Shown: in pieces, positions 1 through 64,000 of the stretch
Layout of the letters: each line of letters begins with the position of its first letter
Numbering within the stretch: the first letter of the stretch is position 1
Assembly (NCBI GenBank): GCA_963641945.1
Contig: CAVIDW010000004.1
Span: 2,462-66,461 of the forward strand
Source of the DNA: a bacterium
Lineage (GTDB): Bacteria > Bacillota_I > Bacilli_A > RF39 > UBA660
DNA: 64,000 nucleotides
Direction: 5' to 3'
Position numbers and translations under genes: made by a program
The notes under the pieces: model-generated
Database searches by the model: none
Seen by the model: the letters and a program-made list of their open reading frames with translations, nothing else
What the model was told of the DNA's origin: nothing

Positions 1-1
1 A

Positions 2-370
2 AACAAAGATTATAAACTAGAAAATTTATCTTTTAAAACAACTCATGCATACAACATCAATAAAAATTTTCATCCATTTGAAAATAGTTGGGTTGGTTAT
101 ATTTTAAATATAGATAATCATAATATATTTATTCTAGGAGACACCGACAATAATCCAGAGATTAAAAATGTAAAATGTGATATTGCTCTAGTACCAATCG
201 GAGGAACATTTACTATGAATTATATTGAAGCATCAGAATACATCAATAATTTAAAACCTTCTTTAGTAATTCCTACTCATTATGGACTAATAGTTGGTGA
301 TAAAAATGATGGCAAAAAATTTAAAGAACTATTAAATAAAGATATAGAATGCAAAATATTTATAAAATAA
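2..370 (+). CDS. MBL-fold metallo-hydrolase, C-terminal part (5' end lies outside the window)
   Basis: Frame 2 is open from the window edge to TAA at 368-370. The translation (...NIFILGDTDNNPE...LVIPTHYGLIVG...) resembles the C-terminal half of MBL-fold hydrolases. Confidence 0.5.
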   Translation, partial: NKDYKLENLSFKTTHAYNINKNFHPFENSWVGYILNIDNHNIFILGDTDNNPEIKNVKCDIALVPIGGTFTMNYIEASEYINNLKPSLVIPTHYGLIVGDKNDGKKFKELLNKDIECKIFIK

Positions 371-436
371 TGTGGATTATTGTGGAAAATAGAAAGTATT
401 TTATTTATATGAATATGCTATAATATCAATAAGGAT

Positions 437-1804
437 GTGAATAAAATGTTTAAATATGAAAGCGATTCAAGAAAAGTTCAAAAAGGACAAACATTCATAG
501 CTCTAAAAGGCTTAACTGTTGATGGTCATGACTTTATTAAAAAAGCTATAGAAAATGGTGCTACAAAAATAATATGCGAAAAAGATATAGACTTTAATAT
601 TCCTTATGAAAAAGTAGAAAATACTGATTCATATTTAAGAGAATTATTAAAAAAAGATTATGGAAAATATATTGATAAATTAAAATTAATCGGAGTTACT
701 GGTACTAACGGTAAAACAACAAGTTGTTTTTTAACATATCAAATGCTAAATAATTTAGGTATTGATACAGCATATATTGGAACAATTGGTTATTATCATA
801 AAAATGATTTTATTGAATTAAATAACACTACTCCAGATGTATTAACAGTTTATAAATTACTTTATCATGCATATGAAAGTGGATGTAAAGCTGTTGTAAT
901 GGAAGTAAGCAGTCAAGCATTATCTTATGATAGATTAACAGGTATTAATTACTCTATCATATCATTTACCAATTTAACTGAAGATCATTTAGATTATCAC
1001 AAAACAATGGAAAATTATTTAAATGCAAAATTAATGATTTTAGATCATTTAACAAAAGATGCAATTATTACTACAAATTCAGATGATAAAGTTTACAAAA
1101 AATTTAAAAAAGAAAATCACAAATTTCTAACATATGGATTTAATGGTGACTATAAAATAATTAATTTTGAAACCCTTCCTAGTGAAACAAATTTATCATT
1201 TAGTTTTAATGATAAAATTTATGGATGTACAATCCCATTAACAAGTAAATTTAATGTTTACAACTATTTAACAATGTTAAGTATTGTAAACCAATATGGA
1301 ATAGATATAGATGACATACTAAAAGAAACTTCAAAATTAAAAGCACCTAAAGGAAGATGCGAGGTATATAAAATTAATGAAGGCACTGCAGTTGTTGATT
1401 ATGCACATACTCCAGATGCAGTTGAAAAAGTTATTACAGCTTACAACGAATTAAAAAAAGGAAAAATAATCACAATAGTTGGTTGTGGTGGAGATAGAGA
1501 CCCTAAAAAAAGACCAATCATGGGTGAAATTGCTACAAGGTTAAGTGATTATGTAATATTTACAAGTGACAATCCAAGAACAGAAGATCCAAATAAAATA
1601 TTAGAAGGCATAATAGTTGGTGTTAAAAAAGATAATTACGAAATAATAGAAAATAGAAAAGAAGCTATAAAACATGGTCTTGATATAATGAAAAAAAATG
1701 ACATACTTTTAGTTTTAGGAAAAGGACATGAAAACTATCAAATAATTGGAAAAGAAAAAATACATTTAGATGACAGTGAAGAGATATTAAATTATAAAAA
1801 ATAA
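437..1804 (+). CDS. murE: UDP-N-acetylmuramoyl-L-alanyl-D-glutamate--2,6-diaminopimelate ligase (MurE)
   Basis: 455 aa. Mur ligase P-loop GVTGTNGKTT. C-terminal DNPR motif (FTSDNPRTEDP) is typical of meso-DAP-adding MurE. The GTG at 437 or the ATG at 446 could be the start. Confidence 0.9.
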   Translation: MNKMFKYESDSRKVQKGQTFIALKGLTVDGHDFIKKAIENGATKIICEKDIDFNIPYEKVENTDSYLRELLKKDYGKYIDKLKLIGVTGTNGKTTSCFLTYQMLNNLGIDTAYIGTIGYYHKNDFIELNNTTPDVLTVYKLLYHAYESGCKAVVMEVSSQALSYDRLTGINYSIISFTNLTEDHLDYHKTMENYLNAKLMILDHLTKDAIITTNSDDKVYKKFKKENHKFLTYGFNGDYKIINFETLPSETNLSFSFNDKIYGCTIPLTSKFNVYNYLTMLSIVNQYGIDIDDILKETSKLKAPKGRCEVYKINEGTAVVDYAHTPDAVEKVITAYNELKKGKIITIVGCGGDRDPKKRPIMGEIATRLSDYVIFTSDNPRTEDPNKILEGIIVGVKKDNYEIIENRKEAIKHGLDIMKKNDILLVLGKGHENYQIIGKEKIHLDDSEEILNYKK

Positions 1805-1863
1805 ATTTCAATTTAAAATTTATTTTTATCTCCTATTTTATATCTTATACTTTAAATAATAAT

Positions 1864-2699
1864 ATGAAGGTAAAATTGAAAAACAAAATTATTGAATATA
1901 TATCAGCTGTATTAATAATTATAGTTCTTCTCTTCTTTTGTATTCAACCAAAAGAATCAAAAGCAAACAGCGGACGGGATACGAGCTATAGTGGTGGTAG
2001 TGGTGGAAGCAGTCATAGTGGATCCAACAGTGGAGGAAAAGATTTTTACCAAATTCCATCTTATATTTTTTTCAACTATAGGTACAGGCATAGTATTATA
2101 TTACGTTATTTTAGGGTCATTACCAAATCCAAATGACAAATCAGTTTCAGAAGAAGAAATTAAAAAAAATATTTCTGATTTTAACAAACAACGTTTCTTA
2201 AATGATGCATATCAAACATATTTAAATGTTCAAAAATCATGGAGTAATTTTGACACTGATTCGCTAAGAAAAATGTTGTCAGATGAATTATACAACACAT
2301 ACAATTCACAATTAAAAGTGTTAAAAGCAAAAAAACAAAAAAATATTATATCAAACTTTATAATGGATAGAATTGATATTAATAATGTTAATGTTGAAGG
2401 CGAAAAAATTACATTAACATGTATTTTAAAAGTTGAATTTTATGATTATATAGTCGATAGTGATGAAAAAATTGTTAGAGGTACCAACGAGAAGAAATTA
2501 TTTGTAAAATATAAATTAACATTTATTAGTACAATAAAACAAAAAAGAAACAGAAAAATGTCCAAATTGTGGAGCACCAGTAAAAAGTAATGTTTCAAAC
2601 AAATGTGAATATTGTGGAACCACATTAGTTAAAAATACATACGATTGGATACTTGCTAAAAAAGAAAATTTATATCAATTTACAAAAGATAATAAATAA
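1864..2699 (+). pseudogene. Tim44-like domain / C-terminal zinc-ribbon membrane protein, paralog 1, disrupted by two frameshifts
   Basis: Three consecutive frames (1864-2136, 1991-2590, about 2547-2699) together reproduce the architecture of the paralogs at 3449 and 4418. Those elements are a signal peptide, a Ser/Gly-rich tract, a TM segment, FLNDAYQTYLNVQK..., and CPNCGAP...CEYCG. The frame changes coincide with a T7 run (2066-2072) and an A6 run (2541-2546). Confidence 0.75.
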
Positions 2700-2825
2700 G
2701 ATTTAAAAAGATTTTTCATTATGATATAATAACAAAAAATATAAAGAAATCAAAATTTTTAACTTGAAGTCTTTATGTTTAACATTATACGTGATATACT
2801 TAAAATATAAATATAGAGGTGAAAT

Positions 2826-3362
2826 ATGTTAGAAGAAATAGCAAAATATGACAAAGATTTTTCAGAAGGAACATTTTTAACTAAAGTAGATCATATATTC
2901 ATAATGATACTAGATGCAATTATGGAAAATGACATGAGCAATGTTAAACATTTTTTAAATGAAGATATTTATTTAAAATATGAAGAGTTAATTAAAGAAT
3001 ATAGCAGCAAAGGCTACACAAGAATATTTGATGAAATGAATGTAAAATCAACGCATATAAGTGGATACAATGTCAATGAAGAAAATATAAATGTTGATAT
3101 AATATTGACATCAAGATATATGGATTACTTTTTAGATAGTAATGGAGAATATGTTAGTGGAGAAAACACAAAAAGAATTGAAAAAAATCATTACATTACA
3201 TTTACAAAAAAAATTAATGCCGAAAAATATAATGAAATAAGAAGATGCCCAGGCTGTGGAGCAAGCATAGACATTAATAATAATGGAAGATGCAAATATT
3301 GTGGAACAACTTTTAATGCAAAAGATTATGATTATATAATAACAAAAATGGAAATATTATAA
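2826..3362 (+). CDS. Tim44-like domain protein with C-terminal zinc ribbon (soluble paralog, no signal peptide or TM)
   Basis: 178 aa. Its layout is colinear with the C-terminal halves of the neighbouring paralogs. It ends with CPGCGAS...CKYCGTTF. RBS agaggtg lies upstream. Confidence 0.6.
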   Translation: MLEEIAKYDKDFSEGTFLTKVDHIFIMILDAIMENDMSNVKHFLNEDIYLKYEELIKEYSSKGYTRIFDEMNVKSTHISGYNVNEENINVDIILTSRYMDYFLDSNGEYVSGENTKRIEKNHYITFTKKINAEKYNEIRRCPGCGASIDINNNGRCKYCGTTFNAKDYDYIITKMEIL

Positions 3363-3448
3363 AAATTCTTAATGAATTTTTTATGACATAAATATTTTTA
3401 TTTTTAAACTAATATGATATACTTTAATCAACAAAATATGGAGGTAAA

Positions 3449-4336
3449 ATGAAAAACAAAATTATTAAATATTTATCTATTATGATTATACTTTTTACTT
3501 GTTTCATTTATTGTATCAAACAAAACGAAATAAAAGCAGATAGTGGTTGGGATACAAGTTATGATTCAGGAGATAGTTGGAGCAGCGGAAGTAGTAGTTG
3601 GGATAGTGGAAGCAGTAGTTGGGATTTGGATTCAAGTAGTAACAGTTATCATAGTTCTAGTTCAAGTAGTGAAGGATCATTTGGAATTTTTTTTATCTTT
3701 TTTGTTATTGTGATAATAGTAATTTTATTTAGTAAAAAATCAACGAATTATACATCAAGCAGAGTTAACACTTCATTAAACTTTGATTCAATTTCAGAAG
3801 AAGAAATCAAGAAAATAATTCCTGACTTCAATAAACAACGTTTCTTAAACGATGCATATCAAACTTATTTAAATGTTCAAAAAGCATGGAGTAATTTTGA
3901 TACTAAAGCCTTAAGAAATATGTTATCAGATGAATTATATAATACATATAATTCTCAATTAAAAGTATTAAAAGCTAAAAAGCAAAAGAATGTTATGTCA
4001 GATTTTGTAATGGAAAGTATTGATATTAATTCAATCAATCTTGAAGGTGAAAAAGTTACATTATCATGTATTTTAAGAGTTAACTTCTATGACTATATAG
4101 TAGATAGTGAAGAAAAAATTGTTAGAGGAACTAATACCAAAAAAGTTGATATTACATATGAATTAACATTTGTAAGTACAATAACTCATAAAGAAGTTAA
4201 AAATTGTCCAAGTTGTGGAGCACCAATAACAGGAAAAGCTGCTGATAAGTGTGAATATTGTGGAAGTACATTAGTTAAAAATACATACGATTGGGTACTT
4301 GCTAAAAAAGAAAACAAACATCAACAATTTAAATAA
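3449..4336 (+). CDS. Tim44-like domain / zinc-ribbon membrane protein, paralog 3
   Basis: 295 aa. It has a signal-like N-terminus, the conserved ADSGWDTSYDSG, a Ser/Trp/Gly low-complexity tract and a TM segment. These are followed by a Tim44-like pattern (FNKQRFLNDAYQTYLNVQKAWSNFD) and CPSCGAP...CEYCG. Confidence 0.7.
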   Translation: MKNKIIKYLSIMIILFTCFIYCIKQNEIKADSGWDTSYDSGDSWSSGSSSWDSGSSSWDLDSSSNSYHSSSSSSEGSFGIFFIFFVIVIIVILFSKKSTNYTSSRVNTSLNFDSISEEEIKKIIPDFNKQRFLNDAYQTYLNVQKAWSNFDTKALRNMLSDELYNTYNSQLKVLKAKKQKNVMSDFVMESIDINSINLEGEKVTLSCILRVNFYDYIVDSEEKIVRGTNTKKVDITYELTFVSTITHKEVKNCPSCGAPITGKAADKCEYCGSTLVKNTYDWVLAKKENKHQQFK

Positions 4337-4342
4337 AATAAG

Positions 4343-4365
4343 AAATCTCAAAAAGAGATTTTTTA
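4343..4365 (+). terminator. Intrinsic terminator after paralog 3
   Basis: aatctc-aaaaa-gagatt hairpin followed by a T-run. Confidence 0.55.
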
Positions 4366-4417
4366 TTTATATTATTTTAAAAATATGTTATACTTTATCT
4401 ATAATATAGAGGTAAAT

Positions 4418-5311
4418 ATGAAAAATAAAATTATCAAATGCATATTAATACTCTTCACATGCTTCTTCTATTGTATAGGACAAAATGCAATAAAAGCAGA
4501 CAGTGGTTGGGATACAAGTTATGATCCAGGAGGTTCAAGTGGTGGATGGAGTTCAAATGGTGGTTGGAACTCAAATGGCAATGGTGGTTCCGGATTCTTT
4601 GGTGAACTTATAAGAAACAGCGAATGGCTTCAATCAGGCTTAACAGATGACAAAGGCATAATATTATTAATTATATTCATAGTAATAGTGATATTTGCAA
4701 TCATATATAATAAAAAGATTGATAAGAAAAAAAACACAAAAATAATACCAAAAAAATATAATTCAGTTAGTGAAGAAGAAATCAAAAAAATAATTCCAGA
4801 TTTTAATAAACAACGTTTTTTAAATGATGCTTATCAAAAATATATAGACATTCAAAAAGCATATAGTAATTTTGATAGTGATGCATTAAAAAAATTATTG
4901 TCAGAAGAACTTTATCAAAAATATAATCCTAAATTAAAAGCAATAAAATCTAAAAAAGAAAAAAATATTTTATCAGATTTTGTATTAGATAACATTGATA
5001 TAAATTCAATTAAACTTAAAGACAATGTAATCACTTTAACGTGTATTTTAAAAGTTAACTTCTTTGATTATATAATTGATAAGAATGAAAGAATCATTGA
5101 AGGGTCAAACACTAAAAAGATTGATGCAATATATAAATTAGCATTTACAAGTTCAATTAATCAAAAAGAAACTAAAAATTGCACGAATTGTGGAGCTTCA
5201 GTAAAAGTTAAAACGGCTAACTACTGTGAAAATTGTGGAAGTAAGTTAATTAAAAATTCATATAATTGGTTACTTGATAAAAAAGAAGAATTGTATAAGC
5301 AACTTAAATAA
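4418..5311 (+). CDS. Tim44-like domain / zinc-ribbon membrane protein, paralog 4
   Basis: The ATG at 4418 is preceded by the RBS agaggt (the ORF track starts earlier, at 4385). It shows the same architecture: ADSGWDTSYDPGG, a Gly/Ser/Trp/Asn tract, a TM segment, a Tim44-like region, and CTNCGAS...CENCG. Confidence 0.7.
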   Translation: MKNKIIKCILILFTCFFYCIGQNAIKADSGWDTSYDPGGSSGGWSSNGGWNSNGNGGSGFFGELIRNSEWLQSGLTDDKGIILLIIFIVIVIFAIIYNKKIDKKKNTKIIPKKYNSVSEEEIKKIIPDFNKQRFLNDAYQKYIDIQKAYSNFDSDALKKLLSEELYQKYNPKLKAIKSKKEKNILSDFVLDNIDINSIKLKDNVITLTCILKVNFFDYIIDKNERIIEGSNTKKIDAIYKLAFTSSINQKETKNCTNCGASVKVKTANYCENCGSKLIKNSYNWLLDKKEELYKQLK

Positions 5312-5330
5312 ATAAAATAGAACTTCAAAA

Positions 5331-6772
5331 TTGATATGAACCCCGTTTCTTGGACAAAATAGAAACGAGGTTTTTATATGTCAAAATTAACTTATGATGA
5401 TAAAATAAATATTTATCAAGAAAGAAAGCAAGGAAACACAATAAATAATATTTCAAAAAAATATGGTGTAAAAAAACCTGTAATAAAATATCTAATTAGA
5501 TTGATAGATAAACATGGCTATGGTATTCTAAGAACAAGTAAAAATAGAAGTTTTACTTCTTATAAGAAAGAGCAAATCATTAATAGAGCTTTAATAAATA
5601 ATGAACCAGCAAGTTTTGTATCAGTAGATGAAGGTTTACTTAGTAATGGAATATTGTTTAATTGGATTAGACAATATAAAGAAAATTGTTATAATATAGT
5701 TGAACGAAAGCGAGGACGGTCAGCTATGCCTAAAGTTACAAAAGAAAAAGAAAATGAAACTGATAAAGAAAAGATAAAATGATTAGAAGAATAAAATTTA
5801 TATTAAAGAACGGAACTTGAATACTCAAAAAAATTGAGAGCCGTTGTTCAAGCAATGAAGAATCAACAACAGAAGAAAAAGTAAATGTTGTTAATGAACT
5901 TCGGCTAAAATATCCATTAATGATTCTTCTAAAAGTATCTGGTTTAGCCAAATCAGTATATTACTATACTTTATCTAAAAAAGATAAAGATATTAAAAAT
6001 AAGGAAATTATAGACAAAATAAAAGAAATATTTATTAAAAATAAAGAAAGATATGATTATCGTAGAATTACATTAGAACTTAGAAATCGAGGCTACAATA
6101 TAAATCGTAAAAAAGTTTATAGATTAATGGTTAAATTTAGCTTAAAACCATTAAAAAAAACAAAAGAAAATATTCTTCTTACAAAGGTACCATTGGAAAA
6201 ATTGCTAATAATTTAATAAAACGTAATTTTGTTGCTGATAAACCCAACAAAAAATGGTATACAGATGTAACTGAATTTAATCTTCGTGGAGAAAAATGTT
6301 ATTTATCACCAATATTAGATGGATTTAATGGCGAGGTAGTATCTTACAATACTTCTAAATCACCAAATCTAGAACAAATAAATAATATGTTGAACAAAGC
6401 CTTTGATAAATATAATAATCTTGATGGATTAATATTTCATTCAGATCAGGGATGGCAATATCAACACCAATCTTATCAGCAAAGACTAAAAAATAAAGGT
6501 ATAAAACAAAGTATGTCCAGAAAAGGAAATAGTATGGATAATGGAATGATGGAAAACTTTTTTGGACTACTTAAAACTGAAATGTTTTATGATCAAGAAG
6601 ATAACTATAAAACACTAGATGAATTAATTTTAGCTATAGATGACTATATTAATTATTATAATTATGATAGAATTAAAGAAAAATTAAAAGGATTGTCCCC
6701 TGTAAATTACAGGTTACAATCCCTTAACTAGAAACTATTTATAAACTGTCCAACTTTTGGGGTTCAGTTCAA
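5331..6772 (+). mobile_element. IS3-family (IS150-like) insertion sequence, decayed copy
   Basis: Imperfect terminal inverted repeats: ttgatatgaaccccgtttcttggaca at 5331 and tgtccaacttttggggttcagttcaa ending at 6772. Between them lie a HTH orfA and DDE-type orfB fragments. Length is about 1.44 kb. Confidence 0.8.
5378..6731 (+). pseudogene. IS3-family transposase orfA/orfB with in-frame stops and frameshifts
   Basis: orfA (5378-5782) stops prematurely at a TGA, and further stops follow before the AAAAAG run at 5876-5881. orfB is split into 5920-6216, an unlisted piece of about 6217-6386 (ADKPNKKWYTDVTEF...) and 6387-6731 (HSDQGWQY...MDNGMMENFF...). Confidence 0.8.
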
Positions 6773-6792
6773 AAATGTTCTTTTAATATACA

Positions 6793-9141
6793 TTAATCTT
6801 CCCATTTCCAATTTTTAATTTCAGGCATATCTTCACCATATTCATGAATATATTCTTTATGTTCAATTAATTTATTTTTACACCACTCATTTAATGAAGT
6901 TCTCTTATCGCCTAACTCAGGTAAATATCTTAAGGCATCCATAACTAAATTAAATCTATCCAATTTATTTTGAACTTTCATATCAAAAGTTGTAGTAATA
7001 GTTCCTTCTTCTAAATATCCATGAACGTGTAAATTTTTATTAGTTCTCTTATATGCTAATTGATGAATTAAATGTGGATATCCATGAAACGCAAATATAA
7101 TTGGTTTATCTTTAGTAAATATACTATCATACTCCGCCTCATCAAGTCCATGTGGATGATTTTCGTTACTCTCTAGTTTCATTAAATCAATCACATTAAC
7201 TACTCTAATTTTTAATTCAGGGAAATTTTCTCTTAATATCTTAACAGCAGCTAAAGTTTCTATTGTTGGAGTTTCACCTGCACAAGCCATTACTAAATCA
7301 GGAGTATTTCCATCATCATTACTAGCAAATTTCCAAATGCCTAAACCTTTAGTACAATGTTTAATTGCTTCATCCATAGTTAACCATTGTGGTCTTGGAT
7401 GTTTAGAAGCAACAATTACATTAATATAATTTTTAGTTCTAATACAATGATCAAAACATGAAATTAAAGTATTAGTATCAGGTGGTAAATATATTCTAAC
7501 AGTATCAGCTTTTTTAGTTACTAAATGATTTAAGAATCCGGGATCTTGATGTGTAAATCCATTATGATCTTGTTGCCATACATATGAAGCTAAAATGTAA
7601 TTCAAAGATGCAATATCTTGTCTCCATGGTAATTCTCTACAAACTTTTAACCATTTAGCATGTTGAGAAGCCATAGAATCAACTATTCTAATAAATGCTT
7701 CATAACTATGAAAGAATCCATGTCTACCTGTTAACAAATATCCTTCTAACATTCCTTCACAAGCATGTTCGGATAAAACTGAATCAATTACTCTACCAGA
7801 ATGACTTAAGAATTCATCAGTATTATAAGTAATTCCATTCCATTGTCTATTAGTTACTTCAAATACATGATTTAATCTATTAGATAAAGCTTCATCAGGA
7901 CCAAATATTCTAAAATTCTTTTTATCTTCATTTAATTTTACAATATCTCTTACAAATCTACCTAACTCCATCATATCTTGAGTTACAACTTCACCAGGTT
8001 TCTTTATATCAATAGCATAATCTCTAAAGTCAGGAATATTTAATTCTTCTAATAACTTTCCACCATTAGCATGAGGATTCATACCCATTCTATAATTTCC
8101 AGTAGGAGCCATAGCTCTTAATTCTTTCCTTAATTTACCCTTTTCATCAAATAACTCTTCAGGTTTGTAACTTCTAAGCCAGGCTTCTAAAACTTTTACA
8201 TTTTCTGGATGATTTTTATCAACTAAAATTGGTACTTGATGAGATCTAAATGAACCTTCAATTTGTTTTTTATCAACCATTTTAGGACCAGTCCATCCTT
8301 TAGGTGTTTTAAGAATTATCATTGGAAATTTAGCTCTTTTATTTAATTTAGATTTTGACTTAATTTCTTTAATTTGAGCTATACATCTATCCAATGTTTT
8401 AGCCATCATTTCATGCATTTTAGCAGTAGTTGGAGCTTCAACTATATATGGAACATACCCACATCCTTGAAAATACTTTATTAATTCATCCTTAGGCATC
8501 CTAGCAAATATAGTTGGATTAGCTATTTTATATCCATTCAAATGTAATATAGGTAAAACCACTCCATCAGTTAAAGGATCTATAATTTTATTTAATTGCC
8601 ATGAAGCTGCTAAAGGTCCAGTTTCAGATTCACCATCGCCTACAACACATGCAACTATTAAATTAGGATTATCAAGAACAGCACCATATGAGTGAGCAAG
8701 TGAATAACCAAGTTCTCCTCCTTCATTAATACTACCGGGAGTTTCAGGAGCAACATGAGAAGATATTCCACCTGGGAAACTAAATTGTTTACATAATTTT
8801 TTTAATCCCTCTTCATCCTCAGTAATATTAGGATAAATTTCACTATAACTTCCTTCTAAGTATACATTTGACACTATAGATTGTCCACCATGTCCTGGTC
8901 CGGAAACATAAATCATATCCAATTTATTTTTCTTTATAATTCTATTCAAATGAACATATATAAAATTTTGACCAGGAGCTGTACCCCAGTGACCTACTAC
9001 ATTAGGTTTGATATGATCTAAAGTTAATCTTTCTTTTAATAATGGATTATCCTTTAAATATAATTGAGCAACTGATAAATAATTTGCAGCTCTAAAATAA
9101 GCATCTATATTTTTCAATTCTTTTTCATTTAATGCTTTCAT
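6793..9141 (-). CDS. xfp: Xylulose-5-phosphate/fructose-6-phosphate phosphoketolase
   Basis: 782 aa. Characteristic [18 protein letters not shown] and EGGELGY motifs, with full-length colinearity to phosphoketolases. Confidence 0.95.
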
Positions 9142-9223
9142 AACTCCTCCTCTTTATCCTATAAATATTTTACAATATTTTAAACTAAAAAAAAAGAGTC
9201 TGCAACACTTATTGTTGTAAAGA

Positions 9224-9676
9224 TTATAAAACTCTTTCACATAAATCTTCATATTTACTACCATGAGGATTAATTATAAATTGTCTTGTATTTTCATCAA
9301 TAATCCTAATTCTAATATCAAGCCTATTTTTAGGCAAAATATCCTCAATCAAATCAGACCATTCAATAATACAAATACCCTTCTTAGTAAAATATTCTTC
9401 TATTCCAATATCTTGTTTAACATCACTTAAACGATAAACATCCATATGAAATAATTTCATTTCTCCACCATCATACTCTTTAATAATATTAAATGTTGGA
9501 GATGTAATATTGTCAGTTATCTCTAAAGCTCTAGCAAATGCCTTAGCAAAAACAGTCTTTCCACTTCCAAGATCACCTTCTAAACATATTACCATGTTAG
9601 GAAACTTTTCACTTTCAATATTTTGTGCTAATTCAATTGTCTCTTCTTCTGAATAAGTTGTTATTTTATATTGCAT
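9224..9676 (-). CDS. tsaE: tRNA t6A37 biosynthesis ATPase TsaE (YjeE family)
   Basis: 150 aa. Walker A GDLGSGKTVFAKAFARAL and typical TsaE size. Confidence 0.9.
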   Translation of the reverse strand: MQYKITTYSEEETIELAQNIESEKFPNMVICLEGDLGSGKTVFAKAFARALEITDNITSPTFNIIKEYDGGEMKLFHMDVYRLSDVKQDIGIEEYFTKKGICIIEWSDLIEDILPKNRLDIRIRIIDENTRQFIINPHGSKYEDLCERVL

Positions 9677-9783
9677 TCATATCACCATACTCATTGTAAC
9701 ATTAATAGAAAAATATATACAAGTATTTTTAAACATTTTACACATTTTTAAGAAAATAGTCTATACGGCAAATAACATACTTT

Positions 9784-9791
9784 CATACAAT
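9784..9791 (+). promoter_or_regulatory. Possible mother-cell sigma factor (SigE/SigK-type) -10 element upstream of cotJ genes
   Basis: CATACAAT lies 22 nt upstream of the cotJ ATG and matches the SigE-type -10 consensus CATACAnT. The -35 element is not convincing. Confidence 0.3.
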
Positions 9792-9813
9792 AGTCTAGGA
9801 AGGTGATATAAAT

Positions 9814-10278
9814 ATGTATTTTGATGAGGACAATAATTACTTTATTGATGAAAATGAATTTAACTTTAAAACAGATATAGATTCAAATATAAATATTAAT
9901 GTAGATAGTATTAATTTTAATAGAGATAATACTCTTTATGATCCAAATGAAGGATTTAATAAAGGAAATATGTTTAAGAACTTATATTCTAAATATAAAA
10001 ATTATGTTTACAATTTAAAAGTAAATAATATAAAAGATAGATTACTTTATACAATTCAAATGTATACTTTTGCTCTAAAAGATTTAAATTTATATTTAGA
10101 TGTTTATCCAGAAGATAGAAATATATTAAAAAAATTTCAAGAATATAAAAGAAAACTAGAAGAATATAAAAACAAATATATTAATGAATATGGTCCATTA
10201 TATTCTAATAATGTAAATAGTAGTGACAAGTGGACATGGATAAATAATCCTTGGCCATGGGATAAGGGAGGAAATTAA
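9814..10278 (+). CDS. cotJB: Spore coat protein CotJB, apparently fused to a CotJA-like N-terminal segment
   Basis: The C-terminal half (LLYTIQMYTFALKDLNLYLDVYPEDR) is CotJB-like. The N-terminal YDPNEGFNKGNMFKNLYSKY resembles the CotJA signature. The gene lies directly upstream of cotJC. Confidence 0.7.
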   Translation: MYFDEDNNYFIDENEFNFKTDIDSNININVDSINFNRDNTLYDPNEGFNKGNMFKNLYSKYKNYVYNLKVNNIKDRLLYTIQMYTFALKDLNLYLDVYPEDRNILKKFQEYKRKLEEYKNKYINEYGPLYSNNVNSSDKWTWINNPWPWDKGGN

Positions 10279-10279
10279 T

Positions 10280-10840
10280 ATGTTTAAATATGAAAAAATG
10301 TTAGAATATCCAGTTAATGTAAAGAAAAAAGATTTAAGAATGGCTAAATTATTAGTAGCACAATTTGGGGGACCAGATGGAGAACTAGGCGCATCGCTAA
10401 GATATCTAACTCAAAGATTTACAATGCCTGATAATAAAGGAAAAGCACTATTATCTGATATTGGAACTGAAGAACTTGGTCATGTTGAAATGATATGTAC
10501 AATGATTAGACAATTAATTAAAGATGCAAGTATAGAAGAAGTTAAAAAAGCAGGCTTAGAAGCATGGTATACAGAACACAATAAAGGGATATTTCCAATG
10601 GATCCAAACGGAATTTCATTTACATCTGCATATATCGCATGTTCGGGGAATCCCATAGTTGATTTACATGAAGATATAGCCGCAGAAGAAAAAGCAAGAG
10701 CTACATATGAAAACCTAATGGATTTAACAGATGATGAAAGTATTCTTGCCCCTCTAAGTTTCTTAAGGCAAAGAGAAATAGTTCATTATACAAGATTTAA
10801 AGAATTACTAGAATATTATCAAAAGAAAGGCTATAAATAG
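10280..10840 (+). CDS. cotJC: Spore coat protein CotJC (manganese catalase family)
   Basis: 186 aa. It carries LRYLTQRF...EELGHVEM and REIVH motifs of the Mn-catalase/CotJC family. Its start is 2 nt after the cotJB stop. Confidence 0.9.
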   Translation: MFKYEKMLEYPVNVKKKDLRMAKLLVAQFGGPDGELGASLRYLTQRFTMPDNKGKALLSDIGTEELGHVEMICTMIRQLIKDASIEEVKKAGLEAWYTEHNKGIFPMDPNGISFTSAYIACSGNPIVDLHEDIAAEEKARATYENLMDLTDDESILAPLSFLRQREIVHYTRFKELLEYYQKKGYK

Positions 10841-10846
10841 TCTTTT

Positions 10847-11554
10847 TTAATTCTTTATATCCTTATTTATAAATATAAAAGAGCCAAATAAATATAATAA
10901 TATCATATTAATAGTATCAACAATAATTCCCTTCTTTAAAGATAAATTTACATCAAAAGAAATATTTATGTCATTTAAACTATTTTTATCATTAAATATA
11001 GAAAAATCCAAATAAGGTAAAATACTATATTCCATAATTTTAACATCTATTCCAAATAATATTTGAACTATTACCAAAGAAAAAACTAATAAAAATATAC
11101 AAATACTTACAACTATTGCAGTATTTCTTATTATTGTTGATATAAATATTAACATTGAATTTAGTAAATATAAAGGTAAAGTATATATTAAATATTTAAA
11201 TAATATTTTAATTTCAAAATTTCTAATTATTAAAACAAACATAAAATATATAAAGATAGATAAAATAAAAGTATAAAACACCATCATAATATATTTAGAC
11301 AAATATATCTTTTTTCTCTTAACTGGCTTTGTTAAATACATTTTAAATGTACCATTCTCTATTTCATTAGAAATAATACCTCCAAATAAAGCACAATTAC
11401 AAAGACCAATAAATGATATTAAAGAATAGATCTTATCAAAATTTAAACTTTCAACTTCTTTCATTACCAATATTACAATTGAAAATATAACAAAAGGTAA
11501 ATATAATTTAAAGTATCCAATCTTAATAAATTCATTTTTAACAAGTTTTATCAT
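10847..11554 (-). CDS. ABC-2 type transporter permease
   Basis: 235 aa with six predicted hydrophobic segments. It overlaps the 3' end of the upstream ABC ATPase gene. Confidence 0.6.
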   Translation of the reverse strand: MIKLVKNEFIKIGYFKLYLPFVIFSIVILVMKEVESLNFDKIYSLISFIGLCNCALFGGIISNEIENGTFKMYLTKPVKRKKIYLSKYIMMVFYTFILSIFIYFMFVLIIRNFEIKILFKYLIYTLPLYLLNSMLIFISTIIRNTAIVVSICIFLLVFSLVIVQILFGIDVKIMEYSILPYLDFSIFNDKNSLNDINISFDVNLSLKKGIIVDTINMILLYLFGSFIFINKDIKN

Positions 11555-12434
11555 TATTACTCACCATATCAAAAAACTCTTGTTCTAAACTTTTATTATG
11601 TTCAACTATGCGATAAACATTAATATTATTTAATACTAATTCTCTATTAAGTTCACTAATTTTTTCATCACTTTCATATACTTCTAATTCCTCATTTATA
11701 CAATAATTATTAAGTAACATTCTAGCTCTAGAATAATCATCTACTTCAAATATAACATTTCTTTTCTTTACACTATTGTCATTACATTTAATACTTACTA
11801 TCTTACCATCATTTATAAAAATAATTTTAGTACATAAACCCTCTATTTCACTAAGCATATGAGAAGAAATTATAATAGTAGTATCTCTCATATTTTTAAG
11901 TAGTTTCATTACCTTTTTTACACCCAATGGATCAAGTCCATTAGTAGGCTCATCCAAAATAAGAATTTTAGGTTTATTTAAAAGACTATTTGCTATTCCT
12001 AGTCTTTCCTTCATACCAAGAGAATAAGTCTTAAACTTACGTTTTAAAAATGTCTCCATTTCAACCATTTTCACAATACTGTTTATACTATCATCACTTA
12101 TATTGTTAAACATAGATTTATATAAACTTAAATTCTTTTTCCCATTCAAATTTCCATACATATCAGGGTACTCTATCAAAGTTCCAACAATAGACATTGC
12201 CTTCTCAAAATCTTTTCTTAAATCATACCCATCATATGTAATCTCACCATCACTAGAATAAAGACCACTCATTATTTTAAGTAATGTAGATTTACCTGCT
12301 CCATTAGGTCCAACTAAACCAACAATTTCACCTTTATAAACATCAAAATTAATATTATCTAATATTTTTCTATCTCCAATATATTTATTAACATTTCTAA
12401 CTTTAATTATTTTTTCCATCATTTCTCCCTTCAT
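11538..12434 (-). CDS. ABC transporter ATP-binding protein
   Basis: Walker A GPNGAGKSTLLK, signature LSLGMKERL, Walker B ILILDEPTNGLD. Confidence 0.9.
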   Translation of the reverse strand: MKGEMMEKIIKVRNVNKYIGDRKILDNINFDVYKGEIVGLVGPNGAGKSTLLKIMSGLYSSDGEITYDGYDLRKDFEKAMSIVGTLIEYPDMYGNLNGKKNLSLYKSMFNNISDDSINSIVKMVEMETFLKRKFKTYSLGMKERLGIANSLLNKPKILILDEPTNGLDPLGVKKVMKLLKNMRDTTIIISSHMLSEIEGLCTKIIFINDGKIVSIKCNDNSVKKRNVIFEVDDYSRARMLLNNYCINEELEVYESDEKISELNRELVLNNINVYRIVEHNKSLEQEFFDMVSNNDKTC

Positions 12435-12592
12435 AAAAATGAGTATACATATTTATAAATATAATATCAAATTAACAAAATTAAATTTTAATAACAAAAA
12501 TATAAATCAAAATAATCTTTTCTATAATTAAAAATAAAATAATTATTATAGAAAAACTAATCAAAAATAAAAAACTTACAAAATTTGTAAGT

Positions 12593-13594
12593 TTAATTAA
12601 TTTCATCTAAATCAAAATTTTCTTCTTTTATTAAATCTTTAAATATTTCTTTAAATCTAGCAATTTCCTTTACTTTAGAATCTTCATATATAACTTTAGT
12701 TCTTTTAATTGCTTTATAAAAATGTTTTATTTTAACTTCTGTTTCATTATCATATAAAGCCATAGAGAATGCACTCATAACAATAGTTAATGCTATATCA
12801 GGATATCTATTTCCTATTTCATATATTCTTTTATACTCATCTGTCATTTCAACTATAAATTTAAATATCTTCTCACGTATAAAATCAGTATAACCTATTT
12901 TAATACCAGTTCTTTTTTCATATTTAGGATATGTACCCATCAAAATAGCAACACATTGTTCTTCTGTAGGTTCAGCAACATCAACTTTTAAGAAACGTCT
13001 TAAAAAAGCTCTATCTCTTAAAATATAAGCTTCAAATTCTTCATATGTAGTAGCACCAATCATCTTAATTTCTCCACGATCTAACCCAGGCTTTAACATA
13101 TTTGCAAAGTCGATACTCATATTGGATGTATTTCTATTTACAAGCAAGTGAATTTCATCTATAAATAATATTATATTTTTTTTATGTTTTAACTCTTCAA
13201 CTAATAATTGAAGTCTATTTTCTGATTGACCCTCTCCAACTTTAGTTTCTCCAAGTAAACTTGAAATATTAACTTTTATTAACTCATAAGGTTTTAAAGC
13301 ATTTGGAATAGTACCAGTCACCATCCTATATCCAATACCTTCAACAATAGCAGTTTTACCTACACCAGCTTTACCTACAAGTAATGCACTTTTTTCAGGT
13401 GTTAATAAAATTTCAATAGTTTGTTCTATTTCATGTTCTCTTCCAATAGCTGGATTTGTAACATATTCTTTTCTGCTTAAATTCTCACCATAAGTATCTA
13501 AAATACTATATCTTAATTCATTACTAGAATCTTCTTCTTTTATAGTATCATCATTTTCATTTCCAAGTTCAACAATTTCAAAATTATTATTCAT
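12593..13594 (-). CDS. Stand-alone AAA+ ATPase resembling the first nucleotide-binding domain of ClpA/ClpB/ClpC
   Basis: [17 protein letters not shown]...[16 protein letters not shown]...[10 protein letters not shown]...IGATTYEEF...RRF are all Clp NBD1 signatures. It is only 333 aa, with no N-domain, no NBD2 and no ClpP loop. Confidence 0.7.
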
Positions 13595-13658
13595 ACGTTT
13601 TCCCTCATCTTTTTCATACTAATTTTATCAATTTTATTAACAAAAGTCTACATTTTTG

Positions 13659-13687
13659 TTGACAAATAAAAAAACATACATTATAAT
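13659..13687 (+). promoter_or_regulatory. SigA-type promoter of tRNA-Asn
   Basis: TTGACA (13659-13664), a 17-nt spacer, then TATAAT (13682-13687), ending 13 nt before the tRNA. Confidence 0.7.
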
Positions 13688-13700
13688 TATTTATGCAAAT

Positions 13701-13776
13701 GCCCGATTAGCTCAGTCGGTAGAGCGCACGGCTGTTAACCGTTAGGTCGTAGGTCCGAGTCCTACATCGGGCGCCA
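13701..13776 (+). tRNA. tRNA-Asn (anticodon GTT), CCA encoded
   Basis: A cloverleaf is readable. The acceptor stem is GCCCGAT/ATCGGGC and the D arm is GCTC..GAGC. The anticodon loop is CTGTTAA, the T arm is GTAGG-TCCGAGT-CCTAC, and the 3' end is GCCA. Confidence 0.9.
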
Positions 13777-13785
13777 TTTGCATAT

Positions 13786-13811
13786 AAACTCAAGATTTCT
13801 TGAGTTTTTTT
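13786..13811 (+). terminator. Intrinsic terminator after tRNA-Asn
   Basis: aaactcaag-attt-cttgag hairpin followed by T7. Confidence 0.75.
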
Positions 13812-13836
13812 ATTGTTTTTAAACATACAATTAAAT

Positions 13837-14214
13837 ATGAATAAAAGTTTCCATGAAATATTTAATACTAATCCAAGACTATCAACATCAATTAGTTTTA
13901 TACTTGGACTCTTACTTGTAGATAATCTTACAGCTCCTGAACAAAATATGCTTGGAAACTGGATTATACTTTTAGGTCAAACAATACTAACAAATGCTGC
14001 CTCACAAAATATTATCGAAGGAAGAATAAAAGGTGGAATAATAAATATAAATTCAAAAGAAGTTAAATGTTTATATAATCCACCAGTATATAATATAGAA
14101 ACAATCAAAAAAATTATAAAGCAAGTTTATCCAAATCACTCAATAGATTTAGATGCTCTAACAAATATGGTAGAAGAACTTAAATCAAAAATAGATGAAA
14201 TTAAAAAAGACTAG
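13837..14214 (+). CDS. Hypothetical protein
   Basis: The ATG at 13837 is preferred over the TTG at 13813, which lies inside the terminator T-run. It has a hydrophobic segment with LTAPEQNMLGNWIILLGQTILTN. I recognise no family. Confidence 0.45.
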   Translation: MNKSFHEIFNTNPRLSTSISFILGLLLVDNLTAPEQNMLGNWIILLGQTILTNAASQNIIEGRIKGGIININSKEVKCLYNPPVYNIETIKKIIKQVYPNHSIDLDALTNMVEELKSKIDEIKKD

Positions 14215-15470
14215 TGTATTATTTCTAGTCTATCTTTGTCATTCTCATTAATTGTTATTTTGATAGTATATCTACTTAATTCATTAGAACTATATATCTT
14301 TTCTTCTTTAAAGTCTGAAATATAACTACTTATTCTATCTCTATCATCAATTTTCAAAGATATATAAATACTATTATTAGATTTTTTAACATAATAATCA
14401 TAGTAATTTTCATAATATTTAATTTCTAATTTAACTTGATCTTTTAAATTCTCATCATATTCAATTACATAATCATTTTTATAATTTGCATTAAAAGTAA
14501 TATAAAACTTTTTAGATTTATTCTTAGGTAAATCAAGTTTATCATAAACACTAGTCATACTATATTTATCACTAACATCTTGAATTTCTTGAGTATGATA
14601 TATTTTATAAAAAATTAAAGTTATTCCTAAAGCAATAATTATAGTAGAAGATATTATAATAATTAAATTCAATTTGTAATTATTTTTCTTCTTAAAGATA
14701 AGTTTATTAAGCATAATAAATAACCAAAAAACTAAAACATTTAAACCAAATAATGCAATATTTAATCCAATCAACCTCACTCCATCTAAAAAAGCAAATA
14801 AACTAGCTAAAAACATTATATTAACACATAAGAATATAAACAAAACAAAAGCAAGTATTAAAAAACTAATAACACTAATAAATATTCTTTTTCTTCTGGA
14901 TTTTTTATTTTCAAAAAACTTCTTATCACTAATAGTACTAACAATATTTGAAAATTCTTCTCTAAAGTCAGATGAAACACCATCACTAATGTTAATTATT
15001 TCTTCTTTTGACTCTTCAATATTACCCTTTACTTTATCAATTTTACATTTCATTTTAAATAATCTAATATTCTTATTAATTTTATTATTCTTTTTTACTT
15101 TAATATCTTTATTAATATCATTTGACAATTCATTTGTAGTTTTAACAACATGTACTTTATCCTTGACTTTATTCTCTTTATCTTTTTTCTTAATTTCAAT
15201 CTTTCTATCTTTAATTAAAAAATCTTTAAATTTAGAAAAATTATTATTTTTAAATAAATTAAAAGAACTTGCTTTTTCTTTTTCAATTTCTTTTAAAGCA
15301 ACATCTTTTGGATTACCCAATTCTTTTAAAATATTTATAATATTTTTTCCAGATTCTTTTTCTTTTTTAATAAATTCTTGATATTTATTTATTATTTCTT
15401 TTTTCTTTTTGTTACTTAAACAATTTAAATTATTATATAGTGTATTAAGAAACTTTTTATCCTTTTTCAT
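14211..15470 (-). CDS. Membrane protein with a DUF1700 (HAAS)-like N-terminal domain
   Basis: The N-terminus (...LSNKKKKEIINKYQEFIKKEKESGKNIINILKELGNPKDVALKEI) matches the DUF1700 pattern. It is followed by a Lys-rich linker, about 4 TM segments and a C-terminal domain. No PadR partner gene is seen. Confidence 0.5.
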   Translation of the reverse strand: MKKDKKFLNTLYNNLNCLSNKKKKEIINKYQEFIKKEKESGKNIINILKELGNPKDVALKEIEKEKASSFNLFKNNNFSKFKDFLIKDRKIEIKKKDKENKVKDKVHVVKTTNELSNDINKDIKVKKNNKINKNIRLFKMKCKIDKVKGNIEESKEEIINISDGVSSDFREEFSNIVSTISDKKFFENKKSRRKRIFISVISFLILAFVLFIFLCVNIMFLASLFAFLDGVRLIGLNIALFGLNVLVFWLFIMLNKLIFKKKNNYKLNLIIIISSTIIIALGITLIFYKIYHTQEIQDVSDKYSMTSVYDKLDLPKNKSKKFYITFNANYKNDYVIEYDENLKDQVKLEIKYYENYYDYYVKKSNNSIYISLKIDDRDRISSYISDFKEEKIYSSNELSRYTIKITINENDKDRLEIIH

Positions 15471-15574
15471 ATTTGCACCCCATAATTCGATTATATAATA
15501 ATCTAATTATATGTTTTTGTCAAATAAAATATGCAAACCAAAAAATATTACTACTTAAAGTAATATTTTTATAA

Positions 15575-15883
15575 TTAACTTAATTCTTTAAGTTTACCAG
15601 AATACTTAGTATACGATTTAGTTATTTTATTTTCTTCTTCAGGAGTTAGTGTATACCATCCTTTATAAAACATTAAATTAAATATATCTCGAGCCATATC
15701 TTTAGTTTCTTCAAAAATATTTATAATATTTTTATATAAATATTTATTACTCATTTCATTTATTGCAACACTATAACTATTAGATATACTCTTTTCACAT
15801 AACATTATGTCATTTAATAAATCTTCATCATTCAAGTATTCATCTCTATTAATTACTTCTTTTTCATTTTTTATTTCTTTCAT
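15575..15883 (-). CDS. CotF-family spore coat protein
   Basis: 102 aa. LLNDIMLCEKSISNSYSVAINEMSNKYLY...ARDIFNLMFYKGWY fits the Coat F domain. Confidence 0.65.
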   Translation of the reverse strand: MKEIKNEKEVINRDEYLNDEDLLNDIMLCEKSISNSYSVAINEMSNKYLYKNIINIFEETKDMARDIFNLMFYKGWYTLTPEEENKITKSYTKYSGKLKELS

Positions 15884-15891
15884 AATATCTC

Positions 15892-16089
15892 CTATTCTAA
15901 AATACTTAACAATTCTTTATAATGTTTGGCATGTAATTTCTTAGCTTTAATTAATATATCTTTAACATCACTATCACAAGCATATTCTAAAAAAATATAT
16001 ATTTTTTTATTCATTATAAAATTCCAATTCATCATATCTTCTATATACAAAAGATCTTTAACTGAAATTATATTTGGTGTTTCTTTCAT
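15892..16089 (-). CDS. Small hypothetical protein, possibly a Coat F-like partner
   Basis: 65 aa, lying 8 nt upstream of the CotF-like gene on the same strand. Only weak family resemblance. Confidence 0.35.
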   Translation of the reverse strand: MKETPNIISVKDLLYIEDMMNWNFIMNKKIYIFLEYACDSDVKDILIKAKKLHAKHYKELLSILE

Positions 16090-16168
16090 ATTTTTATCCT
16101 CCTAGTTATATTATTTACAAATTTGAATAAAATAATAATGTAAATAAACACCAATTTTTTTAAAATAA

Positions 16169-16195
16169 TTAGCACTTATTATTGACAAGTGCTAA
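16169..16195 (+). promoter_or_regulatory. CIRCE-type (HrcA) operator
   Basis: TTAGCACTT-N9-AAGTGCTAA is a perfect 9-bp inverted repeat. It matches the CIRCE consensus TTAGCACTC-N9-GAGTGCTAA at 16 of 18 positions. Confidence 0.75.
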
Positions 16196-16209
16196 TTATT
16201 GAGTATAAT
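16182..16209 (+). promoter_or_regulatory. SigA-type promoter of hsp20, overlapping CIRCE
   Basis: TTGACA (16182-16187), a 16-nt spacer, then TATAAT (16204-16209). Confidence 0.7.
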
Positions 16210-16233
16210 TATAATTGTAAGGAGATGAAAATT

Positions 16234-16629
16234 ATGAGTTTATTACCAGAAAAGTTTTATTTAGATGATTTCTTTGATGATTTTGTACCAATGCCAAAAA
16301 TGCCAAAGAACGACATGAAATGTGACATTTATGAAAAAGGTGGTAAAGTTCATATAGAAATGGATATTCCAGGTTTCAGCAAAGAAGATGTAAAAGTTGA
16401 TTTAGATGATGGAATTCTTACTATAGCAGCAACTAAACATGAAGATAAAGAGGAAAAAGAAAAGAACTACTATAGAAAAGAAAGAACATTTGGAACATTC
16501 AAAAGACAATTTAATGTTGGAAACATTAATGAAAGTACAATTGATGCAAAGTTCTATAACGGAGTACTAAAAATTAGTTTCCCAAAAGAAGAACAAAAAC
16601 AATCAAAGAAATTCATCGACATAAAATAA
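16234..16629 (+). CDS. Hsp20/alpha-crystallin family small heat-shock protein
   Basis: The ATG at 16234 lies 9 nt after the RBS aaggag. The alpha-crystallin pattern reads ...DIYEKGGKVHIEMDIPGFSKEDVKVDLDDGILTI...RKERTFGTFKRQF...GVLKISFPK. Confidence 0.9.
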   Translation: MSLLPEKFYLDDFFDDFVPMPKMPKNDMKCDIYEKGGKVHIEMDIPGFSKEDVKVDLDDGILTIAATKHEDKEEKEKNYYRKERTFGTFKRQFNVGNINESTIDAKFYNGVLKISFPKEEQKQSKKFIDIK

Positions 16630-16640
16630 AAACAATAAAC

Positions 16641-16669
16641 AAAAAGTTCACAATCAATGTGAACTTTTA
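16641..16669. terminator. Bidirectional intrinsic terminator between convergent genes
   Basis: agttcaca-atcaa-tgtgaact hairpin flanked by an A-run and a T-run. It sits between hsp20 and the surface-protein gene. Confidence 0.7.
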
Positions 16670-18264
16670 TTATGTTTAAATAAATCTTTTTTTTCACAAA
16701 AAATTCCCAAGAAAAACATTAAAACACAAATAATAGTAAAAATTATATAAATAAAGACATTATTTTTTTCATCTTGTCTTACAACAAGAGCATATGACTT
16801 TACAGTACCATCAGTAGATTTAACATTTACCAAAACAAGTGAATTATTTTTTAATTTATTATTTCCTTCAATTGTAACAATACTATCAGAATCTTCAGGA
16901 ACAGCATTAATTTCAAGAGAAGATTCATCACTACTTAATTCTAAATAATAAAGATTATTATCATTATCAAAACTAATATCATGATTTGAAACACTAAATT
17001 CACTTAAATTAGTATTTGAAGATAAATATTTTTCTACTCTATTAATATTAATTTTATATGTCCTTTCAATTTCATTTTCAGCTAAAACTTTTATTTCAAC
17101 TACATCTATATCTTTGCTTAAATCAATCTCTCTTTCGCCACAACCATTCGCAAAACTTGCTTTTTCACTATTAAGTATAGAACTAATTGTAATTTTATCA
17201 ATTGTTTTTAAGACATAAAGCGTATATTCTAAAACTTCAGAATCAAATTTTTGATTTAATTTACCATCAGAAACAGTTAACGATTTCAAAGTATTATCAG
17301 AATCTCTACCATCACTTCTACTAATAGAAATTTCATAGTTTTTTTTACTTTCATTTTCGGCAGTAACAACAACATTATAAGTATTAGTACCATACTTTAC
17401 CCTAATTTTACCAGTACCACTAACTTTTGCTTTACTATCACTAGCAATAGCATCTATTACTAAAGTATCTTTATCAGTACTAATACTATATTTTGTGTTA
17501 GTGGAAGAAAAGATAGGATACAATGTTTCACCTTCTATAGACAAAAATTTAAGGGTACTATCATTATTTCTATTATCATTTCTTGTAATAATAACCTGAT
17601 AAGTTTTTTTAGAACCATTTTCAGCAGTAACAACAACATTATAAGTATTAGTGCCATACTTAACACTTACTTTTCCAGTTCCACTAACTTTTGCTTTACT
17701 ATCATTAGCAACAGCTTTAATAGTAACAGCAGATTTATCAGTTGTCAAACTAACTTTTCCGTTGCTCATATTGACAGAAGTACCATCAATATTTAAAGAT
17801 TTTAGAGAATTATCAGTTGATGGAACTCTTATACTTAATGATAAAGTATTTGAACTAATATTAACAGAAGCAAAATTACCACTAGAATCTCTTGCAAAAA
17901 CAGGTTTAATAACTGTTATCATTTCATTACTAGAAACACTTTTAGCCTTTATAACAAAATTTTTAACAACTACAAATGAACCAGATTTTGCATTACTTGA
18001 GTCTGTATATAATGAAATTACTCCATTATTAGCACTACCTTGAAAATCATTATTATGTTCAATAGAAACCAAACTCAATGCACTTGATAATTTAATAGTA
18101 CCAGAAACACCTGTAACACCATAATCAGAATTAGCAATAATTTTACATTTAGTAGTTTCATCAACAAGTAAACTAGTTTTTTCACATGAAATTTTCAAAT
18201 TATTTGAAGCATTAACAAATAGCGGAAAAAAACATAATAGCAAAACAAATAACTTATTTTTCAT
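16654..18264 (-). CDS. Membrane-anchored surface protein: signal peptide, cohesin-like N-terminal domain, about 4 cadherin-like beta-sandwich repeats, C-terminal TM anchor
   Basis: 536 aa. Signal peptide MKNKLFVLLLCFFPLFVNA. The first domain (...VTGVSGTIKLSSALSLVSIE...GVISLYTD...) is cohesin-like. The repeats read L(K/S)SL.I.G....(F/M)......Y.......V.I.A...D..AKVSGTG......G.N....VVTAENGS.K.Y.I.I.R. The tail is hydrophobic. Confidence 0.65.
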   Translation of the reverse strand: MKNKLFVLLLCFFPLFVNASNNLKISCEKTSLLVDETTKCKIIANSDYGVTGVSGTIKLSSALSLVSIEHNNDFQGSANNGVISLYTDSSNAKSGSFVVVKNFVIKAKSVSSNEMITVIKPVFARDSSGNFASVNISSNTLSLSIRVPSTDNSLKSLNIDGTSVNMSNGKVSLTTDKSAVTIKAVANDSKAKVSGTGKVSVKYGTNTYNVVVTAENGSKKTYQVIITRNDNRNNDSTLKFLSIEGETLYPIFSSTNTKYSISTDKDTLVIDAIASDSKAKVSGTGKIRVKYGTNTYNVVVTAENESKKNYEISISRSDGRDSDNTLKSLTVSDGKLNQKFDSEVLEYTLYVLKTIDKITISSILNSEKASFANGCGEREIDLSKDIDVVEIKVLAENEIERTYKININRVEKYLSSNTNLSEFSVSNHDISFDNDNNLYYLELSSDESSLEINAVPEDSDSIVTIEGNNKLKNNSLVLVNVKSTDGTVKSYALVVRQDEKNNVFIYIIFTIICVLMFFLGIFCEKKDLFKHNKSSH

Positions 18265-18275
18265 ATTATACCTCC

Positions 18276-20711
18276 TTATATATTATTTCTAAATCGACTA
18301 TATAACATTGATATATCCCCTATATCAAGTCCATCAGTATCATTTACTTCTGCAGACTTTAAATAACAAAAATCTAAATTATTAGTAATTCCTAAAGAAT
18401 TATTTCTAAAAACACTATATGCAGCTGAAACATCACCAATATCTAATACACCATTGCCATTTACATCCCCATAAACAATTAAATAAAAATTATTTTCACC
18501 AATACTATATTTCATACAAGAAGAAATATTGCTACCCCTGTCATCAACTAATTTATCATTTTGATATAAACTAATAGATTGATTACTATCAGACTTAGAC
18601 AATAAATCACTATACATACTTCCAACATTTAGTCCAGAAAGATAATCTTTATCATTATTCTTTAAAATATTAATAGATTGATCAAAATTATAATATGGTA
18701 CAGCAAGTATATTAACATTAATTTCCTTAAAAATTAAGTTATTTTCTAATGATACGATTTTGACTACAGAATTTCCAACTTTTTTTCCATATATTATATC
18801 ATTTACTACATTAATATTATCATTTGATAATTCATATTTAATCATTCTATTACTTGCATTAAATGGAGTCAAATTATATATTTTTTTTAAATCATACTGT
18901 TCATTTTCATATATTGAAATATCTAACTCAGATATACTTATATCTTCAACATAAATATACTCATTTAAGTTAAATTTTATCGTTTTAGTAATATAACCAT
19001 ATTTTACAACTAGATTATATTCTCCACTATATTCTTTATCATTTCTAAAAAAACTAAAACTATTTAACGAATCAACTTTAATAGAAAAATTATTTGTAAC
19101 ATCTACTCCATTTTCATTAGTAATACTTATTTCATAATCACTATTATTAATATTTGAAGTATCTAAATTAACGTTATAAATATCTTTTCCATCAACATAT
19201 AAAATATCTTTTATATCAAAATCATAATCTAAATTATCCGTATATGCTTTTATTGATATTATTACATTTGAATCAGACAAATTATACCACTCTTTACCAT
19301 CTCTAGAAATAAAGCATATTCCTTCATTTAACCTTGTATTTTCATAACCACTTACATCTCCGCTTTGAACTCCCATTGAATATGGAGTATCTCCAGAATA
19401 TTTTACTATTATAGAAAAATCATCACTAACCAATATTGGAGTATCTAATTTAATTGTATAATAACCACCAGAATCAGTACTTCCACTATATATCAATTTT
19501 CTATTATTTAAATCATTACTATCAGAATAATAAACTAAATAGTCAGTTTTACCATCAAAACCAATACTTATTTCCTTTAATATTTGATTATTATCAGACT
19601 TTTTTTTAAATACATTAGCTCCCCACGTTATATTACTATTAGAATAACCATAACTAGTATTATATCCAAGATTATCATAATAATATACATTATCTTCAAT
19701 ATCAAAATCTATATTATCATAAACTGAAAAATTAGTACAAATTCTACTATCCTCATATGATATATAAAAGTATCCATTATCTCTACTAGAAGTACCCCAT
19801 GAATTTTTTATAATAAATGCACCCTTATTTGATGGTGTTATATCACCTCTAAACAAAGATGTATCCACATTATCATCCCATCCAATAATACTAACCGAAT
19901 GATTAGAATACTCAGTCCCATTATAATAATACATATTATTATCACTAAGATATGCATTAGAATCATAATATGAAGCAGAAACAGCTCCATATTGCATAAT
20001 TAACTCTTTTATCTTTTTAATAGACGTTGAATTACATGAATCATAATTATAAAATTTTATATCATTAATATCAACTGCACTTTTTTTATTTAATTCACTT
20101 AAAGATATCTCTTTTAAATGATTGTTTTTAGTTTTAACAGATGAATAATAACTATCAAATGGAAAATCACTTTCTAAAATTAATCCACCATTTCTCATCA
20201 AATATCCAGAAGCATAATATTTATTACCAGCACTATCAACAATTTTATTATTAATTCCATTTTCATTAACACCATCTAAAAAATAATTATATCCTGTAGA
20301 ATAAGCCATATATAATTCAGATAAATCAAATGATTGATTATAGTTCTTTAATATATTTGATTCAATAGAAGACACAATGCTAAATAACCAACATGTACCA
20401 GTTAAACGTTGATTTTTAACATCAGTAACAAATGAATTACCATCAATATCTCTTAAGTCATATTTTTCAGGCAATATATTTTCACTTACAATATCAAAAG
20501 ATTTTAAACTCTTCTTTTTTAATAAATTGTTATATGTGCTATCCTTACAAATTTTTGGCATTATACTATTCTTTTTTTCTTCATTAGATAACATGCTCCA
20601 TTTAATATATTCGTCACTATAAACACACTTACTAGGAATTTCTGAAGCAAAAATAGAGTTAAAATAAATAAAATAAAATAAACAAAATAATAATATGTAT
20701 CTTCTTTTCAT
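18276..20711 (-). CDS. Secreted papain-family (C1) cysteine peptidase with Big_2-like domain and C-terminal dockerin
   Basis: The ATG at 20711 gives the signal peptide MKRRYILLFCLFYF.... Catalytic motifs are NQRLTGTCWLFS (Cys), NHSVSIIGWDD (His) and IIKNSWG. The C-terminus has a duplicated Ca-binding segment, GDVNGNGVLDIGDVSAAYSVF / VNDTDGLDIGDISMLYSRF. Confidence 0.85.
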   Translation of the reverse strand: MKRRYILLFCLFYFIYFNSIFASEIPSKCVYSDEYIKWSMLSNEEKKNSIMPKICKDSTYNNLLKKKSLKSFDIVSENILPEKYDLRDIDGNSFVTDVKNQRLTGTCWLFSIVSSIESNILKNYNQSFDLSELYMAYSTGYNYFLDGVNENGINNKIVDSAGNKYYASGYLMRNGGLILESDFPFDSYYSSVKTKNNHLKEISLSELNKKSAVDINDIKFYNYDSCNSTSIKKIKELIMQYGAVSASYYDSNAYLSDNNMYYYNGTEYSNHSVSIIGWDDNVDTSLFRGDITPSNKGAFIIKNSWGTSSRDNGYFYISYEDSRICTNFSVYDNIDFDIEDNVYYYDNLGYNTSYGYSNSNITWGANVFKKKSDNNQILKEISIGFDGKTDYLVYYSDSNDLNNRKLIYSGSTDSGGYYTIKLDTPILVSDDFSIIVKYSGDTPYSMGVQSGDVSGYENTRLNEGICFISRDGKEWYNLSDSNVIISIKAYTDNLDYDFDIKDILYVDGKDIYNVNLDTSNINNSDYEISITNENGVDVTNNFSIKVDSLNSFSFFRNDKEYSGEYNLVVKYGYITKTIKFNLNEYIYVEDISISELDISIYENEQYDLKKIYNLTPFNASNRMIKYELSNDNINVVNDIIYGKKVGNSVVKIVSLENNLIFKEINVNILAVPYYNFDQSINILKNNDKDYLSGLNVGSMYSDLLSKSDSNQSISLYQNDKLVDDRGSNISSCMKYSIGENNFYLIVYGDVNGNGVLDIGDVSAAYSVFRNNSLGITNNLDFCYLKSAEVNDTDGLDIGDISMLYSRFRNNI

Positions 20712-20815
20712 AACTTCATTTACTACACCTATTATAATAATTATATCAAAAACGCGAATATCAAACAACTAAAAATAATTAAAAAAACAACAAAAACATA
20801 TATCAAAAAAAAAGG

Positions 20816-22576
20816 TTATTTTGACCTGTTAATCCATTTAATTAAATCATTTATATTTATTTTATATAAAATACCTTTCACATTTTCGAAACCAATATGT
20901 TTAAACACTAATTGAGATTTTTCATTTTTGTAACTTATGGTACCATAAATATCATTATATAAATCTTTATTACTATTATTTACTAATTGTTGAAACATTT
21001 TTCTTAATATATTGTACTTACCTTGATATTCTTTTTTTATCTGTACTTCAGAAAGCATTAAACCATCATCCATATACATATAACATATAAATCCTATAAG
21101 TTCATGATTCATAAAACACAAAAGCATATTATAGCCTTTTGTATTTTTAATCATATTAACCCAAATATCATATGAATTATCAACTGAATCATTAGTATTG
21201 TTTATTAAATTATAATTATCAACTAATATTTGACACATATCTAAAAGAATTTCAGTTTTTGGTAAATTATCTTTATTAAAAAAATCATAGTTAAAATCTT
21301 CTTTAAATTCCGAAATTAAAAGATCACATAACTTGCAATATTCTTTAGGAGCTATTTCATAACTTCCTGTCTCTAATTGAAATTTTCCAGGACAATATCT
21401 ACATAATTTCTTTTTGTAGCAGTCTTTACATTTAGAATTAGTACTAAAATGAAGTTTACATATACCATTTCTAAACATATTTAATGCATCTAAAATCTTA
21501 TACTTTTTTATATTATATTTTTCATCAACAACAAGACATGGTTTTATATTACCATAACAATCTATAAATATACGATCTTTCCCAATTGAACATTGAAAAA
21601 CATTATCATTCATTTCAATATTTTCATTTAAATTATTAACTGCGTTTTTAAAATATTCTATATCATTTTCGTTCTTTTTAATTATTTTCACTATATCCTT
21701 TGATAACAATGTCTCTTCATTTCTTCTAAAAAGTCCTCCAGATACTTTTGGAAAAATATTATAATCATATCTAAATTCTGAATCATATTGCTGACAATAC
21801 TTTCTTATTCTTTCAAAATTATTAACATTTCTTTTTGTTAATACAGTTTTTAATTTCAAATTTATGTTATTACTTATTAAAAGATCTATATTACTATTAA
21901 TTACAGAAAAAGCATTTTTAAAATGAGTAAATTCTTCGTAAGTACGATCATCATATCCATAAATACTAATTTCAATTTGAAATGGTTTATATTCACTAAA
22001 TAACTTAATTATCTCATCATTAATTAAAAATCCATTTGTATTTATCCCAACACGCATTCCTTTTTTCTTTGCATATAAATACATTTTTTTAAAATCTTTA
22101 TTTAATAAAGGTTCTCCACCAGTCAGAATAACAGTATAACAGTTAATTTCAAGTAATTCATCAATTATTCGTTTATAAGATATAAAATCCATATCATTTT
22201 TCTTACTTTTATCAACATAGCAATGATCGCACTTAAATTGACATCGATTTGTTATTTCAATCATACAATTTGTTGCTTCATTTGATTCTAGCAAAACATT
22301 CAAATCACTATAAGTCAATTCTTCTGTTAATATATTTGATTTATCAAGTATATTCAATTCATTAATAAAATCATCATAATCATTCTCTAATATTTTTGTT
22401 TCAACTTTATAATGTTTTTTTAATATTTTAATCGTTTCAGTTTTACCATTATTAATATTATCAATAATTATTTTTCCAACACCATCAAATTTATAAATTA
22501 TATCAGAATCAAATTTGTTTATTAACAAAGTATTATTTTTTGTTCTTTTAATTAAATATTTTTCATCAAAATTCAT
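20816..22576 (-). CDS. Radical SAM/SPASM peptide-modifying enzyme with N-terminal PqqD-like RRE and C-terminal GNAT-like domain
   Basis: The likely start is the ATG at 22576, because the track start at 22609 lies inside the upstream hairpin. The RRE-like region reads FDGVGKIIIDNINNGKTETIKILKKHYKV...DYDDFINEL. The radical SAM cluster motif is CQFKCDHC. The SPASM-type Cys cluster reads CSIGKDRIFIDCYGNIKPC...CKDCYKKKLCRYCPG. The tail (ELIGFICYMY...SEVQIKKEYQGKYNILRKMFQQL) is GNAT motif A-like. Confidence 0.8.
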   Translation of the reverse strand: MNFDEKYLIKRTKNNTLLINKFDSDIIYKFDGVGKIIIDNINNGKTETIKILKKHYKVETKILENDYDDFINELNILDKSNILTEELTYSDLNVLLESNEATNCMIEITNRCQFKCDHCYVDKSKKNDMDFISYKRIIDELLEINCYTVILTGGEPLLNKDFKKMYLYAKKKGMRVGINTNGFLINDEIIKLFSEYKPFQIEISIYGYDDRTYEEFTHFKNAFSVINSNIDLLISNNINLKLKTVLTKRNVNNFERIRKYCQQYDSEFRYDYNIFPKVSGGLFRRNEETLLSKDIVKIIKKNENDIEYFKNAVNNLNENIEMNDNVFQCSIGKDRIFIDCYGNIKPCLVVDEKYNIKKYKILDALNMFRNGICKLHFSTNSKCKDCYKKKLCRYCPGKFQLETGSYEIAPKEYCKLCDLLISEFKEDFNYDFFNKDNLPKTEILLDMCQILVDNYNLINNTNDSVDNSYDIWVNMIKNTKGYNMLLCFMNHELIGFICYMYMDDGLMLSEVQIKKEYQGKYNILRKMFQQLVNNSNKDLYNDIYGTISYKNEKSQLVFKHIGFENVKGILYKININDLIKWINRSK

Positions 22577-22594
22577 AGTTTCACCAAACATCAT

Positions 22595-22629
22595 TATAAA
22601 AAAGAACATATTTTAAATATGTTCTTTTA
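22595..22629 (-). terminator. AU-rich hairpin plus U-run between the small ORF and the radical SAM gene (partial terminator/attenuator)
   Basis: aaaagaacatat-ttaaa-atatgttctttt is a perfect palindrome, followed on the minus strand by further T residues. It begins at the stop codon of the small ORF. Confidence 0.6.
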
Positions 22630-22859
22630 GCATCCATCACCTTCATTTCCTGTATAACTTTGTTGCCAACATCCCATATATATTTTCTTTGATGGTTTTA
22701 GTATTTGAACTCTTTTAGTTGTTGGTTTTTCATATTGAAACTCCTCTTCAATATAATTAGGCTTAAGTGCCAAACTTCCTTGAACATATACCAAAATTTC
22801 TACAACATTTTTTTCTTTAAGTAATGCTTCTTTATTGACTTAAAATTTTCTATGCTCAT
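22627..22859 (-). CDS. Candidate RiPP precursor peptide gene (start unresolved; apparent 1-nt frame discontinuity)
   Basis: A 70-codon stop-to-stop open frame (22839-22627) ends ...KPSKKIYMGCWQQSYTGNEGDGC*. It has no in-frame ATG or GTG before the internal Met at 22677; only the TTG at 22794 is available. An RBS-preceded ATG at 22859 and a GAGGAG-preceded ATG at 22733 are each one nucleotide out of frame. Confidence 0.4.
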
Positions 22860-22884
22860 TATATAAATGTTTCCTTTCAAACAC

Positions 22885-22913
22885 ATATTATCATACTTTA
22901 ATTTTAAAGTCAA
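22885..22913 (-). promoter_or_regulatory. SigA-type promoter for the small ORF / radical SAM operon
   Basis: On the minus strand: TTGACT (22913-22908), a 17-nt spacer, then an extended -10 TGaTAATAT (TAATAT at 22890-22885). Confidence 0.6.
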
Positions 22914-22931
22914 ATTAGATATACATCATTA

Positions 22932-24038
22932 TTATTTAGTAACATTAAATCTAAATAAGCAAATATCTCCATCTTGCATTACATAATCTTTACCCTCAAG
23001 TCTTGCTCTACCTGCTTCTTTAACTTTAACTTCACTTCCATATTGAATTAAATCATCATAACTCATAACTTCAGCTTTAATAAATCCTCTTTCAAAATCA
23101 GTATGAATCAATCCCGCACATTCTGGAGCTTTCATTCCATCTTTAAAAGTCCAAGCACGAACTTCGTCTTTACCAACAGTAAAGAAAGTTTTAAGTCCAA
23201 GTAAATGATATGTATTATGAATAAGTTGATCTAATCCACTATTAGCAATACCCAAATCAGCTAAAAATTCTTTTTTACTTTCTTCATCTAATTCAGATAA
23301 TTCGCTTTCAATCTTAGCACACATTAGTACTACAGAAGACTTTTCACGAGCTGCATACTCACGAACACTATTAACATATTTATTATCATTTGAAAGTAAA
23401 TCATCTTCACTTACATTAGCTAAATAAATAAAAGGTTTATTAGTAATTAAATTATATGTTTTAATTAATTTTGATTCTTTTTCATCAAATTCTTCTAATC
23501 TAAGCATTCTTCCTTCACTTAAAATACTTTGAAGTTTTTTAAGTAGTGCAACTTCATATAAGCCTTCTTTATCATTAGATGTAGTAGCTTTCTTTTCAAT
23601 TCTAGAAAGTCTACCTTCAACTATTTCTAAATCACTTAATATTAATTCATAATTAACAATTTCTATATCTCTTGTTGGATCAATGTTTCCTTCTACATGA
23701 ATAATATCTTTATTTTCAAAACATCTAACAACTTGAACAATAGCATCTACTTCACGAATATTGGCCAAAAACTTATTTCCAAGACCTTCTCCAGTAGATG
23801 CACCTTTTACAAGACCAGCTATATCAATAAATTCATATTGAGTAGCAATAACTCTTTCTGATTTATACATTTCATCTAATGTTTCAAGTCTTTTATCTGG
23901 AACAGTAACAACTCCAACATTAGGATCAATAGTCGCAAAAGGATAATTTGCAGCTAAAATATTCTTTTTGGTAATTGCATTAAACAATGTACTTTTACCT
24001 ACATTGGGTAAACCTATAATTCCAGCCTTAAGCGCCAT
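22932..24038 (-). CDS. ychF: Ribosome-binding ATPase YchF
   Basis: [26 protein letters not shown], and a C-terminal TGS/YchF domain (...[30 protein letters not shown]). The start at MALKAG is preferred. Confidence 0.95.
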
Positions 24039-25557
24039 AAACAACACCAGGCATTGAACCTATCCCAATTGGGACTCCTAATAAATACCAACCAACAATT
24101 ACTCCAACCCAAATAATAGTTATAAATGTTGAATATGGTACCATATATTTTATACTTCCGAACAAAGTAACCATCTCCCCTTTATTGTATTTTTCCATAA
24201 AAGCAATATAAATTACAAAATATGCTAATAACGGAGTCAATCCATTTGTTATTGAATCAGCAGCAGTATATATTACTTGTGAAAATTCAGGACTAATACT
24301 TGCATTCATAAGTAATGGTACAATACTACCTGATAAAATTAACCATTTAGTTTCTGAAATAGGACAAAACAAATTAACTAAAGCAACAAATAATATAACA
24401 GCTAATATAAGCCCAATTCCATTAAATCCTAATCCACCAATTACATTAGAAGTAAATGCAGTAATTACTTCACCAATCTTACTCTCTTCAAAAACATTAA
24501 TAAATAATGATGCAAAGAAAATAAGAACAATTATACTACCTATTCCATCTAAAGAATAACCAAGTGACTCAGCAATATCTTTATTATTTCTAATAGATTT
24601 AGTCATAAAACCATAACCAAGTCCAATAATTATAAAAAATAATGTAGCAATAAATATAAATCCTTTATTAAATAAAGAATTTGCTCCAAATAACATATCT
24701 ATATATCTTGTAGCGTTAGAATCTAATAAACCACCACTAAGTGGTAAACCAGGTATAATCATATAAACTATAATTAATAAATAAATAAAACCTGCTCCAA
24801 GTCCTATAATTAATCCTCTTAATTCTTTATTTGTTATTTTAATTTCTTCTTCCAAAGTTTCATACCTTGGTAATTTAGGCATAATCTTTTTCTCTGTTAA
24901 TTGTGTAAATACCAAAGAAACTAATATCAACACGAAAATCATAATATATAATGAAAAAAATATACCAATTTTATAATTAGGATCAATTATTTTAGCTGCA
25001 CTTAAAGTTATAGACAACAAACTACTATCATTAGCACTTAAGAATATATTAATTCCACTACCAAATGACAATGATGCAAACGAAGCAACTATTCCACCTA
25101 AAGGATTTCTTCTACCATATTTAAATAGCAAAGCACCAATAGGTAACATAATAACATAACCAATATCACCTAATAGTGAAAACAATAAACACATAAATAC
25201 CAATATAAATGTTATTGTATTTTTTTTAGAATTTCTAGTTAATAGTGTAAAGAATGATTTCATAAATCCACTCTTTTCAAGTACACCAATACCTATCAAA
25301 ACTATAATCAATGTAGATAATGGAGCAAAATTAACAAATCCACTTACCGCAGTACTTACAATATGTTTAATACCACTTATACTAAATAAATTTTTAACTT
25401 CTACAACATTATTTACCAAATCACCAGTAACTTTACTTACTGCAGCATATTCTGCTTGAACATTCAATAAATGCAAAAATCCACTTAAAAGTATAGTAAT
25501 AAAAGTTAAAATAATAAATGTCATAATAGGACTTAATTTTATTTTCTTCTTAAACAT
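24028..25557 (-). CDS. AbgT-family transporter (p-aminobenzoyl-glutamate transporter family)
   Basis: 509 aa and polytopic. NFAPLSTLIIVLIGIGVLEKSGF matches the conserved AbgT N-terminal motif. Confidence 0.75.
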   Translation of the reverse strand: MFKKKIKLSPIMTFIILTFITILLSGFLHLLNVQAEYAAVSKVTGDLVNNVVEVKNLFSISGIKHIVSTAVSGFVNFAPLSTLIIVLIGIGVLEKSGFMKSFFTLLTRNSKKNTITFILVFMCLLFSLLGDIGYVIMLPIGALLFKYGRRNPLGGIVASFASLSFGSGINIFLSANDSSLLSITLSAAKIIDPNYKIGIFFSLYIMIFVLILVSLVFTQLTEKKIMPKLPRYETLEEEIKITNKELRGLIIGLGAGFIYLLIIVYMIIPGLPLSGGLLDSNATRYIDMLFGANSLFNKGFIFIATLFFIIIGLGYGFMTKSIRNNKDIAESLGYSLDGIGSIIVLIFFASLFINVFEESKIGEVITAFTSNVIGGLGFNGIGLILAVILFVALVNLFCPISETKWLILSGSIVPLLMNASISPEFSQVIYTAADSITNGLTPLLAYFVIYIAFMEKYNKGEMVTLFGSIKYMVPYSTFITIIWVGVIVGWYLLGVPIGIGSMPGVVYGA

Positions 25558-25742
25558 TAGTATTCCTCTACTTTCTTAAGTTTCTTATCAAATTCTATTC
25601 TATCCATCATTATAGATCTACCACAATTAACACATTTAATCTTTATATCAACACCCACTCTAGTTATTTCCCAAAGATTAGTTCCACATGGATGTGGTTT
25701 CTTCATAATGACTTTACTTCCTATCTTATACTCTTTATTCAT
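25557..25742 (-). CDS. DUF951 family small protein (YyzM-like)
   Basis: 61 aa. KKPHPCG...W.I.R.G.DI.IKC..CGR pattern. It occupies the conserved position between spo0J and ychF. Confidence 0.8.
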   Translation of the reverse strand: MNKEYKIGSKVIMKKPHPCGTNLWEITRVGVDIKIKCVNCGRSIMMDRIEFDKKLKKVEEY

Positions 25743-25743
25743 A

Positions 25744-26646
25744 TTAATCTACTTTCACTTCTATTTTTAGAACATCAAGAATTCTTTCTAAATCTCTTTC
25801 ACTATTAAAAGGAATAACAATTTTTTTATTTTTAATTCTTACTCTATTTCCTATAGTATCAGTTAATGCATCTTCTACATAACCAAATGGATTAGGCTCT
25901 TTTATTCTAACAATAGCTTTTTTTCTTTTATAATCAGGATTATTAGCAATACTTTCTAATTCACGTACTGATATATGATCATTTTTAATCTTTTCTACTA
26001 ATTCTTTTATTAATTCTTCATCTTGTAACTTACTTAAAACTTTAGCATGACCCATGCTTATATAGCCATGAAGAATTTCATACTTAACACTCTCTGGTAA
26101 AGTTAAAAGTCCTAACATATTAGTAACATAACTTCTGCTCTTACCAATCTTTTTAGCCAATTCCTCTTGAGTAATATTTAAAGCTTTAATTAAATTATTA
26201 TAAGCTTCAGCTTCTTCTATAGCACTTAAATTCTCTCTTTGAATATTTTCAAGTAATGCTATTTGCATCATCTCTTCATCACTAAAATCTTTGATAATAG
26301 CTGGAATAGTTTCAATGCCAACTAATTCACATGCTTTAGTTCTACGTTCTCCAGCAACTATTTCATATCCCTTAATACTTTTAGTAACAATAATTGGTTC
26401 TAAAACACCAAACTCTTTAATAGAATTAGCAAGTTCAACAAGCTTTTCTTGATCAAATGTTTGTCTTGGTTGATAAGGATTACTTCTAAGTTCACTAACC
26501 TTTACTTCAACAATATCCTCTTTAGGAGTATTTTCAGCTATTTCATCTAATGTTTCAAGCGGATTTACATACAATGATTCATTACTAAATAATTGTTCTA
26601 ATCCTTTTCCTAAAGCTTTTCTTTTATTTGTTTCCATTTCTTTCAA
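25744..26646 (-). CDS. parB: Chromosome partitioning protein ParB/Spo0J
   Basis: ParB box GERRTKACELVG, the HTH region QEELAKKIGKSRSYVTNMLGLL, and 300 aa. Confidence 0.9.
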   Translation of the reverse strand: MKEMETNKRKALGKGLEQLFSNESLYVNPLETLDEIAENTPKEDIVEVKVSELRSNPYQPRQTFDQEKLVELANSIKEFGVLEPIIVTKSIKGYEIVAGERRTKACELVGIETIPAIIKDFSDEEMMQIALLENIQRENLSAIEEAEAYNNLIKALNITQEELAKKIGKSRSYVTNMLGLLTLPESVKYEILHGYISMGHAKVLSKLQDEELIKELVEKIKNDHISVRELESIANNPDYKRKKAIVRIKEPNPFGYVEDALTDTIGNRVRIKNKKIVIPFNSERDLERILDVLKIEVKVD

Positions 26647-27412
26647 TCACCTCTTTGGCTAAATTCAAATAAGCTAAAGCACCTTTACTTTTTGGATCAT
26701 ATTCTATAATTGGTTTTCCATGTGATGGAGCCTCAACTAATTTAACAAGTCTAGGAATAATAGTACTAAACACTTTTTCATTAAAGAACTTTCTAACATC
26801 TTCTACAACTTCAAGTCCAAGTAATGTTCTACCATCTAACATTGTTAGTAAAACACCTTCTATATCTAAATTAGAATTAACTTTTTGTTGAACTCTCAAA
26901 ATAGTATGTAATAATTGATTAACACCTTCTAAACTATAATATTCACATTGAATTGGTATTAAAACAGAATCTGATGCTGCTAAAGCATTAGTTGTTAAAA
27001 TTCCCAAGTTAGGAGGACAATCTATAATTATATAGTCATATCTATCTCTAATAGTCGCAAGTTGTTTTTTTAATTGTTCAGTAATAATAAAATCCTTATC
27101 TTGTACGCTTATTTGAATAAGTTCAATATCTACACCAGCTAAATCTATCATAGCTGGAATAACACTTAAATTCTTAAATGGAGTTTTGATAATAGTATCT
27201 TTAATATCACACTCACCCATAATTACATTATAAACACTCTTCTTAATCTTTGATCTATTTATACCAAGACCAGTAGTGCTATTACTTTGTGGATCTAAGT
27301 CAATTAGTAAAACTTTCTTACCTAAATGTCCTAAAGAACTAGATAAATTTATACTAGTTGTTGTCTTGCCTACTCCACCTTTTTGATTTACTAATGATAT
27401 AATCTTTCCCAC
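26624..27412 (-). CDS. parA: Chromosome partitioning ATPase ParA/Soj
   Basis: Deviant Walker A NQKGGVGKTTT and IIIDCPPNLG. 262 aa. It overlaps parB. Confidence 0.9.
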   Translation of the reverse strand: MGKIISLVNQKGGVGKTTTSINLSSSLGHLGKKVLLIDLDPQSNSTTGLGINRSKIKKSVYNVIMGECDIKDTIIKTPFKNLSVIPAMIDLAGVDIELIQISVQDKDFIITEQLKKQLATIRDRYDYIIIDCPPNLGILTTNALAASDSVLIPIQCEYYSLEGVNQLLHTILRVQQKVNSNLDIEGVLLTMLDGRTLLGLEVVEDVRKFFNEKVFSTIIPRLVKLVEAPSHGKPIIEYDPKSKGALAYLNLAKEVIERNGNK

Positions 27413-27531
27413 TGCACATACCTTCCTTACCTATAAAATATTTTAACATATTATAAAGTGATTTAAAAGTTAAAAATATTATAATTATTATTTTATTTTT
27501 AACTAGACAAAAAAATAGACAACAAATTTGC

Positions 27532-28539
27532 CTATTTAATTTTCTTTGAAAATCCTAAGTCATTTATAATTGAAGAAATATCTTCACATATTTGTTCTGA
27601 ATCACATTCTTCAATTCCATGCCCAAACAAGAATATCAATGATTCAAGATTATTATTAAACTCAAGCGCATTATTAAAATCTTTTATATTTTTAATATCT
27701 ATCTTACCATCCAAATAATTTTTATATGCCATTAAACTTATAACACCTGCTAAAAAATAATCAATTTCATCTAGAATAGCTTCATATTCTGAAGAATCTT
27801 CTTTATCATATGGAACAGCTTCTTTAATATAATCAGGATATTCTCTCATATAAAGTAATACACCAGCAATACCATTAACACTCTCAGCTAATTCTATTGA
27901 AGTATTTATTCTCATTTTTAAATTAATATCTGCTTCTTCCTTTGAATATCCATTATCAATCAAATATTTATTAAACAAACATTCAAATATAAATGAAGAT
28001 GCCTCAGTTAAAATATCTCTATCATCAGAATATTCTATTCCATTTGGAATATTAGTATAATGTATAAACTCATGTATTAATGAATAAGCATCATCTAAAG
28101 TATGTTGAAGAGGTACATTAATATCCCTTCTTTTTTCAAAACCAATTATCGTTCCATTATCATCATATTTAGGAATATCATCCTCATTACAAAAAGCATC
28201 TTCACCATATATATCAACATCTTCCTCATTATCAATATGATATAAATTTATAGTCCCATCATTTAATAATTTTTCAAATTTAACGGGATACTCTGAATCA
28301 ATAGTTCCAAGAAACTTTTTAACAAGTTCAATTATATCTTCAAAAGTATAATATTCGTGATATTCAAGTTCTTCTTCATCAAATGGTTCAACTCTTTCAC
28401 CAAATTGATATGAAAGTGTTTCTAAAAGTTCTAAATTAGCAAGAATCTTTTGCATTTGACTTTCTGAAGAATAGCCTATTAATACTTTAGCCATTTCTTT
28501 AACAGCATTTTTTTCTTTTTGAGTTAATTCATCAAACAT
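27532..28539 (-). CDS. Hypothetical acidic protein with an HExxH motif
   Basis: 335 aa with no signal or TM segment. LIHEFIHYTN is the only recognisable motif, so it may be a metallopeptidase. Confidence 0.35.
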   Translation of the reverse strand: MFDELTQKEKNAVKEMAKVLIGYSSESQMQKILANLELLETLSYQFGERVEPFDEEELEYHEYYTFEDIIELVKKFLGTIDSEYPVKFEKLLNDGTINLYHIDNEEDVDIYGEDAFCNEDDIPKYDDNGTIIGFEKRRDINVPLQHTLDDAYSLIHEFIHYTNIPNGIEYSDDRDILTEASSFIFECLFNKYLIDNGYSKEEADINLKMRINTSIELAESVNGIAGVLLYMREYPDYIKEAVPYDKEDSSEYEAILDEIDYFLAGVISLMAYKNYLDGKIDIKNIKDFNNALEFNNNLESLIFLFGHGIEECDSEQICEDISSIINDLGFSKKIK

Positions 28540-28540
28540 T

Positions 28541-29932
28541 TTAAATATTCTCCAAAATATCTCTTGCAGAAACTAAACCAGTTGCTGCAGCAGCTACAAT
28601 ATTTCCGGCTTTTCCAGCTCCATCACCCACAAAATATATATCATAATCTTCTAATTTAAATTTATTATTAGTTGTTATTTCATTACTAAAGAATTTAATT
28701 TCTGGTCCATAAAGCAAAGTTTCATCATTATTAACACCAGGAATTATTTGATCTAATTTCTCAAGACCTTCTAAAATATTCGTAATTATTCTATGTGGTA
28801 ATACTAAAGACAAATCACCAGCTACACAATCTTTTAATGTAGGCTCAATAAATCCTTTATTAATTCTCTTCCATTCACTTCTTCTACCTTTTCTTAAATC
28901 TCTTAAGGTTTGAATAATAGGTTTTCCATCACCTAGAGTATTAGCTATTCTAGCTATAGATTCACCATATAATCTAGTATTAGTTACTGGTTCAGTTAAA
29001 CCAATCTTACAAATAAACGCAAAGTTAGAATTATCAGACTTAATATCTTTTAAAGAATGACCATTAACACATATAAATCCATAATAATTTTCTTTAGCTA
29101 CAAAACCACCAGGATTAGTACAAAAAGTTCTAATTTCATCTGTATAAGTATTGGTTTTAATAAATATAGTCGGATCATATATAACATTTGTTATATCCTC
29201 AAGTATTTCTTTTCTTACCTCTACTCTTACTCCAATTTCTATACTTTGGCTAGTATAAGGAATACTATATTTATCAGCTAATTCTTGAACCCATTTAGCA
29301 CCTGTTCTTCCAGGTGCAACAACAACCTTTTTACAAACAATACTTTCTTTATCACCATCAAAAATTATTTCATGTACATTTTTACTCTTACTATTTATAT
29401 CTTTAACATCACAATGTTCATATATATCAACACCTTTTTTTTCTAAATAATCAGTAAATCCTTTAATATATTCAGGTAACTTATCACTACCTAAATGTTT
29501 TTGTTTAATTAATAAAAGTCTTGCTCCAGTTTTAGCAACATCTTTTTTTATTTTTAAAGCTTCATCCATATTAGAAGGATATACATCACTATCCATCTTA
29601 AATTTAGTAAATATTTTTTCAGTATCATCTATTAAAGCATTAGCTTCACTCATACTCATATATTTAAATAAATCACTTTTTCCAAGTTTAGGAATAAAAT
29701 TTAACTTTCCATCAGAGAATGTTCCAGCTCCACCAAAACCAGATAGTATTTGACAAGTTTTGCAATTTAAACATTTTCCTCCATTTACTTTCATCGGACA
29801 CATTCTAGTCTCTACTCTATTTCCCTTATCAACTAAAGCAATTTTCATTTTTTTATTAGCTTCAACCAATTCATAAGCACAAAATAACCCAGCAGGTCCT
29901 GCGCCAATAATTACAACATCATACTTTTTCAT
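28541..29932 (-). CDS. FAD-dependent protein (COG2509-type NAD(FAD)-utilising dehydrogenase)
   Basis: N-terminal Rossmann motif YDVVIIGAGPAGLFCAYEL and C-terminal GDGAGKAGNIVAAAATG. 463 aa. Confidence 0.7.
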   Translation of the reverse strand: MKKYDVVIIGAGPAGLFCAYELVEANKKMKIALVDKGNRVETRMCPMKVNGGKCLNCKTCQILSGFGGAGTFSDGKLNFIPKLGKSDLFKYMSMSEANALIDDTEKIFTKFKMDSDVYPSNMDEALKIKKDVAKTGARLLLIKQKHLGSDKLPEYIKGFTDYLEKKGVDIYEHCDVKDINSKSKNVHEIIFDGDKESIVCKKVVVAPGRTGAKWVQELADKYSIPYTSQSIEIGVRVEVRKEILEDITNVIYDPTIFIKTNTYTDEIRTFCTNPGGFVAKENYYGFICVNGHSLKDIKSDNSNFAFICKIGLTEPVTNTRLYGESIARIANTLGDGKPIIQTLRDLRKGRRSEWKRINKGFIEPTLKDCVAGDLSLVLPHRIITNILEGLEKLDQIIPGVNNDETLLYGPEIKFFSNEITTNNKFKLEDYDIYFVGDGAGKAGNIVAAAATGLVSARDILENI

Positions 29933-29934
29933 AT

Positions 29935-31644
29935 TTACTCCTTTATTTTACTTTTTTCTAATTTTGTATATGCAACTTTACCAACTAAAGTTTTAGGTAA
30001 AGAATCTAAAAACTCATACTCACTCGGAAGTGAATATTTAGCTAAATTTTCTTCACAATAACTTTTTATACTATTCATAACTTCTTTAGAAGGCTTAACA
30101 TCATCATTAAGGACAATAAATGCTTTAGCAACTTGCACTTTTTTAGGATGAGGTATACCAATAACAGTGCATGTAAACACATCTGGATGAGAATTAATTA
30201 TGGTTTCAATATAGCTTGGATACAAATTATAACCATTAGAAACTATCATTCTTTTAACTCTTTGTTTAAAATAAACAAATCCATCTTCATCGATACATCC
30301 AACATCTCCAGTATGAAGCCATACTTTTCCATCTTCATGTTTCTGCAATGCATGAATAGTTTCTTCAACATTATTTATATAACCAAGCATAACAGTTGGT
30401 CCATTAATGCAAATCTCGCCATCAACATTATACCCAACTTCTTCATGAGTACCTATTTTCACAATTTTATATCTTGTATCTGGAAATGGAATACCAATGG
30501 AATTATCTCTATATTCACCAGTTGGTGTTGCACAAGTAGCCGCAGAAGCTTCAGTTAAACCATAACCAACTCTTATTTCAGCACTACTTCCATGTTCCTT
30601 AAAATATTCATCAACCTTATGTTTTAAATCAGAAGACATAAAATCCCCACCAGAAATCGCACATTTTAAATAAGATAAATCCTTCTTACCTAACTTCATT
30701 TTTAATAAACTTTCAAATAATGATGGAACTGCACATACAATAGAAATTTTATGTTTACAAAGTAATTTACCAAATTCCTTAGGAGAAAAGTTTGGTACTA
30801 AAACAACTCTCATCCCACAACACAATGTGGTATGAATACACACACCCAATCCAAAACCATGAAATATTGGAAGTATTGCTAAAATAGACTCTCCAGGTCC
30901 AGACTGTTCAATCATTTTATGTGAAGCAAGAGCAAGAGAATTAAAGTTATAATTTGAAAGCATTATACCTTTTGGAGTACCACTAGTTCCCCCACTGTAG
31001 AGAATAACAGCTGGGTCATGAGCTTTTCTCAAACAAACAAATTCTCCATCATAATCATATCCAAAATTCAAAAATTCTCTCCAAGTCATAATATCATCAG
31101 TGTGTTCAATTTTAGGTGTTTCTCCACGAGATCTAAACTTATATATAAATTTCTTTATATTTTTTAAATTGTCCCCTACAGAACCAACAACTATTTTATT
31201 AACATTTGTATTATCAACAATCTTACGTACTTTTTCATACACTAAGTCAAGTACAAACAGAAAACTACTATCTGACTCATTTAAATACAATTCAATTTCA
31301 TTTTCAGCAGACAATGGATGCACCATACAAGCAATAGCACCAACCATATTAACCGCATAAAACATAATAACTGCACTAGGAGTATTAGGCATACAAATAG
31401 TTACTTTGTCATTTTCTTTTACTCCTTGAGCTTTTAAAGACATAGCTGTCTCTCTTATTTGTTCATAAAATGTTCTATAAGTACAAGTACTACCATAAAA
31501 CTCATATGCAACATCTTCAGGATATTTAGAAACTGCTTCTAATAAGTATCCAACCATTGAAGATTCACTATATTTTAAATGTTCACTTACATCTTTATAA
31601 TATTTCACCCATGGTGTACTATTCTTTAATTTCGATTTTTTCAT
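29935..31644 (-). CDS. AMP-forming acyl-CoA synthetase / fatty-acid--CoA ligase family
   Basis: AMP-binding motif YSGGTSGTPKG, plus GYGLTE, TGD and the C-terminal K of the ANL superfamily. 569 aa. Confidence 0.85.
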   Translation of the reverse strand: MKKSKLKNSTPWVKYYKDVSEHLKYSESSMVGYLLEAVSKYPEDVAYEFYGSTCTYRTFYEQIRETAMSLKAQGVKENDKVTICMPNTPSAVIMFYAVNMVGAIACMVHPLSAENEIELYLNESDSSFLFVLDLVYEKVRKIVDNTNVNKIVVGSVGDNLKNIKKFIYKFRSRGETPKIEHTDDIMTWREFLNFGYDYDGEFVCLRKAHDPAVILYSGGTSGTPKGIMLSNYNFNSLALASHKMIEQSGPGESILAILPIFHGFGLGVCIHTTLCCGMRVVLVPNFSPKEFGKLLCKHKISIVCAVPSLFESLLKMKLGKKDLSYLKCAISGGDFMSSDLKHKVDEYFKEHGSSAEIRVGYGLTEASAATCATPTGEYRDNSIGIPFPDTRYKIVKIGTHEEVGYNVDGEICINGPTVMLGYINNVEETIHALQKHEDGKVWLHTGDVGCIDEDGFVYFKQRVKRMIVSNGYNLYPSYIETIINSHPDVFTCTVIGIPHPKKVQVAKAFIVLNDDVKPSKEVMNSIKSYCEENLAKYSLPSEYEFLDSLPKTLVGKVAYTKLEKSKIKE

Positions 31645-32500
31645 CTGCTCTATCCTCCAGTAATTTTGGATGCTCTATAATATATTGTAAATATTTTAAA
31701 GATTTGGCAAAATAATATCCATCAGCAATTCTTTCATCCATATTAATACCAAAATCACAAACATCAATTATTTGTTCTTTTCCTTTATCGTCAAGAACTT
31801 TTTCTTTATGTATTTTACCCATTGTTCCAATAATTGAACTAGTTCCAAAATTAACTATATTATGATAAATTGAACCAATACCAAAATTACCTAAATTTGA
31901 AAGTATCGCAGTACTATAATATAAATTATCTTTTGTAAAACTTTCAGGTAACCATCCATGATTATCCATTATTTTTAATATTCCAATAATAAATACTCTT
32001 AAAAACTTAGGAAATTTACCAATAATATCAACAACATTATTAGTTCCATCTTTTTTCTTATCTTTTTTACCATCACGAACTTTATTTACTCTTTTAGAAA
32101 TTTTATCTCTTAACATAAAAATATTATCATCAGGATCAACAGTAATATTTATCATAACTTCTTCACTTCTATCTTCAAATGCAACTTTAGCTATAAAAGC
32201 AAGAACAACATCATTTCTATCATAAAAAGTTCTATTAGCTATAAATCTATTCATTAATGGTCTATTGTATACTGTTTTAGCAAATGCAGTCATAAACGCA
32301 TGAAAAAAAGTAATCTTGTTTTCAGGATCTTCTTTTTTCTTTTGTTCAATATATTTAACTAAATTAGTAACATCAAATTTTTGATTAATATAAACATCCG
32401 CATCACATCTTTCAGATTTAATATCAATCATTATTTTATGAAAACCATCTATATCTCTAATTTTCTTTCCATCTTTTCTATCGCCAAATCTTCTTTTCAT
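31619..32500 (-). CDS. 2-oxoacid dehydrogenase E2-type acyltransferase catalytic-domain protein (no lipoyl domain)
   Basis: 293 aa. The C-terminal NMDERIADGYYFAKSLKYLQYIIEHP aligns with the E2/CAT motif DHRxxDG...L...LE.P. Glu sits where the catalytic His is expected. Confidence 0.55.
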   Translation of the reverse strand: MKRRFGDRKDGKKIRDIDGFHKIMIDIKSERCDADVYINQKFDVTNLVKYIEQKKKEDPENKITFFHAFMTAFAKTVYNRPLMNRFIANRTFYDRNDVVLAFIAKVAFEDRSEEVMINITVDPDDNIFMLRDKISKRVNKVRDGKKDKKKDGTNNVVDIIGKFPKFLRVFIIGILKIMDNHGWLPESFTKDNLYYSTAILSNLGNFGIGSIYHNIVNFGTSSIIGTMGKIHKEKVLDDKGKEQIIDVCDFGINMDERIADGYYFAKSLKYLQYIIEHPKLLEDRADEKIEIKE

Positions 32501-32555
32501 ATCTACCTCACATAAATATTATAGATAATTTGGTCTTTAAATGCAAGTTAATAGA

Positions 32556-33518
32556 TTAAGCAAGAAAAACATAAAGATAATATATCAAAAATATAAAAAT
32601 CATAATACTTCCTTCTAATTTAGAAAGAACTTTATCATTTCTTGCAAATAAATAAAATACAACCACAGCCACGACCACAGCAGCAATATCAATTAGGTTA
32701 AAACTTGACGAAGCAAATCCACCATATATTAATAACGGAAGACCAAGAACTATTCCTATATTAAATATATTAGTTCCAATAATATTACCAAGCGCTATAT
32801 CAAATTCTCCTTTTTTTGAAGCCAATACTGTCATTGTCATTTCAGGTAATGATGTACCGATTACAACAACTGTCATTGTAATTATTTTTTCACTTACGCC
32901 TAATAGCGAAGCTAATATCTTAGCATTATCAACAACTATATCGCTTGAATAAACTATAACAGCACAGCATACAATAGTAATCAATATAGATATCCAAATA
33001 TTGTATTTTGGTTTAGCATATTCAAATAAACCTTGCTTCGACTTAACAATAGAAACAATATAAAATATAAATACTGAGAATAAAAATACAAAAATTAATC
33101 CATCCGTTCTATTCAATATGAAACTCATATTATTTTCAAAAATATAATGAAAGGAAATTGATACTGCAAACATAATAGTAGTCAAAAGAAGTATTGGTAA
33201 TTCTTTTTTAATAACCTCATCTTTAACTTTAATAGGATTAACAAATGCAGCTAATCCAATTATTAACAAGATATTAACAACATTACTACCAAGTACATTT
33301 GCAAGTGCTATATTTCCACTACCACTAGAAATACTGTTAAAAGATATAGCTAACTCTGGAGCACATGTTCCAAAAGCAGCTACTGTAAGAGCTATCATCA
33401 TTTTAGACACTTTAAAATTATTAGCAAGAGAACTAACCGCATCAACAAATAAGTCAGAACATTTTACTAATAATACAAAACCAATTAATAACAAAACAAT
33501 AGTTTTAACATACTCCAT
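32556..33518 (-). CDS. Ca2+/Na+ antiporter (CaCA / YrbG family)
   Basis: Two alpha-repeats, GTCAPELAISF and GTSLPEMTMTV, in a polytopic protein. The start at MEYVKT is preferred. Confidence 0.85.
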   Translation of the reverse strand: MEYVKTIVLLLIGFVLLVKCSDLFVDAVSSLANNFKVSKMMIALTVAAFGTCAPELAISFNSISSGSGNIALANVLGSNVVNILLIIGLAAFVNPIKVKDEVIKKELPILLLTTIMFAVSISFHYIFENNMSFILNRTDGLIFVFLFSVFIFYIVSIVKSKQGLFEYAKPKYNIWISILITIVCCAVIVYSSDIVVDNAKILASLLGVSEKIITMTVVVIGTSLPEMTMTVLASKKGEFDIALGNIIGTNIFNIGIVLGLPLLIYGGFASSSFNLIDIAAVVVAVVVFYLFARNDKVLSKLEGSIMIFIFLIYYLYVFLA

Positions 33519-33595
33519 AAACTCACCTATTCTAGAAACATTATAAAACAAAAATCATTCTTTTAAAACAATATTTTCACTTATTAGTGTAAACT

Positions 33596-33619
33596 AAAAC
33601 CTTTAGATTATTCTAAAGG
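33596..33619 (-). terminator. Intrinsic terminator after the lipid kinase gene
   Basis: cctttaga-atta-tctaagg-type hairpin (cctttaga/tctaaagg) followed by UUUU on the minus strand. It overlaps the stop codon. Confidence 0.55.
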
Positions 33620-34548
33620 TCTTCATCTCTATCATATTGTTCAAATAATTTCTCAATGTTTTTTGTTGGCAACAACATACAATTATCTTTATTTATTTTA
33701 ATTTCAAATTTCTTATCATTATGTGTTAATTCATCACCATCTATACACCATGACGGAGGAACATCATCAAATTCAAATTTTATATTATCAGTTTTATAAT
33801 ATTTAAATACTGGAATATCATTAAGTTCTCTTCTTTTTAAATAATGTATAGCTCTTATAATATCCCATTTATTTTTAATATTACATAATAACACTTCAAA
33901 CTTATTATCATCTAGTTTAACATCATCATAAATATTATTTACTCCACCAACTCTATTACTATTAGTTATAAACATAAATGAAAATTCATCTTCATGAGTT
34001 TCACCATTTACAGTATACTTTACTTTATAAAATTGTAAATGTTGTTTTAATTGTTTAATTCCATACATAACATACGCAAGTTTTCCATACTTTTCCTTAA
34101 GTTTTCTAGGAGTTGCATAAGAAATATCAACCCATGCCCCTATACACGCAACATATACAAATGGGTTGTCATTTATTAGACACACATCAATATTTTTTCT
34201 TGTTCCATTTAAAAGCATCAATGTATTTTTAATAGTGTTATTAGACATGCCATACATATGAGCTACATCATTAACACTACCAAGAGGTAAATGCCCCAAT
34301 AAAATTGGATTATGCCTTTCTATATTACCAGAAATCACTTCATTTAAAGTTCCATCTCCACCAGCACATAATAATAAATCAACATCATCCATTTTCTTAA
34401 CCAACTCTTTAGCATGACCTTTATATTCAGTATAAACAATTTGAGTATCATATCCATAATTTTCAAGTAATTTATAAAGTCTTTTTATTTCATTTCTATT
34501 TGTTAATTTTCCACTATTTGGATTATAAATTACAACACATTTAAGCAT
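33613..34548 (-). CDS. Diacylglycerol/lipid kinase (YegS/DagK family)
   Basis: IYNPNSGK and GGDGTLNEV motifs. The start at MLKCVVIYNP is preferred over the longer track ORF. Confidence 0.85.
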   Translation of the reverse strand: MLKCVVIYNPNSGKLTNRNEIKRLYKLLENYGYDTQIVYTEYKGHAKELVKKMDDVDLLLCAGGDGTLNEVISGNIERHNPILLGHLPLGSVNDVAHMYGMSNNTIKNTLMLLNGTRKNIDVCLINDNPFVYVACIGAWVDISYATPRKLKEKYGKLAYVMYGIKQLKQHLQFYKVKYTVNGETHEDEFSFMFITNSNRVGGVNNIYDDVKLDDNKFEVLLCNIKNKWDIIRAIHYLKRRELNDIPVFKYYKTDNIKFEFDDVPPSWCIDGDELTHNDKKFEIKINKDNCMLLPTKNIEKLFEQYDRDEDL

Positions 34549-34675
34549 AAAATCATTCCTTTTTCTAAAACATATTATATCATTAAAAAATATATAAGTA
34601 AAATTCAAGATAGTATAATTGTTTATTTTGTTGTAAAGAATAATATTGTGATATACTTATATAGTTGGGGTCAAT

Positions 34676-36748
34676 ATGAAAAAGAAAAAAATAATGTTTA
34701 TAGACAAATTTTTTATAGTAGTTATTTCTTTAATATTAGTCACACTTTTAATAGGATGTGGATTTTTTTATTACATTTATTTATGTTCTCCAGAATTTGA
34801 CCCAGAACTTTTATATACAAAAGAATCTACTAATATATATGATTCTAAAGGTGAACTAATTACAACTATTGGTACTGAAAGAAGACAATTAGCTAGTTAT
34901 GAAGAACTACCTCAAGTACTAATAGATGCAATTATAGCCACAGAAGATTCAAGATTTTATGAACATCATGGATTTGATATATATAGATTTTTAAAAGCAG
35001 GAGCAAGTTTCATAAGTGGAAAAAATGCAGGTGGTGCTTCTACTCTAACAATGCAAATATCAAAAAATTCACTAACAAGCACAGAATCACAAGGCTTCGA
35101 TGGCATAGTGAGAAAATTTAATGACATATATTTATCAGTATTTAAAATAGAAAGAAAATATTCGAAAAAAGAAATAATGGAATTCTATGTCAACGCACCA
35201 TATTTAGGTTCAGGGACATACGGCGTGGAAATGGCATCAAAAACATATTTTGGAAAAAGTGTTTCTAACTTAAACCTAGTTGAAGCAGCTACTATAGCTG
35301 GTTTATTTCAAGCTCCAAATGAATATGATCCATATTTAAATCCAGATAAAGCAAATAGTAGAAAAAATATTGTTATTGGTCTGATGTTAAGACATGGATA
35401 TATTAATAAAGAACAAGCACATGAAGCAAAAAAGAAAGAAGTAAAAGATTTATTATTAGAACAAAATACGGAAATAAATGAATACCAAGGATTTATAGAC
35501 ACAGTAGTTCAAGAAGTGATTGATAAAACCGGAGATAACCCATACGAAACAGCCATGGACATTTACACAACTATGGTTAGAAGTAAACAAAATGTAATAA
35601 ATAATTTTTATAAAAAACATAAATTCAAAGATGACAAAGTTCAAGTTGGAATAGGAATAATTGATAATGATACAGGTGCAATAATAGCTGTAGGTGCTGG
35701 AAGAAATAAAAAGTCTACTTTATCACTTAACTATTCAACTCAAATAAGTAGACATCCAGGTAGTACAGCAAAGCCTTTATTTGACTATGGGCCAGGTATA
35801 GAATATTTAAATTGGTCAACATATACACCATTCACAGACAAACCAGTTAGATACACAAATGGTGGAACTATGAGAAATGTCGATGGAAAATATCAAGGAT
35901 TCTTAACATTAGAACAATGTTTAGTTAGATCAAGAAACACATGTGCATTACAAGCATTCCAATCATTAAGTAATTCTAAAATTGACAAATTTGTAACTTC
36001 ACTCGGTATAAAACCAGAATATTTAAACAACACAAAATATATAAATGAAGCACACTCAATTGGCGGTTTCACAGGTGTATCTCCAGTACAATTAGCTGCT
36101 GCTTATGCAGCATTTGGAAACGGAGGATATTATACTGAACCACATTCTATAAATAAAATCGTTTATAAAGATAGTAAGAAAAATCATGTAGAAGAATATA
36201 ATTTAAAAAAAACAAAAGTCATGAAAGAAACAACAGCTTATATGATTTCTTATATGCTTAAAAAAGTAACATCATCAAAAGTAAAAGTTAGTGGTACAGA
36301 TATATCCACTAAAACAGGTACAAGTAGTTATGATGAAAAAGCATTAAAAAGATTACACTTATCAACAAATGTTATTAGAGATGCATGGACAGTTACATTT
36401 AGTCCGGATTATAGTGTTGCAATATGGTATGGTTATGATGAATTAACTAAAAAAACATATAACACTGCAAATCATGCATGGAGTGAAAGAGTCAAAATTC
36501 AAAAAGAAATTGTTAATAATGTCATGGAAAAAGATTCAAGATTTACTCGACCATCAGGTCTAGTAGCGTCTAAAGTTGTTGTAGGTACAAATCCTCCAAA
36601 ACTGCCAAACCCAAGTACTCCTTCTTCAAAAATACAAACTCACCTATTTATAAAAGGAACAGAACCTAAACAAACAGTCGCATATGAAAAACCAAAAATA
36701 GAAAATAATAGCGAAGAAGAAAATATTCCAGATGAACTAACTCCATAA
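34676..36748 (+). CDS. Class A penicillin-binding protein (transglycosylase/transpeptidase, PBP1A family)
   Basis: N-terminal TM segment. GT51 motifs EDSRFYEHHGFD and GASTLTMQ. Transpeptidase motifs STAKP (SxxK), SRN and KTGT. Confidence 0.9.
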   Translation: MKKKKIMFIDKFFIVVISLILVTLLIGCGFFYYIYLCSPEFDPELLYTKESTNIYDSKGELITTIGTERRQLASYEELPQVLIDAIIATEDSRFYEHHGFDIYRFLKAGASFISGKNAGGASTLTMQISKNSLTSTESQGFDGIVRKFNDIYLSVFKIERKYSKKEIMEFYVNAPYLGSGTYGVEMASKTYFGKSVSNLNLVEAATIAGLFQAPNEYDPYLNPDKANSRKNIVIGLMLRHGYINKEQAHEAKKKEVKDLLLEQNTEINEYQGFIDTVVQEVIDKTGDNPYETAMDIYTTMVRSKQNVINNFYKKHKFKDDKVQVGIGIIDNDTGAIIAVGAGRNKKSTLSLNYSTQISRHPGSTAKPLFDYGPGIEYLNWSTYTPFTDKPVRYTNGGTMRNVDGKYQGFLTLEQCLVRSRNTCALQAFQSLSNSKIDKFVTSLGIKPEYLNNTKYINEAHSIGGFTGVSPVQLAAAYAAFGNGGYYTEPHSINKIVYKDSKKNHVEEYNLKKTKVMKETTAYMISYMLKKVTSSKVKVSGTDISTKTGTSSYDEKALKRLHLSTNVIRDAWTVTFSPDYSVAIWYGYDELTKKTYNTANHAWSERVKIQKEIVNNVMEKDSRFTRPSGLVASKVVVGTNPPKLPNPSTPSSKIQTHLFIKGTEPKQTVAYEKPKIENNSEEENIPDELTP

Positions 36749-36783
36749 AAAAATATATAGTCATCAAAACTATATATTTTTTA
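36747..36783. terminator. Bidirectional AU-rich hairpin between convergent genes
   Basis: aaaaatatatag-N9-ctatatattttt. Confidence 0.5.
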
Positions 36784-37296
36784 ATTAATATAATCTATAA
36801 TTTTACCTTCAAAAAGTTTATTATAATTTAGTCCCTTTATTAAATCTTCAGGCTTAAATATATTATCAGTTTTTTCTATTAATTTAACTTTCTCATCAGA
36901 TAACACTTCATAAACAAATTCTGAACAATAATATTTATTCCTATGTAATTTAATATTAAAATATGCAAGTAATAATCCCATAATATTATATCCCCTATTA
37001 GTCTCCTTAATTTTTCCAACTTTCTTTTTTATTAGATCATATTTTTCTTTTGAAATCTTAACCTCATAAACAGCAATTAAAGAGCCATTATTAGTAAATA
37101 AACCTTTATCTAATTTTTCATGATTAAATACTCCATAAAAAGGAAAATATCTATATTTTCTACCAAATGAATACATATGATTACATTCTCTATCAAAAGA
37201 AATTGAAGCATGAGAATACTTATCATGCGTAAATAGTTTAATCAACCTAGCAATACCACTATATGTTTGAGTTAATACTATATAAATGCTTTCCAT
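36781..37296 (-). CDS. Permuted papain-like (YiiX/C92-type) hydrolase, putative
   Basis: 171 aa. YSHASISF comes early and YYCSEFVYEVL late, the His-before-Cys order typical of permuted NlpC/P60-like amidases. Confidence 0.45.
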   Translation of the reverse strand: MESIYIVLTQTYSGIARLIKLFTHDKYSHASISFDRECNHMYSFGRKYRYFPFYGVFNHEKLDKGLFTNNGSLIAVYEVKISKEKYDLIKKKVGKIKETNRGYNIMGLLLAYFNIKLHRNKYYCSEFVYEVLSDEKVKLIEKTDNIFKPEDLIKGLNYNKLFEGKIIDYIN

Positions 37297-37297
37297 A

Positions 37298-37948
37298 TTA
37301 TCTTCCCCTTTCCATTACACTTAAATATGTTTGAGGAATCCCTATATCAATATGAATTTTTTCACGTGTTACTGGATTAATAAAGTCTAAGCAATTAGCA
37401 AGAAGCATCATATTTCTAAATCCATCTTTTATACCATATTTTCTATCACCAAGAATTGGAGTATTATTATCATACATATGAACTCTAATTTGATTTTTTC
37501 TTCCTGTTAAAATATTAATTTTCAATAAAGAGTATTGTTTATTATAATCTAATCTCTCATAATAAGTTTCAGCATACTTGCCATTTACTTTATCATTAGA
37601 ACTATAACTATATAATGTTTTAGTTTCTTTTAAATATGATTTAATTACACCTTTTTCATTAGTAATACCATGTACAATAACAATATATTCTCTTTTAACA
37701 CTATCCCAATTTAATTGTAAATTATCTCTTACTCTTTCGCTTTTTGCAAATATTACAAGTCCACTAGTATCTTTATCTAATCTATGTACAACAAATATTT
37801 TTTGATTCTTTTTATGCAGATAATCAAATACCATAGAATATAAATTATCCTTATAATTGTCACTTTTAATCGTAGGTATTCCATTCTTTTTATAAACAAC
37901 AATTAAATTTTTATCTTCATAATATATCTTCAATTTTTCTTTTTTCAT
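37298..37948 (-). CDS. RluA-family pseudouridine synthase
   Basis: HRLDKDTSGLVIFAK catalytic motif and GRKNQIRVH. 216 aa. Confidence 0.9.
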   Translation of the reverse strand: MKKEKLKIYYEDKNLIVVYKKNGIPTIKSDNYKDNLYSMVFDYLHKKNQKIFVVHRLDKDTSGLVIFAKSERVRDNLQLNWDSVKREYIVIVHGITNEKGVIKSYLKETKTLYSYSSNDKVNGKYAETYYERLDYNKQYSLLKINILTGRKNQIRVHMYDNNTPILGDRKYGIKDGFRNMMLLANCLDFINPVTREKIHIDIGIPQTYLSVMERGR

Positions 37949-37958
37949 ATTACTCCTA

Positions 37959-38666
37959 TTAATGTAAAAATTGACTTAGAACTAAAATAATAACTCCAAT
38001 CAATAAACCAAGCCTCAACTCTTTATCTTTAAAATGTTCCTTTATTTCACATAACAATTCAAAAAATGCAATATATATAAGCATTCCCAAAGTAATAGAT
38101 ATAAGCACTCCAAGAACATTATCACTCATTGTAATATTAAAAATATTTAAAAACATCACACCAAATACACTAGATAAAGCAAGAACACATAATAATATAA
38201 TCTTCTCACGAGTATTTTTGATCAATGAAGATATTTGAATTCCAAGTGGAATATTATGAAAAGAAACTCCTAATGCCATAAATGCTCCCATAGAAATATT
38301 AGTTATAGAAGTAGCATATATTCCTGTACCCTCTACTAAATTATGCAAAAATAATGCTATAAAAGAAATAATACCAATATGTTCCATGTGATTCTTTTTA
38401 TTAGAATGATGATGATCAGGAACAAATAAATCAAATGATTTAAGTCCAATTATTCCAATTAAAATATATAATAATATTAAGCACTTATTCTGAATAGATT
38501 CAATACATTCAGGTAACAAATCAAATAATATTAAACCAATAATAATCACAAATGAAAAACCAACAGAAAAAATAGTTAACTTTTTTTCATCTTTAATAAA
38601 CTTAGTAATTAAGTACCCTACAAAGAAAGATAAACCACTCAATATAGTAATAATAAATGGAAACAT
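37959..38666 (-). CDS. ZIP-family metal (zinc) transporter
   Basis: Polytopic, with a His-rich loop (DHHHSNKKNHMEH) plus HNLVEG and HNIPLG motifs. Confidence 0.8.
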   Translation of the reverse strand: MFPFIITILSGLSFFVGYLITKFIKDEKKLTIFSVGFSFVIIIGLILFDLLPECIESIQNKCLILLYILIGIIGLKSFDLFVPDHHHSNKKNHMEHIGIISFIALFLHNLVEGTGIYATSITNISMGAFMALGVSFHNIPLGIQISSLIKNTREKIILLCVLALSSVFGVMFLNIFNITMSDNVLGVLISITLGMLIYIAFFELLCEIKEHFKDKELRLGLLIGVIILVLSQFLH

Positions 38667-38730
38667 ATTTATTCACCTCAAAATCATATAGATTATATCA
38701 TTTTTTTATAAAAAATAGTATAATAATATT

Positions 38731-39447
38731 ATGAAAAATATAGAATTATTACAAAAAATGATTGATGAGTCAAATAACATAGTTTTTTTTGGCGGAGCTG
38801 GAGTATCTACAGAAAGTGGAATAAAAGATTTTAGAAGTAAAGATGGACTTTACAATATGAAATATAAATATCTTCCAGAATTAATATTAAGCCATGCTTT
38901 CTTTTATGAAAAAACTGATGAATTTTTTAAGTTTTACAAAGATAAACTAAATTGTTTAGATAAAAAACCAAATATAGTACACAACTATTTAAGCGATTTA
39001 GAAAAGCGTGGTAAATTAAAAGCGATAGTTACACAAAATATAGATGGTTTACACACAAAAGCTGGAAACAAAACAATTTATGAATTACATGGAACAATTT
39101 ATAGAAATTATTGTATCAAATGTAGTAAATCATATGATGCAGAATATGTGTTTAAATCAAAAGGAATTCCACTATGTGAATGTGGTGGTATAATTAAACC
39201 AGCAGTTGTATTATTTGGTGAAGCACTACCAAACTTTGAATTTAATAGTTCAATAGACGCTATCAAAAAAGCAGATATGTTAATAGTGGCTGGAACATCA
39301 TTAACAGTATTCCCAGCAAATACATTAATAAATTATTTTAATGGAAAATATTTAGTAATTATCAATAAAAGTACAACCAATTTTGATAATAAAGCAAACA
39401 TAGTAATAAATGAAAATATGAAAAAAATATTTAGCGAACTGCACTAA
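38731..39447 (+). CDS. cobB: NAD-dependent protein deacylase (Sir2/CobB family)
   Basis: GAGVSTESGIKDFRS, QNIDGLH and a CxxC...CxC zinc module. 238 aa. Confidence 0.9.
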   Translation: MKNIELLQKMIDESNNIVFFGGAGVSTESGIKDFRSKDGLYNMKYKYLPELILSHAFFYEKTDEFFKFYKDKLNCLDKKPNIVHNYLSDLEKRGKLKAIVTQNIDGLHTKAGNKTIYELHGTIYRNYCIKCSKSYDAEYVFKSKGIPLCECGGIIKPAVVLFGEALPNFEFNSSIDAIKKADMLIVAGTSLTVFPANTLINYFNGKYLVIINKSTTNFDNKANIVINENMKKIFSELH

Positions 39448-39458
39448 ATATTTTTATT

Positions 39459-40145
39459 TTATATAATTTTTTTATCTTCTCTTGATTTTTGATTAACAAA
39501 TTTTATTGTAATAATATCTGCACATATAATAAACACTATAAAAGATAAAACAGCTTTGTTGCTTCCTTGCATTACTAAATAATCATATATACCATGAATT
39601 AATATTGGAGTTAATAATGCTAAAAATTTGTTTTTAAATGCACCAGGTAATTTATTTATTTCGCAATGTTTAGCAACAGATAAAAATGCTCCCATAAATA
39701 TTCCACATGTAGCATGTAAAGGTATAGCTGTAATTGCTCTAAATATGCCAATACTTACACCTCCAATATAAATATAAAGAATATTTTCAAACAATGCAAA
39801 TCCTAAGGATACAAATGTTGCATAAACTATCATATCAAATGAAGAATCAAACTCTTTATTATTATAACCAAGTTTATATAAGAATAAATATTTAAAAACT
39901 TCTTCGACAAATGCAACTCCAATAAACACATAAGTTATTCTCTCAATTACATTTAATGTATTAATATCAGCTACATCTACATAATCAAATATAAAAGAAA
40001 AAATTAATGTACAAACAGCAGCAGCCGCTCCACAACATAATAACTTTACTAATAATTTAATTGGTTCTTTTTCTGTATCTTTTTTATAAATATAAAGTCC
40101 AATTAAAAAAACTGGTAAAAATGCTATATAAAATTCTATAAACAT
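39459..40145 (-). CDS. PrsW-family intramembrane metalloprotease
   Basis: Polytopic, with EEVFKY, FALFENILY, PLHATCG and IHGIYD motifs. Confidence 0.7.
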   Translation of the reverse strand: MFIEFYIAFLPVFLIGLYIYKKDTEKEPIKLLVKLLCCGAAAAVCTLIFSFIFDYVDVADINTLNVIERITYVFIGVAFVEEVFKYLFLYKLGYNNKEFDSSFDMIVYATFVSLGFALFENILYIYIGGVSIGIFRAITAIPLHATCGIFMGAFLSVAKHCEINKLPGAFKNKFLALLTPILIHGIYDYLVMQGSNKAVLSFIVFIICADIITIKFVNQKSREDKKII

Positions 40146-40190
40146 ATAATCACCTACTATTAAAATTATAACAAATAAAAAAAGAATAAT

Positions 40191-40715
40191 CTATGAAATT
40201 ATCCCTTTTAACACACCATAAGACAATATCATCATAATTATACTTGCCATAATTATACCACCTAAAGCAGCAAAAAATGATTTTTTTCGATCCATATTTA
40301 ATAATGAAGCAATTAAACACCCTGTCCAAGCCCCAGTTCCAGGTAATGGAATACCAATAAATATTAGTAACCCAAAATATCCATACTTTTCAATTTGTCC
40401 TTTATTTTTATCAGACTTTTTATGTAACCATTTAGCAAATTTATTCATCCATTTAATTTTACTATTTTCCATCCATTCCAATATTTTATTGATAAATAAT
40501 AATATAAAAGGTACCGGCAAAACATTGCCAAGAATAGATATAATATATGCTCTAAATGGAGAAATATTCAAAAGTGAAGCAGCAAGTAATCCACCTCTTA
40601 ATTCCAATATAGGCAATAATGATATAATAAAAATAAGTACTTCTCCTCCGTACTTCATCGCAAGTAAACCACCAAATAAATCTATAATACAATTAATTAA
40701 ACTTTCCATATTCAT
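40191..40715 (-). CDS. Small membrane protein of the COG2426 / putative small multidrug export family
   Basis: 174 aa. LPILELRGGLLAA and GIPLPGTGAWTG patterns. Confidence 0.55.
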   Translation of the reverse strand: MNMESLINCIIDLFGGLLAMKYGGEVLIFIISLLPILELRGGLLAASLLNISPFRAYIISILGNVLPVPFILLFINKILEWMENSKIKWMNKFAKWLHKKSDKNKGQIEKYGYFGLLIFIGIPLPGTGAWTGCLIASLLNMDRKKSFFAALGGIIMASIIMMILSYGVLKGIIS

Positions 40716-40799
40716 CCTTTACATAAAATACACATATAATTATATCATAATAAATAACAAAAATAACTATTTGTGATAAAATATGTAAAGAGGCGAATT

Positions 40800-41516
40800 A
40801 TGAGAAACAAAATTGGAATATTTGATTCAGGTATAGGAGGTCTTACTACTTTAGAAGAAATAAGAAAACTTTTACCAAATGAAAATTATATATATTATGC
40901 TGACTCAAAACATAACCCATATGGTGAAAAAAGTGATGAAGAATTATATAAAATAGTAAAAAACATTGTTAATAAATTGTTAGAAAAGAAAGTAAAAATA
41001 ATTGTTATAGCATGCAATACAGCAACTACTAGATGTATTGAAAAATTAAGAAATGATTATCCTAAAGTATTATTTGTCGGAACAGAACCAGCAATAAAAG
41101 TTGCATGTGATAATGGATACAATAATACTATTGTTATGGCTACACCTGGTACAATAGCATCAGAAAGAATTCATGATTTAATATCAAAAAATCAAAGAAA
41201 AAATCAAAACATATATCTTCTTTCATGTGAAGGATTAGCTAACTCAATAGAAACAAATGATTTAAAAAGAGTAAGTAAATTATTACATGAATATTTAGAC
41301 GAATACAAAGATAAAAATGTTGATTCTGTAGTACTTGGCTGTACACATTATCCACACATAAAAAAGAAAATTTTAAATATCCTACCTAACGTTAAATTAA
41401 TAGATGGAAATATTGGAGTAGCAAACAGAGTAAAATATTTATTAGAAAAAAATAAACTAATAAATAAAAGTAAAAAAACAGGTACACTAGAAATAATAAA
41501 TAGTAATAATGAATAA
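40800..41516 (+). CDS. murI: Glutamate racemase
   Basis: IGIFDSGIGGLT, ACNTAT and GCTHYP motifs. The ATG at 40800 follows the RBS agagg. Confidence 0.9.
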   Translation: MRNKIGIFDSGIGGLTTLEEIRKLLPNENYIYYADSKHNPYGEKSDEELYKIVKNIVNKLLEKKVKIIVIACNTATTRCIEKLRNDYPKVLFVGTEPAIKVACDNGYNNTIVMATPGTIASERIHDLISKNQRKNQNIYLLSCEGLANSIETNDLKRVSKLLHEYLDEYKDKNVDSVVLGCTHYPHIKKKILNILPNVKLIDGNIGVANRVKYLLEKNKLINKSKKTGTLEIINSNNE

Positions 41517-41546
41517 AAAGGAGTTAGATATCTAACTCCTTTAGTT
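41516..41546. terminator. Bidirectional intrinsic terminator between murI and ddl
   Basis: aaaaaggagttaga-ta-tctaactcctttag palindrome. Confidence 0.7.
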
Positions 41547-42734
41547 TTTAAGCCCTTTTAAACTTTTACATCCTTTAGATCCATTAAATCCTTCTAATAT
41601 ATTTGAATCAAATGATCTTACTTTTTTACTTTTATGTTTATATTCTTTAATAGCTATTTGAATCATTTCATCTAATAAATCACTATATTTCATACCTGCT
41701 TCTTTCCATAAATAGAATGATAAACTTCCTGGTATTGTATTAGGTTCATTAACATAAAATTTTTGAGTTTTAGAATCTATTAAATAATCAATTCTACAAA
41801 CGCCACTAAAATTCATAATTCTAAATACTTTTTTAGAACATTCTTGTATTTCATTAGTTAATTTATCACTAATTCTAGCTGGAATAATTCTACTTGTTGA
41901 AGCCATACCCTTACTAGCAGAACCAGTTTTTTTAGCATTTCCTAAATATTTATCAGCATAACTTAATATTTCATCTTCGCCCATTACTTCTTCAATTGGA
42001 CTAACCTTTTGATATTCATAACTTCCAAGAACACTATCATTTACTTCAACTAAATTTTCAACAGCTTTTTCAACCACTACTTTAGTATCATAACTAATTG
42101 CTGTTTCAAGAGCTTCTTCAATATCCTTTTCACTTTTAACATAAGTTATACCTACACTACTTCCTAAAGTTGCAGGCTTAACAACAACTGGATATCCAAC
42201 TTTTTTAATATTTTTTAATATATTATCTTTATCTTCAGTATATTCGTTATCAAAAAACCAAGTATAGTCAACCACTGGAATATCATTAGAAGCCATAATT
42301 TGTTTCATAGCAACCTTATCTTGACCCAAAGCAGCACCTAAAACATGAGAACCAACATATGGAACACCAACAGTATCTAAGTATCCAGCTAAAGTTCCAT
42401 CTTCAACATTATTACCATGTACAACAGGAAGAATTACATCAATATCAGTAATATCTTTTCTGAATAATCCAGTAGTGCATTGTAATAAATAAGAATTTTC
42501 TTTCTTATATAAAGTTACCTTTTTAGCATATTTTTTAACATTGTTAAAGTCTTTAAAAGTTTCAATATCTAATAAAATATGTCCAGTATACCAAGTTCTA
42601 TCTTTTGAAATATAAATTGGTATTATTTCATATTTACTTTCATCTAAATTTTTAATTGCTTGTAAAGCAGAAATTATACTAACCTCATGCTCTACAGTTT
42701 CTCCTCCAAATATAACTCCAACTTTTATTTTCAT
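41541..42734 (-). CDS. ddl: D-alanine--D-alanine ligase (ATP-grasp)
   Basis: N-terminal KVGVIFGGETVEHEVSIISA and ATP-grasp core motifs. 397 aa, with a basic C-terminal extension. Confidence 0.85.
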   Translation of the reverse strand: MKIKVGVIFGGETVEHEVSIISALQAIKNLDESKYEIIPIYISKDRTWYTGHILLDIETFKDFNNVKKYAKKVTLYKKENSYLLQCTTGLFRKDITDIDVILPVVHGNNVEDGTLAGYLDTVGVPYVGSHVLGAALGQDKVAMKQIMASNDIPVVDYTWFFDNEYTEDKDNILKNIKKVGYPVVVKPATLGSSVGITYVKSEKDIEEALETAISYDTKVVVEKAVENLVEVNDSVLGSYEYQKVSPIEEVMGEDEILSYADKYLGNAKKTGSASKGMASTSRIIPARISDKLTNEIQECSKKVFRIMNFSGVCRIDYLIDSKTQKFYVNEPNTIPGSLSFYLWKEAGMKYSDLLDEMIQIAIKEYKHKSKKVRSFDSNILEGFNGSKGCKSLKGLKN

Positions 42735-42749
42735 AAATTACTCCATCTC

Positions 42750-44336
42750 CTACTCATTAAATATATCTGGTAAATCATTTTCTAACAATACATATGTTCT
42801 ATTATCACTTAATTTTCTCATTAAAGGAAAAGCTTCCTTTACATCATTTAATATATGTATTTTCTTTAAATCATATTTTTCTTTTTTTAATCCTTCTAAT
42901 ATAGGTCTAGTTTGCATCTCACCTACTAAAATAACTTCATCACAAACTTTAGCAATTTGACGTCCAAATTCCATATTTAAATTATGTTGTTCTTCTCCTA
43001 ATTCAATCATACCAGGAGTAACAATAATTTTCTTTCCATCCATCATCCCAAGAACATCAAGTGCCATTTTAGAACCAACTGGATTAGAATTATAAGCATC
43101 ATCTATTATATCAATATTTCCATATTTTCTTAATTGTAATCTATGTTCAACAGTTTCTATCCTTTTAACACCTATTTGAATTTGTTCTAAATTCATTCCT
43201 AAATTATATGCCATAGCTATAGCTTGTAAAACATTATATACATTAGCACTTCCAAGTAACTTAGTTTCAAATTCACACTTTTTCTTTTTATCTTTAAAAG
43301 TACAAGTAAATTTAGTTCCTCTATTTGATAAACTTATATCACTAGCACATACATCAGCATTTTTATTACCTATTGACACCCAAACAACTTTACATTTACT
43401 TTTAATTTTATAATTTCCTTGGTATTCATCATCCATATTTAAAACAGCAATTCCTGTTTCGGGTAAAGAATCAATTAATTCGAATTTAGCTTTTTGAATA
43501 TTTTCTCTACTTCCAAAACTTTCTAAATGTGCAGTTCCGATTGTAGTTAAAATACCATATTGAGGTCTAATAAAATCACATTTTTGTTTTATTTCTCCTC
43601 TTTTAAATGCTCCCATTTCAGCAATAAATACATCACTAAACTTATCTAATTTATTATTAACAGATATCATTAAACCATTCATAGTATTAAAACTCTTTTC
43701 AGTAGCAAAAGAATTAAATTTAACATTCAAAATATCATTTAAAGCATTCTTAGTACTAGTTTTACCATAACTACCAGTAATACCTATTCTTTTTAAATTA
43801 GTCATACTATTAAGTTTATTTTTAGCAAGTCTTTTATAATGATTAAATACCATCTTTTCAATAGGTCTATTAATCACATTAGCAATCAACACAACAAATA
43901 CATTTAAAAACATTAAAAGTCCTGCATAAGTACAATATAAATATAAAGGATATTTATCAAAACATATAAACATAGGAACAATAGCAATAAGATATAATAT
44001 TAGCATAGTTACATATAATCTTTTAATTCTAGCAGTTATAACCAAAGGTTTTTTAGATTGTTCCATTTTAACTTTTTTACTTCTAATAATATAAGCAATT
44101 ATATAAAATAATGAAAATACAATTAATAATGTAGTATCATTATTTTTTATAGTTGCAAAAACAATAAATAAAGCATCAAATATAAAAAATGTTTTTAATA
44201 GATTATCCATTATCCATTTAAAATATCTATTTCCATCATTATACCAGTTTTGTTGTAGCATATGCATAGCTTTTCTTGACTTAAACATCAAATAATAAAA
44301 ATATGGAATTAACGCAAGTAAGAAATACCATTTCAT
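42750..44336 (-). CDS. murF: MurF-type Mur ligase (UDP-MurNAc-tripeptide--D-Ala-D-Ala ligase) with an N-terminal polytopic membrane region
   Basis: GITGSYGKTSTK P-loop, and IIDDAYNSNPVGSKMALDVL and PGMIELGEE as in MurF. The first ~160 aa are 4-5 hydrophobic helices rather than the usual soluble N-domain. Confidence 0.75.
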   Translation of the reverse strand: MKWYFLLALIPYFYYLMFKSRKAMHMLQQNWYNDGNRYFKWIMDNLLKTFFIFDALFIVFATIKNNDTTLLIVFSLFYIIAYIIRSKKVKMEQSKKPLVITARIKRLYVTMLILYLIAIVPMFICFDKYPLYLYCTYAGLLMFLNVFVVLIANVINRPIEKMVFNHYKRLAKNKLNSMTNLKRIGITGSYGKTSTKNALNDILNVKFNSFATEKSFNTMNGLMISVNNKLDKFSDVFIAEMGAFKRGEIKQKCDFIRPQYGILTTIGTAHLESFGSRENIQKAKFELIDSLPETGIAVLNMDDEYQGNYKIKSKCKVVWVSIGNKNADVCASDISLSNRGTKFTCTFKDKKKKCEFETKLLGSANVYNVLQAIAMAYNLGMNLEQIQIGVKRIETVEHRLQLRKYGNIDIIDDAYNSNPVGSKMALDVLGMMDGKKIIVTPGMIELGEEQHNLNMEFGRQIAKVCDEVILVGEMQTRPILEGLKKEKYDLKKIHILNDVKEAFPLMRKLSDNRTYVLLENDLPDIFNE

Positions 44337-45076
44337 TTATCTTCACCACCTATAAAATTTTTAAGTACGCTTTTAGTTTGCTCAAGTCTTTCTAAATAAG
44401 CATAATGAGTACAACCTTCATATGTAACTAATCCACAATTATCTATCATTTTTTCTAAAGCTAATGCATCATTATAGCTAACAGCTGCATCATTAGTTCC
44501 CCATATTAACAATGTAGGACACTTTATATCTTTAAGTTTATCAGTTAAATCATAATTAACATGTTTAACTAATATTTTTCTCATCATTTCACTAGCATTT
44601 CTATAATCAGTAGAACCAACATATTTTTTAACAGTATTTTCTAGTTTATTCAAACAAGGAATCTTCTTTAATACTTTAAATATTTTTTGTTTAGTAGTTA
44701 ACTTTTTATTTTCTACTCTATACGGACTAGCTAATAATACTAATTTTTTTGTTTTATATTTAGTAGCGAAACTCAATGAAATCTTTCCACCAAAAGAATG
44801 ACCAATCAATATAGGATTATTCATCTTCAATTCTTTAGTTAATTCATAAACCATATCAGAATAATCTTCAATAGACCATACTTCATTAGGTTCAGCACTA
44901 TCCCCAAAACCAGGTAAATCTATTATAAGTACATTATATTTCTTAATAAAAGGTTTAGCTATAGGCATCATCATTTGTATATTTTGACCCCACCCATGTA
45001 AATAAACTAAATTTGTTTTAGACTCATTATCATAAAATTCATAGTTAATATTAACTCCCTTAATATTTTTTCTCAT
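44333..45076 (-). CDS. Alpha/beta hydrolase
   Basis: HGWG and the nucleophile elbow GHSFGG. The start at MRKNIKG follows the RBS gggaga. Its stop overlaps the murF start (ATGA). Confidence 0.8.
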   Translation of the reverse strand: MRKNIKGVNINYEFYDNESKTNLVYLHGWGQNIQMMMPIAKPFIKKYNVLIIDLPGFGDSAEPNEVWSIEDYSDMVYELTKELKMNNPILIGHSFGGKISLSFATKYKTKKLVLLASPYRVENKKLTTKQKIFKVLKKIPCLNKLENTVKKYVGSTDYRNASEMMRKILVKHVNYDLTDKLKDIKCPTLLIWGTNDAAVSYNDALALEKMIDNCGLVTYEGCTHYAYLERLEQTKSVLKNFIGGEDK

Positions 45077-45169
45077 AATAAAATCTCCCAATATAAGTAT
45101 ATCATAAAAAGAAAATCTTAGAACCATAAGTACACTTTATTGACAAGAAAAAAGTATACAAAACGTATA

Positions 45170-45958
45170 CTAAATTCTAGCATTCATCAAATTACTTGAA
45201 GAATATCTTCTAAGTCCTCTATTAAATATTATATATGAAGAGCTTATAAATAATATACAAACAGCAACTAATATAATAAAGTACATCAAATTAAACTCTC
45301 TTAATACACTAACAGGTAAAAAATTAACTATTCCAACTGGTAAAATACTATAAAGAATAATATTTATTCCGCCTTTAAATATATCTCCAGGATAAGTAGA
45401 AAACATTATCATAGAACTATTCATATTATCAGCAATCATATCAGCTCTTACAATCCAAAAACTAAGTGAAGAAAATATAATAGCTATACTTGTTAATATT
45501 AATCCACCAGTAATACAAAATAAAGTATACAATGGTAAAACTCTAACATCATACAAAATAACCATAACAAGTGCAAATATTAAGCCACCTATCGCAGAAG
45601 CTTTAATATCAGATGTAATAACTGACAATAATACATTCTTAGGTTGTACTAAAAAAGTATCTAAAGATCCTTCAGTAATAATTTCACTTAAACTATAAGT
45701 TTTTTCAAAAAAGAAATGAGATACACCATATGTTCCAGATGCAATTCCCCACAATAAGAATATTTCTTTCATAGCAAAACTTCCAATACTACCTTTAATA
45801 GATAAAAGAACAACCCATTGTACCAAAAAACTAGCATTATTAAGTATCATAAAAAATACATTAGATAAAAATGATACTTTATTTAACATTTCTCTTTCTA
45901 AAGCATATTTAATACTAAGTAAACATACTCTAATTTGATTTTTAACCTCCATTAACAT
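45170..45958 (-). CDS. ABC-2 family transporter permease
   Basis: 262 aa with six hydrophobic segments. It lies downstream of the ABC ATPase and a sister permease. Confidence 0.7.
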   Translation of the reverse strand: MLMEVKNQIRVCLLSIKYALEREMLNKVSFLSNVFFMILNNASFLVQWVVLLSIKGSIGSFAMKEIFLLWGIASGTYGVSHFFFEKTYSLSEIITEGSLDTFLVQPKNVLLSVITSDIKASAIGGLIFALVMVILYDVRVLPLYTLFCITGGLILTSIAIIFSSLSFWIVRADMIADNMNSSMIMFSTYPGDIFKGGINIILYSILPVGIVNFLPVSVLREFNLMYFIILVAVCILFISSSYIIFNRGLRRYSSSNLMNARI

Positions 45959-46732
45959 TTAATTTCTTCACCCCTTTCTTGTAAATAATTTTACATATTA
46001 AACTGCAAACAACAATGTAAATAATTTGTGCAATAAAAATTTTCAAAAACATATTATAACTAAAATCAACAAATAATTTAGCTGGACCATAAGAAACTAC
46101 ATAAATAGGACTATAAGACAATATTCCTCTTAATTTAATTGGAAAATATTCAATAGGAAATATAGTTCCAATTACAATTATAACTTTACTATATAACCAA
46201 TAAAATGGCATAGCATCTTCAACTTTAAAACTAAAAAGTCCTATCATCAATATAAACAAAATGTTAATCAAAATAGCAAAAATACAACTAATTATTAAAA
46301 GTATAATATTAATAATATTTAATGATGGAATATGTCTACAAATAAAATACCAATTATTAATGATGAAACAACATATATAAGTGCTGATATAGTCACATTA
46401 CCCAAATGATTAGATATAACATATCCAATATAACTATATGGTTTATTTATATTATAAGCAATATTACCACTTTTAACATCAATACATATCTTCTTACATA
46501 ATTTTCTACCACTAAGTATATTCCATAAAATTTCAGTAACTATAACATACCAAATCATTTGTTCTACAGAGTAACCATTAATAATTTCAGAAGAATCACT
46601 ATAAATATATTTCCATAAAGATATTAAGATATAAACTATAATATATGAACTTAAACATCTAACAAGTATATTAGTCATATATTGTAAATTACTTTGAAGT
46701 TCTGACTTAAATATATAAAAATATTTTTTCAT
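45942..46732 (-). pseudogene. ABC-2 family transporter permease split by a single frameshift
   Basis: The N-terminal piece (46319-46732) and the C-terminal piece (45942-46271, whose frame stays open past 46330) together equal one ~260-aa permease. Confidence 0.6.
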
Positions 46733-46733
46733 C

Positions 46734-47711
46734 TTACTTACCTTTTTTATAAATAGAACTAATTATTTCTTCTAAAGGAACATTAGAAATATTTATATCT
46801 ATAATATTATCTGGATTTAATAATTTAATAATATCAGTAACACTTCTTTTAGTAATATCTACTTCTACTTTTAAATTATATCCTTTATCCTTAAGTACAT
46901 TTATTCCTTCTTCATCATTAAAAGATACTCTTTCTTTCATCTTAACTTCAACTATTTTTTTATTTAAATAATGATATTTTAAATTCTCCATTGAATCATC
47001 AAGTACAACTTGTCCATTATTAATAATAATAACTCTTTTGCACAATTTCTCTATATCAGAAACATCATGACTAGTTAAAAATATAGTAGTTTTATATTCT
47101 TTATTCATTCGTTTTATAAGAGAACGAATATTTTCTTTAACAACTGGATCTAATCCAATAGTTGGTTCATCTAAAAATAATACTTTTGGTTCATGTATTA
47201 AAGATGCAACTATTTCACATCTTATTCTTTGTCCTAAACTTAAGTTTCTAACTGGAGTATTTATAAAATCATTTAATTCAAATAACATAATTAATTCATT
47301 GATTTTCTTTTCAACTACACTATTTGGTATATCATAAATAGCTGCAAAGAAATTAAAATTATCATATGGTGTTAAATGAGTCCATAATTGTTCCTTTTGT
47401 CCAAATACAGTACCTATTTCATAAGCAAGTTTTTTTCTTTCTTTAACAGGATCAATTCCCATTACTTTAATACTTCCAGAATCAGGATATAAAATACCAG
47501 TAAGCATTTTAATAGTTGTACTCTTTCCTGCTCCATTAGGTCCAATGAATGCTATAATCTCGCCTTTTTCAATATTTAAATTAATATTTTTAACAGCATG
47601 AACAATTTTATATTTAGGTTTAAACATAGATTTAATACTACCCTTAAAACCTTTTTCTTTAGTTTTTACTTTAAAATCTTTTGATAACTTTTTAACTTCT
47701 ATTATTGACAT
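46734..47711 (-). CDS. ABC transporter ATP-binding protein
   Basis: GPNGAGKSTTIK, LSLGQRIR and LFLDEPTIGLD. 325 aa. RBS aaaggagg. Confidence 0.9.
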   Translation of the reverse strand: MSIIEVKKLSKDFKVKTKEKGFKGSIKSMFKPKYKIVHAVKNINLNIEKGEIIAFIGPNGAGKSTTIKMLTGILYPDSGSIKVMGIDPVKERKKLAYEIGTVFGQKEQLWTHLTPYDNFNFFAAIYDIPNSVVEKKINELIMLFELNDFINTPVRNLSLGQRIRCEIVASLIHEPKVLFLDEPTIGLDPVVKENIRSLIKRMNKEYKTTIFLTSHDVSDIEKLCKRVIIINNGQVVLDDSMENLKYHYLNKKIVEVKMKERVSFNDEEGINVLKDKGYNLKVEVDITKRSVTDIIKLLNPDNIIDINISNVPLEEIISSIYKKGK

Positions 47712-47730
47712 ATAAATTCCTCCTTTCTAA

Positions 47731-47770
47731 TAAAAAACGTATACTTAAAATCCGAATATAAGTATACGTC
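47731..47770 (-). terminator. Hairpin plus U-run immediately upstream of the ABC ATPase RBS (attenuator-like)
   Basis: acgtatactta-N11-taagtatacgt forms an 11-bp perfect stem, followed on the minus strand by TTTTT. Confidence 0.6.
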
Positions 47771-47795
47771 AAAGTAACAAATATTCATTCATATT

Positions 47796-47864
47796 TTAAG
47801 ATTTCTTAGCTATTAATAACATGACAAGAATGCTTACGCATTCAACATATAAATCTTTTAACAT
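47796..47864 (-). CDS. Small hydrophobic ORF (22 aa) in the ABC operon leader
   Basis: MLKDLYVECVSILVMLLIAKKS. The strong RBS aaaggaga lies 6 nt upstream of its ATG. It is too short for any homology statement. Confidence 0.3.
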   Translation of the reverse strand: MLKDLYVECVSILVMLLIAKKS

Positions 47865-47906
47865 AAACATTCTCCTTTCATATTTGTTGAATCTATTAAA
47901 AAGACG

Positions 47907-47944
47907 AAAAAAGCACAGAGTCAACTTATTAGTGACTCCGTGCT
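47907..47944 (-). terminator. Strong intrinsic terminator within the leader
   Basis: On the minus strand: agcacggagtc-N11-gactctgtgct (11-bp stem with one G-U pair) followed by UUUUUU. Confidence 0.75.
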
Positions 47945-48009
47945 TAAATGACGTGTAGGTTTATCCCGAGATAGCTCGACTATTCTTATATCTCCTCACT
48001 TGCCTAAAA

Positions 48010-48037
48010 ATTATACACTATTTTTTTATTTTGTCAA
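48010..48037 (-). promoter_or_regulatory. SigA-type promoter upstream of the structured leader
   Basis: On the minus strand: TTGACA (48037-48032), a 16-nt spacer, then TATAAT (48015-48010) preceded by a TG-containing gtg. Confidence 0.6.
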
Positions 48038-48038
48038 T

Positions 48039-49475
48039 CTATAAATTAAGTTTTGTAGAATCCGTTAATTTTCTTTCATGTTTTTTAGTACTACCATTAG
48101 ATAAGCAAGACTTATAATTCGATACTCTAGATATTGTTTCAATGAAATTAGATTTGGAAGAAGATAATTTTTTAAGTTTTAAAGCATACTCCATCATTTC
48201 AGAATCACCATTACATTTTTCCATTATTTCTTTACTGTCTTTGAGTGCATTCTCACAAGATAGTATTTGATAATTTAATATAGTGTTTATTTCCTCAACA
48301 AGCATAAATATTTCTTCTCTATCATCACCAGAAACCAAAGCTTTCCTTAATGCATTTCTATATTTAAATAAACAATATGAAGTTCTTCTTTTTCCATGAG
48401 AATCATAAATTAAATTCAAAAACGGGAAATTCTTCTTACTATTTTTAATATATTTTATTATTTTACTTATATTTTCATCAAACACAATATCAATATCATT
48501 AAGTTTACCATCTACCACTCTGTTCCTAGAATTATGCTTAATAACATCATTTTTAGCATTATACTCACCAGATACATAATATGCTCCTAAATAATCCATA
48601 AATTTCCTACAAATTTTATCAGCATTAATTCTTGCATATAATTCAAATAATATATATGGGTAATTACCATTATAATAATTTGCTTTAGTTCGTGATAGCA
48701 AAAAATCTTTAAAAAATATTATTTCATCATATTTAGGATATATTTGACTACACAATTGTTCATTTTGAAATAAGTGTTCAAACTCATGAAAAATTGTATT
48801 AAACAACATATATGATTCAGTATAAGGATAATTACAAAAATCTGTAACCAAATCCATTGCAACAAAAATAACATGCTCTCGGTAATAACCACATATATCA
48901 TTTCTATTTTTAAACATAACATTACATCTAGTATTATTTTTTTTAGAATAATTATAAACAAAATCGATAATTATTTTTTTAGCTATATTGGTTGACATAT
49001 CTCTATGATAATAAATAACATACTTCAAATATAAAATCAAATACTCTTGTGGAATAGTCGCTAAACTATAATTAATTATAAATCCTAAATATTCTAAATC
49101 TTTAATATTTAAATTATTATTAAACTTAGATAATTCATTTAACAATCTTTTTTTATAATTAGTTTCTTCAATATAGCTATTTATTATCTGTAATAATATT
49201 TTAACATAATTTTGAGTCCATTCTTCATTTTTATTATTTTGCAAAGAAACCTCAAGCATATTTTTATATTCTTTTATTAATCCATAAAAATTAGTAAATA
49301 AATTTTCTTTAAAACCATCCTGAGCAAGTCTAAAAATATGTGTTAATACTCCTATTGGAATTATAGAATTATTACTTAAACAATTATAAATTTGATTAGA
49401 CAAAATATTATCTAAATTTTCATTAGAACTATCGACATCAAATATTCCTTCCATAAATCCCCCATTTTTATTCAC
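48039..49475 (-). CDS. Hypothetical protein with an HExxH motif
   Basis: 478 aa with no signal or TM segment. FHEFEHLFQ is the only recognisable motif. It lies 34 nt downstream of the SUKH-type gene. Confidence 0.4.
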   Translation of the reverse strand: MNKNGGFMEGIFDVDSSNENLDNILSNQIYNCLSNNSIIPIGVLTHIFRLAQDGFKENLFTNFYGLIKEYKNMLEVSLQNNKNEEWTQNYVKILLQIINSYIEETNYKKRLLNELSKFNNNLNIKDLEYLGFIINYSLATIPQEYLILYLKYVIYYHRDMSTNIAKKIIIDFVYNYSKKNNTRCNVMFKNRNDICGYYREHVIFVAMDLVTDFCNYPYTESYMLFNTIFHEFEHLFQNEQLCSQIYPKYDEIIFFKDFLLSRTKANYYNGNYPYILFELYARINADKICRKFMDYLGAYYVSGEYNAKNDVIKHNSRNRVVDGKLNDIDIVFDENISKIIKYIKNSKKNFPFLNLIYDSHGKRRTSYCLFKYRNALRKALVSGDDREEIFMLVEEINTILNYQILSCENALKDSKEIMEKCNGDSEMMEYALKLKKLSSSKSNFIETISRVSNYKSCLSNGSTKKHERKLTDSTKLNL

Positions 49476-49509
49476 TTAAAAAGTGAGCATATTATACCAC
49501 AAACCATCA

Positions 49510-49926
49510 TTAATGTAAACTATTAAAAAAATCTTCTATACTTTCAGCGAGAATATATTCATCATTTAAATTAATATCATCATTCAATAAATTAATATAA
49601 ACCACATAATTTCTATGTAAACAATAATACCCATTATAAGAATCACAACCAAATGGTATATAACCTTTAGGTATAAAATAATCGGCTATATCAAAAATGC
49701 TATCATCATCTTCTACATTAAAAGATAATAATTTATTAAAATCATTTTCTTCATCATCATATAAAGTACACATATATGGATTTGGAAAACCACCATTATT
49801 TTCACTCATTATTTTCTTTAAATAAAGTGGAAATTTTATAGAATATTTTTTTTCAAACTTATCTATTGCCTTTACATCTTTTAATTTTTTACTATATTCC
49901 CATTTAATCATTTTCATAAATATCAC
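49510..49926 (-). CDS. SMI1/KNR4 (SUKH-1) family protein
   Basis: About 135 aa. ...IDKFEKKYSIKFPLYLKKIMSENNGG... and ...IPFGCDSYNGYYCL... fit the SUKH-1 pattern. Confidence 0.65.
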   Translation of the reverse strand: MIFMKMIKWEYSKKLKDVKAIDKFEKKYSIKFPLYLKKIMSENNGGFPNPYMCTLYDDEENDFNKLLSFNVEDDDSIFDIADYFIPKGYIPFGCDSYNGYYCLHRNYVVYINLLNDDINLNDEYILAESIEDFFNSLH

Positions 49927-50019
49927 ATTAAATATTTTACCACAACATTAAATGTATAGAACATATTAAACACTTTTTATTTTACATAAATTAATGTATA
50001 ATGTTTTTTGGTGATTTAC

Positions 50020-51285
50020 ATGAAAAAAATAGTATTAGCTTCAAACAATAAACATAAAATAACGGAAATAAGTCAAATATTAAAAGATCAAGAGATTATC
50101 TCTATGAAAGAAATTGGATTTAATGAGAAAATAGTTGAAGATGGAAATACTTTTTTAGAAAATGCACTAATTAAAGCAAAAACAATAAGTAAATTTTTAA
50201 AAGAAAAAGAATTAAATTATGACGTCTTATCAGATGATAGCGGTCTTTGCTGTGAGGCATTAAATGATAAACCAGGCATTTTTAGTGCAAGATATAAAGA
50301 AAATCATAATGACAAAGCAAATAGAGATAAATTAATAAAAGATTTAAAAGGTAAAAATAATAAAGCATACTTTAATTGCACAATGGTACTTTATCATATA
50401 GATGGCACATATGAACATGCAGATGGAAAAACATTTGGCAAAATTATTGATCACGAAATTGGCGATACATCTTTTGGATATGATTGCATATTTTTATCTG
50501 ATGATTTAAATAAGACATTTGGCAGTGCTACAAGTGAAGAAAAAAACAGTGTATCTCATAGATTTAGAGCTGCAAGTCAAATAAAAGAATATTTAAAAGA
50601 AAAAGACATGAAAATAATTGGAATAGTAGCTAGATCATATTGGAATAAAGATAATCAAAGTATATTACAATTTTATGAAAAAATAAGAACTGCCTTTAGT
50701 AGATATGATAATGTTGCATTAATTGGAATTATGCCGACAGACAAAAGAACTTACACAGAAATAACTAGAGGTGATGATAAACTTGATAATACTAAATTAA
50801 ATAGTGTTTTAGATAAATGTAATGGTTTTATAGTTCCTGGAGGTACATATCATCAAAATTTAGATGAATATGTTATAAACTATGCTATAAAAAATGATAA
50901 GCCATTGTTAGGAATTTGTTTAGGCTTTCAAATAATGTGCAGTATGTTCTCAAAAAATAGACAAAAGTATGACATGTCTATAGTTATACCAAATGATAAT
51001 CATTTTAAACCAAATATTAAAAAAGCACACAAAATCAAAATAAAAGAAGATACACTATTAAAAAAAATACTAAAAAAAGAAGAAATTTTCGTTAATAGTG
51101 TACATCATACATGCATAAACAATGAATTAAAAAATTTAGTAATTTCATCATTTAGTGAAGATAATATATTAGAAAGTGTAGAATATCCAAACAAAAAATT
51201 TATAATGGGTTTACAATGGCATCCAGAAGCAATAATGGATAAAGATAGTATTAAAATATTAGATTATTTTATTGATAAAATGTAA
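50020..51285 (+). CDS. Fusion protein: RdgB/HAM1 non-canonical NTP pyrophosphatase plus class I glutamine amidotransferase-like (peptidase C26) domain
   Basis: The N-terminal half carries ASNNKHK, SDDSGLCCEALNDKPGIFSARY, FGYDCIF and SHR. The C-terminal half carries GICLGFQIM (nucleophile Cys) and GLQWHPE. It is one uninterrupted ORF. Confidence 0.8.
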   Translation: MKKIVLASNNKHKITEISQILKDQEIISMKEIGFNEKIVEDGNTFLENALIKAKTISKFLKEKELNYDVLSDDSGLCCEALNDKPGIFSARYKENHNDKANRDKLIKDLKGKNNKAYFNCTMVLYHIDGTYEHADGKTFGKIIDHEIGDTSFGYDCIFLSDDLNKTFGSATSEEKNSVSHRFRAASQIKEYLKEKDMKIIGIVARSYWNKDNQSILQFYEKIRTAFSRYDNVALIGIMPTDKRTYTEITRGDDKLDNTKLNSVLDKCNGFIVPGGTYHQNLDEYVINYAIKNDKPLLGICLGFQIMCSMFSKNRQKYDMSIVIPNDNHFKPNIKKAHKIKIKEDTLLKKILKKEEIFVNSVHHTCINNELKNLVISSFSEDNILESVEYPNKKFIMGLQWHPEAIMDKDSIKILDYFIDKM

Positions 51286-51287
51286 AG

Positions 51288-51315
51288 ATGTTAGAACACT
51301 CTAACTTCTTTTTTA
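51288..51315 (+). terminator. Intrinsic terminator after the rdgB fusion gene
   Basis: gttaga-acac-tctaac hairpin followed by a T-rich run. Confidence 0.55.
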
Positions 51316-51848
51316 AAATTCTTTATTTTTATAAATTTTAACAGATATAAAATAAGAAATAATAATTATCAATAAAGAAATAATTATTGTAATGACAAAA
51401 AATAAACTAACAAGAGAATCAAAATAATTAATAATTTTATCAAAAATTATTATTCTTGATAATACACTACCAATCATACTTATTTCTATAACCAAGCCAA
51501 ATATTATTAGTCTTCCATTCATAGCTCCATATTTATACATCAAAGGGTATAATAAAGATACAACAACTACGCACGCAAATATAGAACCAACTAAAGAAAA
51601 AATTATATTACTCATATCTAAAGATTTATTACTATAACCAACACTTAAAGCTAATAAAAATGATATGCTTTAACTGCCTCTTTTCTATCATTAGGCAAAG
51701 TAGAAACATAAGCATTAAATTTATTAAACTCGTCATAACTAAAAGTAGAAACAAACATCATAACACTAAATATAGGCATAATAACTAAAATATCAGAACT
51801 ATTATCTTTAATAGACAATAAACTTAATGCTACTAAAACAATAAACAA
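51313..51848 (-). pseudogene. ABC-2 permease remnants (YtrC/D-like)
   Basis: Two hydrophobic fragments (51651-51848, with SYDEFNKFNAYVSTLP, and 51313-51615) are separated by stops. Confidence 0.5.
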
Positions 51849-51897
51849 AACTTTAGTATTTGATTTTATAACTAATAAATTTTTTTAATTAATCCTT

Positions 51898-52600
51898 TCA
51901 TTTCTCTACCCCCTTTATTACAAGTAACATTAAATCATCTAAAGTTATATCATCAACAATATCATCTTTATTTTCATTTAAAATAATATTTCCTATATTA
52001 ATAAATATGTTCTTATCAGCTATTTGTTCTAAATCACTTGTTATATGAGTAGATAATAAATTAGTATGTTCTTCATCTTCAACAAATTTCAAGAACAAAT
52101 CTAATATTTCACTTCTCACAATTGGATCAAGTCCACAAATAGGTTCATCTAAAATCAATAGTTAAGGTTTATGAAATATCTCTAATTTCTTTTTCATGCC
52201 TTTAGATAATTCTTTAATTGGTTTATCTGCTTGTAATTTAAATTCATTAATATATTTATAGAACATTTCACTATCCCAACAACTATAAATATCAAACATT
52301 ATTATATCAATATCTTTAGCAGTAAATACTTCAGGAAAAAATGATTCATCTAAAACAACACCAATATCATTTTTAATACTTTCATCAGTATAATTTTTAT
52401 TAAGTATTTTAATAATATTTAAAATACTTTTTATAAAAGTAGTTTTTCCCACTCCATTTTCACCAATTAAGTCAACAATTAAACCTGATGATATTTTGAG
52501 TTTATCCAAATCAAGTTCAAACCATTCTTATATTTTTTCTTAAATTTTAAACCTCTATAACATTTTTCATTTTTCTTCACTTCAAATATACTCAAAAGTA
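51898..52600 (-). pseudogene. ABC transporter ATP-binding protein, disrupted
   Basis: Walker A GENGVGKTT and signature LSKGMKKKL are separated from Walker B LLILDEP by an in-frame TAA at 52162-52164. The N-terminus is also frameshifted, at an A3/T3 run near 52519-52521. Confidence 0.7.
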
Positions 52601-52618
52601 TCAATAATATCTTTTTTA

Positions 52619-52945
52619 TCACTTGTTATATTTTTTAGATATATCTATTATTTTATTAATATATTCTTCTATCTCTTTTTGCTTTTGTTCAAGAGATAAC
52701 TCTTGGTTTCTAGAAGCAACAAAACAGCCCTTACCTTGTTAAGTAATTATATAACCTTCACTCTCCAATTCATCATATGCTTTCTTAACAGTCATAACAC
52801 TTATCCTTAAATCTTGAGCCAAACTTCTAATAGATGGAAGACTTTCATCTTCTTCTAATTCATTAGACAATATTTGTTCAATAATAGAATTTTTAATCTG
52901 TTCAAAAATTGGTATATAACTATTATTACTTATAATTAAATTCAT
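52619..52945 (-). pseudogene. GntR-family (YtrA-like) transcriptional regulator with an in-frame stop
   Basis: The wHTH reads LPSIRSLAQDLRISVMTVKKAYDELESEGYIIT. It is followed by a TAA (52739-52741), and the same frame then continues QGKGCFVASRN... Confidence 0.7.
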
Positions 52946-53026
52946 AACATACTCCTCATTACATATAACAGTATATAACAATTGCCAAACTATAAAAAAA
53001 TTATTAAAGAATACTTTAATAATTAA

Positions 53027-53290
53027 TTATCTAGATCTTCTTTCAGAAACATCTTTTTCATTATATCTTCCATCACCAAGAACCCAATTAGTTTCTAACT
53101 CTTCAAGACTAATTTCACGACTAATAGTTGGTTTAGTAGTTACATCTAAAACGAGTATAACACTTACTCCATTTCTACGCACAATATATTTAAATATTTG
53201 ATCAACATGTTTTTGATTATTTTCACGTTTAACTAAAAAAGTCCCAACTGGATAAGGAAAAGTCACAGTAAAAGGATTATTCATAATCAC
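53027..53290 (-). CDS. Hypothetical protein
   Basis: 87-aa ORF with no recognisable motif. Confidence 0.3.
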   Translation of the reverse strand: MIMNNPFTVTFPYPVGTFLVKRENNQKHVDQIFKYIVRRNGVSVILVLDVTTKPTISREISLEELETNWVLGDGRYNEKDVSERRSR

Positions 53291-53467
53291 ACCCCCTCAA
53301 ATTTAGGCATATTATATCACAAATTTCTAAAAAATGAAAGAAATAATTAATTCCATTTAAATTTATTAAGTGTTAAACATAAGTTTCAATATAATTAACT
53401 AAGCTATTTTCATAAAGACAAAAATAATAAAATATCTATATTATTAATAACATAATTTATACCATTC

Positions 53468-53989
53468 CTAAACAAAGTTATAAAACAAAGTAAATAATTG
53501 AACTATAGAAATAGAAATTAAAAAACAACTTAATAAAATATAAAGAAAACACACATTTTTTAAACGATTACTAATATTATAAATAATAGTTAAAATAATA
53601 CCAATAATTGTCAGAATAATAGAACTACCAATCCACATATAAATATTTGAACCAGAATCACTAACAACTGGATTCTTTAAAATATAAGTTATTTGATTCA
53701 ATAATATAATACATATTCCAGTCAACCCATGACTAAAAAGAAAAAGTATACCCATGCCTTGAACAAATAACCCTACACATAAACCACCAATAAAGAAAGC
53801 CAATCCAAAATAATAAAACGGAAAATTATTAACATTATATTTAAAACTAGTTAATCCAATTAATATTAACAATAAGGCAAAAATTATTAATAGTTTTATA
53901 AATATTTTATGATCATTTTTAGGTTCTAATGTCTTTTTTGATATTTTATAATCATCTTTTGCCTCTAATGAACAAATAATATTTTTCAT
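53468..53989 (-). CDS. Hypothetical membrane protein
   Basis: 173 aa with four hydrophobic segments. The frame stays open upstream, and an ATG at 54066 would join it if the T5 run at 54035-54039 were one nucleotide longer. Confidence 0.4.
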   Translation of the reverse strand: MKNIICSLEAKDDYKISKKTLEPKNDHKIFIKLLIIFALLLILIGLTSFKYNVNNFPFYYFGLAFFIGGLCVGLFVQGMGILFLFSHGLTGICIILLNQITYILKNPVVSDSGSNIYMWIGSSIILTIIGIILTIIYNISNRLKNVCFLYILLSCFLISISIVQLFTLFYNFV

Positions 53990-54232
53990 AAATATAAAAG
54001 TTGCATCAGTTTTTTCATAATAAATCTTTTCTAATTTTTCATTACATTTTCAAAATCACCATTCATACGACACCTACTATATATAAATTGTATACTATTT
54101 TAAAAAAAATTTAAATAAAATAACAATAACTTTACTTTATTATAATATTTTCTATAACAAATGAATAATTAATTTTACTATTTTTATTAAAAAAATTGTG
54201 ATTCATATAATTTTTCAGCCTTAAATCAAACA

Positions 54233-54262
54233 AAAAACACGAATAAATTCTTTTCGTGCTTT
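54233..54262 (-). terminator. Intrinsic terminator downstream of tRNA-Trp
   Basis: On the minus strand: cacgaa-N9-ttcgtg followed by TTTTTT. Confidence 0.5.
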
Positions 54263-54302
54263 TATATATATTTACTCCATACTTATGAAGCATATTTACA
54301 TA

Positions 54303-54377
54303 TGGCAGGGGTAGAAGGACTCGAACCCTCCCCAACGGTTTTGGAGACCGGCATGCTACCACTGACACCATACCCCT
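54303..54377 (-). tRNA. tRNA-Trp (anticodon CCA), CCA encoded
   Basis: The reverse complement folds as a cloverleaf. The acceptor stem is AGGGGTA/TACCCCT and the anticodon loop is CTCCAAA. The T arm is GAGGG-TTCGAGT-CCTTC and the 3' end is GCCA. Confidence 0.9.
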
Positions 54378-54389
54378 AGTACAAAAACA

Positions 54390-54418
54390 ATTATACTATA
54401 GGTTTTTTGGTTTATCAA
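54390..54418 (-). promoter_or_regulatory. SigA-type promoter of tRNA-Trp
   Basis: On the minus strand: TTGATA (54418-54413), a 17-nt spacer, then TATAAT (54395-54390), ending 12 nt before the tRNA. Confidence 0.6.
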
Positions 54419-54445
54419 CCAAAAAAAGAAAAAAATCAAGAAATT

Positions 54446-55876
54446 TTATTTTCTTGGACCATATTTATAATTATTTAAACTGTTAATACTAGACAAATAA
54501 TTAGCATAACATTCTATAAGTTCTTCTTCATTCATACGTTCAATATTAAATCCAGCAATTTGAAGATTACTTTTAATTGTACTAACAAACGAAAATTTAT
54601 CAAAATTACTTAACATTTTACGATAATTTGTAGAATCATTAGGATTTAAAGAACCTCTTGAAAATCTCATTGTACCACCAAAATAATAGAAATCACTTAA
54701 CGCAAATTTTAATTGCTTTGACCCATATTTTTGAAGAGTAGCATTACATATATCATGCAAATTAGTACCCAAAGTATTTCCAAATGAAATAGATGTGAAT
54801 CTTTTTACTAACGTTATTAAATCAGTTTTATCTACATTACCAAATCTCTTTGAAACAGTGTTATAAATCATGTCAAATATTTCTCTATTAGTAGTATTGT
54901 CTTTAAGTCGTTTTCTCAAATCTGTTCCACCTGAAGTAAAAGAACTATAGTCACCACTATTTATTGCTTTGATAATAGCATAGTTAACCTGCTCAACACC
55001 ATATTTATTATATGTAGCAGTTACAGTTTTCATAAAAATATCTTCCTTTTGTTTAGATGTTAACTGAAAACCAACTTTAAAGTCATTATAAGGTTTTTGA
55101 AATTGGCCTTTACCAAATCCTACAGCTTCTAAATATGCAGATTTTATACTACTATAATACTCATTATTTTTAAACAAAGAATCAAATTCTTCATTAAAAT
55201 CATTAATATTAACACTATTCTTATGCAAATTCCTATTAATAAACTTTGCTATTCCATCAGCAATTTCATGATTATATGAAAATCCTTCCTCATACATAAG
55301 ACCTATTCCATTATAATTTGGAACAAATGGATTTGTTTTATTCAAGCCAGCCTTTATATATTTATTATTATTACAAAAATCTATAATTCTATATGCATTC
55401 TCAGTGTCTTCTAATGGCAATCTAATTACAACATTATCATTTCTTAAATCCATCCCTACTTTTGAAGCATGAGCCATATTTAATGATGTTATAAAATCAA
55501 ACAATTCATTAACACCTTTAGATAAATGTTCATAATCAAGAGGAACATATATTTTAATATCTCTTGCACCAAAGCCTACTAATTCCATTTTATTCGTAAA
55601 CTGACAAAAATATCTCCAATTTTCGGCTCTAAAAACATTTATACCGCGAACTTCTTTAAATCTTTCAATCCACGTATAAAACAAATTTTCAATATATTGT
55701 TTTTTATTATGATCATTATTTTTGATATTAGTTCTGCACAATAAATAATATACATCATCTGTAGATAAAATTTTATTATTTTGTTTTGAAATAGAAAGTA
55801 TCATATTTAGAAAATTATTCATTTCATTAATTCTAGGTGAATCTAAAGAAATACCTGTATTAGGTAAACTACTCAT
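54446..55876 (-). CDS. Hypothetical protein (about 476 aa) with an internally duplicated C-terminal module
   Basis: The ATG at 55876 lies 8 nt after the strong RBS GGAGGA. I recognise no family. Two related C-terminal segments are present: ..TATYNKYGVEQVNYAI.....FTSGG..LRKRL and ..NATLQKYGSKQLKFAL.....FGGTMRFSRG..YRKML. Confidence 0.5.
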   Translation of the reverse strand: MSSLPNTGISLDSPRINEMNNFLNMILSISKQNNKILSTDDVYYLLCRTNIKNNDHNKKQYIENLFYTWIERFKEVRGINVFRAENWRYFCQFTNKMELVGFGARDIKIYVPLDYEHLSKGVNELFDFITSLNMAHASKVGMDLRNDNVVIRLPLEDTENAYRIIDFCNNNKYIKAGLNKTNPFVPNYNGIGLMYEEGFSYNHEIADGIAKFINRNLHKNSVNINDFNEEFDSLFKNNEYYSSIKSAYLEAVGFGKGQFQKPYNDFKVGFQLTSKQKEDIFMKTVTATYNKYGVEQVNYAIIKAINSGDYSSFTSGGTDLRKRLKDNTTNREIFDMIYNTVSKRFGNVDKTDLITLVKRFTSISFGNTLGTNLHDICNATLQKYGSKQLKFALSDFYYFGGTMRFSRGSLNPNDSTNYRKMLSNFDKFSFVSTIKSNLQIAGFNIERMNEEELIECYANYLSSINSLNNYKYGPRK

Positions 55877-56069
55877 TTTTTTCTTCCTCCAAATCAAGTT
55901 TTAAATCTGTAATAGTATCTTCTAAAGCATTTTTAATTTCATCAGTGTTAATAACAACTGTATCATCTAAATCATCAATATTATGAATTGATATTCCAGT
56001 TTTTCCTTCTGAACTTTCATCTTCAATTACTATAGTTTCATTTCCATATTTTAATATTTTCATAAACAT
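55869..56069 (-). CDS. Small highly acidic hypothetical protein
   Basis: 66 aa and rich in Asp/Glu. Its stop overlaps the start of the downstream gene by 8 nt, which suggests translational coupling. Confidence 0.4.
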   Translation of the reverse strand: MFMKILKYGNETIVIEDESSEGKTGISIHNIDDLDDTVVINTDEIKNALEDTITDLKLDLEEEKNE

Positions 56070-56163
56070 ATACTCCTTATAAATATTATATTATAGAGAA
56101 GTTACAAAGTAAAATTATAATGTAAAGATTTACATAATAACATATAATATTTTAGGTGATTAT

Positions 56164-56592
56164 ATGTTAATTAATTATACAACTAAAGAATTAGATATGT
56201 GTGCAAGACTAATGAGAGCAGAAGCTTTAGCAGAAGGAGAACTTGGAATGCTAATGGTAGGAAATGTTATTGTCAATAGAGCCATTGCAAATTGCTTAGA
56301 CTTTAAAAATATAAGAAGTATTAAAGATGTTGTAGCATCAAGTAAAGGGGGTTTTGTAGGATATAATAGCCCTCTTTATAATAGTGGAAGTGCTACATCA
56401 AAAGAAAAAGAATTAGCAAAAAGAGTTTTAAAAGGAGAATACTATTACCCAGCAACAAATGCATTATGGTTTTATTCCCCTTCTAAAAATGCAAATTGCA
56501 AAAATACATGGTTTAATCAAAGAAATGTAGGAAGATATAAAGGGCATTGCTTTTATGCTCCAGACCCTGGTGTGTGTAAAGAATTATATTAA
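56164..56592 (+). CDS. SleB/CwlJ-family cell wall hydrolase (Hydrolase_2 domain)
   Basis: LMRAEALAEGELGMLMVGNVIVNRA...W.Y.P pattern of spore cortex-lytic enzymes. 142 aa. Confidence 0.8.
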   Translation: MLINYTTKELDMCARLMRAEALAEGELGMLMVGNVIVNRAIANCLDFKNIRSIKDVVASSKGGFVGYNSPLYNSGSATSKEKELAKRVLKGEYYYPATNALWFYSPSKNANCKNTWFNQRNVGRYKGHCFYAPDPGVCKELY

Positions 56593-56637
56593 TGATTTTA
56601 CTATAATATTATGATATAATGTACTCACGAGGTAACC

Positions 56638-58125
56638 ATGGAAGTACTTGATTTTATAATAAATAAAATAGCTAGTTTTTATAATACAGGAAACACAATA
56701 AATGAAATAATAGCAACAATTCTAGCAATATTAGTTTTTCATAAACCAATATATTTTTTAATTGGTTTATTTTTAACACGTAAATTTAAGCCAACAAAGA
56801 ATAAACATAAATATGCTATTATGATAGCAGCAAGAAATGAAGAAAAAGTAATTGGTAATTTAATAGATAGTATTCACAAGCAAGATTATCCTAAAGATTT
56901 ATTAACTATATTTGTAGTTGCAGATAACTGCACCGATTCAACCGCAAAAATAGTTAGAGAAAAAGGATGCATATGTTATGAAAGATTTGATAGTGAACAT
57001 AAAACAAAAGGATATGCATTAGAATTTTTAGTCGATAGTATTAAAAAAGATTATGGAATAGAATCATATGAAGGATATTTTATATTTGATGCAGATAACC
57101 TATTAAAAAAAGATTATATCTCTAAAATGAATAATGCATTTGATTCAGGTGAGAAAATAATTACATCATATAGAAATACCAAAAACTTTGATGAAAATTG
57201 GATTGCATCTACATATGCAATTCATTGGATAAGATCAATAAGACTAAATCACAGAGCAAGAAGTGTTTTAAGATTAGCAACAAATATTCAAGGAACAGGT
57301 TTTTTATTTTCAAATGAAGTTATTAAAAATGGATGGCACTACACTTCCCTAACTGAAGATAGAGCTTTAACAGCTGATGCAGTAGCTCAAGGATATCAAA
57401 TAACATATCAAGATGAAGCAGAATTTTATGATGAACAACCAACTAGTTTAAAAATAGCTTGGAGACAAAGACTTAGATGGTCTAAAGGACATTTGCAAGC
57501 GTTTGCTCAAACAGGTCCATATTTATTTGCAAACATTTTTTTAGGAAAACATTTTATCAAAACAAAATGGAGAAAAATAGAGAAAAAGAAAAATAAAACC
57601 GTAAAAGACTACTTGTTATCATTTATTGAATCAATAAGACATAGATTTGCATCATTTGATACTTTATCACAACTAACACCTATTTCATTTATAAATTTAG
57701 TAAGATGGTTAGTATTCACAGTAATAATTTATTGTTCATACGTTTACGTTAATGGTTTAGAAACAACGTATATATTTGACGGAAGCAATTATTTATCAAA
57801 ATTACTTGGTAATATTTTCAATTTTAATTTATCAGCTGGTCCAGGATTTCACGCAATGTATTTAGCATTCATATTATGTATTTTTTATAGAATCATTTAT
57901 AGACTATCAATAAATATAAGTAATATGTTAATAGGTATATACGTTATATTTATAGAAAGAAAAAGAATCAAAAAAATTAGTTTCAAAAACAAATTGCTTT
58001 TTATATTAACATGGCCTACATTTGATATTATTGGAAGATATACTACTTATATAGCTTTGTTTAAAAAAGTTACATGGAAACATATCCCACATAATAGTAA
58101 TGTGACAATAGATAATGTAAAATAA
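56638..58125 (+). CDS. Membrane-embedded processive family-2 glycosyltransferase, copy A
   Basis: N-terminal TM segments, the DxD motif (FDADN), TED (SLTEDRALT), QxxRW (RQRLRWSKG) and multiple C-terminal TM segments. 495 aa. Confidence 0.8.
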   Translation: MEVLDFIINKIASFYNTGNTINEIIATILAILVFHKPIYFLIGLFLTRKFKPTKNKHKYAIMIAARNEEKVIGNLIDSIHKQDYPKDLLTIFVVADNCTDSTAKIVREKGCICYERFDSEHKTKGYALEFLVDSIKKDYGIESYEGYFIFDADNLLKKDYISKMNNAFDSGEKIITSYRNTKNFDENWIASTYAIHWIRSIRLNHRARSVLRLATNIQGTGFLFSNEVIKNGWHYTSLTEDRALTADAVAQGYQITYQDEAEFYDEQPTSLKIAWRQRLRWSKGHLQAFAQTGPYLFANIFLGKHFIKTKWRKIEKKKNKTVKDYLLSFIESIRHRFASFDTLSQLTPISFINLVRWLVFTVIIYCSYVYVNGLETTYIFDGSNYLSKLLGNIFNFNLSAGPGFHAMYLAFILCIFYRIIYRLSINISNMLIGIYVIFIERKRIKKISFKNKLLFILTWPTFDIIGRYTTYIALFKKVTWKHIPHNSNVTIDNVK

Positions 58126-58189
58126 GTAAATTTTACATTAAAAATTTAATATGATATAATTTAAGAGATTTTTTAGAGGTTGAGATTTT

Positions 58190-59674
58190 ATGGTAAAAAT
58201 TTTAGAAGATATTATTACATTTTTAGGTAGTTTGTATCCATGGCTAAAAAAATTTAATGCAATATTAGGTGCTATATTAGTTTATGCAGTATTCTATAGA
58301 AAAATTTATTTTTTAATAGGAATGTTTTTCACAAGAAAATTCAAACCTGCAAAAAAGAAACATAAATATGCCATAGTTATTGCAGCTAGAAATGAAGAAA
58401 AAGTAATTGGTAACTTAATAGATAGCATCCATAAACAAGATTATCCTAAAGATTTATTAACTATATTTGTAGTAGCAGACAACTGTACTGATTCAACCGC
58501 AAAAATAGTTAAAGACAAGGGATGTATATGTTATGAAAGATTTGATAATGAGCATAAAACAAAAGGATATGCATTAGAATTCTTATTTGACAAAATTGAA
58601 GAAGATTACAAAAGAAATTCATTTGAAGGCTTTTTTGTATTTGATGCAGACAACTTATTAAAAAAAGACTTTATATCTAAAATGAATGATGCTTTCGATT
58701 CTGGAGAAAAAATTATTACATCATATAGAAATATAAAAAACATTGATGAAAACTGGATTACAATATGTTTTGGAGTACACTGGCTAAGATCAATTCGTGA
58801 AAATCATAGAGCAAGAAGCGTTTTAAAACTTGCAACTAACCTTCAGGGAACAGGATATTTATTTGCAAGTGAAGTTGTTGAAAATGGATGGCATTATACT
58901 TCATTAACTGAAGATAGAGGCTTTACAGCAGATGCAGTATCACAAGGATACAGAATATCTTATCAAAATGATGCAGAATTTTATGATGAACAAACTCCAA
59001 ATTATAAAGTTGCATATAATCAAAAATTACGTTGGTCAAAAGGTTTATTAATAAATTTTAAAGAATCAGGACCTAAATTATTTGCAAACATATTCTTTGG
59101 AGAGAAGTTCGTAAAAGTAAAATGGACAAAACAACAAAAAAAGAAATATCCATGGTGGAAAAAAATATTACTATCAATTAAGCAAAGATTTATGATGTAT
59201 GATACATTTATGCATCTACTTCCAACTAATGTTATAAATATTTTTAGATGGTTAACTGTTTCTTTATTCTTCCATGCATGTTATTGTTATTCACATGGAT
59301 TATCATCAACTAACATTCTAGCAGGTGGTACATATCTTGCAAAAATATTAAGACATTGGTTTAACCCAATGGTAGAAATACCTGCTGGACCTAAAGCATT
59401 TTTTGTAGGATTATTAATATTTATTTGGGCTAGACTATTTTATAGAATTGGAGCATACATTGAAAAAATTGGTATTTACTATTACGTTCTATTTATGGAA
59501 AGAAAAAGAATCAAAAAAATGCCTATTAAGAACATTATCAAATGGAGCTTAACATGGCCAATATTTGACATAGTAGGAAGATACACAACATACATTGCAC
59601 TATTCAAAAATGTTGGTTGGAAACCTATTCCACATACAAGTAAAGTAACTATAGATGATATAGCAAATGAGTAA
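58190..59674 (+). CDS. Membrane-embedded processive family-2 glycosyltransferase, copy B
   Basis: Colinear paralog of copy A (FDADN, SLTEDRGFT, NQKLRWSKG). 494 aa. Confidence 0.8.
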   Translation: MVKILEDIITFLGSLYPWLKKFNAILGAILVYAVFYRKIYFLIGMFFTRKFKPAKKKHKYAIVIAARNEEKVIGNLIDSIHKQDYPKDLLTIFVVADNCTDSTAKIVKDKGCICYERFDNEHKTKGYALEFLFDKIEEDYKRNSFEGFFVFDADNLLKKDFISKMNDAFDSGEKIITSYRNIKNIDENWITICFGVHWLRSIRENHRARSVLKLATNLQGTGYLFASEVVENGWHYTSLTEDRGFTADAVSQGYRISYQNDAEFYDEQTPNYKVAYNQKLRWSKGLLINFKESGPKLFANIFFGEKFVKVKWTKQQKKKYPWWKKILLSIKQRFMMYDTFMHLLPTNVINIFRWLTVSLFFHACYCYSHGLSSTNILAGGTYLAKILRHWFNPMVEIPAGPKAFFVGLLIFIWARLFYRIGAYIEKIGIYYYVLFMERKRIKKMPIKNIIKWSLTWPIFDIVGRYTTYIALFKNVGWKPIPHTSKVTIDDIANE

Positions 59675-59746
59675 AACAAAAAAATTAAAAAAACTCGTTA
59701 ATTGATGTGAACCCCATTTAGGAGATATAAAATAAAAAACTTATGT

Positions 59747-59796
59747 AAAAAAATCAAGGGCGAACGAAGTGAGTTCATCTAGACCCTTGATTTTTT
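59747..59796. terminator. Hairpin flanked by A- and T-runs downstream of GT2 copy B
   Basis: aaatcaaggg-N23-cccttgattt. The 23-nt spacer can form a small inner stem (gaac/gttc). Confidence 0.5.
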
Positions 59797-60015
59797 AACT
59801 ATGTAATTATAATATTTATTCAAATAAAGCTTGTCTTTATTTGTTATCTATTAATAAATTAACTAGATATTAAACATTTTCTACATATTCAATAATGCCG
59901 GAGTCCGGTTCTTCCGTGTTTGGACATAATTTATTGTATAATTCATAATCATATCTATCTATCATTATTTTTTAGGTATTCAATTACAATTTCTAATTTA
60001 TATATTAATTCATCT

Positions 60016-60843
60016 TTATTTATCATTTTTCTTCTTAATTTTCTTTCCTTTAATTCTAGTCGTATTATAAAATCCAATCCATTCTTCAACTAATTGTATA
60101 TATTCTTCTAAAGATGTGATATTATTGTTATACAAAGTTTCTTTCTTCAAAAGCGAGTGCCAACTCTCAATTGGAGAATCATCAATTGGGGTACCTTTTC
60201 GGGCCATTGAAATTGTAATACCATTTGACTCACAGATAGCTTTGTATTCATAAGATGTATACTGGAAACCTTGATCACTGTGAATGATAAGGCCAGATAC
60301 ATCTTTTCTTTTGGATATTGCTTCATTTAATGTATCCATTACTAATTTATTATCATTACATTTTGATATTTTATAAGCAACAACTTTTCTATCATATAGA
60401 TCAATTATCGTGGATAGATAAGCTCTAGAGCCTTTAAATATAAGATAAGTTACATCTGTATTCCATACCTTATTTGGTACATCAGTAATACAATTTCTAT
60501 TTAATAAATTTGGCTTAACATTATCTTCAATTCTTTCATTTTTATTTTTCTTTTTTGACTTTCTAATATATTCAGCCATTAAATTATATTTTTTCATTAT
60601 TCTTAAAACCTTCTTTCCGTTCATTACAACTCCATATTTGATTTTTAGGCCTTCCACAATTCTACGATAACCATATGTGCCTTTAGAATTATCAAATATC
60701 TCTTTAATTACTAAATAATCATAATAATCAGTATCTTCCTTATTTCTATACTTATAATAAGTTTTAGGACTTATATTAAGTACAGCACACATATTATATA
60801 ACTTATAATTATCTCTATAAAGATTTATAAAAGTTACTTTTTC
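60016..60843 (-). CDS. IS3-family transposase orfB (DDE/rve integrase domain), expressed by -1 frameshift from orfA
   Basis: ...WNTDVTYL...HSDQGFQYTS...PIDDSPIESWHSLLKKE. The frame is open back to the GAAAAAG run at 60843-60837. Confidence 0.8.
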   Translation of the reverse strand, partial: EKVTFINLYRDNYKLYNMCAVLNISPKTYYKYRNKEDTDYYDYLVIKEIFDNSKGTYGYRRIVEGLKIKYGVVMNGKKVLRIMKKYNLMAEYIRKSKKKNKNERIEDNVKPNLLNRNCITDVPNKVWNTDVTYLIFKGSRAYLSTIIDLYDRKVVAYKISKCNDNKLVMDTLNEAISKRKDVSGLIIHSDQGFQYTSYEYKAICESNGITISMARKGTPIDDSPIESWHSLLKKETLYNNNITSLEEYIQLVEEWIGFYNTTRIKGKKIKKKNDK

Positions 60844-61133
60844 TCTCGTTGTGTCTTGAGGAAGGCCTGGTATTTTTTTAGTATTTCATATCTTTCTTTG
60901 TAGTCTTCTTTTGTTAAATCTTTTTCCTTTGGTCTACCACGCTTTTGATCATGACTCAGATACAATTCTGGATGATTTAATTTTGATGTCCAAGTTTTAA
61001 TAGTACCTTCTGGAATATTATATCTTTCTGCTAATTCTTTAATATTTCTTTTTAATTTATATTCTTCTAATATAACCACCTTAATATTTGCACTATTGTC
61101 ATAATTTTTAAATTTTTGTCCTTTTGAAGCCAT
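60834..61133 (-). CDS. IS3-family transposase orfA (HTH)
   Basis: The ATG at 61133 follows the RBS aaaggaggtg. It ends ...QREKK* with GAG AAA AAG TAA. Confidence 0.8.
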   Translation of the reverse strand: MASKGQKFKNYDNSANIKVVILEEYKLKRNIKELAERYNIPEGTIKTWTSKLNHPELYLSHDQKRGRPKEKDLTKEDYKERYEILKKYQAFLKTQREKK

Positions 61134-61225
61134 AAGAAAACACCTCCTTTCGGAAGTGTATTCTATCATACTTAAGTTTTTTTATAAATGTCTACCCTAA
61201 AGGGTGCATTTCAAATTTCGAGTTT

Positions 61226-63202
61226 TTAATTATTTTTATCTACCTTGATATTTTTAAAATAATTAAATTTAAGAGCTAAATCATTCTTTTTAGTTAAATA
61301 ACTTATTAAATAATTTTTATCTTCTAATTCTTCAGGATCAATCTTTTTATTGTTAGTAACCTCTGCTCCACTAACATAAACATTACCATCATACCAAGAA
61401 TAATCACTAAAGAATACTATTCCTTCATAATTTGGATCTAATGCATCCTCTCCAATATAATTGTTAACATTATGTTTAATACCAAATAAATTTAATACAG
61501 TTGGTAATATATTTAATTGAGAGGTAACTTTTTTAATATTAGTTTTTTTAGTATCACTTGACCATATAAAGAATGGAGTATTATTTATTAAATTATTAGA
61601 TGTATTTTTATACTTATCTAAAACACTTTGATCTTCAATTGTATATAAATAATGGTCAGTAAATGCAACTATAACAGTATTATCTAAAACACCTTTTTCT
61701 TCCATCTTTTGAAGTAATAATTCAATCATATAATCAGTTTCTTTAGCTTGTCTTTTAGCACACTCTTCATCACTCATTTGACTAAATTCAATCTTTATTT
61801 CGTCTATAGATTGACCAGTACTATTAGCTATCTCTTCTTTTTCTTTTTGAATATCTTCTTCATATAATTTCTTACATACACCTTTAGTATTAGTAAATGG
61901 TAAATGAGGACTATAAGTAATAATATAATCTACAAACTTTCCTTCTTCAGGAAACATCAAATCACTAAATTCTTCATTTAGAATTAATTCTCTATCTAAT
62001 TGATATTCATTATTCTTATAATCAAACATATCTGCTAAACCATAATAATTATCATAACCCCAATTCTTATAGTTAACAGTTCTCGAATAAAATTCTCCAG
62101 TATTCATATGAAATGCATTAACAGAATAATCTAAATTCTTAAATAAATGAGCCATAGAATAAGGAAAATTATTTTTATTAAATGTATAAGCATTCTTAGT
62201 ATATGAAAGAGGAGTAATAAATCCGGTATTAACAGCAAATTCTGAATTAAATGTTGAACCTCCTCCGTTATAATAAGAATAATGATTAGTAAAATTATAT
62301 GAACTATTCATTAATTTATATAAAGTTGGAGTATTCTCTTTAGATACTAGCCATGTATCCATTCCTTCCATTTGTAAAAAAATTATATTTTTTCCTTCAA
62401 ATTTACCAGTATATTTATTTTTATGTTCTTCACTCTCTTTAAATGCTTCATCTAAGAAAGCAACGTCCTCAACATTTTCTTCTTCTTTTGTTTTTAAAAA
62501 AGTTATATAAAAATTTCTAACAGTATATTCATACAAACCACTTATTTTCATACTCTTATTATTATCATTAAACGATAAATATATATTTCTAGGATTTTTC
62601 CAACTAGACCATGTTAATGTATTATTAGCTTTTCCTAATGAAAAAGGTACAATTAAATGTAAAACAATAAATCCAGCAATTATAATACCAGCATATTTAT
62701 AATTATTCTTTTTATTTCTAGGAATATATTTATATCCATATACAATTGCAATAACAATTATAATAGTTGAAACATATACCCATGGATTACAATTCTTTAA
62801 AGTATCTAATATATATGGCTTACCCTCACTAGCAGATTCTAATAAACCAAAATCAAAAAAAGTCTTTGTCATAGAATAATATACATTATTTACTAAAAAC
62901 ATAGTTAAAAATAAAGCATTAAAAAACAAATACAATATTTTATTAATTACACCTTTAAAACTTGTTGATAGTCCTACAAATAATGCTATCCATATTGTAC
63001 TAAATAATACTGGCGCATAAAATGCTATAGTTACAAAGTCAATATCTTTTCCGAATAAAAAAGTGAATATATCCATTAATACAAATGGTAAACACATCAT
63101 TATTATATATTTATATTTAATATAAAATTTCTTAACTTTTTCTAAATTCCTTTTCATTCTTTGAAAAAACATGGCTTTTTTAATTTTCTTTTTCAATTCC
63201 AT
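61226..63202 (-). CDS. LTA synthase-family membrane sulfatase-fold protein (LtaS/MdoB-like)
   Basis: Five N-terminal TM segments, then an extracellular alkaline-phosphatase-superfamily domain (...FLQMEGMDTW..., ...GGGSTFNSEFAVNTG...). About 658 aa. Confidence 0.75.
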   Translation of the reverse strand: MELKKKIKKAMFFQRMKRNLEKVKKFYIKYKYIIMMCLPFVLMDIFTFLFGKDIDFVTIAFYAPVLFSTIWIALFVGLSTSFKGVINKILYLFFNALFLTMFLVNNVYYSMTKTFFDFGLLESASEGKPYILDTLKNCNPWVYVSTIIIVIAIVYGYKYIPRNKKNNYKYAGIIIAGFIVLHLIVPFSLGKANNTLTWSSWKNPRNIYLSFNDNNKSMKISGLYEYTVRNFYITFLKTKEEENVEDVAFLDEAFKESEEHKNKYTGKFEGKNIIFLQMEGMDTWLVSKENTPTLYKLMNSSYNFTNHYSYYNGGGSTFNSEFAVNTGFITPLSYTKNAYTFNKNNFPYSMAHLFKNLDYSVNAFHMNTGEFYSRTVNYKNWGYDNYYGLADMFDYKNNEYQLDRELILNEEFSDLMFPEEGKFVDYIITYSPHLPFTNTKGVCKKLYEEDIQKEKEEIANSTGQSIDEIKIEFSQMSDEECAKRQAKETDYMIELLLQKMEEKGVLDNTVIVAFTDHYLYTIEDQSVLDKYKNTSNNLINNTPFFIWSSDTKKTNIKKVTSQLNILPTVLNLFGIKHNVNNYIGEDALDPNYEGIVFFSDYSWYDGNVYVSGAEVTNNKKIDPEELEDKNYLISYLTKKNDLALKFNYFKNIKVDKNN

Positions 63203-63276
63203 ATAAATCACCATTCGAATATATTATACTCGTTTATATTATTATTTTCAACTATTGACCTAAACACACCTTGAAT

Positions 63277-63987
63277 TTAATTTTGAAGTTTGCTATCACC
63301 AGTTTTATAATCTATAGATATACCAGGTTGTACATTATAAACAAAAACATTAAATTTTACTCCTTCACCATTATCCTCCAAAGAATACGCTTCCATAGTT
63401 ATACCACTTACCAATAAATTATCATCTTTAAAAATTGGTGTAACCCTATATAAAACATGATTTCCTGTAGTTTTAATATAATTAGCAACTTTATTTTCAA
63501 ATTCTAACATACCAACTGTATTCATATATCTTGTACATGTAATTAAATTGTTTTTATTAGCATTTTCTCCAGTAAGTTGATAACCAATTAAATGACACCT
63601 ATTATATAAATATTTTCCATCAATATTATCATATTTAACGGTATGCCATCCAGAAGGTTTAATACTTCCAATACTTCCTCTGGACTCTGTAGGCATTAAA
63701 TCTTTTCCAATACTAGCATAAGCTTCTCCACATCTACCAAGAGAATCAAGTTCACTATAAACTTCGAAAGATTCACCACTTTTAGATATATCATCAAAAT
63801 TAGGCTCATTATTATTAATAACAACATAAGCAGAACCATCATATCCAGGTATTTCATCTATATTAGAAACGTTATTTAATTTATTATTATCAAAAGCAAA
63901 AGACTTATTACTATCATATAAGTAATAAGTTCCAATTATTATTGCAACTAATATGAATTCAACTAATTTATTTTTACTATTTTTCAT
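63277..63987 (-). CDS. Secreted DNA/RNA non-specific endonuclease (DNA-entry nuclease family)
   Basis: N-terminal signal/anchor sequence. ...YNRCHLIGYQLTGENANKNNLITCTRYMN... is typical of Endonuclease_NS_2 / EndA-like nucleases. Confidence 0.75.
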   Translation of the reverse strand: MKNSKNKLVEFILVAIIIGTYYLYDSNKSFAFDNNKLNNVSNIDEIPGYDGSAYVVINNNEPNFDDISKSGESFEVYSELDSLGRCGEAYASIGKDLMPTESRGSIGSIKPSGWHTVKYDNIDGKYLYNRCHLIGYQLTGENANKNNLITCTRYMNTVGMLEFENKVANYIKTTGNHVLYRVTPIFKDDNLLVSGITMEAYSLEDNGEGVKFNVFVYNVQPGISIDYKTGDSKLQN

Positions 63988-64000
63988 AACTATATAATAT

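Follow-up and report, generated by a model that had tools for sequence, protein, structure and literature searches.

In an uncultured low-GC gut bacterium, the gene of a papain-like protease is followed on the same strand by the gene of a membrane-anchored surface protein. The question raised by this locus is whether the two products are joined at the cell surface by a cohesin-dockerin pair. We analyzed the locus within a window of 64 kb with a GC content of 25% (the window is the whole stretch of DNA studied). The two genes are best read as a bicistronic surface-display cassette on the (-) strand, in which the protease is plugged onto the cell surface through a cohesin-dockerin pair, and we assign this reading a probability of about 0.72.

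Organization of the two genes

The features of the cassette and its flanks are listed below.

20712..20815, (-): region 5' of the protease gene, 104 nt (sequence, sibling comparison)
18276..20711, (-): C1A protease gene, Cwp84-like, secreted product with C-terminal dockerin (ORF, Pfam, PDB sequence matches)
20646..20711, (-): residues 1-22 of the protease, a predicted Sec signal peptide, MKRRYILLFCLFYFIYFNSIFA, with SE next (reading of the sequence)
19737..20474, (-): catalytic domain of the papain family, residues 80-325, containing Q101, C107, H271, and N303 (PF00112)
19239..19688, (-): lectin-like domain, residues 342-491, as in Cwp84 (PF18560, 76.1 bits)
18699..19238, (-): spacer, residues 492-671, probably two Ig-like domains (Big_2, PF02368, is found there in orthologues)
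18474..18698, (-): small beta-rich module, residues 672-746, packed onto the dockerin as in an X-Doc dyad (AlphaFold2 model, kept in relatives)
18279..18473, (-): divergent dockerin, residues 747-811, two Ca-loop/helix repeats (HMM, alignment, AlphaFold2/Foldseek)
18265..18275, (-): intercistronic spacer, 11 nt, with a GGAGG ribosome-binding site at 18271-18275 that is separated from the anchor ATG by 6 nt (sequence)
16654..18264, (-): anchor (scaffold) gene, 536-aa type I membrane protein (ORF, homologues)
18208..18264, (-): residues 1-19 of the anchor, a predicted signal peptide with VNA at its end and SN next (reading of the sequence)
17824..18207, (-): divergent cohesin module, residues 20-147, with family-invariant C27 and C40 (AlphaFold2, Foldseek, hhalign, profile search)
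16765..17814, (-): four cadherin-like beta-sandwich domains (stalk), residues 151-500 (PF12733, E 4.4e-19)
16696..16758, (-): transmembrane helix at the C-terminal end, residues 503-523, and after it the basic tail EKKDLFKHNKSSH (sequence)
16642..16668, (-): bidirectional terminator hairpin closing the cassette, common to the convergent hsp20 gene (scan, folding)

The stop codon of the peptidase gene (TAA, 18278-18276) and the anchor ATG at 18264 leave the gap of 11 nt that had been described before. Because this short gap carries GGAGG, and because a strong terminator is found only after the anchor gene, the two genes were taken to form an operon. The terminator hairpin has 11 pairs and a folding energy of -12.2 kcal/mol (z -3.9), and none of 200 shuffled sequences was equally stable. 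The proximal part of the region 5' of the protease gene, including TGATATAAT at 20740-20748, is kept in a sibling genome without the upstream radical SAM gene. The "-10-like" element placed at about 20735 by the original prediction is present in the sequence, as TGATATAAT at 20748-20740 plus TATAAT at 20736-20731. It is not evidence of a promoter, since promoter-like matches in the 25% GC window were no more common than in shuffles (77 compared to 72.2 ± 9.3). In siblings a hairpin precedes this region (-6.6 and -8.1 kcal/mol), and in the window copy a G-to-T change disrupts it.

Counted from MKRRY the peptidase has 811 residues, and not 812 as first given; the mechanical ORF reaches a TTG at 20768. 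Peptidase_C1 (PF00112) matched with 74.5 bits against a Pfam cutoff of 20.7, and Q101, C107, H271, and N303 were invariant in the family alignment of 29 sequences (A2), in agreement with the C1 catalytic motifs noted earlier. The closest PDB sequences were those of Clostridioides difficile Cwp84 (4d59 and 4ci7, E 3e-22, phmmer score 81.8 bits), with the alignment extending to residue 437. Pfam searches gave zero matches in the spacer (residues 492-671) and zero CWB2 cell-wall-binding repeats in the protease, which has the dockerin at its C-terminus.

The anchor gave four PF12733 stretches with local HMM limits of 151-231, 235-318, 323-412, and 417-500, and together with the helix at 503-523 this bears out the four cadherin-like repeats and the C-terminal membrane anchor that had been proposed. 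All anchor-family members examined have a hydrophobic helix at the C-terminus with basic residues after it, and some have a long tail beyond.

The dockerin and cohesin modules

Dockerins consist of two repeats of ~22 residues, each with a 12-residue Ca loop (D or N at positions 1, 3, 5, 9, and 12) and a helix after it. The last 65 residues of the protease (18279-18473) hold the repeats DVNGNGVLDIGDVSAAYSVFRNN and EVNDTDGLDIGDISMLYSRFRNN, which are identical at 14 of 24 positions. Within them, the loop of repeat 1, DVNGNGVLDIGD, has D1, N3, N5, D9, and D12, and that of repeat 2, EVNDTDGLDIGD, has E1, N3, T5, D9, and D12. Repeat 2 is partly degenerate, and both repeats of the dockerin pattern are present. 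With Glu at its start and Thr at position 5, the second calcium loop may be degenerate. G748, D749, D760, and D799 were invariant across 29 family members.

PF00404 gave no match on the C-terminal 77 residues even at E ≤ 10 (Pfam gathering threshold 22.9 bits). The Pfam model was found at the matching position in most close protease relatives, and the protease tail aligns column for column with the Pfam-positive dockerins of orthologues. Against an HMM built from the PF00404-positive dockerins of relatives, with the window species left out, the tail scored 30.8 bits (p 1e-11). The family dockerin profile matched PDB dockerins with E 6e-23 to 1e-8, while the window dockerin as a single sequence reached only E 0.15-3 against solved structures. 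The AlphaFold2 model of residues 672-811 (pLDDT 93.1, pTM 0.86) shows strands and then three helices at model positions 87-101, 110-116, and 126-139. All of the top 10 Foldseek matches of the tail model were dockerins, at E 0.03-0.6, with a target-normalized TM of 0.63-0.84 for nine of them and of 0.43 for the double-dockerin chain 8x39. The protease tail was thereby confirmed as a divergent dockerin homologous to certified dockerins, and the duplicated, putatively calcium-binding segment of the original prediction holds.

PF00963 likewise gave no match even at E ≤ 10, neither on the whole anchor nor on residues 20-153 (gathering threshold 24.1 bits). A search with these two Pfam models had been proposed as the check on the original prediction; as both modules were missed at E ≤ 10, it would by itself have been a false negative for both. 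The AlphaFold2 model of the anchor N-terminal domain is all-beta (pLDDT 87.4, pTM 0.80). Of its top 20 Foldseek matches, 19 were cohesins, either of types I to III or non-cellulosomal (TM 0.62-0.74), the best being 2jh2 (E 1.2e-5, TM 0.71-0.74); the CLIPPER isopeptide domain 9ifr was the non-cohesin among the matches. We aligned a profile of 27 two-cysteine N-terminal domains (A6), none of them Pfam-positive, with a profile of seven Pfam-certified cohesins (A7), and hhalign gave a probability of 96.9% (E 2e-10, 120 columns). An exhaustive HMMER search with the A6 profile, which found 1221 representatives, retrieved P0278, P0290, P0395, and P0401 (E 1e-25 to 1e-17). According to Pfam all four are multi-cohesin scaffoldins (98-270 bits), and three of them also have SLH repeats or a dockerin. 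The PDB cohesins 5m2o, 5aoz, and 5n5p were the top profile matches, at a marginal E of about 0.01. The N-terminal domain of the anchor was thus confirmed as a divergent cohesin, in fold as well as in homology, as its cohesin-like appearance had suggested.

Among all ORFs of at least 70 residues in the window, only this protease matched the dockerin HMM (E 1e-17) and only its neighbor matched the cohesin-family HMM (E 2e-25). No other cohesin or dockerin was found by HMM scan in the 64 kb.

Pairing in other loci and alternative readings

In seven further independent loci the gene of a dockerin protein was found directly beside a gene of the cohesin/cadherin-like/transmembrane anchor family, the cargo being a C1 protease, a GH43 protein, an LRR protein, or a small protein. 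The protease-dockerin gene is immediately 5' of the anchor gene in L004, L006, and L172, and small dockerin proteins are encoded immediately 5' of the anchors in L169 and L170. In L171 one anchor gene is flanked by GH43-dockerin and LRR-dockerin genes, and the two dockerins are near-identical. Homologues of both window genes are thus co-located in other genomes, including distant ones, and in some of them Pfam itself recognizes the modules on adjacent genes. In L007 Dockerin_1 was found on the protease (38.5 bits), and Cohesin (42.5 bits) together with cadherin-like domains on the next gene. On the high-GC sediment contig L152 the gene after a protease of matching architecture encodes a Pfam cohesin of 176 aa (44.9 bits). 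The predicted dockerin recognition positions vary from cassette to cassette. In many Clostridia loci, including L010, L017, L018, L028, L046, L049, and L059, a C1 protease with a dockerin is encoded but no cohesin lies within about 7 kb, so that members of the protease family are not always adjacent to one.

These lone proteases would fit a reading in which both modules are real without being mutual partners, adjacency reflecting mere co-regulation of surface proteins. The dockerin would then dock on a cohesin encoded at another place in the genome or by a different organism, or other cargo would be carried by the anchor cohesin. Peptidase dockerins of Ruminococcus bromii do bind several scaffoldin cohesins encoded elsewhere (PMC4611034), and our view of the genome is 64 kb, so other cohesins and dockerins may exist in the organism. 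We nevertheless find this reading unlikely: a dockerin gene abuts the anchor gene in all eight independent anchor lineages examined, with differing cargo, the two unrelated cargo proteins of L171 have near-identical dockerins beside a single anchor, recognition positions differ between cassettes as they would in locally matched pairs, and the window holds no second module of either type. It is more doubtful still that the anchor is mainly a substrate or maturation partner of the protease and no docking scaffold, by analogy to Cwp84, which cleaves the S-layer precursor SlpA. Cwp84 structures are the closest solved relatives of the protease, the anchor belongs to an abundant class of multi-domain surface proteins, and its inter-domain linkers, e.g., RNDNRNNDS, could conceivably be cleavage sites. 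Such a relation would leave unexplained the GH43, LRR, and small non-enzymatic cargo, always with a dockerin, as well as the dockerin retained on the protease and the cohesin on the anchor; it is also compatible with docking and no alternative to it.

The original prediction further suggested that the protease could serve as extracellular leader peptidase for a putative RiPP of the upstream radical SAM gene, which encodes a radical SAM/SPASM-GNAT enzyme. The two genes are on one strand and 104 nt apart, the broken hairpin between them makes read-through possible, the radical SAM protein resembles peptide maturases, and small ORFs are found upstream of its gene. Synteny has already largely refuted this reading, and we regard it as very improbable. 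The sibling L001 (82% identity) has ychF, the peptidase, and the anchor but lacks the radical SAM gene. In L086 (88%) this gene is reduced to a 215-aa remnant, which matches residues 378-597 of the radical SAM-GNAT fusion with 89% identity, while protease and anchor are intact. L004, L006, L007, L152, and L172 have no radical SAM neighbor, and conservation of the upstream region of the protease gene does not depend on the presence of the radical SAM gene. In L001, L086, and the distant cassettes the peptidase is not conserved together with maturase and precursor genes, and the cassette is not tied to the neighboring radical SAM gene. A large multi-domain surface-tethered C1A protease is, to our knowledge, not a known type of leader peptidase. 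Chance resemblance, with a generic Ig-like/isopeptide stalk at the N-terminus of the anchor and a generic EF-hand-like motif in the C-terminal repeats of the protease, would agree with the failure of PF00963 and PF00404 to match and with the presence of 9ifr among the matches. We give it next to no credence, since the profile search reaches Pfam-certified multi-cohesin scaffoldins with E down to 1e-25, hhalign gives 96.9%, the dockerin aligns with the PF00404 domains of orthologues, and the top structural matches are consistently cohesins and dockerins.

Surface display and known systems

Domain identities, gene order, and the conserved adjacency of dockerin cargo to this anchor family agree with surface display of the protease through its neighbor, and the adjacency to dockerin genes suggests that cohesin and dockerin bind each other. 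What was proposed as a dedicated docking pair on the surface stands with respect to the modules and their adjacency in distant genomes, and falls with respect to the RiPP. The product of the first gene would be secreted by the Sec pathway and carry a pro-region, papain domain, lectin-like domain, Ig-like spacers, beta module, and the C-terminal two-repeat dockerin. The second product would be held in the membrane by its C-terminal helix, with the four cadherin-like domains as a stalk through the wall and the single divergent cohesin at its distal N-terminus; the predicted signal peptides and helix point to this topology. Once exported, the dockerin would bind calcium, on which docking probably depends, and plug into the anchor cohesin, and the protease would be retained on the cell surface non-covalently. 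Plausible substrates would be surface proteins, for maturation, or host or dietary (glyco)proteins, for breakdown.

The protease resembles Cwp84 of C. difficile (4d59, 4ci7) in being a secreted C1A protease with a papain and lectin-like core and display on a Gram-positive surface. In Cwp84, three CWB2 cell-wall-binding repeats provide the anchoring in cis. The window protease differs in having Ig-like spacers and a dockerin in place of CWB2, its anchor being a separate protein, and docking in trans would do the job that these repeats do in cis. Identity to Cwp84 is low (phmmer 81.8 bits), and the window organism has no known S-layer substrate. OlpA and OlpC of Clostridium thermocellum (3ul4, 4dh2), both among the top fold matches of the window cohesin, are similar in that a single surface cohesin takes dockerin enzymes directly without a multi-cohesin scaffoldin. 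They are anchored by SLH repeats in a cellulosome-producing organism and receive glycoside hydrolases, whereas the window anchor has a C-terminal transmembrane helix and a cadherin-like stalk, a protease as cargo, and adjacent cargo and anchor genes. The GH84 NagH/NagJ pairs of Clostridium perfringens (2jh2, 2w1n, 2ozn) likewise come from a gut-associated Firmicute and dock in a context other than the degradation of plant cell walls, but their modules join secreted glycosidases together instead of tethering a protease to a membrane anchor.

In the gut and rumen Firmicutes R. bromii (amylosome) and R. flavefaciens, dockerins are found on peptidases, including a cysteine protease, and some of these dockerins bind anchoring scaffoldins (PMC4611034; PMC2930009). 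Unlike the window cassette, these systems have many dockerins and several sortase-anchored scaffoldins, their genes are not paired as cargo and anchor, and their cohesins are recognized by the standard models whereas the window cohesin is missed by PF00963. With one cohesin, a protease as cargo, and no further module of either type in the 64-kb window, the locus does not correspond to a cellulosome. The placement outside a cellulosome context was thus correct but is not unprecedented, as non-cellulosomal cohesin-dockerin pairs and dockerin-bearing peptidases have already been described (PMC4611034; PMC2930009; Peer et al., 2009, as cited in PMC13487519). The cassette is a variant of this known principle of non-cellulosomal cohesin-dockerin display.

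Organization of the locus and decay of the radical SAM gene

The protease and its putative anchor are encoded at the end of a minus-strand gene series in DNA with a G+C content of about 25%. The genes are, in minus-strand order:

22932-24047, minus strand: ychF, first
20816-22609, minus strand: radical SAM/SPASM and GNAT fusion of 597 amino acids with a weak PqqD-like N-terminus and the GNAT domain C-terminal, second
18276-20711, minus strand: peptidase of 811 amino acids, third
16654-18264, minus strand: surface/anchor protein of 536 amino acids, fourth

A convergent hsp20 gene comes after the anchor gene. Open reading frames, domain positions and the 11-nt protease-anchor junction were re-derived, and the coordinates of the original prediction were found to be accurate. 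The junction reads TAA, GGAGG, six bases and ATG. The only strong terminator is located 3' of the anchor gene at 16642-16668 (-12.2 kcal/mol, with 0 of 200 shuffled sequences as stable). Matches to promoter consensus sequences were dropped as evidence, as their count was not above the shuffled expectation.

The spore-coat genes cotJB, cotJC (Mn-catalase gene) and cotF are found at 9814-10840 and 15575-16089, near parA/parB, ychF and DUF951. The host probably forms spores, and this region has the look of conserved chromosomal backbone, not of a mobile element. The sole Rfam matches in the window are tRNA genes at 13701-13773 (plus strand) and 54306-54377 (minus strand).

From the position of the protease gene downstream of the radical SAM gene, it had been proposed that the protease might be the leader peptidase for a RiPP product of the radical SAM enzyme. 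Synteny with related genomes speaks against this idea. In one sibling species (L001, 82% identity) the protease and anchor genes come right after ychF, while in a second (L086, 88% identity) a single ORF of 215 amino acids lies between ychF and the protease (L086:4794-5441). Since this ORF is 89% identical to residues 378-597 of the fusion protein in the window, it represents a 5'-truncated remnant. L001 retains the last bases of the lost gene together with its hairpin (L001:7860-8012). The remnants in the two siblings, the 3' third of the gene in one and its last bases and hairpin in the other, led us to conclude that the siblings have lost the gene, and to reject an insertion in the window. 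Comparison of the three sequences thus identifies the radical SAM/SPASM-GNAT gene as decaying in the lineage, and no radical SAM neighbour was found in the distant cassettes. This removes a link of the protease to the radical SAM gene that was tempting but wrong.

The window and L001 share a conserved stretch immediately ahead of the protease start, with TGATATAAT in it. Both siblings carry a weak hairpin with a T-run between the upstream gene and the protease (-6.6 and -8.1 kcal/mol). In the window a G-to-T change abolishes this hairpin, which may allow transcription to run on from the radical SAM gene. Such co-transcription would be an accident of decay and would not point to a common function. 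Between ychF and the radical SAM gene (22627-22913, minus strand) we observed the small ORFs MSIENFKSIKKHYLKKKML, MKNQQLKEFKY (with GAGGAG ahead) and MGCWQQSYTGNEGDGC, which are possible candidates for precursor peptides.

Dockerin and cohesin modules missed by standard models

Pfam identified Peptidase_C1 at protease residues 80-325 (74.5 bits) and Lectin_like PF18560 at residues 342-491 (76.1 bits). The catalytic residues Gln101, Cys107, His271 and Asn303 were found invariant in a family alignment of 29 members, and the closest solved structures are those of the Clostridioides difficile surface protease Cwp84 (4d59 and 4ci7, E 3e-22). In the anchor, Pfam recognized four Cadherin-like stretches (E 4.4e-19); the N-terminus is signal-peptide-like, and the C-terminal end consists of a hydrophobic helix (residues 503-523) and a basic tail.

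A Pfam search had been suggested as a check on the proposed cohesin and dockerin. Neither was found when the complete proteins and the separate modules were scanned with Pfam and NCBIfam: PF00404 did not match the protease tail, even when the last 77 residues were searched alone at E<=10, and PF00963 did not match the N-terminal domain of the anchor. However, deeper profiles and structural models identified both modules.

PF00404 is found at the same C-terminal position in most of the close peptidase homologues (37-46% identity and lower). An HMM built from the dockerins of these relatives, leaving out the window species, matched the window tail with 30.8 bits (p ~1e-11), and the family profile matched crystallised dockerins with E-values from 6e-23 to 1e-8. 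The tail alone gave sub-significant phmmer matches in PDB (E 0.15-3), seven of eight being dockerins. G748, D749, D760 and D799 are invariant in the family alignment; G748-D749 is the Gly-Asp that opens the first loop, and D760 and D799 are the position-12 aspartates of loops 1 and 2. The first calcium loop is canonical (D-V-N-G-N-G-V-L-D-I-G-D), and the second has Glu at its start and Thr at position 5. By our count, 14 of 24 residues are identical between the two repeats, including the type I specificity positions (I-G at 10/11 and Y-S at 17/18), a similarity that in sequence terms reads as the internal symmetry typical of dockerins.

AlphaFold2 modelled residues 672-811 with a pLDDT of 93.1 and a pTM of 0.86 as a small beta module followed by three helices. 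The best ten Foldseek matches to this model were all dockerins (rmsd 2.4-3.1 Å over about 65 columns), with a target-normalised TM of 0.63-0.84 for nine and 0.43 for the double-dockerin chain 8x39. The corresponding E-values were weak (0.03-0.6), as expected for a module of 65 residues. Altogether, the PF00404 matches of the relatives, the HMM score, the invariant loop positions and the structural model agree with the predicted duplicated calcium-binding dockerin at the protease tail. The beta module (residues 672-746; 18474-18698, minus strand) is modelled as packed against the dockerin, the pTM of 0.86 applying to the two jointly, and is kept in most dockerin-bearing relatives. As modelled, the two together are reminiscent of X-module/dockerin dyads in type II and III systems.

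A search of PDB with the whole anchor by phmmer returned only noise, and in an alignment of complete anchors no stretch was sufficiently conserved for scanning loci. The homologues of the anchor have one plan in common, with a first domain of ~125 residues between the signal peptide and the cadherin-like repeats and a transmembrane helix after these, and in seven of them (P0063, P0066, P0071, P0079, P0080, P0085 and P0091) the first domain is a Pfam cohesin. The window domain (17824-18207, minus strand) belongs to a subfamily marked by two invariant cysteines, C27 and C40 in the anchor. All members of this Pfam-negative cohesin subfamily have both cysteines, the Pfam-positive cohesins aligned with it lack them, and the two may form a disulfide joining the first two strands.

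To avoid circularity, the profile of this subfamily (A6) was limited to Pfam-negative members and contained 27 two-cysteine domains, none of them Pfam-positive. Aligned by hhalign to a profile of seven Pfam-certified cohesins (A7), it gave a probability of 96.9% (E 2e-10, 120 columns). An exhaustive HMMER search of 1.84 billion representatives with A6 retrieved 1221 proteins at E<=1e-3 and 582 at E<=1e-10, nearly always matching at residues ~22-140, right after the signal peptide. Proteins matched in multiple copies include P0278, P0290, P0395 and P0401 (E 1e-25 to 1e-17), which are multi-cohesin scaffoldins by Pfam (98-270 bits), three of the four additionally carrying SLH repeats or a dockerin.

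Against PDB, the top three matches of A6 were Ruminococcus flavefaciens cohesins, with E-values of only ~0.01. The AlphaFold2 model of the domain was all-beta (pLDDT 87.4, pTM 0.80), and 19 of its 20 best Foldseek matches were cohesins. The top match was 2jh2, a non-cellulosomal cohesin from Clostridium perfringens (E 1.2e-5, TM 0.71-0.74), followed by type I cohesins, among them those of the single-cohesin anchors OlpA and OlpC. Further down the match lists there is one non-cohesin, 9ifr, a stalk domain of the isopeptide 'CLIPPER' type. It is a beta-sandwich of similar size, and this resemblance is outweighed by the hhalign probability, the retrieval of scaffoldins by A6 and the cohesins dominating the Foldseek matches, all of which favour the predicted cohesin-like nature of the first domain.

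Pairing of dockerin and cohesin genes across genomes

The protease-anchor pair is also present in the sibling species. In a more distant relative (L004, 46% identity) it is found in another genomic context, where the protease has a Pfam-positive dockerin and the anchor gene starts 2 nt downstream, its N-terminal domain matching the cohesin profile at 95%. Two 'uncultured Bacilli' MAGs (L006 and L007) have the protease-dockerin and anchor genes arranged as in the window, and in L007 Pfam detected Dockerin_1 on the protease (38.5 bits) and, on the gene that follows, Cohesin (42.5 bits) together with Cadherin-like. In L172 the protease-dockerin gene overlaps the anchor start. A metagenome scan with the peptidase alignment returned, among the matches listed, mostly distant archaeal or environmental C1 peptidases without dockerins. 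The informative one was L152, a high-G+C sediment contig in which a Peptidase_C1, Lectin_like and Dockerin_1 protein is directly followed by a Pfam cohesin of 176 amino acids (44.9 bits); this is an independent occurrence of the protease-cohesin pairing. The N-terminus of the L152 cohesin is lipoprotein-signal-like (LLGQAC; L152:5788-8526). Homologues of both genes are thus co-located in the siblings, L004, L006, L007, L152 and L172.

The cargo was found to vary while the dockerin was constant. In a Clostridia MAG (L058) a Pfam cohesin of 193 amino acids precedes three dockerin proteins, a protease among them. Dockerin proteins of ~275 amino acids are encoded directly upstream of the anchor in L169 and L170. 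A single anchor in L171 (L171:2272-11183) is flanked by a GH43-dockerin gene on its upstream side and an LRR-dockerin gene on its downstream side, the two dockerins being near-identical and the remainder of the proteins unrelated. Every anchor locus examined has a dockerin gene immediately next to the anchor. The predicted recognition positions of the dockerins vary from cassette to cassette, as would be expected for locally matched cohesin-dockerin pairs. In many Clostridia loci, no cohesin was found within 7 kb of a dockerin-bearing C1 protease; by analogy with Ruminococcus bromii, where peptidase dockerins bind Sca cohesins (PMC4611034), these proteases presumably use scaffoldins encoded elsewhere. 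Judged from sequence comparison, the conserved gene neighbourhood provides a strong argument for a cohesin-dockerin partnership of the pair.

In L169 and L170 (L169:138-5783 and L170:1153-6650) a conserved operon encodes five to six small proteins, secreted or in the membrane, that have no Pfam match, and ends in the ~275-aa dockerin protein and the cohesin anchor, L170 adding a cohesin-TM protein of 187 amino acids. The operon may encode an unknown surface apparatus.

Proposed surface display and comparison with known systems

What the analysis shows directly is which domains the two proteins have, that their genes are arranged like an operon, and that this adjacency is conserved. We propose that both proteins would be exported by Sec, and that the anchor would adopt a type I topology, with its helix in the membrane and the cohesin at the outer tip of a stalk formed by the four cadherin-like domains. 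With the packed beta module stabilising it, the dockerin would bind calcium and dock on the cohesin, and the Cwp84-like protease would thereby be retained at the cell surface. By analogy with Cwp84 the protease may serve in surface-protein maturation; alternatively, given its lectin-like domain, it may break down host or dietary (glyco)proteins.

The pair could be one case of a widespread and undescribed 'plug-and-display' system of uncultured low-GC gut Firmicutes, comprising a Pfam-missed two-cysteine cohesin clade, own-cargo anchors and matched dockerins in self-contained cassettes; we hold this reading tentatively, at a probability of about 0.45. Its core would be the two-cysteine clade, with ~1200 representatives at 50% identity, and in the architectures examined the cohesin is carried on a cadherin-like stalk with a C-terminal membrane helix. 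The cargo would be interchangeable (C1 protease, GH43, LRR protein or small proteins), each with its matched dockerin, and the system would consist of two- or three-gene cassettes rather than a cellulosome-like network.

If the docking is real, uncultured gut Firmicutes display a protease without sortase, SLH or CWB2 anchoring, related cassettes display glycosidases and LRR proteins likewise, and adjacency could serve to annotate surface-exposed enzymes. The clade of ~1200 representatives and its matching divergent dockerins are invisible to the Pfam models, and cohesin-dockerin systems are therefore under-counted in gut metagenomes. Small, orthogonal cohesin-dockerin pairs that are matched by nature are, in addition, useful building blocks for engineered protein display.

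No description of this architecture was found in a full-text search for papers naming cohesin, dockerin and cadherin-like jointly. Non-cellulosomal cohesin-dockerin pairs are an established phenomenon, according to the citation of Peer et al. (2009) in PMC13487519, and the R. bromii amylosome is one such system (PMC4611034). Dockerin-bearing peptidases are also already known (PMC2930009; PMC4611034). The GH84 enzymes of C. perfringens (PDB 2jh2 and 2ozn) likewise involve non-cellulosomal pairs. Distinctive here is a large two-cysteine cohesin clade with matching divergent dockerins, missed by standard models.

OlpA and OlpC are single-cohesin surface anchors that bind enzymes directly. Whereas known systems use SLH or sortase, the window anchor has a C-terminal transmembrane helix on a cadherin-like stalk, and, unlike in these systems, the cargo gene adjoins the gene of its own anchor. 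Cwp84 itself carries wall-binding repeats in cis, while the Cwp84-type cargo of the window would instead be held by docking in trans.

Follow-up and report, generated by a model that had tools for sequence, protein, structure and literature searches.

A RiPP-type cassette of uncultured gut bacteria pairing a small peptide gene with a fused radical SAM/SPASM–GNAT enzyme

Organization and transcription signals of the cassette

We analyzed a 64,000-nucleotide stretch of bacterial DNA (hereafter, the window) whose minus strand encodes a small peptide and, after it, a single fused enzyme. A first-pass annotation made from the sequence alone had described five elements in order on this strand, namely a promoter, a short open frame, a hairpin, an RRE–radical SAM/SPASM reading frame, and a GNAT-like C-terminal part. 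All five were present in the window cassette and were conserved in its relatives. The gene-level features are as follows.

22885 to 22913, minus strand: SigA-type cassette promoter, with TTGACT at −35 and an extended −10 element, TG-a-TAATAT, separated by a 17-nt spacer
22627 to 22839, minus strand: precursor open frame, 70 codons plus stop, read stop-to-stop and ending in KKIYMGCWQQSYTGNEGDGC before the stop codon
22595 to 22628, minus strand: hairpin with a U-run; perfect 13-bp stem at 22600 to 22628, overlapping the peptide stop codon
20816 to 22576, minus strand: trifunctional maturase gene (RRE, radical SAM/SPASM, and GNAT), 586 aa, starting MNFDEKY, with a GGTGA ribosome-binding site 6 nt upstream

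SigA-like matches were no commoner than chance in DNA of 25% GC (26 observed vs. 25.7 expected). The promoter assigned in the first pass (TTGACT-17-TGaTAATAT) was found at 22913 to 22885, and the equivalent position was occupied in 18 of the 22 related loci, where TTGAC-N16-18-TAxxxT ended 10 to 35 nt upstream of the peptide start; in a control set of 80-nt windows drawn at random from these loci, the frequency of this pattern was 0.7%. Judging from this positional conservation, a dedicated strong promoter drives transcription of the small precursor gene.

The window hairpin, also recognized in the first pass, had a folding energy (dG) of −12 kcal/mol and a z of −2.6, and was missing from the terminator scan solely because its stem holds fewer than three G-C pairs. 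In 19/22 loci the peptide stop was followed by such a hairpin, the stem sequences being unrelated (median z −3.6). The structure probably acts as a partial terminator (attenuator) that separates the precursor gene from the enzyme gene; placed right after the precursor stop, as its conserved position implies, such a terminator-like structure would let only part of the transcripts reach the enzyme gene.

Across the family, the unit comprised two to four genes with their own promoter. Flanking genes were otherwise unrelated between loci, with housekeeping neighbors in several genomes. The window operon contained no transporter gene, as originally stated, and no conserved protease, transporter/exporter, or immunity gene was found near the cassette among the related loci. 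The hosts were all low-GC gut or rumen metagenome-assembled genomes (Bacilli/Mycoplasmatota and Christensenellales), including some from human Hadza metagenomes. The cassette is a real, self-contained two-gene unit of uncultured gut bacteria.

Domain structure of the maturase and its GNAT partner

The AlphaFold model of the maturase (pLDDT 91, pTM 0.79) was composed of four parts, which correspond to the following segments of the gene.

22322 to 22576, minus strand: PqqD-like RiPP recognition element, residues 1–85, with three strands and three helices in the model
21707 to 22279, minus strand: radical SAM core, residues ~100–290, with C112-x3-C116-x2-C119 (CQFKCDHC, residues 112–119)
21302 to 21604, minus strand: SPASM domain, residues ~325–425, with C329, C347, C383, C386, C392, C395, and C414
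20819 to 21301, minus strand: GNAT acyltransferase domain, residues 426–586, with invariant W472, E510 (in SEVQ), N551, S554, and Y571 and nearly invariant H560

The radical SAM core scored 81.3 bits against PF04055 (cut-off 29.5; E 1.2e-22), and C112, C116, and C119 were invariant in 55 enzymes. C-terminal of this core, the same 55 enzymes had exactly seven invariant cysteines and no eighth, arranged as C329-x12-G-x4-C347 ... C383-x2-C386-x5-C392-x2-C395 ... C414. This layout met the SPASM motif CX9-15GX4C...CX2CX5CX3C...C except that the last spacing was x2 instead of x3. Foldseek matches to CteB, SuiB, and anSME ran through the SPASM region, which also gave weak NCBIfam matches to the equivalent portions of peptide maturases (PapB, 13.3 bits, and CcpM, 16.7 bits, on this part). 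The ~586-aa reading frame with an RRE, CQFKCDHC, and a SPASM cysteine cluster was thus borne out by the Radical_SAM score, the fold, and the seven cysteines.

The refuting conditions named in the first-pass annotation were all checked, and its proposal withstood each of them. The first of these was the absence of an RRE or SPASM HMM hit. Pfam scores on the window protein fell just short of threshold both for PqqD (17.8–22.1 bits; cut-off 23.4) and for SPASM (12 bits; cut-off 21.5), whereas stand-alone RRE orthologues in the related loci L011, L021, and L029 exceeded the PqqD cut-off (25.5, 30.1, and 27.3 bits), and the fold and cysteine motif also supported the assignment. On the evidence of these orthologues, the cysteine motif, and the predicted fold, the RRE and SPASM domains are real despite their sub-threshold Pfam scores.

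Structural matches of the maturase to CteB, SuiB, and SkfB further confirmed both domains. The closest solved protein by sequence was SkfB (5e-17) and by fold CteB (1e-16), with SuiB almost equal to the best (1e-15, TM 0.58–0.60). No cut-off of an NCBIfam equivalog was reached: the scores were 59.8 bits vs. 625 for StsB, 57.7 vs. 650 for WgkB, 54.6 vs. 850 for AlbA, and 52.7 vs. 300 for SkfB, and no streptide model was among the best 25 of 50 NCBIfam matches.

The C-terminal part had been described as GNAT-like, with the caveat that it might turn out to be an unrelated fold. It proved to be a bona fide GNAT: the domain was modeled with a pLDDT of 93.7, PF13673 scored 26.5–29.1 bits (cut-off 23.6) and matched 8 of 13 family members (best E 2.4e-10), and the top PDB matches in Foldseek were all GNAT N-acetyltransferases with a TM of about 0.7. 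NatD (4ua3) was the best PDB match by sequence (1e-7) and the second by fold, and RimI was the best partial NCBIfam match. A GNAT profile search returned only 20 matches, all unnamed stand-alone GNATs of 87–211 aa, some of them truncated; the GNAT clade is specific to the peptide/radical SAM system.

The four functions occurred as one, two, or three separate genes, in four arrangements. A single RRE–radical SAM–GNAT fusion was found in the window, L001–L007, L012–L016, and L022–L027; an RRE–radical SAM protein with a separate GNAT in L008, L018, L019, and L039; separate RRE, radical SAM, and GNAT genes in L011, L029, L038, and L041; and a separate RRE with a radical SAM–GNAT fusion in L021. 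In the eight loci with a stand-alone GNAT gene (L008, L011, L018, L019, L029, L038, L039, and L041), its product was 155–173 aa long. Gene fusion and fission of this Rosetta-stone type across two bacterial classes shows that the partnership with the GNAT is obligatory.

The domain might nevertheless spare the precursor, either acetylating the mature product for self-protection, in the way that MccE acetylates and inactivates microcin C inside its producer, or serving merely as a structural or docking domain. In the window clade, the loop that would bind the acetyl-CoA pyrophosphate has degenerated: Q518-G-K-Y-N-I retains only the Q of the Q/R-x-x-G-x-G/A motif. As long as the leader is attached, the core offers neither a conserved Lys nor a free amine. 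However, other clades hold a more canonical loop (QGDGKT in L021 and KNKGIL in L018), and the invariant E510 (strand 4), N551/S554 (motif B), and Y571 lie where catalysis or CoA binding would be expected in a GNAT. Moreover, in the model the GNAT continues straight on from the SPASM helix without a low-confidence linker between them, and a self-protection role would still mean an active acetyltransferase acting on the product. We therefore regard this possibility as improbable.

The precursor family and a frameshift in the window copy

The peptide family comprised 52 proteins and, at 50% identity, about 40 clusters in 1.84 billion representatives, and was patchy and rare. The core is 11–16 residues long. 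Each of 43 distinct cores had a Cys followed by Trp (33 cores) or Tyr (10 cores) and a C-terminal Cys, with Asp at −2 in 38/43 and Asn at −5 in 37/43; the usual C-terminal form was N-x-x-D-x-C-COOH, with further variants, and positions +1 to +3 after the aromatic residue were variable. The parts of the window precursor gene are as follows.

22630 to 22674, minus strand: core peptide GCWQQSYTGNEGDGC, with the invariant Cys-Trp pair and C-terminal Cys, Asn at −5, and Asp at −2
22837 to 22859, minus strand: ancestral precursor start, ATG at 22859, MSIENFKS..., here in a different reading frame from the remainder of the gene
22831 to 22836, minus strand: frameshift site, a 1-nt deletion and a substitution in an A7 run (window CAATAAAG vs. 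L013 CAAAAAAAG in the DNA alignment)

The small ORF could in principle be a chance open frame, with the enzyme acting on some other substrate, and neither Pfam nor NCBIfam recognized the peptide. The distribution of the family contradicts this. Enzyme homologues, which the first-pass annotation had proposed to examine for a conserved small neighbor, were adjoined by a core-bearing ORF in nearly all loci and across two bacterial classes, and a reciprocal search started from the peptides brought back the enzymes. Between the closely related L014 and L001, the peptide genes differed by 11 synonymous and 2 non-synonymous changes, showing that the frame is under purifying selection at the protein level; conservation of the upstream frame, on which the original proposal had also depended, was thereby upheld, with the protein sequence kept through many synonymous changes. 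Given this conservation, adjacency, and selection, together with the dedicated promoter and terminator, a chance frame was ruled out, with hardly any doubt remaining.

The claim of a 70-codon frame ahead of the enzyme held for the frame itself, where GSLALK and YEKPTTKRVQILKP form the leader motifs, and for the core, but not for the 5′ end of the gene. L013, the nearest relative, and likewise P0107 and P0108, had an intact 77-aa ORF opening with the identical eight residues (MSIENFKS), whereas the natural ATG at 22859 in the window is out of frame because of a 1-nt deletion relative to L013. The sole in-frame start of the window frame is a TTG at 22794, which would give 55 aa. The frameshift may mean that this copy is impaired, or it may stem from an erroneous base call.

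If the lesion is genuine, the cassette could be decaying in this genome, with the precursor inactivated and no product made here while the family functions elsewhere. The deletion cuts the core frame off from the conserved ATG with its ribosome-binding site, the TTG at 22794 lacks a recognizable ribosome-binding site, and decay was seen elsewhere in the family, in the form of an in-frame stop in the L018 leader and truncated SPASM-tail and GNAT remnants in L033–L036. On the other hand, the enzyme gene remains an undamaged 586-aa reading frame, and the core, hairpin, and promoter are identical to those of L013. The lesion also falls within a homopolymer, where errors of sequencing or assembly classically arise, and, speculatively, slippage on an A7 run lying 25 nt downstream might in principle restore the frame. 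The exact window enzyme was recorded on no other contig, so that the frameshift could not be cross-checked. We hold decay to be a serious possibility, although not the one we would expect.

Proposed chemistry and relation to known systems

The first-pass annotation could place neither the fusion nor the core in a named RiPP class, and we arrived at the same result: the peptide is matched by no model in NCBIfam or Pfam, the enzyme matches no equivalog, and no published description of the cassette family was found in the literature. We conclude that this is a genuine new RiPP-type family, a variant of radical SAM/SPASM maturation with an obligatory GNAT. The first-pass reading as a RiPP locus is thereby supported, while its crosslinked and possibly acetylated product is still only inferred. 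That the cassette acts as a compact peptide-modification system of an undescribed family is likely, with its chemistry inferred and none of it observed; our best guess at the product, a thioether crosslink combined with acetylation, is untested.

By homology and fold, the N-terminal PqqD-like RRE would bind the leader, in which the motifs G-N/S-L-A-L-K and Y-E-K-P-K-x-K-K-L are conserved across the family. The radical SAM domain and the seven-Cys SPASM domain, with two auxiliary Fe-S clusters, may then abstract a hydrogen atom from the core, and one or more intramolecular crosslinks are inferred to form at the Cys-Trp/Tyr pair and the N-x-x-D-x-Cys end. The GNAT, always fused to or encoded beside the radical SAM protein, is presumed to move an acetyl or acyl group from acyl-CoA onto the peptide. 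Since the nearest solved relatives of the GNAT include N-alpha-acetyltransferases (NatD/Naa40 and RimI), among other GNATs, the leading candidate acceptor is the new N-terminus of the core exposed after leader removal.

Our tentative preference for the crosslink, which has not been demonstrated, is a thioether of the sactipeptide or ranthipeptide kind that starts from a Cys sulfur, because both cysteines are invariant, the SPASM domain has no eighth Cys, and the closest relatives of solved structure are thioether synthases. With no NCBIfam equivalog cut-off reached, this assignment rests on weak similarity. Nor does the missing eighth Cys prove an open iron site, as the sequence alone leaves room for a non-Cys ligand; in PqqE, an Asp serves as a ligand. 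AlbA and CteB have seven cysteines or an open Aux I site, whereas ligation of the auxiliary clusters is complete in anSME, PqqE, and SuiB, the last of which has an extra linker Cys (PMC6231123). The cassette family resembles AlbA and CteB in having seven cysteines and no eighth.

The W/Y interchange at an invariant position suits aromatic C–C crosslinking equally well. The same cassette might join an aliphatic carbon to the Trp/Tyr ring in a cyclophane-type link, as in streptide, triceptides, ryptides, and WprB, leaving the cysteines for a disulfide, metal binding, or recognition. Restriction of this position to Trp or Tyr is typical of aromatic crosslinks, and SuiB, whose product contains a Lys-Trp C–C bond, was among the best structural matches. 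Nonetheless, the cores have no conserved Lys/Arg donor and lack the three-residue motif after the aromatic residue, both cysteines are invariant to the same degree as the aromatic residue, and the extra Aux I ligand contributed by the SuiB linker Cys is missing from the cassette family. We thus consider C–C bond formation somewhat unlikely.

The peptide might instead be a sacrificial scaffold, as for PQQ or mycofactocin, from which an intracellular small molecule or cofactor is built out of the C-terminal Cys and/or the Cys-Trp pair, the GNAT acetylating the excised amine. This would suit the lack of conserved transporter, protease, and immunity genes, the location among housekeeping genes in several genomes, and the invariant C-terminal residue, which recalls MftA- and PqqA-type scaffolds; MftC and PqqE were also among the partial NCBIfam matches. 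Their scores, however, lay far below the cut-offs (72.8 vs. 265 and 49.5 vs. 381, respectively), leaving the mycofactocin/PQQ equivalog criterion unmet, and the stretches separating the invariant core residues differ in both length and sequence, a pattern met more typically in bioactive peptides than in cofactor scaffolds. No redox partner enzymes were linked, and the patchy, rare distribution does not suggest an essential cofactor. Scaffold chemistry consequently appears improbable to us as well.

RRE-bearing radical SAM/SPASM enzymes are the richest present source of new peptide chemistry. A more speculative and, in our judgment, doubtful proposal is that the product represents a novel class of ribosomal peptides or peptide-derived compounds whose defining link is an anaerobically formed aryl thioether from Cys to an adjacent or distal Trp/Tyr ring, with the GNAT acting on a group created by the radical step and not on an ordinary N-terminus. 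This would explain the exclusive use of Trp or Tyr beside an invariant Cys, the invariant C-terminal Cys, and the inseparability of the GNAT from the radical SAM protein. It would amount to a radical SAM route to crosslinks of the tryptathionine, CTQ, and Cys-Tyr types, which to our knowledge are otherwise formed with oxygen or copper, and a link between aromatic ring and sulfur would be new enzymology; an ordinary thioether with N-acetylation would make a solid new RiPP subfamily. If the proposed activities are confirmed, a single 586-aa chain able to bind, crosslink, and acylate peptides would be a handy engineering tool. As the hosts are uncultured, the product is out of reach by culturing, but it is accessible via two small genes in E. 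coli.

Among the systems closest to the cassette are the sactipeptide and ranthipeptide maturases (CteB/thermocellin, AlbA/subtilosin, SkfB, PapB/freyrasin, and NxxcB), with which it shares the RRE, radical SAM, and SPASM/twitch architecture, a Cys-containing core next to the enzyme gene, and a hairpin between precursor and enzyme. It differs from them in that their curated maturase models were not reached, the core has two conserved cysteines (one of them C-terminal) and an invariant adjacent Trp/Tyr, the crosslink is undemonstrated, and there is an obligatory GNAT without a linked transporter or protease; we know of no report of a GNAT partner for either class. An obligatory GNAT, a very short Cys-Trp/Tyr core with a C-terminal Cys, and a minimal self-promoted unit lacking exporter and protease were not found reported together.

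StrB/SuiB, WgkB, RrrB, WprB, and the triceptide 3-CyFEs likewise combine an RRE–radical SAM–SPASM enzyme with short cores and an essential Trp/Tyr, and SuiB is a strong fold match. The cassette cores, in contrast, lack KxxxW, WGK, RRR, and aromatic-X-X motifs, and the ties of the streptococcal systems to Rgg/SHP quorum sensing and transporters are absent. Membership in the streptide (KxxxW) family was rejected, as there is no conserved Lys, the best 25 of 50 NCBIfam matches include no streptide model, and SuiB is alike in fold only. The PqqA/PqqD/PqqE and MftA/MftB/MftC systems similarly consist of a small peptide, a PqqD-family chaperone, and a radical SAM/SPASM enzyme, with an invariant residue at the C-terminus or close to it and no exporter, whereas the cassette has variable cores and no linked peptidase or redox genes. 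It was not assigned to either system, since membership would call for a precursor that ends in Val-Tyr or contains Glu-x3-Tyr, whereas those of the cassette end in D-x-C, and the equivalog scores were far too low.

The SCIFF system of Clostridia is also a minimal precursor–radical SAM/SPASM pair widespread in anaerobic Firmicutes, set in housekeeping surroundings without a transporter or protease and of unknown role. By NCBIfam, the cassette enzyme is not a SCIFF maturase; the SCIFF precursor belongs to another family with six cysteines against two here, and SCIFF has no GNAT partner. Finally, the cassette GNAT shares its fold, strand-4 Glu, and motif B with the GNATs of other RiPP pathways (microviridin MdnD, goadsporin GodH, and the selidamide and lipolasso acyltransferases) and with NatD/Naa40 and RimI, but differs from these enzymes in its fusion to or strict pairing with a radical SAM protein, its partly degenerate CoA loop, and its position in a small clade of its own.

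Layout and regulatory frame of the cassette

The cassette lies on the minus strand of the window and consists of a small precursor-peptide gene followed by the gene for a 586-aa enzyme.

Features of the cassette region
22932-24047, minus: ychF, which precedes the cassette in minus-strand order
22913-22885, minus: promoter TTGACT-17-TGaTAATAT
22859, minus: ATG opening MSIENFKS...
22839-22627, minus: 70-codon stop-to-stop frame ending ...ILKPSKKIYMGCWQQSYTGNEGDGC before its stop codon
22628-22595, minus: perfect 13-bp AT-rich hairpin with a U-run, overlapping the peptide stop codon (dG -12 kcal/mol, z -2.6)
22576-20816, minus: ORF of the 586-aa enzyme, with a GGTGA ribosome-binding site ahead of it

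The two regulatory elements proposed in the first-pass annotation, a SigA-type promoter after ychF and a hairpin with a U-run after the peptide frame, both had counterparts on the contigs of relatives. A TTGAC-N16-18-TAxxxT promoter ending 10-35 nt ahead of the peptide start was found in 18 of 22 loci, compared with 0.7% of random windows from the same loci. Over the 44 nt that follow the peptide stop codon, folding was better than in shuffled sequence (z below -2) in 19 of the 22 loci (median z -3.6), and the stem sequences were unrelated. RiPP operons typically place a strong promoter ahead of a short precursor gene and separate that gene from the enzyme gene by a leaky terminator; the same layout here should provide precursor in excess over enzyme.

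The GC content of the window (~25%) was unbroken at the cassette, whose neighborhood reads parA-parB-AbgT-ychF. The presence of parA/parB (25744-27412), AbgT, and ychF directly upstream suggests an origin-proximal chromosomal location. Elsewhere, the window encodes a spore-coat-F-domain protein (15575-15883, minus) in this very low-GC (25%) genome, and a tRNA-Trp(CCA) (54303-54377), in keeping with use of the standard code. On the minus strand, the cassette is directly followed by genes for two large, probably secreted proteins. One (18276-20768) is a papain-family C1 peptidase that has an N-terminus resembling a signal peptide and also a lectin-like domain, and the other (16654-18264) is a cadherin-like beta-sandwich protein. 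Since neither is conserved beside the cassette in relatives, both are outside it. The peptidase was rejected as the leader protease, being absent within 3 kb downstream in L013-L016, four related loci with the same upstream AbgT-ychF synteny, and missing at every other locus. ABC transporters near two further loci (L039 and L040) were likewise dismissed as exporters, as they were not conserved at other loci. The initial remark that the operon has no transporter was borne out, and no conserved protease, transporter, immunity, or regulator gene was found near the cassette in the related loci.

Enzyme domains and their gene arrangements

In Pfam, the 586-aa enzyme matched Radical_SAM (E 1.2e-22) and GNAT PF13673 (26.5 bits, exceeding the cut-off of 23.6), and its PqqD (17.8 bits) and SPASM (12 bits) matches fell below their cut-offs, so that only the first two of the four domains assigned in the first-pass annotation were supported at threshold by this search. 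NCBIfam returned 50 partial matches, including AhbD, NirJ, MftC, StsB, WgkB, AlbA, SkfB, and PqqE; none of the best 25 of these 50 approached an equivalog cut-off, all being far below.

An AlphaFold model of the full-length enzyme, built with 19 homologues as input (pLDDT 91, pTM 0.79), comprised a module of three strands and three helices at the N-terminus, then a partial TIM barrel, with a C-terminal extension rich in Cys and an alpha/beta domain. Foldseek against the PDB ranked CteB (1e-16), SuiB, SkfB, and anSME at the top, with alignments of 370-460 columns that spanned the RRE, radical SAM, and SPASM regions. The GNAT domain modeled alone (pLDDT 93.7) matched solely GNAT N-acetyltransferases (TM ~0.7), including NatD, RimI, Naa60, and PaiA. 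In sequence-profile comparison with the PDB, the best matches were SkfB for the radical SAM part (5e-17) and NatD (4ua3) for the GNAT part (1e-7). Exactly ten cysteines were invariant in 55 family members: C112, C116, and C119 of the CX3CX2C motif and seven in the SPASM region (C329, C347, C383, C386, C392, C395, and C414); no eighth SPASM cysteine was conserved among these enzymes. In the GNAT domain, W472, E510, N551, S554, and Y571 were invariant and H560 nearly so. The radical SAM motif with its SPASM-type Cys cluster and the GNAT-like tail, all first read from the bare sequence, were thus confirmed, and so was the N-terminal PqqD/RRE, through the Foldseek alignments and through stand-alone RRE proteins of relatives (25.5-30.1 bits, over the Pfam PqqD cut-off) rather than through the window protein's own score.

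A protein search yielded ~40 close relatives of the enzyme, and the hosts were all uncultured gut or rumen MAGs labeled as Bacilli, Mycoplasmatota, Erysipelotrichaceae, 'Clostridium sp. CAG:762', or Christensenellales. On their contigs, the module occurred in four gene arrangements: a single fused gene (the window, L001-L007, L012-L016, and L022-L027); an RRE-radical SAM gene with a separate 155-160-aa GNAT (L008, L018, L019, and L039); three genes for an 85-aa PqqD protein, a 350-aa radical SAM enzyme, and a 161-173-aa GNAT (L011, L029, L038, and L041); and a separate RRE with a radical SAM-GNAT fusion (L021). This pattern of fusion and fission provides strong evidence that the RRE, radical SAM/SPASM, and GNAT parts function together. 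When three peptides on long contigs were taken as the starting point, the RRE, radical SAM, and GNAT genes came next each time and the flanking genes were unrelated. The stand-alone GNATs formed a small separate clade with only 20 matches, none named, in a profile search of 5.8 billion proteins.

In L001 the cassette has gyrA/GT2 on one side and asnS on the other; in the window and in L013-L016 it follows AbgT-ychF. Enzyme identity between L001 and L014-L016 or the window is 73-74%. Since cassettes of similar divergence occupy different chromosomal sites, the unit relocates as one block; no mobile-element genes flanked the cassettes in this comparison. Some Clostridia MAGs carry 221-260-aa genes with only the last SPASM cysteines (CxxCx5CRYC) and the GNAT domain (L033:2863-3645, L034:3007-3672, L035:2959-3696, and L036:2959-3672). 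The L033 gene also retains an N-terminal RRE-like start, the radical SAM core being deleted. Either these genes are leftovers of decay, or their GNAT has turned independent.

Precursor core, known systems, and proposed chemistry

In nearly every locus, a small ORF with a shared C-terminal core stood directly upstream of the enzyme; in L019, from a Bacilli MAG, it instead follows the GNAT gene on the downstream side, as an open frame without an ATG start (2101-2304). In a profile search, 52 core-bearing small proteins came up, all unnamed, and only 40 peptide clusters emerged when 1.84 billion representatives were scanned exhaustively with HMMER. Among 43 distinct cores, all had a Cys followed by Trp (33) or Tyr (10) and all ended in Cys, with Asp at -2 in 38, Asn at -5 in 37, and 8-13 residues between the two cysteines. 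The residue ahead of the first Cys was usually Gly, with Ser, Asn, or Leu possible. Long-leader precursors, 60-90 aa in total length, were found in Bacilli and carried the motifs G-N/S-L-A-L-K and Y-E-K-P-K-x-K-K-L, and those of Christensenellales had leaders of just ~12-17 residues. Close relatives' peptide genes differed mainly at synonymous codons (over 24 codons, L014 and L001 show 11 synonymous changes and 2 non-synonymous ones), and the frame is, as judged from these differences, selected as protein. The small Cys/Trp ORF first noticed ahead of the enzyme thus gained firm support.

The cassette shares the general design of RRE-dependent radical SAM/SPASM RiPP pathways and meets their generic membership features. 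Its enzyme does not qualify as an equivalog of the sactipeptide, ranthipeptide, streptide, mycofactocin, or PQQ enzymes, and Pfam and NCBIfam named only generic domains. None of the curated models in these databases includes a GNAT as obligatory partner, a C-[WY]...N-x-x-D-x-C-COOH core, or the minimal cassette, and a literature search found no description of the system or of these features, in agreement with the first-pass view that no named RiPP class fits. The most distant radical SAM relatives (~28% identity), from Latescibacterota and Gemmatimonadota, occur in a different cassette. In Latescibacterota, L032:1924-4782 encodes a PqqD protein (67.7 bits), a 421-aa radical SAM/SPASM enzyme that shares the FRYDYILFP motif, a small ORF, and a 353-aa protein that is HprK-like only as a guess. 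A GCW...C ORF there was rejected as a precursor: it runs antisense to a DegT-like gene and is a chance frame. The radical SAM enzyme of this locus belongs to the different PqqD, radical SAM, and HprK-like (guess) system.

The module, its co-inheritance, the regulatory frame, and the invariant residues are direct observations; the binding and catalytic steps are inferred. The RRE would guide leader binding, the radical SAM domain would then abstract hydrogen and crosslink within the core, and the GNAT domain would transfer an acyl group. We tentatively favor a thioether crosslink, with less than even confidence, because both core cysteines are invariant, because the conserved cysteines of the SPASM region number seven and not eight, which matches AlbA and CteB, and because the nearest solved relatives by sequence and fold are thioether synthases. 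The Aux I site is open in AlbA and CteB, and the auxiliary clusters of anSME, SuiB, and PqqE are fully ligated (PMC6231123). For CteB and PapB, direct ligation has been probed with selenocysteine-substituted peptides (PMC10177961). The main rival, an aromatic C-C crosslink, is given only somewhat less weight, because only W or Y is tolerated next to the first core Cys and SuiB is nearly as close. Since NatD and RimI were among the nearest relatives of the GNAT domain, their similarity points to the peptide N-terminus as the putative acceptor (N-alpha-acetylation), which would require prior cleavage by a protease not linked to the cassette. A group made in the radical step could be the acceptor instead.

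Apparent frame disruptions in precursor genes

Compared with L013, the nearest relative (enzyme 94% and ychF 99.7% identical; peptide gene CAAAAAAAG), the window's peptide gene (CAATAAAG; 22831-22859, minus) has a 1-nt deletion in an A7 run, so that the leader and core no longer share a frame with the conserved ATG (22859) and its ribosome-binding site. The sole in-frame start is a TTG at 22794 (55 aa), and no ribosome-binding site is obvious ahead of it. P0107 and P0108, the database peptides closest to that of the window, are intact. No other contig on record carries the exact enzyme (597 or 586 aa), and we therefore cannot distinguish a true lesion from an assembly error in the homopolymer. 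It is pure speculation that a -1 slip at an A7 run ~25 nt downstream (GAAAAAAAT, ~22804-22812) would bring the core back into frame. An 11-codon ORF inside the precursor gene (MKNQQLKEFKY), with a GAGGAG ribosome-binding site, was taken as chance because that site is not conserved in L013 (GAAGAAGAA).

In L018 (2784-2914), from an Erysipelotrichaceae MAG, the leader lacks the GNLALK motif and has an in-frame TAA after 12 codons; neither the core and hairpin nor the enzymes are damaged. In group A, a Met nearly always stands just ahead of the G-C-W of the core, and an internal start at this Met, yielding a leaderless 16-mer, is conceivable in L018.
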